From contig JAFGGO010000060.1 of the NCBI GenBank assembly GCA_016930515.1, forward strand, positions 1 through 15,768: a stretch of 15,768 nucleotides of DNA, in the 5' to 3' direction. Position 1 is the first letter of the stretch; the number at the start of each line of letters is the position of its first letter. This document shows positions 1 to 15,768 of the stretch, one piece after another. Origin of the DNA: Promethearchaeota archaeon (GTDB lineage: Archaea > Asgardarchaeota > Lokiarchaeia > Sigyniarchaeales > SOKP01). Made by a program: the position numbers and the translations under genes. The notes beneath the pieces were generated by a model, which saw only the letters and a program-made list of their open reading frames with translations, was not told where the DNA came from and searched no databases.

Positions 1-129
1 AAGACTTCCTTCGCTTTCATGAATAGTAATAAACATTTTTTATTATAAAAATCAAATGAGTCTAATGATTTTTAATAAAAAAATAGATCATAATATTTTT
101 TCAAGAAAACACATTCTAAATTAATATAT

Positions 130-1173
130 CTAATTTCCATCAGATGTGCCCCAAGTAAAATTCATACGTTCGATCTCGTATAAAAGACTCCCAATGTTAA
201 TAAATTCTTTTTTTGATATCAATTTTTCGAAGATTTTTAATGTTTCGTTATACTGTTTGATATCTTCCTCGTTAAAACAGTGATAAACGAGGTAATCAAT
301 GCCAGCTATAGTAGCAGATAACATTTGCAATAATGCCATGATAATTTTATTTCCTCCATAGGCTCCAGTGCCCCAATTACCCGTGTGAACGATGACAGGG
401 TTTTTCTTCGCATCTTGGATGTAAGACTCTATTCTCGCTGCTAAAAAAGCCGTGTGAGCCGTGTTAAATATTTCCGATATGGTTTTAAGCGAATATTCTC
501 CATTGCCGTATTTTGGAGCTTCCATCGCAATTATGTTTGACATCGTGGGAGGAGAAAGAACTCTCGTTGCCTTTTTAATGGCCATTTCGCTTGCGTTGCT
601 AAATTCCTTACCGTATAAACCGTTTGGCCTCCCATAAGACTGATCAGGATCGATAGAAATTTCTATTCGTCTCTGCGCTCCTCGAATCAATATTGGAGTA
701 GGAGATGCGTTAACATCCCTCGTGTACGGTCCGTATTTCGGATCTTTTGATTCAAGTTCTAACAAGCATTCTCTCAGTGATCCCAAGATAGGGTGTTCTG
801 CCACTTGCATTTCGTCCTGAGCAAACAACCCTCCTCCGTAATATCCAAAAAGATTTCGGTCAGCAAAGTTCATGTGCCATTCGATCGCGTTCAAGTCCGA
901 GAATCTAGACTGGTATTTATAAATATTTTGATCTATTAAATGTTGAGTTGTGAGTCCATTTTTGTCTAAATCTTCTGGCCAACTTATTTGAGACCATTTT
1001 GAAAATGTTAATTTTCCAATATGGACGCATCCAAGGGGACAAGCGATATTAAATGCTAGTTGCTTGTTATGATTAAAAAGTTTTGGAGGGAAGCGATTCA
1101 TCAAATCCGAAGCATCAAACTGTTCTCTTATAATTAAATTTTTCTTTTCTATCTCTTGTAAATCGTGATTCAT
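130..1173 (-). CDS. PARG-like macrodomain protein (putative poly/mono-ADP-ribose glycohydrolase)
   Basis: 347-aa ORF. NFADRNLFGYYGGGLFAQDE resembles the PARG catalytic loop (DFAN..GGG..QEE). TGNWGTGAYGGN matches the PARG diphosphate-binding loop TGNWGCGAFGG. Confidence 0.75.
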   Translation of the reverse strand: MNHDLQEIEKKNLIIREQFDASDLMNRFPPKLFNHNKQLAFNIACPLGCVHIGKLTFSKWSQISWPEDLDKNGLTTQHLIDQNIYKYQSRFSDLNAIEWHMNFADRNLFGYYGGGLFAQDEMQVAEHPILGSLRECLLELESKDPKYGPYTRDVNASPTPILIRGAQRRIEISIDPDQSYGRPNGLYGKEFSNASEMAIKKATRVLSPPTMSNIIAMEAPKYGNGEYSLKTISEIFNTAHTAFLAARIESYIQDAKKNPVIVHTGNWGTGAYGGNKIIMALLQMLSATIAGIDYLVYHCFNEEDIKQYNETLKIFEKLISKKEFINIGSLLYEIERMNFTWGTSDGN

Positions 1174-1199
1174 GGTTTTTCAATTATTATTTTCGTGAC

Positions 1200-1256
1200 T
1201 TATATAATGATTTAATATAAATTTTCTTTAATTATTTCAGATTTAATATGCATATT
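1200..1256. promoter_or_regulatory. Divergent promoter region between the PARG-like gene and purC
   Basis: TATA-like TTATATAA at 1200-1207 and a perfect 12-bp palindrome AATATGCATATT at 1245-1256. The AT-rich background limits certainty. Confidence 0.35.
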
Positions 1257-1285
1257 TTTTATGCGTTCCTCGATTAGTAAAGATC

Positions 1286-2266
1286 ATGACGATAGGAGAT
1301 ATGGACAATATCATAAAACTTCAATTAAACAAGACTTTAAAAGAGACAAATTTATCAATTCCCGGCGCAAAAATATATCAAGGTAAAGTTCGGGACAATT
1401 ACATCCTTGACGACAAGCGAATCATCGTGGCGACCGATAGGATTTCTGCTTTTGATAGGGTGATAACGACCATACCTTTTAAAGGAGAGCTTCTCAACCA
1501 AATTAGCAGTTTTTGGTTTGAAAAGACCAAACATATCGTGAAAAACCACATCATAGATATCCCTGACCCGAATGTTTCCGTCACCCATCAATGCGAGACC
1601 GTACCTATTGAAATGATAGTAAGGGCATACATCACGGGTACGGCGTGGCGCAAGTATTTGAAGGGTGAAAAGGTATCTGGAATCGAACTTCCAAAGGGCT
1701 TAACAAAAAACCAAAAACTCGACGATATCGTCTTGACCCCTTCAACCAAGGCAGAATCGGGACACGACATCTACATTTCAAGAGAGGAAATTCTAAAGCA
1801 AAATATCATAGATAAGGACATTTACGAACAAATGGAACAAGCCGCCTTGAAACTATTTAATTTCGGACAAGATTATTGTAAAAAAAATGGATTGATTTTA
1901 GTTGACACGAAATACGAGATGGGAATTAAAAACGGCGAGCTTATGGTCATCGACGAGATCCACACCCAAGATTCTTCGAGATTCTGGATTGCCGATACTT
2001 ACGATGATTTATTCGAAAAAGGTGAGGACCCTGAAATATTGGATAAGGAATTCTTTCGAGGTTGGTTAATGACCACCTATCCAGATGTTTTTCCAGACAT
2101 CAAACCCGAACAAGACATCCCACCAATTCGAGAAGATGTGAAGATAGAACTCGCAAAAAGATATTTTAGGAGCTACAAAAAGATAACGGGAACCGAATAC
2201 AAGCCCGAAGTTGCGAATGTAATGGAAAGAATTACTGAAAATTTAACGAAAGCGGGATATATCTAA
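1286..2266 (+). CDS. purC: Phosphoribosylaminoimidazole-succinocarboxamide (SAICAR) synthase, long form
   Basis: Motifs YQGKVRDNY, VATDRISAFD, IPFKGELLN, TPSTKA..GHD, LVDTKYEMG, DEIHTQDSSRFW and LDKEFFRGW. Alternative start at ATG 1301. Confidence 0.96.
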   Translation: MTIGDMDNIIKLQLNKTLKETNLSIPGAKIYQGKVRDNYILDDKRIIVATDRISAFDRVITTIPFKGELLNQISSFWFEKTKHIVKNHIIDIPDPNVSVTHQCETVPIEMIVRAYITGTAWRKYLKGEKVSGIELPKGLTKNQKLDDIVLTPSTKAESGHDIYISREEILKQNIIDKDIYEQMEQAALKLFNFGQDYCKKNGLILVDTKYEMGIKNGELMVIDEIHTQDSSRFWIADTYDDLFEKGEDPEILDKEFFRGWLMTTYPDVFPDIKPEQDIPPIREDVKIELAKRYFRSYKKITGTEYKPEVANVMERITENLTKAGYI

Positions 2267-2276
2267 CCAAAGTGGT

Positions 2277-2290
2277 AAACTTTTTATAAA
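2277..2290 (+). promoter_or_regulatory. Archaeal BRE/TATA promoter for a probably leaderless transcript of 2314-2532
   Basis: TTTATAAA at 2283-2290 ends 24 nt before ATG 2314. No SD sequence is visible. Confidence 0.55.
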
Positions 2291-2313
2291 ATAACAAGCG
2301 TATCTTTCATATT

Positions 2314-2532
2314 ATGATCTATGCTATTTTTTTAACAATTAGTTTCATTCTATTTTTAGGAGCAATTTGCTGCTTTATTTACGAAATAAAATCCTCTAAA
2401 GTCGATAGAACGAAGCAGATCGGTAAGAATCTTCCAAAATTCAGTCAATATAGCTTCATCTTAGCCATTTTAGCCTTGGTGATGCTCGTGTTTGCTTCGA
2501 TCCCCTACATGCAATCGAGTTTAGAGGTATGA
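2314..2532 (+). CDS. Small hypothetical membrane protein (2 predicted TM helices)
   Basis: 72 aa with two hydrophobic segments flanking a basic loop, and a correctly spaced TATA box upstream. Confidence 0.7.
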   Translation: MIYAIFLTISFILFLGAICCFIYEIKSSKVDRTKQIGKNLPKFSQYSFILAILALVMLVFASIPYMQSSLEV

Positions 2533-2747
2533 TACAGAAAGTTACCTTACAAATTGTATATTCACATCTTTATTAATATAAAGAACAATAAATCCATTAT
2601 TTGAAAAATATTTTGGTCCATTTGAGATCTTATTTTATATATCCTTCAGATTTAGACTTGATTTTCTTATTTGTTCATACCCTGCTTTCACTATTACCAA
2701 ATTAATAGCAATCAATTAAAATCAATCCTGCATTTTGCAAATTATCA

Positions 2748-3017
2748 ATGGATATTCATGAATTTATTGTTGAAGTTGTATTAGAAAATAAACCAGCAGC
2801 CCGAGATCCAGTAGGAACCGTTATTCAAAAGGACCTTCTGGCGAAAAAAGGGTTTGACATGGTTTCAAATGTGCGGTCAGGCCAATATTTAAGGTTTTAC
2901 CTCAAAGCGTCTGACGATAGAGATGCTAATAAGATCATTGAGAAAATTTGTAACGATCTTCGGATATTCAATCCAGTAACTCAAAATTTAACAATTTTAA
3001 AGGTATCAAAAAATTAA
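2748..3017 (+). CDS. purS: Phosphoribosylformylglycinamidine synthase subunit PurS
   Basis: 89 aa with motifs KP..RDPVG, VRSGQY and NPV, directly upstream of purQ-purL. Confidence 0.92.
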   Translation: MDIHEFIVEVVLENKPAARDPVGTVIQKDLLAKKGFDMVSNVRSGQYLRFYLKASDDRDANKIIEKICNDLRIFNPVTQNLTILKVSKN

Positions 3018-3029
3018 TTGCCAAATAAA

Positions 3030-3740
3030 ATGACAATAAAAATCGCTTGTATTCAATTTCCGGGTTCCAATTGCGATCTTGATACCATGCATGTGCTAAA
3101 TAATGTTATAGGCATAGAAACGCACTTAATATGGCATAATCAATTCAAAGAATCTGAGTTCGATGGGTGCGTGTTGCCTGGAGGTTTCTCGTTTGGAGAC
3201 TACTTACGATCTGGCATTATTGCTGCCCATAGTCCTGCGATCGAGGAAGCTCGCGTCATGCTTAAGGATGGAAGGCCCATCATTGGTATATGCAACGGAT
3301 TTCAGATTCTTACAGAAGCCCAATTTCTCCCAGGAGCATTGCTTGGAAACGATTCGTTAAAATTCGTGTGTAAATGGGTCAATATTAAGGTTGAAAACAC
3401 GAATACTGCGTTTACTAACAAGATGATTACAAGTTCCGTGTTAAAAATCCCCATAGCACACGGAGAAGGGCGTTATTTCTCAGAAAATTTGAAAGAACTC
3501 GAAGATAACGACCAAGTCGTTTTTAGATACTCTAACGAAAGTGGAGAAATTACCAATGAATCCAATCCTAATGGGTCCTTGGATAATATCGCTGGAGTAT
3601 GTAACCTTGAACAAAACTGCGTTGGACTCATGCCTCACCCCGAACGTGCCTCAGAATCGATCTTAAGCCCTACTGGAACAACGCACGGCAGGTTATTTTT
3701 TGAATCCATGATTGAGTTCATTAAAAGGAGGGTATCCTAA
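3030..3740 (+). CDS. purQ: Phosphoribosylformylglycinamidine synthase glutaminase subunit PurQ
   Basis: Motifs FPGSNCD, LPGGFSFGDYLRSG, GICNGFQIL (catalytic Cys), PIAHGEG, NPNGS and MPHPER. ATG 3030 is preferred over TTG 3018. Confidence 0.97.
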   Translation: MTIKIACIQFPGSNCDLDTMHVLNNVIGIETHLIWHNQFKESEFDGCVLPGGFSFGDYLRSGIIAAHSPAIEEARVMLKDGRPIIGICNGFQILTEAQFLPGALLGNDSLKFVCKWVNIKVENTNTAFTNKMITSSVLKIPIAHGEGRYFSENLKELEDNDQVVFRYSNESGEITNESNPNGSLDNIAGVCNLEQNCVGLMPHPERASESILSPTGTTHGRLFFESMIEFIKRRVS

Positions 3741-5986
3741 TGCCTAGAGTTGAAAACAAAGGTGACGAGTTAACGGTCGATCTGACCGAGAAAGAAATTA
3801 AGCAAATACAAGATTTGTTAAAAAGACCCCCCTCCTTGACAGAATGGGGCATGTTCGATGTAATGCACTCGGAACACTGTTCTTATAAATCTTCGCGTCC
3901 AAAATTAAAGACCTTTGAAAATGCCGAAGAGAATTACGATTATGTCTTGGCAGGGCCAGGTGAAGACGCAGGAGTCATAGATATTGGGGATGGTTATTGC
4001 TTGGCGTTCAGGATCGAGTCGCACAACCATCCTTCAGCAATCGAGCCGTATCACGGTGCTGCTACGGGAATTGGCGGCATCATCAGGGATATCTTGTGCA
4101 TGGGGGTGCGACCAATTGCGTTGCTCGACCCGTTGCGTTTTGGACCATTAAAGAACAATCCACACTCACAATGGTTATTTAAATATGTAGTAAAAGGCAT
4201 TGCGGATTATGGCAATTGCACGGGCATTCCAACCATTGGAGGAGAAGTCGAATTTGACAAGAGTTTTGAAAATAATTGCTTGGTAAATGTTGCTTGCATT
4301 GGCTTAGGAACTATTGAGGATTTCAAACACGCTCCAAGTAGAGCGTATAATCCGGGTGATTATATTGTCCTCATGGGCGGATCTACGGGTAGGGACGGCA
4401 TTCACGGAGTAACATTCGCCTCTCGAACTTTAACGGAGATGTCAGAAGCGGATAGACCTGCCGTACAAATAGGAGATCCATTTACAAAAAAGATGATAAT
4501 CGAAGCGACGATTGAAGCCATAAAAACGGGTTATGTGAGAGGACTGAAAGATTTAGGTGGCGGTGGGCTATCGTGTGCATTAAGCGAGCTAACTGGCGAT
4601 GGAGGCACCGGGGCACTAGTTGATATGAGCAAGATATTCACAAGGGAGCCGGGAATGAACTCGTTTGAAATCATGCTTTCAGAATCGCAAGAACGAATGG
4701 CTTTTATCGTGAAACCCGAGGGACTAGAAACGGTTTTAGAAGTATTTCGGAAGTACGAGACACCACATGCCGTTATAGGAAGAACTGACGATTCTAAAGT
4801 CTTAAAGATACGAGACGGAGAAAAACTCGTGGTCAACCTTCCAGCAACGGCCTTATCGGACGCACCAACGATTATTAGGGAAGAGAAACGACCAGATTAC
4901 TTGGATAATCTTTTAAACCAAAATACTCCAGAACCTTCATTGGAGTTGGAAGATATAATTAACCAATTGTTGGCGTCCGAAAATATTTGTAGTAAAGAAT
5001 GGGTATATAGACAGTATGACCACGAAGTAGGCGTTCGATCCGTTGTAAAATGTGGAGAGGGGGATTCTGGATTGTTGCGCATTATAGGTACCAATAAATT
5101 CATTGCGGCAAGCGTTGGATGCAATTCTAAGCATTGTTACCTCGATCCTTACGAAGGTGCCAAGTCGGCTTTGGTCGAAGTGTGTGGAAATGTAATAGCA
5201 AGCGGCGCCAAGCCAATGGCAATGGTGAATTGCTGCAATTTTGGTAATCCCGAAAAACCTGTGTCTTATTGGTATTTTTCAAAAGCAGTTGATGGAATGA
5301 ACGACTTCTGTAGGACTTTACGAATCCCAATTGTTGGAGGAAATGTTTCCTTGTACAACGAAGATGAGGTATCCAACACGGCAATCAAGCCCGCACCAGT
5401 CATAATGATCGTGGGAATTGTCGAGGGTCAAGAAAACATTATTACACTACCTTTTAAACAAGATGGAAATTACATCCTTCTCGTGGGGGAAACAAAAAAA
5501 GAATTAGGCGGCTCTGAATATCATTCTGTTGTATATGGATTGGAAGGTGGCGTACCACCTAAAATTGAGGAGGAGGAGATTAAGGCGACCTGGGAGTTAC
5601 TTGAACAGTTGTACATTTCAAAAATAGTCAAGGCAAACCATGATGTGAATAGGGGGGGTTTTATGGTAACTATCTCTGAAATGTGCTTTAAAAACAATTT
5701 AGGTGCCGTACTTGACCTTTCAGAAATAAAACCAAAAGATATAAGAGACGACCAATTTTTATTCAGCGAATCTGGAGGAAGATTCATACTGGAAATTGAT
5801 CCAGACGATTATGTAGAGGTTGAAAGACTAGCAACGATTAAAAAAGTATATGTACAAAAAATAGGAGTTTTAAGTTCTAATCCTCAAATAATTGTTAAAG
5901 GTTTGAAAACTAAGGATATTACGATTAATCTGAATAAATTAAAAAAATCTTACCAATCTACTATACCAAAATTAATGGAGACATGA
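3740..5986 (+). CDS. purL: Phosphoribosylformylglycinamidine synthase subunit PurL (small form)
   Basis: Motifs SEHCSYKSS, ESHNHPS, GAATGIGGIIRD, SESQERM, QYDHEVG, NFGNPE and GGNVSLYN. A TAATG overlap with purQ indicates translational coupling. Confidence 0.98.
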   Translation: MPRVENKGDELTVDLTEKEIKQIQDLLKRPPSLTEWGMFDVMHSEHCSYKSSRPKLKTFENAEENYDYVLAGPGEDAGVIDIGDGYCLAFRIESHNHPSAIEPYHGAATGIGGIIRDILCMGVRPIALLDPLRFGPLKNNPHSQWLFKYVVKGIADYGNCTGIPTIGGEVEFDKSFENNCLVNVACIGLGTIEDFKHAPSRAYNPGDYIVLMGGSTGRDGIHGVTFASRTLTEMSEADRPAVQIGDPFTKKMIIEATIEAIKTGYVRGLKDLGGGGLSCALSELTGDGGTGALVDMSKIFTREPGMNSFEIMLSESQERMAFIVKPEGLETVLEVFRKYETPHAVIGRTDDSKVLKIRDGEKLVVNLPATALSDAPTIIREEKRPDYLDNLLNQNTPEPSLELEDIINQLLASENICSKEWVYRQYDHEVGVRSVVKCGEGDSGLLRIIGTNKFIAASVGCNSKHCYLDPYEGAKSALVEVCGNVIASGAKPMAMVNCCNFGNPEKPVSYWYFSKAVDGMNDFCRTLRIPIVGGNVSLYNEDEVSNTAIKPAPVIMIVGIVEGQENIITLPFKQDGNYILLVGETKKELGGSEYHSVVYGLEGGVPPKIEEEEIKATWELLEQLYISKIVKANHDVNRGGFMVTISEMCFKNNLGAVLDLSEIKPKDIRDDQFLFSESGGRFILEIDPDDYVEVERLATIKKVYVQKIGVLSSNPQIIVKGLKTKDITINLNKLKKSYQSTIPKLMET

Positions 5987-5994
5987 AAAAATAG

Positions 5995-7413
5995 ATGTGC
6001 GGAATATTCGGAATGTGTTGCAATAATTTTTTGCATTCAGTTGCGGGAACCATTTACACGGGACTTATGGCATTGCAGCATAGAGGACAAAGGTCCTGTG
6101 GGATATCAACAACGCAATGCGATGGTAAAATTGTTGCTTTTAAGGATAAAGGGTTGGTTTCAAGAGTTCTTAATCTTAAGGTGCTAAGCTCGTTTTCTGG
6201 TAATGTAGGCATCGGACATGTGGGCGATAATACCCTCAAAAGCGCCCATCAAAATTATCTCCAACCATTTCATCATGAGTCGCAAAATATAGAGTTTTCT
6301 ATTGTAATGGACGGAGCGGTAACGAATTATAAAGAACTCAGAGAGGATTTGGAGACTCTTGGAATAATTTTTTCTGGAAATACCCATGTTGAATTGATAT
6401 CTGCTTTAATAGAACTCCTATACAAGATTTACAATAAAGACATTCTTCTAACCCTAATTAAAACGGTAGAGGCGCTTAAAGGAGCGTTTTCTGTCCTACT
6501 CATGACTTCTGGAGGAGAATTATTTGCATTTAGAGATCCCGTGGGATATACCCCATTATGCCACGGCGTTCTGGAAACACCTGGAAAATCAATTCGATTG
6601 GTCGCATCCGAGTCCAGCGCCTTGGATGTGTTAGGTTGCCAAGATATTTTCGATGTTAAACCAGGCGAGGTAGTCGAAATTCACCCAAATAAAAAGGTGA
6701 GAAAGCACCGAGCAGTTCCTCAAAAGAATGGCGGAATCTGCCATTTTGAGTTCGTAAACAACGCACGTCCCGACTCGGTCATTGAAGGGTTGCCAGTAGC
6801 AAACATTCGCTATAAATTAGGTAGAAACTTGGCAAAACTCGATATTATAAATTTTGATAATGCAATAGTGGTACCAATTCCCGATTCGGGAAGAAGCGCG
6901 GCCATGGGATATTCTTGGGAGTCTGGAATTCTGTATCAAGAAGGGTTGATGAAAAACAGGTACAGATGGAAAATTAACTGCGAGATTAAAGAAAAGCTAA
7001 ACCCAATCAAGGCAGTTATAGAAGGAAAGGACATCGTACTCATTGACGACTCCATTCTTTCTGGAAACACGCTAAAAGAAATAATATTGATGTTAAGAAC
7101 TGCGGGGGCCAACTCGGTTCACGTTCGTATAAGTTGTCCTCCAATCATTAACAAATGCGAAACCAATGGTAGTTTAAAAAGTAGAGACTTATTAATTGCT
7201 AGCAAAACCAAGATAGACCATTACGATAATTTCAACGAGGAAATGAGAACATACATCGGAGCCGACACGCTTGTGTACCAGTCAATCGAATGCTTTATCG
7301 ATGCTGTGGGTTTAGACGAGAATAACATGTGCTTGAGTTGCATAGCAGAATATTGCTTGGTCAAGGAAGAGGAAAGGTTAAACCACCTTGAAATCGACTT
7401 AATCGTCAAATAA
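5995..7413 (+). CDS. purF: Amidophosphoribosyltransferase (PurF) homologue, Fe-S type, with degenerate catalytic motifs
   Basis: N-terminal MCGIFG, plus LQHRGQ, ASES, ARPDS, PIPDSG, LIDDSILSGNT and C-terminal CLSC. Starts 8 nt after purL. Several conserved catalytic positions are altered (see findings). Confidence 0.85.
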   Translation: MCGIFGMCCNNFLHSVAGTIYTGLMALQHRGQRSCGISTTQCDGKIVAFKDKGLVSRVLNLKVLSSFSGNVGIGHVGDNTLKSAHQNYLQPFHHESQNIEFSIVMDGAVTNYKELREDLETLGIIFSGNTHVELISALIELLYKIYNKDILLTLIKTVEALKGAFSVLLMTSGGELFAFRDPVGYTPLCHGVLETPGKSIRLVASESSALDVLGCQDIFDVKPGEVVEIHPNKKVRKHRAVPQKNGGICHFEFVNNARPDSVIEGLPVANIRYKLGRNLAKLDIINFDNAIVVPIPDSGRSAAMGYSWESGILYQEGLMKNRYRWKINCEIKEKLNPIKAVIEGKDIVLIDDSILSGNTLKEIILMLRTAGANSVHVRISCPPIINKCETNGSLKSRDLLIASKTKIDHYDNFNEEMRTYIGADTLVYQSIECFIDAVGLDENNMCLSCIAEYCLVKEEERLNHLEIDLIVK

Positions 7414-7637
7414 TAAAATTAACTATCTTGACCTTAAAAATTACTCTTACTTTTGATTTATATTTTCCTGATTGCTCTAATCGAAGAGATCTCGCATGTC
7501 AATCCCAAGAAAAAAAGTTACATATAAATATTTATCCTATTATATTTTAATTGGATAAGTTTTATATTTTAGGTAATATATACAATAATTGGTACTAACA
7601 ATTTAGTATCGAAAAAACACTACTAATAGGGATATTT

Positions 7638-7841
7638 ATGAGAGCACGAGCTTGTACGAAATGCAAAACATACGCTGTAATTCATGCTAATAATCCCGTG
7701 AGCCTGAACAGGATAAAAGCCTTCGAAAAAGTTCACTCAGGGCATTCGCTTGTTACCGTTGATTACTTCGAAATTAAAGACGAATACAAGCGATTTAACG
7801 AAAACGAGGCTCCAAGCGTGGAAAAACCAGTCGTATCCTAA
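7638..7841 (+). CDS. Small hypothetical protein, putative zinc-binding (CxxC...HxxH)
   Basis: 67 aa with CTKC and HSGH. TATA-like TTTTTATA near 7560 upstream and a pyrimidine/U-rich tract after the stop. Confidence 0.8.
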   Translation: MRARACTKCKTYAVIHANNPVSLNRIKAFEKVHSGHSLVTVDYFEIKDEYKRFNENEAPSVEKPVVS

Positions 7842-8023
7842 GTTTATCTCTTCTTTTTTATGACCTTTATCTTTTTGTTTTTAGATAATCATCTTCTTAA
7901 CATTCGATGAAATTCAAACGAAAATAGACTTTAGTTCTTCTATTGACATGTTATATATTCAAGGCAAGGACGAGTCATTTACAATTAGCAATAATCAAGG
8001 ATCCTAAAGAGCACTAGCGACTT

Positions 8024-8169
8024 TTAAGGGAGGTCCCTGCCGTCGCGACCAGGGTGCGGTCGAAATAATATAAAAAAAAGTAAGGGTGAAAATCCACGAG
8101 TTCACTCGCATTAACCAAAAGACAAAAATCCAGGGTTGACCACAGGGACCATTGTTATGATTTTTTTTT
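8024..8169. ncRNA. Candidate structured ncRNA, element 1 (multi-branched, about 120-nt core)
   Basis: GGTCCCTG (8032-8039) pairs with CAGGGACC (8143-8150), and GTC pairs with GAC. Internal hairpins: CGACC/GGTCG (8046-8062), GGGTGAA/TTCACTC (8084-8107), AACC/GGTT (8113-8137). T9 at 8161-8169. GC-rich island in AT-rich intergenic DNA with no credible ORF. Confidence 0.55.
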
Positions 8170-8463
8170 GGTTCTATTTACCTGTTAATATAAAATCTAA
8201 CTTCTAATCTTCTATAAATAAATAATTTTATAAGATACCATAAAAATGAATGTGGAATGAAAGTGAAGGAAAATTGGATTTAAAAAAAAATTATAAAAAT
8301 TAAGGATTAATAAGAGATATTTTATTTTTTAAAATCTTGTTAATTTGTATTTATCTTAAAAAATTCACAAATTATGGTTATCGTAAAAATTAATAATCAC
8401 ATATTTCATTGGTTCTAAATAGATCAAAAATAAAGTTTTAACCGTTTCTAATCCATAATCAAT

Positions 8464-8955
8464 TTAATGATTGATTAAAAAGGGTCGTTTTTTTTTCTTT
8501 AGTATGTATTGCTGATGGTATTCTTCGGCCTCCCAGAATTCGGATGCTTTGGTGATTTCAGTAACGATTGGTCTCCTGAATTTTCCCGATTGTTCCATCT
8601 TTTCCCTTGATTTTACGGCCATATTTTTTTGTTCGTCGTTCATGTAGAAAATTGCCGTTCTGTATTGACTTCCCACATCCGGTCCCTGCCGATTTGGCGT
8701 TGTTGGGTCGTGAATGTTCCAGAATAAATCCAACAGTTCGTCGTACGATACGATCGTTGGATCGAAAGTTATTTCCACAGCTTCTGCGTGTCCCGTCTTG
8801 TCGCTACAAACATCTTCGTAAGTTGGATTTGGAAAATCTCCTCCCGTATAACCTACCCGTGTAGATATTACGCCTTTTTGGCTTCGATACGCTTCTTCTT
8901 TAGACCAAAAACACCCCGCAGCAATGATCGCTTTTTCATTTTTTTTCGGTTCCAT
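8464..8955 (-). CDS. msrA: Peptide-methionine (S)-S-oxide reductase MsrA
   Basis: Motifs AAGCFW, GYTGG, PTYEDVC..TGHAEAV, HDPT..NRQGPDVGSQYRTAIF and AEEYHQQY. Confidence 0.97.
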   Translation of the reverse strand: MEPKKNEKAIIAAGCFWSKEEAYRSQKGVISTRVGYTGGDFPNPTYEDVCSDKTGHAEAVEITFDPTIVSYDELLDLFWNIHDPTTPNRQGPDVGSQYRTAIFYMNDEQKNMAVKSREKMEQSGKFRRPIVTEITKASEFWEAEEYHQQYILKKKKRPFLINH

Positions 8956-9098
8956 GTAATTAATATAAAAGATTTGACAAAAATATCTTTTCGTAATAGG
9001 ATATAAACAGAAAGATCTTTGAAAATGCTTTTAATAAGAAAATTCCGTGGTTTTTTTACAAAATATTATAAATTCAAATAATATTATTTTCAGTCAAT

Positions 9099-9140
9099 AT
9101 TATCAAATTTTTCATCAGTAAAATTATCAAATTTGATAGT
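9099..9140. promoter_or_regulatory. Candidate transcription-factor operator (direct repeat plus palindrome)
   Basis: ATTATCAAATTT at 9099-9110 and 9123-9134. The second copy overlaps the perfect 14-bp palindrome TATCAAATTTGATA (9125-9138). Confidence 0.4.
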
Positions 9141-9229
9141 AATGAAGAATGACAAGTTTAAAACGCAAGAAAGCGAAGAAATTATTTTTATTCACATTTA
9201 AAAAGCAATATACTTGACTAATTAATTGT

Positions 9230-9500
9230 GAGATTAACGAGTTCCTAATAATTTTTTGTCGTAAATTTGGATCTAAGCCTCAATAAATCGAGAGATGCAC
9301 AAAATAATCCCTAATATCGCATTATAAGGACTAAACATAATAAATAACGATAAGGACAGGAAAATTATTACTAGATGTACTATAAGGATTGAAATTATTC
9401 CGATTTTAAATTTTGATTGATCCTCGTTAATATACAGCAGTTTAGCTTTTATATCCACGATATTGGTTGGTTTATATCCAAAAAAATTACTTGTATTGAA
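9230..9500 (-). pseudogene. Decayed fragment of a multi-pass membrane protein, probably DUF4386-like
   Basis: The reading FNTSNFFGYKPTNIVDIKAKL...FSPYNAILGIILCISRFIEA*IQIYDKK continues through an in-frame TAG (9273-9275). After an apparent frameshift in the A-run near 9252 it reads Y*ELVNL. No ATG start. The family assignment is from recalled similarity only. Confidence 0.5.
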
Positions 9501-9768
9501 TTATGATTTTTAAACATTTTTTGTACTTTAAATAATCGTTCAATTTTGTCTGCATCTTGATTTCTTTAATTTTAATTGATTCCTCATCCGATAGACTCAT
9601 TTTTTTCTAGAGTATTATAGTTCTAGCATGGATAATGGTTTTCTTTTCTTTTCATCTGCTTTTATCTGTTGTTTTGATGTTTTTATTAGACTTAATTATA
9701 GTTTTTAGTTATATATTTCCATTATTATCATTTATTATCTATATTTTGCGAGTTCGATTTCCGATACA

Positions 9769-9823
9769 TTTATATACGAATATAACTATTATTAGATCAA
9801 TATATTCGATTTGTGATATATTG
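9769..9823 (+). promoter_or_regulatory. TATA box plus inverted-repeat operator upstream of the ORF-PadR-Hsp20 unit
   Basis: TTTATATA at 9769-9776. CAATATAT-N10-ATATATTG at 9798-9823 overlaps the expected transcription start. Confidence 0.6.
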
Positions 9824-9883
9824 CGAAAATGAATAAAATTGAATAAGGAATATACTAAAAAAGACTGAAAGGAGAGAGAGAAA

Positions 9884-10078
9884 TTGAATACTAAAAGCAT
9901 AATTACAACCGATAAATACCAAATTGAAGAATTATTGGAAAAATACGCCCAAGCCATCGACCTTCTAGGACTTGCGGAACTTTTACCAATCGAAGATCAC
10001 CAAAGAAAAGTAAACGAGATACGGAAATTACAAAATACCCTGAAAGATGTATCATCCATAACTATTCATCTTAAATAA
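9884..10078 (+). CDS. Small hypothetical helical protein
   Basis: 64 aa, TTG start after purine-rich AAGGAGAGAGAG. Protein-like amphipathic composition. Stop lies just before padR. Confidence 0.6.
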   Translation: MNTKSIITTDKYQIEELLEKYAQAIDLLGLAELLPIEDHQRKVNEIRKLQNTLKDVSSITIHLK

Positions 10079-10094
10079 TTTTAACGTGATTATC

Positions 10095-10745
10095 ATGTTT
10101 TTTGGAAAAAGATTCCACGGACATCAAGGAAGCGGGTTATCGGGACTGGACATTTTAGTGCTTTCCATTATCAAGAACAACCCAAAAATTTCGGGATACG
10201 AGATAAGCCTAAAAATTAATAATAATTTCAGGGGAATGTGGAAGGCATCGGCCGGTACGATTTATCCGTTATTAAATAGATTGGCAGAAAAGGGTTATCT
10301 TGACGTGGAAGAAACCGTGGATAATAATCGTCAAAAAAAGCTATATAGCGTGAGTAGTCAGGGATTGGAAAAAGTAAAAGACATGATCGAAATCAACCTG
10401 CGAAATTCCATTGATACGCTAGGAGAATACATGAAAACGGTTTTAAAAGCCGTTCCAACTAGCCTAAGCGTGGATGATTGTTTTTGCGGGTGGCCATCTC
10501 GAGAAACTCATCAAGAATCTACCCTTGACGAGGAAAATTATTCTTTAGACAATATTGAACGCCTTCAAACAGCCATACAACGATTAAAAGTGGCAAAAGA
10601 GAGATATTCAAAAAGAATAGCGCATTTGGAATCTCAAATCATTTCATACGAAAAACTTTTAGATAAATTAAAGAAAGGTCGAGAGGAAAAAGCAAGACGC
10701 ATAGAGATTCTTGATGAAGATGCGGACTTTGAAGATTTTAATTAA
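10095..10745 (+). CDS. PadR-family winged-HTH transcriptional regulator with C-terminal coiled coil
   Basis: LVLSII..SGYEI...WKASAGTIYPLLNRLAEKGYL...KKLYSVSSQG. ATG 10095 follows a GTGA SD-like motif; GTG 10086 is the alternative start. Confidence 0.92.
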   Translation: MFFGKRFHGHQGSGLSGLDILVLSIIKNNPKISGYEISLKINNNFRGMWKASAGTIYPLLNRLAEKGYLDVEETVDNNRQKKLYSVSSQGLEKVKDMIEINLRNSIDTLGEYMKTVLKAVPTSLSVDDCFCGWPSRETHQESTLDEENYSLDNIERLQTAIQRLKVAKERYSKRIAHLESQIISYEKLLDKLKKGREEKARRIEILDEDADFEDFN

Positions 10746-10833
10746 GCACAAAATTCAAGATGATGTTATTAGAAACATCTAAAAATTAAAAAAAAATCTA
10801 AAAAAAAATTGAAAACAAAAAGAGGATAAAATA

Positions 10834-11367
10834 ATGTGTGACGACAACATGTTTCACAGAAGCCCTACAGGTGCTTCAACCCACCATAAATCCTTCCATG
10901 GAAAGGCACATCATCCAGGAGGACCGATACCAGGATATTGCATCCCTCCAACAGGATTTGACATGAGGCAAATCGGTAGAATGATTCACCGTTTTGCAAG
11001 CGGAATTGCAAATAATTACGAAGGATGGGTCCCATATAACTTGGAAGATAAAGGAGATAGTTATCTTGTTCAAGTTCCGTTAGCAGGACGCACCAAGGAG
11101 GACGTTAGTGTTTCTATCATAAACAAGACATTAAATGTAGCGGCGAAGAAACCACAATCCACCGAAGCAATAGGCAATGAAGATAAAAAGGAACCCCCCT
11201 TTTTACGGACCTTTTTCTCGTTTGTTGATGTGAATCTCGACATTCCATTACCAACCGACGCAAACACGAGCGAAATTAAATCGATGATGCAAAACGGCCT
11301 GCTCAAGGTCAAGATCGGTAAAAAACCGCCCACGAACATTAACATTGACGATGAAACAAGTAATTAG
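10834..11367 (+). CDS. Hsp20/alpha-crystallin family small heat-shock protein
   Basis: PYNLED..DSYLVQVPLAGRTKEDVSV...LPTDAN...MQNGLLKVKI and a C-terminal IxI motif (INI). AGAGGA SD upstream. Confidence 0.88.
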   Translation: MCDDNMFHRSPTGASTHHKSFHGKAHHPGGPIPGYCIPPTGFDMRQIGRMIHRFASGIANNYEGWVPYNLEDKGDSYLVQVPLAGRTKEDVSVSIINKTLNVAAKKPQSTEAIGNEDKKEPPFLRTFFSFVDVNLDIPLPTDANTSEIKSMMQNGLLKVKIGKKPPTNINIDDETSN

Positions 11368-11392
11368 CTACAACCCCAATAATTAAATCAAA

Positions 11393-11482
11393 TTAAGGGA
11401 GGAGCGCTTTAGAATTCGTCGCAATTTCTCGGGAGGAGGACGCGAATAAATTCTAAAGCACACCACTTAATGTATTTTTTTT
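11393..11482. ncRNA. Candidate structured RNA or terminator hairpin, element 2, carrying two GGGAGGAG / CTCCTCCC motifs
   Basis: Perfect 11-bp stem GCTTTAGAATT (11406-11416) / AATTCTAAAGC (11449-11459), extendable to 11401-11464, with an inner CGTC/GACG pairing. GGGAGGAG at 11397-11404 and 11431-11438. T8 at 11475-11482. Confidence 0.55.
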
Positions 11483-11535
11483 CTTATTAAAAATTTTATT
11501 ATTGAATTAAAATATATCTTGTATTTATTCGTAAT

Positions 11536-12582
11536 TTAAATCTCTATCAATTCGTATTGAGTTGAACCAAGCCCTATTTTCTCTGCGTAATCAAGTTGTT
11601 TTACGCCACGGAATTTTTTTCCGTTGTTTTTAGCTAAATCGTGACAAGCTTTATCTATTGCTACGGGGTCGGTTGAGATAAGCACGCCAATATCGTCTAT
11701 CAAAAGTTTCATTTTCCTTGGCTCACAGTCGCATCCTCTCGTGATATTCATGGCAAAATTGATATAAATATTTTTTTTCCCTTTTGCTGCTGCATATGCG
11801 TACTCAACGAGATTTTCCTTGAAATTATTGCCTATTCCTATAAGTCGCATGTATCCTTTAAGCGAATTGAGCGAAATTGCCCCATGTGGACATATTGCAG
11901 CACAAGCCCCACAACCCACACATTTATCATGATCAATAAAGGACTTCTCATCTTTCTCAATGATAATCGCGTTCTCGTTGCATCTCGTTTTACAAAGGTT
12001 ACATTTTTTGCATTTTTTCTCCTTTATTTTAGGTTTAATTCCCTTGTGCATTGCAAGCTTTCCGCCTCGAGCAGCGTGTCCCATTGAAAGTTGCTTAATT
12101 GCTCCTCCAAAACCTGCTAATATATGCCCTTTAAAATGAGAAAGAACTATTAGCTGATCATAGTCGAGAAAATTCTTCCCAATCTTACAATTTTTATAAT
12201 GCTTCTTGTTGATTTCAACTTCAGCAAAAGATTCTCCATAGTCTCCATCAGCGATTATTATTGGTATCTTATTAAACCCATGTTCTTGAGCGAGTGCCAA
12301 ATGAATTTCTTTTTTATGCCTCTGTCCGTTATATAATGCGTTTGTTTCAATATAACACGTTTCGATGTTTTTTTCTTGGAGAAAATCGATTATTCCGTTA
12401 TAATTCTCAGGTTTAATATAGGTATGGTTGCCCTTTTCTCCGAAATGTACTTTTAAAGGTATTTTTTTATCTAGATCAATATTTTCTTCTAAAATAATTC
12501 TGTTTAACAGGCCTCTAGTTATCTGATTTACATCGTTAGTGCTGGTGCGTGAGTTTAATTTTTTATAATACACATTTGACAT
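11536..12582 (-). CDS. DUF362 family Fe-S protein with 2x[4Fe-4S] ferredoxin-like domain
   Basis: Motifs KVHFGEKGN, HFKGH, GFGGAIKQLSMG, CKKCNLCKTRC, CVGCGACAAICP, CDC and STDPVAIDKAC. Alternative start TTG 12594. Confidence 0.9.
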   Translation of the reverse strand: MSNVYYKKLNSRTSTNDVNQITRGLLNRIILEENIDLDKKIPLKVHFGEKGNHTYIKPENYNGIIDFLQEKNIETCYIETNALYNGQRHKKEIHLALAQEHGFNKIPIIIADGDYGESFAEVEINKKHYKNCKIGKNFLDYDQLIVLSHFKGHILAGFGGAIKQLSMGHAARGGKLAMHKGIKPKIKEKKCKKCNLCKTRCNENAIIIEKDEKSFIDHDKCVGCGACAAICPHGAISLNSLKGYMRLIGIGNNFKENLVEYAYAAAKGKKNIYINFAMNITRGCDCEPRKMKLLIDDIGVLISTDPVAIDKACHDLAKNNGKKFRGVKQLDYAEKIGLGSTQYELIEI

Positions 12583-12791
12583 CTTGATTTCCAACTCTCT
12601 TTTCGTGAGAATGATTGGTTAAATATGTGTATATATGAGCCATTACTTATATATTATATTTGGTACGCCTTTTTCTTTTTCATAAGTCAGAGATTTATTA
12701 ATCGCAACTATTGTCATGAATATTTGCTTGTTAAATCCCGAGTTAAAGTAAATATAAATAGAGATTATTGCATAATATTAGTGTACGAGAA

Positions 12792-13160
12792 ATGTCTAGT
12801 CCAAACAAGGAAGAGGAAAATGCCATTGATCCCGAGAACATCGACTTGATCATCAGGGATCTCAAAACCTCCTTCGATAATCTCGAGAAAGCGGACTTTC
12901 AAGAAACGCAAGGGTTCCAAGTAAAGCTAGCGAAGACCATAGCTTCATTAAGAGAAATGAAAGTGTCCATGGCGGGCGATCAATCAGCTAACCCTTCAGG
13001 AGCACAGGATAAAGATTCGAGAAATTATCTCTTAAACCAGTTGGACTTTTTCCTTTACATGTTGGATCAAATTGACGACTCTAAAACGGAAAATCAACGC
13101 AAGAAGTTCGATTTGATTATGAAAATCGCTAAACTAAGAGAAAAATTACGTGAAATATAG
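12792..13160 (+). CDS. Hypothetical alpha-helical protein
   Basis: Open frame with protein-like charged, amphipathic helices. ATG 12792 is preferred over TTG 12768. Confidence 0.8.
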   Translation: MSSPNKEEENAIDPENIDLIIRDLKTSFDNLEKADFQETQGFQVKLAKTIASLREMKVSMAGDQSANPSGAQDKDSRNYLLNQLDFFLYMLDQIDDSKTENQRKKFDLIMKIAKLREKLREI

Positions 13161-13199
13161 CGTTCCTTATTAGATATTTTGGAAAAAAAGGAATATAAA

Positions 13200-14024
13200 T
13201 TAATGTTTTAATATCTTGACGAATTTTCTCAATTTATAGATATTTTCGTTGCTAAAGTGGTGGTTACTATCAATGAGAAATTCTTTCGCTCGCTTGTGAA
13301 AACTGTAGTTTTTAACAAAATTTGATACTATATTTTCCACGATTAATAATAAAATCGCAAATAAAGCAAGCCATTCGGAAAATTTCGTTAATTCCGCGTC
13401 AAATTCTTTAGTTTGAAGCTTGATAGTGAAGGAAGTAATTACGGAATTTAGGATGTGAAATATAAATAGAGCTGCGGAAACAAACCCAACGATTGCGTGT
13501 AATTTTGAAACTTTTGGAGTAATTATTATCAAAACAGAATAAAGCAAGCAGGAATTAAGCCCACCCAAGAAAAATACATTAGCCGCAATACCATGAAGCA
13601 ATGTGATATTATAAGGAAATATTGCTATAAAAATCAAGCCAGCACAAGTCGCAATTACAGAAACCAATAAACAATCTGTAATAGTTTTATTAGCACCAAG
13701 TTTCCTGAATTCTTTTATGTGATGAAGGTAAAATAAGAATAAAAACACGCTTGACACGGATATTCCAATATTAAAAACAATGTTAGAACCGTTAGGACCG
13801 ATCCCTAAATGGCTAATCCAATGTGTAAATGGGGTAAAACTCGGATCTACAGTCATATATAGCAAAAAAGCGGCTAATATGGAGATTGAGGCAACGAAAA
13901 CGCCAATGATCCCAAGCAAATAACCCGGAACCACGCGATATATGGGACTTACATGATCGAGAAAATCATCTATCTTCTCGTCAATGTTTAAAAAAAACTC
14001 ATCAATTTTTTCGTATTTACTCAT
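13200..14024 (-). CDS. DUF998 / Frag1-DRAM-Sfk1-like multi-pass membrane protein
   Basis: About 6 hydrophobic segments with motifs HWISHLG, FNIG, IAIFP, HGIAANVFF and SEWLA typical of this fold. Confidence 0.75.
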   Translation of the reverse strand: MSKYEKIDEFFLNIDEKIDDFLDHVSPIYRVVPGYLLGIIGVFVASISILAAFLLYMTVDPSFTPFTHWISHLGIGPNGSNIVFNIGISVSSVFLFLFYLHHIKEFRKLGANKTITDCLLVSVIATCAGLIFIAIFPYNITLLHGIAANVFFLGGLNSCLLYSVLIIITPKVSKLHAIVGFVSAALFIFHILNSVITSFTIKLQTKEFDAELTKFSEWLALFAILLLIVENIVSNFVKNYSFHKRAKEFLIDSNHHFSNENIYKLRKFVKILKH

Positions 14025-14215
14025 TCTCTCGTACCCGTTTTTTCTATAATGTTTAGATTTCGAACAAGTTCACATTTAACATGTAAGAACAGCAAGAAAA
14101 ATAATTAGTTTTTTATTTATTGTTGTCGTGCCCAAAACGAACTTTTTATCAAGAATATTTGATGCTCCGTTCAAAAATGTACTAAAACAAGAAATTTAAA
14201 AAAAATTATTTCGTA

Positions 14216-15055
14216 TTAAAATGGTCGTCGAGGAAATCTCCCAATAGGAGATCGAAATGGTCCAGATCCAGGACGTCTATAACGGCCAAAACCTCCAATA
14301 AAACCTAAAGAACTTCCGTGATTGTCGTGCATGACATTATCTATGCTCAATACAAAACCCAGCAATATTCTCCTGTCGGTTTCGTTATCGAGGATCCTGA
14401 GAGCATAAGTGTCTTTAAAGTCAAACAAACCTCTTAGAAAAACATCCCTCCAACGATCGACTTTTTCGATTTCGGCTATTAATTTACCCGTAGAACAATC
14501 GGAAATTCTAAACGACCAGCCAAAGAAGTCTCCTTCCGCTTCGTACCATCGGTTGCCGAACGGGTCTTCTAGGAAAAACTTTGGATGAAACAAGGTGAGG
14601 ATCTTTTTCTTGATGCGCGCAATGAGATTTCCTTGAGGATCTTTCATGTCTTGAGCATTTCTCGCCGTGACGATTTTTTCTTCGAGAGTTGCCGCAACTT
14701 CGCCGTTTAATTCTTGGATTTCGACTCTCCTGCGTATGCTGAAGATCTTTCTGTTCATCTTGCCTATTAGGGTTCCGTTCTCGTCGAGAATATCGCCGTA
14801 TCCCAAGTCCCACATCTTTTCTTTAATGATATAATAATTCCTATTAATATCAAATATTCCTCCAGATGCTCGAACAGAGGGTTCTTCAAATGTCGTGGAG
14901 ACTTGCTGAGGACGAGGTTGGAACGGAATGGACGCACGATTGCTTTCTACACCTTCTTTTACGATTTTTTCTTTAGAAGGCAAACTGGCTCCACATTCCT
15001 CGCAATATTTTTGATCTTCAATTCTTGTAATTTTTCCACATTCAGGGCAATGCAT
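14216..15055 (-). CDS. Zinc-ribbon plus LURP-one/phospholipid-scramblase (Tubby C-terminal-like) domain protein
   Basis: CPECG...YCEECG zinc ribbon, a Pro/Gln linker, repeated beta units (ILDENG, MKDPQG, LEDPFG), GDFFGWSF, DTYALRI and LLGFVLSID. Alternative start GTG 15073. Confidence 0.85.
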   Translation of the reverse strand: MHCPECGKITRIEDQKYCEECGASLPSKEKIVKEGVESNRASIPFQPRPQQVSTTFEEPSVRASGGIFDINRNYYIIKEKMWDLGYGDILDENGTLIGKMNRKIFSIRRRVEIQELNGEVAATLEEKIVTARNAQDMKDPQGNLIARIKKKILTLFHPKFFLEDPFGNRWYEAEGDFFGWSFRISDCSTGKLIAEIEKVDRWRDVFLRGLFDFKDTYALRILDNETDRRILLGFVLSIDNVMHDNHGSSLGFIGGFGRYRRPGSGPFRSPIGRFPRRPF

Positions 15056-15353
15056 TTTTTTTACATTCCACACTTATTTTTTGATTTCTCTAATTTAAGA
15101 TAACAACGAGCTTTATTAAAACTTCCTAAGTCCAATTTTTAATACTTATTTTTCATCTACATGCTGACAATTTACCATTTGAAATCTTTATTATTAAACC
15201 GTTAAATGAGCTTGTTTCACTCGAAATTTTATTTTCTTATATTTTTTCTTTTTAGATAAGTTGAAGAACTATATTTACAAAAATATTCCTAAAATTATAT
15301 AATTAAGACGATACTCAATGAGAAATAATAAAATAAAAATGAAAAAAATTGTG

Positions 15354-15509
15354 TTACTCTCTTCTTAACATCGTGCTGAGTTCGCTTTTTAATAAATCCC
15401 GTATTGCAACCCGGATGACTTCCGAGCGATTTGGATACATGTTTTCATTCACTAATTTTTCAATTCCATCGATATAAGCTTCGGGAATATGACATGTTAT
15501 TAACTTCAT
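15354..15509 (-). CDS. Ribbon-helix-helix (CopG/CdrS-like) transcriptional regulator, 51 aa, absent from the ORF track
   Basis: Translates as MKLITCHIPEAYIDGIEKLVNENMYPNRSEVIRVAIRDLLKSELSTMLRRE*, with an N-terminal beta strand and the PNRSE.IR.A.R signature. GAAGTGAG SD-like motif and TTAAATA (15550-15544) upstream. Confidence 0.92.
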   Translation of the reverse strand: MKLITCHIPEAYIDGIEKLVNENMYPNRSEVIRVAIRDLLKSELSTMLRRE

Positions 15510-15768
15510 TGATGATGGCTCACTTCTAGTCGTATTAAATGAGTATTTAAGATATATTTATTGTCTCTATCATAAATATGAATGTAATATCACGATAATA
15601 CTATGTGATTAGGAGGCTTGTTAATATTATTATGGGAATTTTTAACTGAAAAATGTTTGAATTTTATCACTTAAGGAATAACAATTATAAAGATTTGTTC
15701 TAGGGCATTAAATTTTATCGACTTTATTACTCTATTTTTAAAACATAAATAGAATAAAAATATACTTC

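Follow-up and report, generated by a model that had tools for sequence, protein, structure and literature searches.

The window analysed here, i.e. a whole stretch of 15,768 nucleotides from a Promethearchaeota archaeon (contig JAFGGO010000060.1), carries two intergenic elements, hereafter E1 and E2, each located between convergent genes (Table 1). On the plus strand, the same 10-mer, TTAAGGGAGG, borders both and runs into a long closing stem: GGTCCCTG (8032-8039) pairs with CAGGGACC (8143-8150) in E1 and GGAGCGCTTTAGAATT (11401-11416) pairs with AATTCTAAAGCACACC (11449-11464) in E2, the latter with two mismatches near the base (A.A and C.A) when read on this strand. A plus-strand T-run begins 10 nt past each stem, T9 (8161-8169) for E1 and T8 (11475-11482) for E2. 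The positions of the 10-mers, the pairings and the convergent context agree with the initial annotation of this DNA, and one of the enclosed lengths that it gave (about 120 and 64 nt) has to be corrected: the first stem of E1 encloses 103 nt, 119 nt being the length of the whole element.

Table 1. Location of the features discussed in the text (positions in the window)
Feature	Position	Strand	Remarks
10-mer, copy 1	8024-8033	-	last two P1 nucleotides of E1 and 3' tail UCCCUUAA
E1, predicted multi-branched sRNA, ~120 nt	8032-8150	-	match of covariance model R1 at 8022-8160 (-), 106 bits
Invariant 23-nt core of E1, CCUGGAUUUUUGUCUUUUGGUUA	8112-8134	-	resembles an Sm or Hfq binding site
A9 run (8161-8169) and weak TATA-like GTAAATAG (8174-8181)	8161-8181	-	candidate E1 promoter, upstream
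msrA	8464-8955	-	Pfam PMSR, 1.6e-65; co-oriented, ~310 nt upstream of E1
padR (10086-10745) and hsp20 (10834-11367)	10086-11367	+	Pfam PadR, 8.9e-14; HSP20, 4.7e-10
10-mer, copy 2	11393-11402	-	last two stem nucleotides of E2 and 3' tail UCCCUUAA
E2, predicted single-copy hairpin sRNA, ~65-70 nt	11401-11464	-	match of covariance model R2 at 11373-11495 (-), 97 bits
Candidate E2 promoter	11465-11493	-	TTTTTAAT(AAG) at -29 to -19, A8 at -18 to -11, AT-rich proximal stretch

The comparison with Rfam, suggested in the initial annotation, gave no match to any Rfam 15 covariance model (E ≤ 1) over the whole window on both strands, and ARAGORN detected no tRNA or tmRNA gene in it. The ACCA ends suggested a tRNA-like reading, which was rejected since ARAGORN finds no cloverleaf and CCA is not kept in the E1 family, whose ends are TCA or TCT. 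Furthermore, we found neither a literature description of an E1 or E2 RNA nor a paper cataloguing small RNAs of Asgard archaea. As judged by comparison with their relatives, E1 and E2 are genuine conserved structured non-coding RNAs without an Rfam family. The reading that we favour, with a probability of about 0.72, is that the window carries two independent sRNA genes, both on the minus strand and belonging to separate families.

E1 is one of two copies of its multi-copy family in this genome. BLAST and covariance-model searches found this family in 123 of the 131 genomes of one Lokiarchaeial family (1 to 16 copies per genome), and it is restricted to them except for one match in a neighbouring family. 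Its members have a closing stem (P1) and two or three internal hairpins, along with linkers rich in U or in C/U; the C/U-rich linker reads GCCCUCCUCCCCCUAU in most copies. Compensatory changes affect eight of the nine pairs of P1, four of five in P2 and three of six in P3, values that were reached by none of 500 shuffles. The U-rich 23-mer is identical in the 18 aligned copies and in both copies of this genome, and is the segment matched by BLAST in 35 of 36 genomes of the family. Several E1 loci are orthologous across genera, with copies that diverge by compensatory changes. The proximity of msrA is not conserved, other copies being found in different contexts. The hypothesis of a riboswitch or leader was rejected, as roughly one copy in two lacks a downstream gene in the same orientation and the neighbours vary.

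E2 has a different shape: its 16-bp basal stem is conserved, and its top, which ends in a pyrimidine-rich apical loop, is variable. According to BLAST and covariance-model searches, it is present in 78 of the 131 genomes, always as one copy apart from a genome that has two matches. Its basal stem is 92.6% paired and includes two compensatory pairs. In the window, E2 abuts the 3' end of the padR-hsp20 pair, and in all 36 loci it converges on the hsp20 gene of such a pair, 3' end facing 3' end. No T-run of at least 5 nt occurs between the hsp20 stop codon and the E2 hairpin in any of 31 loci, and in 30 of them the hairpin is followed, after 9-13 nt, by a T7-12 run; in the window, this is the T8 complementary to the A8 run of the candidate E2 promoter, the first strong T-run past hsp20. 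With no T-run ahead of the hairpin, the hsp20 3' UTR should run through E2 and the two RNAs should be complementary. E2 is therefore probably antisense to the hsp20 3' UTR, an overlap deduced from the positions of the T-runs. The combination of a conserved basal stem, a variable top and a U-rich tail also recalls Y RNAs bound by Ro60; this candidate was discarded since there is no Rfam match and no Ro60 (TROVE) gene in this genome, which is 94% complete.

The initial annotation had anticipated that minus-strand RNAs would end in CCUCCC, like the anti-Shine-Dalgarno (anti-SD) tail of 16S rRNA, and expose C-rich loops. Unpaired CUCC, UCCC or CCUCC motifs and a pyrimidine tail after the closing stem are indeed found on this strand in both families. 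Of the E1 linkers, 28 of 45 contain CCUCC, and 11 of 34 E2 interiors contain UCCC or CUCC, with no occurrence on the opposite strand in either case; the linker of the E1 copy of the window lacks CCUCC, its C-rich motif being located only in the tail. SD-like 5-mers peak at -15 to -11 before ORFs. Since 16S rRNA is absent from this assembly, its 3' end was taken from a relative of the same family, in which it is canonical (GGAUCACCUCCU). The unpaired C-rich motifs would assign E1 and E2 to the anti-SD class of sRNAs, the motif being carried by part of each family, and together with the pyrimidine tails they make a role in translation modulation plausible.

Hence, we tentatively propose E1 and E2 as riboregulators, a possibility that we hold with more doubt than the identity of the two genes. 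The E1 transcript would extend from about 8150 to 8024, its closing stem surrounding the invariant U-rich single strand, the hairpins and the C/U-rich linker, and that of E2 from about 11464 to 11390, with its own TATA-like box upstream. The unpaired C-rich motifs of both RNAs would pair with purine-rich SD regions, an Sm-like protein bound to the U-rich core may help E1, and E2 would have a further effect in cis, on the hsp20 3' UTR.

Alternatively, E1 may be mainly a protein scaffold rather than a base-pairing regulator, either as an Sm-ring RNP similar to snRNAs or U7 or as a decoy for 16S 3'-end factors, its C-rich motifs being protein sites. The invariant GGAUUUUUGUCUUUUGG resembles Sm sites, the genome has three LSM-domain genes, and tails such as GAGUCACCUUU are similar to the 3' end of 16S rRNA; however, these likenesses involve brief U-rich or pyrimidine runs within AT-rich DNA, and the invariance of the stretch (GGAUUUUUGU), part of which is paired by RNAalifold, leaves no covariation to examine. 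Like Sm-class snRNAs (U2, U7) and Hfq- or SmAP-bound sRNAs (PMC3710371, PMC4500138), E1 would have a single-stranded RAU5G-like U-rich site between helices and coexists with three LSM-domain proteins, but it lacks the snRNA-specific helices and, apart from the match in a neighbouring family, does not occur beyond one Lokiarchaeial family. We consider a mainly scaffolding role unlikely, but less so than the other alternatives examined below.

We infer the strand, ends and transcription of both RNAs from their sequences. Both are assigned to the minus strand, the better supported of the two orientations considered in the initial annotation, because of the excess of G.U over A.C, the folding energies and the promoter-like boxes. 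On the minus strand, G.U exceeds A.C by 9 to 1 in P1 across the E1 family and by 86 to 3 alignment cells in the basal stem of the E2 family, counts that come from related sequences and few conserved positions and represent far fewer independent events. E1 folds at -42.4 kcal/mol (z -2.3) on the minus strand versus -38.6 (z -0.7) on the plus strand, and E2 at -31.2 (z -6.0) versus -28.6 (z -3.9). Summed over the families, the minimum free energies are -833 versus -719 kcal/mol for E1, the strand with the U-rich core being better in 19 of 20 copies, and -350 versus -260 for E2, the minus strand being better in 14 of 15. AAATAG-type boxes are found at -38 to -15 in 16 of 44 E1 copies on the RNA strand versus one of 44 on the opposite strand, most of them being weak boxes in very AT-rich DNA, in copies that may be mutual orthologues. 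Upstream of E2, whose TATA-like box lies at -29 to -22, a TTTAAATAAG-A8-10-TATTATTAAT block is conserved across genera.

The elements could instead be plus-strand 3'-UTR or terminator structures, of hsp20 for E2 and of a 67-aa ORF for E1, that end at T8 and T9. The strongest T-runs do lie on the plus strand just past both stems, as for plus-strand transcripts (including the terminator-like T9 complementary to the A9 run of the candidate E1 promoter), the minus tails having only U3-5; moreover, E2 is always 3' of hsp20, with strong T-runs at a nearly constant distance from its hairpin, and T-runs directly follow many E1 copies in plus orientation. However, besides the pairing asymmetry and the folding energies, roughly one E1 copy in two shares no co-oriented upstream gene, and CTTATTTAAA, beyond the T-run, is conserved like a TATA box of the opposite strand. 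Archaeal termination needs only a T-run, and a sequence-conserved 16-bp stem would remain unexplained if the run alone suffices. A plus-strand origin of both elements is thus clearly unlikely, but the plus and minus readings can coexist for E2, in which case the hsp20 3' UTR would contain its complement. No bacterial-type intrinsic terminator (GC-rich hairpin with a T-run within 0-2 nt) was detected by scanning either site. Scans for bacterial promoters and terminators are uninformative for an archaeon. tRNA flanks gave no usable promoter or terminator reference, only 12 tRNAs being found, with too heterogeneous flanks.

In addition to two minus-strand genes, the reading that we favour implies two families. 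On the RNA strand, the shared 10-mer reads CC followed by UCCCUUAA, i.e. the end of the closing stem and a short pyrimidine/U tail. Counting both strands, the 4.0-Mb genome has 11 copies of it, versus about 4.8 expected from base composition. Among the other nine copies, several precede ATG, GTG or TTG by 8-14 nt in an SD-like manner and others lie inside coding sequences; none of these nine, genome-wide, has a long closing stem beside it. In this genome, the scan for further exact copies followed by a hairpin and a T-tract, envisaged in the initial annotation, turned out negative. When two mismatches are allowed, 3528 occurrences are found, four of them with an 8-bp closing stem and a T-run; folding two of the three that are not E1, as well as a one-mismatch match with a stem and no T-run, gave no convincing structure. 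Likewise, a genome-wide search for a stem plus CCYTTT yielded 45 and 42 matches versus 28-45 in offset controls, i.e. no enrichment. The 10-mer is not conserved among the orthologues of either element, the edges of E2 orthologues reading ...GGCGGAGCGC, ...AATGGAGCGC and similar. On the 5' side (ACCA, 13 nt and the T-run), only 6 of 13 positions are identical, and the spacing varies in the E1 family, from 0 to 23 nt to the A-run.

The tail consensus is UC followed by UCCYUUUA in the E1 family and CC followed by GCCUUUAA in the E2 family, giving a looser common tail, C-N-C-C-Y-U-U-U-A. From these two tail profiles, the probability of identical tails is 2.6e-4, versus 2.3e-6 for the background. 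The exact identity of the 10-mer is a coincidence within a loosely similar C/U-rich 3' tail motif, which probably acts as a 3'-end signal or makes contact with a protein or an SD. A reading of the CCUUU tail as a generic mRNA terminator signature is not supported: downstream of convergent genes, CCTTT occurs 78 times in sense and 75 times in antisense orientation, and the genome shows no C enrichment before T-runs. That the 10-mers are the SD of a hidden small ORF was rejected, no start codon being present at SD distance past either of them.

E1 and E2 differ in architecture, copy number and genomic behaviour. Covariance modelling, also put forward in the initial annotation, gave no link between the two: with filters off, neither model detects the other element (R1 versus E2, 5.4 bits, E 6; R2 versus E1, 19 bits, E 0.46). 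The conserved scaffold with variable cargo, possibly tiny non-autonomous mobile elements, that was first suggested for this locus would be a single family with a conserved frame (TTAAGGGAGG ... ACCA, tail and T-run) and exchangeable cargo; it accounts for the exact 10-mer at the base of both stems, the T8-9 run 10 nt after each, the similar tail profiles and the weak R2 match, which overlaps the A-run side of E1, but it is highly improbable and already largely refuted, since the models do not cross-detect, the 10-mer and its spacing are not kept in orthologues, the frame is not associated with stems, and neither the single-copy syntenic E2 nor E1, with orthologous loci kept across genera, looks mobile. 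MITE-like elements, which form many near-identical copies at non-orthologous sites, were rejected for the same reasons, E1 copies being moreover diverged.

Several known systems resemble these two genes in part. Klein, Misulovin and Eddy reportedly found in 2002, by composition and structure, HgcC/E/F/G, GC-rich structured sRNAs of AT-rich archaea. E1 and E2 are likewise GC-richer folded islands of orphan function in AT-rich intergenic DNA, but they belong to different families and lineages, and match no Rfam model. In Escherichia coli, GadY is a cis-encoded antisense sRNA that overlaps the convergent 3' UTR of gadX. E2 would similarly be a small gene convergent with a stress gene, hsp20, and fully complementary to the 3' UTR of its mRNA; unlike GadY, it folds into a long conserved hairpin whose base is kept in sequence, more than simple antisense pairing would require. 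Furthermore, the UCCC-motif sRNAs of low-GC Gram-positive bacteria (RsaE/RoxS, RNAIII and the multicopy LhrC) carry redundant unpaired C-rich motifs complementary to the G-rich SD (PMC2790875, PMC4132741). As in E1 and E2, these RNAs are small and structured, some are multi-copy, the C-rich motifs are found in loops and linkers and close to the 3' hairpin, and the hosts are AT-rich and use SD sites. However, they come from bacteria and share neither sequence nor fold with E1 and E2; E1 adds an invariant U-rich core, and only some members of the E2 family have the motif.

Asgard archaea are the closest known relatives of eukaryotes. Here, the window would carry two neighbouring sRNA genes, conserved and unannotated: one widespread and multi-copy with an Sm-site-like invariant core, the other in a fixed association with a heat-shock gene. 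Assigning their strand, borders and family membership provides concrete loci, and the tempting idea of a scaffold with cargo or of a mobile element is removed. If the anti-SD reading is true, E1 and E2 would correspond, in archaea, to the bacterial UCCC-motif sRNAs. A broader and quite unlikely scheme is that Loki-type Asgard archaea may run an Hfq-like layer of riboregulation, in which Sm-like proteins would load several unrelated sRNA families (E1, E2 and perhaps others) that have in common a stem-proximal C-N-C-C-Y-U-U-U-A tail and unpaired CUCC/CCUCC seeds; these RNAs would mimic the 16S anti-SD and silence SD-led mRNAs, E2 being wired to hsp20. In that case, the shared frame would not be a coincidence but a handle common to a regulon-wide class of sRNAs.

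The window holds two sRNA genes that are new to databases and whose general kind is already known; both are candidates. The first (E1, a stem-loop RNA) belongs to a multi-copy family and the second (E2, a hairpin RNA) to a different, single-copy one. We put the probability that both the identity and the strand assigned here to E1 and E2 are correct at about 0.72. Neither RNA matches a family in Rfam, and no description of either was found in the literature. No tRNA-like fold was found, and a Y-RNA-like reading of E2 was rejected, no TROVE gene being present.

Features of the window around the two candidate sRNA genes
Feature	Position	Strand	Remark
purS/Q/L-like ORFs	before PurF-like ORF	+	names from length and order only
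PurF-like ORF	ends 7413	+	
67-aa ORF	7638-7841	+	starts MRARACTKCK; no match in Pfam
10-mer TTAAGGGAGG, first copy	8024-8033		
E1	8032-8150	-	closing stem 8032-8039/8143-8150
msrA	8464-8955	-	
padR	10086-10745	+	pair with hsp20
hsp20	10834-11367	+	pair with padR
10-mer TTAAGGGAGG, second copy	11393-11402		
E2	11401-11464	-	closing stem 11401-11416/11449-11464
DUF362/4Fe-4S gene	11536-12594	-	

BLAST of positions 8015-8175 against 60 relatives gave matches in 35 of the 36 same-family genomes, often several per genome and mostly through a core of ~25 nt. Twenty aligned E1 loci share a common architecture: (i) a closing stem, (ii) an invariant 23-mer, CCUGGAUUUUUGUCUUUUGGUUA on the U-rich strand, (iii) a variable hairpin, in some copies two, (iv) a C/U-rich linker, commonly GCCCUCCUCCCCCUAU, (v) a GACC...GGUC hairpin and (vi) the second, 3' strand that completes the closing stem. 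With 18 copies as input, a covariance model found matches in 123/131 genomes of the same family, in 1/14 of the neighbouring family and in 0/5 from two further families of the same order. Genomes carry 1 to 16 copies, the assembly studied here (G000) having two (C110:8022-8160, in the window, and C20:3227-3360). Among 45 distinct copies, compensatory changes affect 8/9 pairs of the closing stem and 4/5 and 3/6 pairs of the two internal hairpins P2 and P3. The observed values were reached in 0/500 shuffles, and pairing falls to 35-49% in shifted-partner controls. Since the flanking genes vary and about half of the copies have no co-oriented downstream gene, E1 was rejected as a leader and is regarded as a stand-alone RNA gene. 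The initial annotation had also considered mobility; several E1 loci are orthologous across genera, which argues against it. In the window, ~190 nt of non-coding DNA separate E1 from the 67-aa ORF.

For E2, BLAST of positions 11385-11490 recovered the 3' arm and tail in other genera. All homologues lie directly past the hsp20 stop codon of a padR-hsp20 pair (typically 23 nt from stop to hairpin), tail-to-tail with hsp20 in 36/36 loci, and the opposite neighbour gene is variable. The E2 covariance model matches 78/131 genomes of the family, once in each except for one genome with two matches, and nothing beyond that family. Sequence is conserved in the basal 16 bp, which show a small number of compensatory changes; the top of the hairpin is variable. 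Long A-runs precede the hsp20 start (10775-10833 region), together with an SD-like AGAGGA site at about -14 to -9. The apical loop of E2 in the window, UCCUCCUCCC, is complementary to this site; the loop sequence is not kept in orthologues.

E1 and E2 had initially been read as one scaffold with variable cargo, framed by the 10-mer at one side of the stem base and by ACCA, a tail and a T-run at the other. The 10-mer and the closing stems are indeed present, and the T9 and T8 runs start 10 nt past the respective stems. Between the two arms of the first stem lie 103 nt instead of ~120 nt, and the second stem, read on the plus strand, contains A.A and C.A mismatches. The one-scaffold reading does not hold: even with filters off, the E1 model misses E2 and the E2 model misses E1, the 10-mer is not conserved in orthologues and the frame is not linked to stems genome-wide. 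The exact 10-mer is absent from E2 orthologues and restricted to the window copy in the E1 family, the nearest relative of this copy (L002) differing from it at one position. It occurs 11 times in the whole genome, versus ~4.8 expected from composition. Among the nine remaining copies, several lie at Shine-Dalgarno distance ahead of a start codon and others within coding sequence; 0/9 adjoin a long closing stem. Allowing up to two mismatches gives 3528 occurrences, four of them with closing stem and T-run. Two of the three such loci outside E1 were folded, as was a one-mismatch match with a stem and without T-run, and their structures were unconvincing.

What the two families do have in common is the tail. 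On the RNA strand, the 10-mer consists of the two final stem nucleotides, CC, followed by the 3' tail UCCCUUAA. Anchored at the stem end, members of the E1 family (n=45) have the position profile UC then UCCYUUUA, and those of the E2 family (n=35) CC then GCCUUUAA. These profiles are alike: at 2.6e-4, the probability that a member of one family matches a member of the other at every one of the ten positions exceeds the composition-based expectation (2.3e-6) ~100-fold. The opposite flank of the frame, made up of ACCA, 13 nt and a T-run, matches at 6/13 positions, and its spacing is conserved in E2 only. Stems with an N-CCYTT(T/A) tail show no general association genome-wide (45 and 42 matches directly after 9-bp closing stems versus 28-45 with stems 11-26 nt away), and regions downstream of protein genes show no excess of CCTTT. 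Hence the identical frame is a chance exact match within a genuine but loose likeness of the two tails. Three other loci of the assembly show a 9-bp closing stem followed by a (N)CCCUU(U/A)A tail (C142:2500-2644 (+), C87:9202-9328 (-) and C67:18954-19009 (+)) and are either additional candidate sRNAs or matches by chance.

The minus strand of the window is the best, predicted, reading for both RNAs. Summed MFE on minus-type versus plus-type strands is -833 versus -719 kcal/mol for the E1 family (minus-type better in 19/20) and -350 versus -260 kcal/mol for the E2 family (14/15). G.U cells outnumber A.C cells by 9 to 1 in the E1 closing stem and by 19 to 2 (11 sequences) or 86 to 3 (35 sequences) in the E2 basal stem, counts that overstate independent events as the sequences are related. 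Upstream of E1 copies, an AAATAG-type box at -38 to -15 is found in 16/44 on the RNA strand versus 1/44 on the other strand and 1/44 in a control window; these boxes are weak and the DNA is AT-rich. The E2 upstream block (TTTAAATAAG, A8-10, TATTATTAAT) is conserved across genera on the strand of the RNA and places a TATA-like box at -29 to -22 relative to the stem. In many E1 copies (L046-L075 and others; 8174-8181 (-) in the window), a conserved AAAATAAAATAGG(G) box on the RNA strand ends ~17-24 nt before the closing stem and may be a family-specific promoter element.

The assembly (4.0 Mb, 35% GC) is 94% complete; a 16S rRNA gene is undetectable in it, and ARAGORN without intron settings found only 12 tRNAs. 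Genes for stable RNAs are thus either under-represented in it or of non-canonical form. Between msrA and padR, 1.1 kb (8956-10085, 27% GC) contains only hydrophobic or low-complexity ORFs of at most 72 aa on both strands, two of which (9273-9458 and 9884-10078) have no match in Pfam.

The organism employs SD sites: SD-like 5-mers show an 8- to 10-fold peak at -15 to -11 ahead of ORF starts. The 16S 3' end, taken from a family member other than G000, is GGAUCACCUCCU. The proposal of C-rich minus-strand sRNAs stood in part. Both families have C-rich tails and, on the RNA strand and not on its opposite, expose pyrimidine-rich strings that resemble an anti-SD: CCUCC occurs in 28/45 E1 linkers and UCCC or CUCC in 11/34 E2 interiors, mostly in the apical loop. 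These strings may pair with SD regions of mRNAs, as happens in Staphylococcus with the UCCC-motif sRNAs and in Listeria with the multicopy LhrC (PMC2790875, PMC4132741), to which we liken them; by this analogy, an anti-SD riboregulator mechanism is possible, though somewhat less likely than not. Three LSM-domain genes are present, and an Sm-like chaperone may bind E1 at its invariant U-rich stretch. In the case of E2, geometry would add a cis component. Since no T-run of at least five lies between the hsp20 stop and the hairpin (31/31 loci) and a run of T7-12 follows the hairpin at a distance of 9-13 nt (30/31), the hsp20 3' UTR should carry the full E2 complement, and the predicted hsp20 terminator would overlap the E2 promoter.

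Follow-up and report, generated by a model that had tools for sequence, protein, structure and literature searches.

Our analysis reveals that a stretch of about 120 bases in an Asgard archaeal contig is a real gene for a folded RNA, and that this element is a member of an uncatalogued, multi-copy RNA family whose representatives are ~105–150 nt in length. The family is restricted to one family of Loki-type Asgard archaea (Promethearchaeota). We tentatively propose that its members are free-standing genes for structured small RNAs of ~120 nt that act in trans, that are probably made from the minus strand and that are bound by SmAP/Lsm proteins, and we place the probability of this reading at about 0.4. 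To our knowledge, almost nothing has been established about the non-coding RNAs of Asgard archaea, which are the closest known relatives of eukaryotes. Throughout, 'the window' denotes the entire 15,768-nt stretch of DNA that was analysed, and coordinates and strands are given relative to it.

The element in the window

The whole element spans positions 8029–8153, with the minus strand as its probable strand, and forms a three-way junction of helices P1, P2 and P3. The closing stem P1 can be read directly from the sequence, with GGTCCCTG at 8032–8039 pairing with CAGGGACC at 8143–8150 (both given in plus sense), and covariation across ~150 relatives agrees with the stem that the sequence-only reading had drawn at this place. 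Direct reading and covariation likewise define hairpin P2 (8046–8062; CGACC/GGTCG with a 7-nt loop) and hairpin P3 (8097–8108; CGAG-TTCA-CTCG, or CGAG-UGAA-CUCG on the minus strand). Alignments place a long junction strand between them at 8063–8096, which is rich in purines when read in plus sense and in pyrimidines when read in minus sense, and which carries the family motif RGGGYGAAAUC, here GGGTGAAAATCC, at 8084–8095. An invariant 19-nt core occupies 8115–8133. Its plus-strand sequence is CCAAAAGACAAAAATCCAG, and its minus-strand sequence, CUGGAUUUUUGUCUUUUGG, includes the Sm-site-like GAUUUUUGU.

Beyond the closing stem, a plus-strand run of nine T residues (A9 in minus sense) is evident at 8161–8169, 11 nt from P1. 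A TATA-like minus-strand sequence, TTTATATT (AATATAAA in plus sense), is located at 8187–8194, which is 37–44 nt upstream of P1 in minus-strand orientation, and a plus-strand TATA, TTATATAT, is located at 7951–7958. The repeats and hairpins described previously, along with the T9 tract and both TATA-like boxes, were all confirmed at the positions given for them. The element thus contains CCAGGGT at 8049–8055 and again at 8130–8136, AAAATCCA at 8089–8096 and 8125–8132, and GGGT-GAAA-ATCC inside 8084–8095.

Some of these features belong to the family and others to this copy. Among the helices of the element, the closing stem, GACC/GGTC and CGAG/CTCG are supported by covariation, whereas the GGGT-GAAA-ATCC hairpin is peculiar to the window copy. 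The 7-bp alternative fold suggested for 8084–8108 is also confined to this copy, as alignments reveal that it is not kept among relatives. The internal repeats fare similarly, in that CCAGGGT is copy-specific, whereas the two AAAATCC modules partly correspond to the family-wide sequences RGGGYGAAAUC and GACAAAAAUCC.

Both strands of a 123-nt stretch carrying the element fold better than dinucleotide-shuffled controls. The plus strand has a predicted folding energy of −37.0 kcal/mol (z = −3.70) and the minus strand −42.4 kcal/mol (z = −4.17), and none of 200 shuffles matched the natural sequence on either strand. These values, together with the conservation described below, bear out the proposal that the region encodes a genuine structured RNA with several branches. 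Over the full length of a covariance model for the family, called R1, the window copy scores 72.3 bits, with an E-value of ~1e-14 to 1e-17, and its retention of P1, P2, P3 and the exact core at 8115–8133 makes it a member of the family. A C-rich tract of the family consensus, CCUCCUCCCCC, is degenerate in this copy and reads CACCCUUAC on the minus strand.

Conserved architecture and covariation

The same architecture is present in all 138 distinct copies that were read, wherein P1 encloses P2, a long junction, P3 and the invariant core. In plus sense the elements are ordered as P1, P2, long junction, P3, core and the 3' half of P1. Among these 138 copies, P1 is often formed by GACUCCUGCC and GGCAGGAGUC, and the long junction has the plus-sense sequence AAAAUAAAAUAGGGGGAGGAGGGCGAAAUCA. 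The R1 model was built from 58 aligned seed copies with the three helices supplied, and searches of the collected loci with it yielded 103 and 62 copies.

Comparative sequence analysis strongly supports the three helices. In the refitted alignment of ~150 copies, compensatory double changes are found at every one of the 22 modelled base pairs. Paired cells amount to 91.3% in this alignment, compared with 29–40% when the partners are slid by one to three columns and 71.8% when columns are shuffled, and none of 500 shuffles reached the observed value; because the alignment was fitted with the model, these statistics somewhat favour the structure, although the margin is very large. Compensatory changes occur at all 11 modelled pairs of P1, in which 82–94% of cells are paired, and at all five family pairs of P2 and all six of P3, each with 92% of cells paired. 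A mutual-information scan for further covarying pairs or pseudoknots found none beyond the helices of the model. RNAalifold applied to a plain MAFFT alignment recovered P1 only, and the rest of the structure needed the supplied helices and the covariance-model refit.

The helices vary in sequence yet remain paired, and both junction strands are strongly conserved. The core CCAAAAGACAAAAATCCAG is identical in 58 of 58 seed copies and in every copy collected, although most copies were retrieved through the core itself. Core invariance of this extent implies a conserved partner, be it a protein, the ribosome, a ligand or a catalytic site, even if the link to Sm proteins considered below should prove wrong.

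Two small open reading frames, one on each strand, were considered and rejected. For the plus-strand frame (GUG...NQKTKIQG), the spacing to the core shifts by 1–2 nt and no frame is kept, and the distance from the AUG-like start to the core of the minus-strand frame (AUG ACU CCU GCC...) shifts to the same extent. Because the start-to-core distance varies by 1–2 nt and no reading frame is preserved, we conclude that the element is not coding. Furthermore, the core is without synonymous variation in the 58-copy alignment.

Some copies, for example L121 5895–6047, L131 6082–6233 and L086 6055–6213, carry a hairpin-forming insertion of ~30 nt inside the junction, at GGGGGA|GGAGGGCG. When insertion-bearing copies were scanned under strict criteria for bulge-helix-bulge motifs, no canonical one was detected at these sites in either sense.

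An uncatalogued family confined to one archaeal lineage

The element had not been matched to any RNA family from its sequence, and searches of Rfam 15 (4227 models) lead to the same outcome. No match at gathering score was obtained in the window or at 10 other loci, and nothing meaningful was found at E ≤ 10 for either the window copy or a consensus-like copy. The hits that did appear, namely MIR2655 (E = 1.9), TCV_H4 (E = 4.5), NEAT1_2 (E = 0.54) and Fluoride (E = 1.5), are chance-level matches that all fall far below threshold. The Y_RNA, Vault, snRNA and ribozyme models of Rfam gave no match, ARAGORN detected no tRNA or tmRNA gene in the window, and a literature search found no description of the family. 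Thus, the RNA family is uncatalogued and new, even if the type of mechanism it uses may yet be a known one.

Homologues are found throughout related genomes of the same GTDB family. In a BLAST search with the element, ~25 nt (window positions ~8111–8136) recur several times per genome in 36 of 36 sampled genomes of this family, and the exact 19-mer CCAAAAGACAAAAATCCAG is present in at least 119 contigs, nearly all of which are from Promethearchaeota (Asgard) metagenome-assembled genomes (MAGs). With strict filters, the R1 model is positive in 25 of 25 sampled genomes of the window's GTDB family and in none of 125 genomes from 26 other Asgard families. Two complete sister-family genomes likewise yielded no R1 match, whereas three weak, diverged relatives scoring 29–35 bits are present in a third, that of Candidatus Lokiarchaeum ossiferum Loki-B35 (CP104013.1), at 3151873–3151991, 6008035–6008183 and 2498074–2498200. 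These relatives (L155, L158 and L161) keep GGGCGAAAUCA and CCAAAAAGACAAAAU, and their core is slightly altered to AUCCAAAAAGACAAAAU. Given that this species is cultured, its diverged relatives make bench work on the family possible. The 19-mer also has four matches in IMG/VR. One, on a contig of 225 kb, is a genuine if diverged copy, and the remaining three fall by chance in coding-like sequence.

Related genomes have from one to 11 copies. Two are detectable in the genome studied here, the window copy and a second on another contig (C20:3234–3353; 120 bits), and a third may have been lost at the contig end beside a membrane-protein gene described below.

Genomic context

The window copy resides in a 622-nt gap between two convergent genes, a 67-aa ORF (7638–7841, plus strand) and msrA (8464–8955, minus strand), downstream of a purC-purL-purF operon. 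The operon (1286–7413, plus strand) comprises co-directional genes for SAICAR synthetase, two small ORFs, a 240-aa ORF, a PurL-like FGAM synthase and an amidophosphoribosyltransferase-like protein. The 67-aa ORF, which has CxxC and HxxH-like motifs (MRARACTKCKTYAVIH…HSGH…) and no Pfam match, is positioned 190 nt from the RNA and is convergent with it. The copy on C20 is similarly positioned in a convergent gap, between a gene for an Ig-domain protein and an 83-aa/LRR gene pair. Riboswitches and leaders are expected in the 5' UTRs of co-directional, functionally coherent genes, and the convergent placement of both copies in this genome therefore makes such a role unlikely.

Across the family, the copies with callable neighbours divide into 53 in divergent gaps, 42 in tandem gaps and 17 in convergent ones. 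In 38–39 genomes one locus is conserved, where the RNA is situated midway in a divergent gap of ~650 nt between tes and a gene for a 130-aa membrane protein, and each half of this gap retains conserved promoter-like blocks of its own. The tes product is identified as tetraether lipid synthase Tes by NCBIfam NF045702 (456.7 bits), and it matches the Pfam domains Radical_SAM and Zn_ribbon_HMPTM. The membrane protein carries the motifs SWxNM, IIFTTIIP and NRYWGYG and matches nothing in Pfam or NCBIfam. Its gene is single-copy in 24 of 25 genomes of the family and absent from all 125 other Asgard genomes, which is the same lineage range as that of the RNA, and it almost always adjoins one copy of the RNA and tes. 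In the genome studied here it is located at a contig end (C70:40484–40870, minus strand); an example from elsewhere is L130:773–1165.

Eight loci (L029, L033, L056, L107, L150 and related) have the RNA between genes for a Ski2/Hel308-like helicase and an HHH-NYN (Zc3h12a-like) ribonuclease. Other flanking genes share no function, and only the syntenic locus is coherent. This overall pattern of contexts fits an independent gene rather than a leader, whereas the adjacency of one copy, in nearly every genome, to the membrane-protein gene and tes leaves room for a local regulatory role.

Evidence for the transcribed strand

We consider the minus strand to be, quite probably, the transcribed one. 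RNA helices tolerate G-U pairs and do not tolerate A-C, and so the mismatches that interrupt helices report on the strand. When 151 distinct copies were read in plus sense, A-C or C-A mismatches numbered 88 and G-U or U-G mismatches 15, with the other eight types totalling 64; only mismatches flanked by Watson-Crick pairs were counted, and the counts refer to sequences rather than to independent events. The A-C excess is spread across P1, P2 and P3. An A-C mismatch in plus sense is a G-U wobble on the minus strand, and this strand is therefore favoured. Furthermore, the predicted fold is more stable for the minus strand than for the plus strand in 115 of 143 copies, with mean energies of −38.9 kcal/mol for the minus strand and −34.8 kcal/mol for the plus strand.

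Runs of T residues point the other way. On the side that is downstream for the plus strand, runs of at least five T residues follow 49% of copies, compared with 19% for intergenic background, whereas the side that is downstream for the minus strand has such runs in 23% of copies, which is background level, and offers just a fixed CUUU immediately after P1. The window copy conforms to this pattern, as T9 is on the plus side and no good U-run is present on the minus side. This asymmetry is a point against the minus strand. T9 itself could either terminate an RNA made from the plus strand or, read as an A-tract, directly precede one made from the minus strand. Its proposed role as a terminator is consistent with the family-wide excess of T-runs on the same side, and this keeps the plus strand in play.

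Promoter signals are less informative. A scan of TATA-box positions across the family gave no sharp peak on either side, and a promoter consensus sought from 12 ARAGORN tRNA genes yielded none that was usable. A AAAATAGG-type box is found upstream of P1 in minus orientation in 32 of 147 copies, ending ~10–24 nt before the model boundary, which would be roughly at TATA distance if transcription starts near P1. In the window, the TATA-like TTTATATT is a possible promoter of the minus-strand RNA, as judged from its sequence and position. The previously suggested transcript of 185 nt, which would run on the plus strand from the TATA at 7951 to T9, is disfavoured by the balance of 88 A-C to 15 G-U mismatches, and its plus-strand TATA does not gain support as a start site from the family, wherein no TATA signal is evident at a fixed distance on either side. 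On balance, the minus-strand RNA probably starts near P1, preceded by an A-rich tract, and stops just past P1 in a short run of U residues.

A possible trans-acting small RNA bound by Sm-like proteins

Read on the minus strand, the RNA proceeds from the 5' half of P1 through CCCUGGAUUUUUGUCUUUUGGU, P3, CUGAUUUCGCCCUCCUCCCCCUAUUUUAUUUU and P2 to P1' and a 3' CCCUUU. The core sequence GAUUUUUGU, invariant on this strand, is positioned between P1 and P3. The sequence-only reading had remarked in passing on an Sm-site-like GAUUUUUG on the minus strand, and this turns out to fall within the best-conserved part of the family. The Sm-site consensus is RAU4-6GR, from which GAUUUUUGU departs by one base in that the heptad is followed by U instead of a purine. 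The second junction, with the minus-strand consensus GAUUUCGCCCUCCUCCCCCUAUUUU, is CCUCC-rich and resembles an anti-Shine-Dalgarno sequence, and it is less conserved than the core.

We favour a trans-acting RNA that functions in a SmAP/Lsm ribonucleoprotein (RNP) because an invariant unpaired segment is carried on variable helices, because genomes have several diverged paralogues, because the genes are free-standing and because three LSM-domain genes are present in this genome, at C111:62308–62502, C186:41796–42011 and C166:8178–8366. In such an RNP, the helices would act as a framework on which the invariant U-rich stretch is displayed for a conserved protein, for which an archaeal Sm ring (SmAP/Lsm) seems the most plausible candidate. 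The C-rich tract, which is retained in most copies, could then be available for pairing with purine-rich sites in mRNAs.

Several observations temper this proposal. Related genomes that lack the RNA also have three LSM genes, and so there is no correlation between LSM gene number and the RNA. A weak 4-bp hairpin is predicted within the minus-strand core, formed by GGAU and GUCU with two G-U pairs and a UUUU loop, and this structure, if it forms as modelled, would occlude a single-stranded Sm site. In addition, GGAGG-type Shine-Dalgarno sites precede just 2.8% of the long ORFs in this genome, which would leave few targets for an anti-Shine-Dalgarno role. This MAG contains no 16S rRNA and that of a relative has a truncated one, and as a result the lineage's own anti-Shine-Dalgarno sequence is not readable from them.

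A more ambitious version of the proposal is that the family consists of snRNA-like RNP RNAs in which the invariant GAUUUUUGUCU box would be a genuine Sm site, onto which a SmAP ring is loaded. We regard this as unlikely. If the site is real, these RNAs would be a prokaryotic counterpart of the Sm-class RNPs, with sites like those of U2 and U7, among the closest known relatives of eukaryotes. A genuine resemblance would also open the pre-eukaryotic past of Sm-class RNPs to direct experiment.

Alternative explanations

Aptamers typically have covarying helices arranged about invariant junctions that are rich in purines, and it seems appropriate to ask whether the plus strand might carry a cis-regulator, either a riboswitch-like aptamer or an attenuator, whose junctions would form a pocket for a ligand or protein and whose T-tract would be a terminator. 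At the ancestral locus, such an RNA would control the membrane-protein gene. Such an arrangement would explain why T-runs of at least five residues follow the element at 49% against a background of 19%, and why the gene for the 130-aa membrane protein is downstream on the same strand in 35 of 35 cases, at 136–383 nt from the core, with the pair present in nearly every genome of the family; the P2 loops are also A-rich on the plus strand. We nevertheless consider it unlikely, as the 88 A-C mismatches against 15 G-U oppose a plus-strand RNA, both copies in this genome and 17 copies family-wide have no co-directional gene downstream, and the genes downstream of other copies share no function. Moreover, 135–380 nt separate the element from the next gene, and this interval contains a conserved promoter-like block distinct from the element. 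A 3' flanking sequence, CCCUAUUUUAUUU, can pair with the junction sequence AAAUAAAAUAGGG in a subset of copies; this pairing was rejected as a feature of the family, since flanks taken from other copies pair as well as the native one (p = 0.086) and the motif is present in just 54 of 147 copies. The positional peak of CCCUAUUUUAUUU could equally reflect a TATA-like box for the minus strand. If instead the minus strand is transcribed, the RNA could be a 5' leader, or an RNA processed from upstream of a co-directional gene, that acts locally. The element points towards tes in 38 loci, mostly at a distance of 166–374 nt, and divergent gaps, which always supply a co-directional downstream gene, are the commonest type (53 copies). 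This explanation strikes us as somewhat less probable still, given the conserved promoter-like block between the RNA and tes, the unrelated genes or lack of genes downstream of other copies, and the fact that in the window a minus-strand RNA would run into a convergent ORF.

A new self-cleaving or otherwise catalytic RNA, with the invariant junction strands as its active site, would be in keeping with 19 invariant nucleotides beside freely covarying helices, and the three-way junction and the many copies per genome, which reach 11 in one case, likewise recall small ribozyme classes. We judge this improbable, as the Rfam ribozyme models give no match, no hammerhead-type core motifs are seen, and the copies are not associated with repeats, retroelements or operon junctions. 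The likeness to Y or vault RNAs raised by the sequence-only reading is based on a comparable length, on the pairing of the 5' end with the 3' end and on a U-run close by, and a component of a Ro or vault particle with these features is now largely refuted and very improbable. The TROVE/Ro60 domain (PF05731) was not found in this 94%-complete genome, whereas controls in Deinococcus and Bacteroides were positive; the vault repeat (PF01505) was not found either, which is weak evidence since the control set was equally silent; and neither the Y_RNA nor the Vault model of Rfam matches. We attach equally little weight to an element that operates only as DNA, such as an IS end or MITE, a site bound by a protein or a terminator working in both directions. 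The GC-rich stem is indeed flanked by an A-tract and a T-tract, and the family is multi-copy. However, the copies differ by compensatory changes rather than being nearly identical, as mobile elements would be, and conserved junctions and two inner hairpins would be superfluous for a terminator. Synteny is stable across genera, and no transposase, TnpB or recombinase is encoded next to the copies, which also speaks against the IS end that had been named as an alternative and against omega and bridge RNAs.

Comparison with known RNA systems

The trans-acting, Sm-associated RNA that we favour can be compared with several known systems. Eukaryotic Sm sites include GAUUUUUGG in U2 and AAUUUGUCUAG in U7, both of which GAUUUUUGU closely resembles. 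Like the Sm-class snRNAs, the new RNAs are small, have as their best-conserved part a U-rich RAU5G (GAUUUUUGUCU, minus strand) between helices, and are encoded by several gene copies per genome in the presence of LSM-domain genes. They differ in that a U follows the G, in that the stretch is perhaps partly paired according to structure prediction, and in that the site is a putative one. Moreover, the functional sequences of snRNAs are not seen here and no Rfam snRNA model matches, the family is restricted to one archaeal family rather than being universal, and the number of LSM genes does not track with the RNA.

Bacteria also make sets of sibling sRNAs, such as Qrr1–5, and LhrC, RsaE/RoxS and the streptococcal csRNAs have C-rich anti-Shine-Dalgarno seeds. 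As with these sRNAs and with SmAP/Lsm-associated archaeal sRNAs, the family consists of diverged paralogues in which an invariant unpaired segment is carried on variable helices. A CCUCC-rich tract complementary to ribosome-binding sites and free intergenic genes are further points in common. In contrast, the invariant part here is U-rich instead of C-rich, Shine-Dalgarno use is low, and the closed three-way junction is more elaborate than the structures of typical sRNAs.

The Hgc RNAs, said to have been described by Klein, Misulovin and Eddy in 2002, are reportedly GC-rich non-coding RNA islands of AT-rich archaea. The element studied here is similarly a GC-enriched structured island in very AT-rich archaeal intergenic DNA, but Rfam scans reveal no homology, and this multi-copy family is found specifically in Lokiarchaeia-type genomes. 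Riboswitch aptamers built on three-way junctions, such as those for purines and thiamin pyrophosphate (TPP), also have covarying helices around highly conserved junction nucleotides. Unlike these, the new RNA is not tied to 5' UTRs, its regulon is incoherent, and the strand evidence points away from the strand that would place it upstream of the membrane-protein gene. Finally, the family resembles Y and vault RNAs in its length of ~100 nt, its paired ends and its U-run, whereas the partner proteins of those RNAs were not found in the genome (with the vault control silent), no model matches, and the family presumably lacks the bulged helix that is the Ro-binding signature of Y RNAs.

Other sequence elements in the window

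Other potentially structured or conserved sequences were encountered in the window. A 10-mer upstream of the element, TTAAGGGAGG, is also upstream of a second strong hairpin at 11390–11475, between the convergent hsp20 and DUF362 genes, and this hairpin is likewise followed by a T8 tail. Its stem is 11 bp long and is capped by GGGAGGAGG (minus-strand sequence CCUCCUCCC), with folding z-scores of −5.7 for the plus strand and −7.6 for the minus strand, and it is not a member of the family by R1.

At 8340–8362, the sequence AATTTGTATTTATCTTAAAA resembles AAATTTAAATTTTTATCTTAAG, which is conserved between the RNA and the membrane-protein gene in other genomes. As no membrane-protein gene follows in the window, this sequence may be a remnant or a chance match. 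Closer to the RNA, at a distance of ~85 nt, a 63-nt block (8237–8296; …CCATAAAAATGAATGTGGAATGAAAGTGAAGG…) that contains no ORF shares 82.5% identity with a block adjoining the orthologous RNA in a genome of the same genus (L003 1308–1370), and a similar motif is present on another contig (C46) of this genome.
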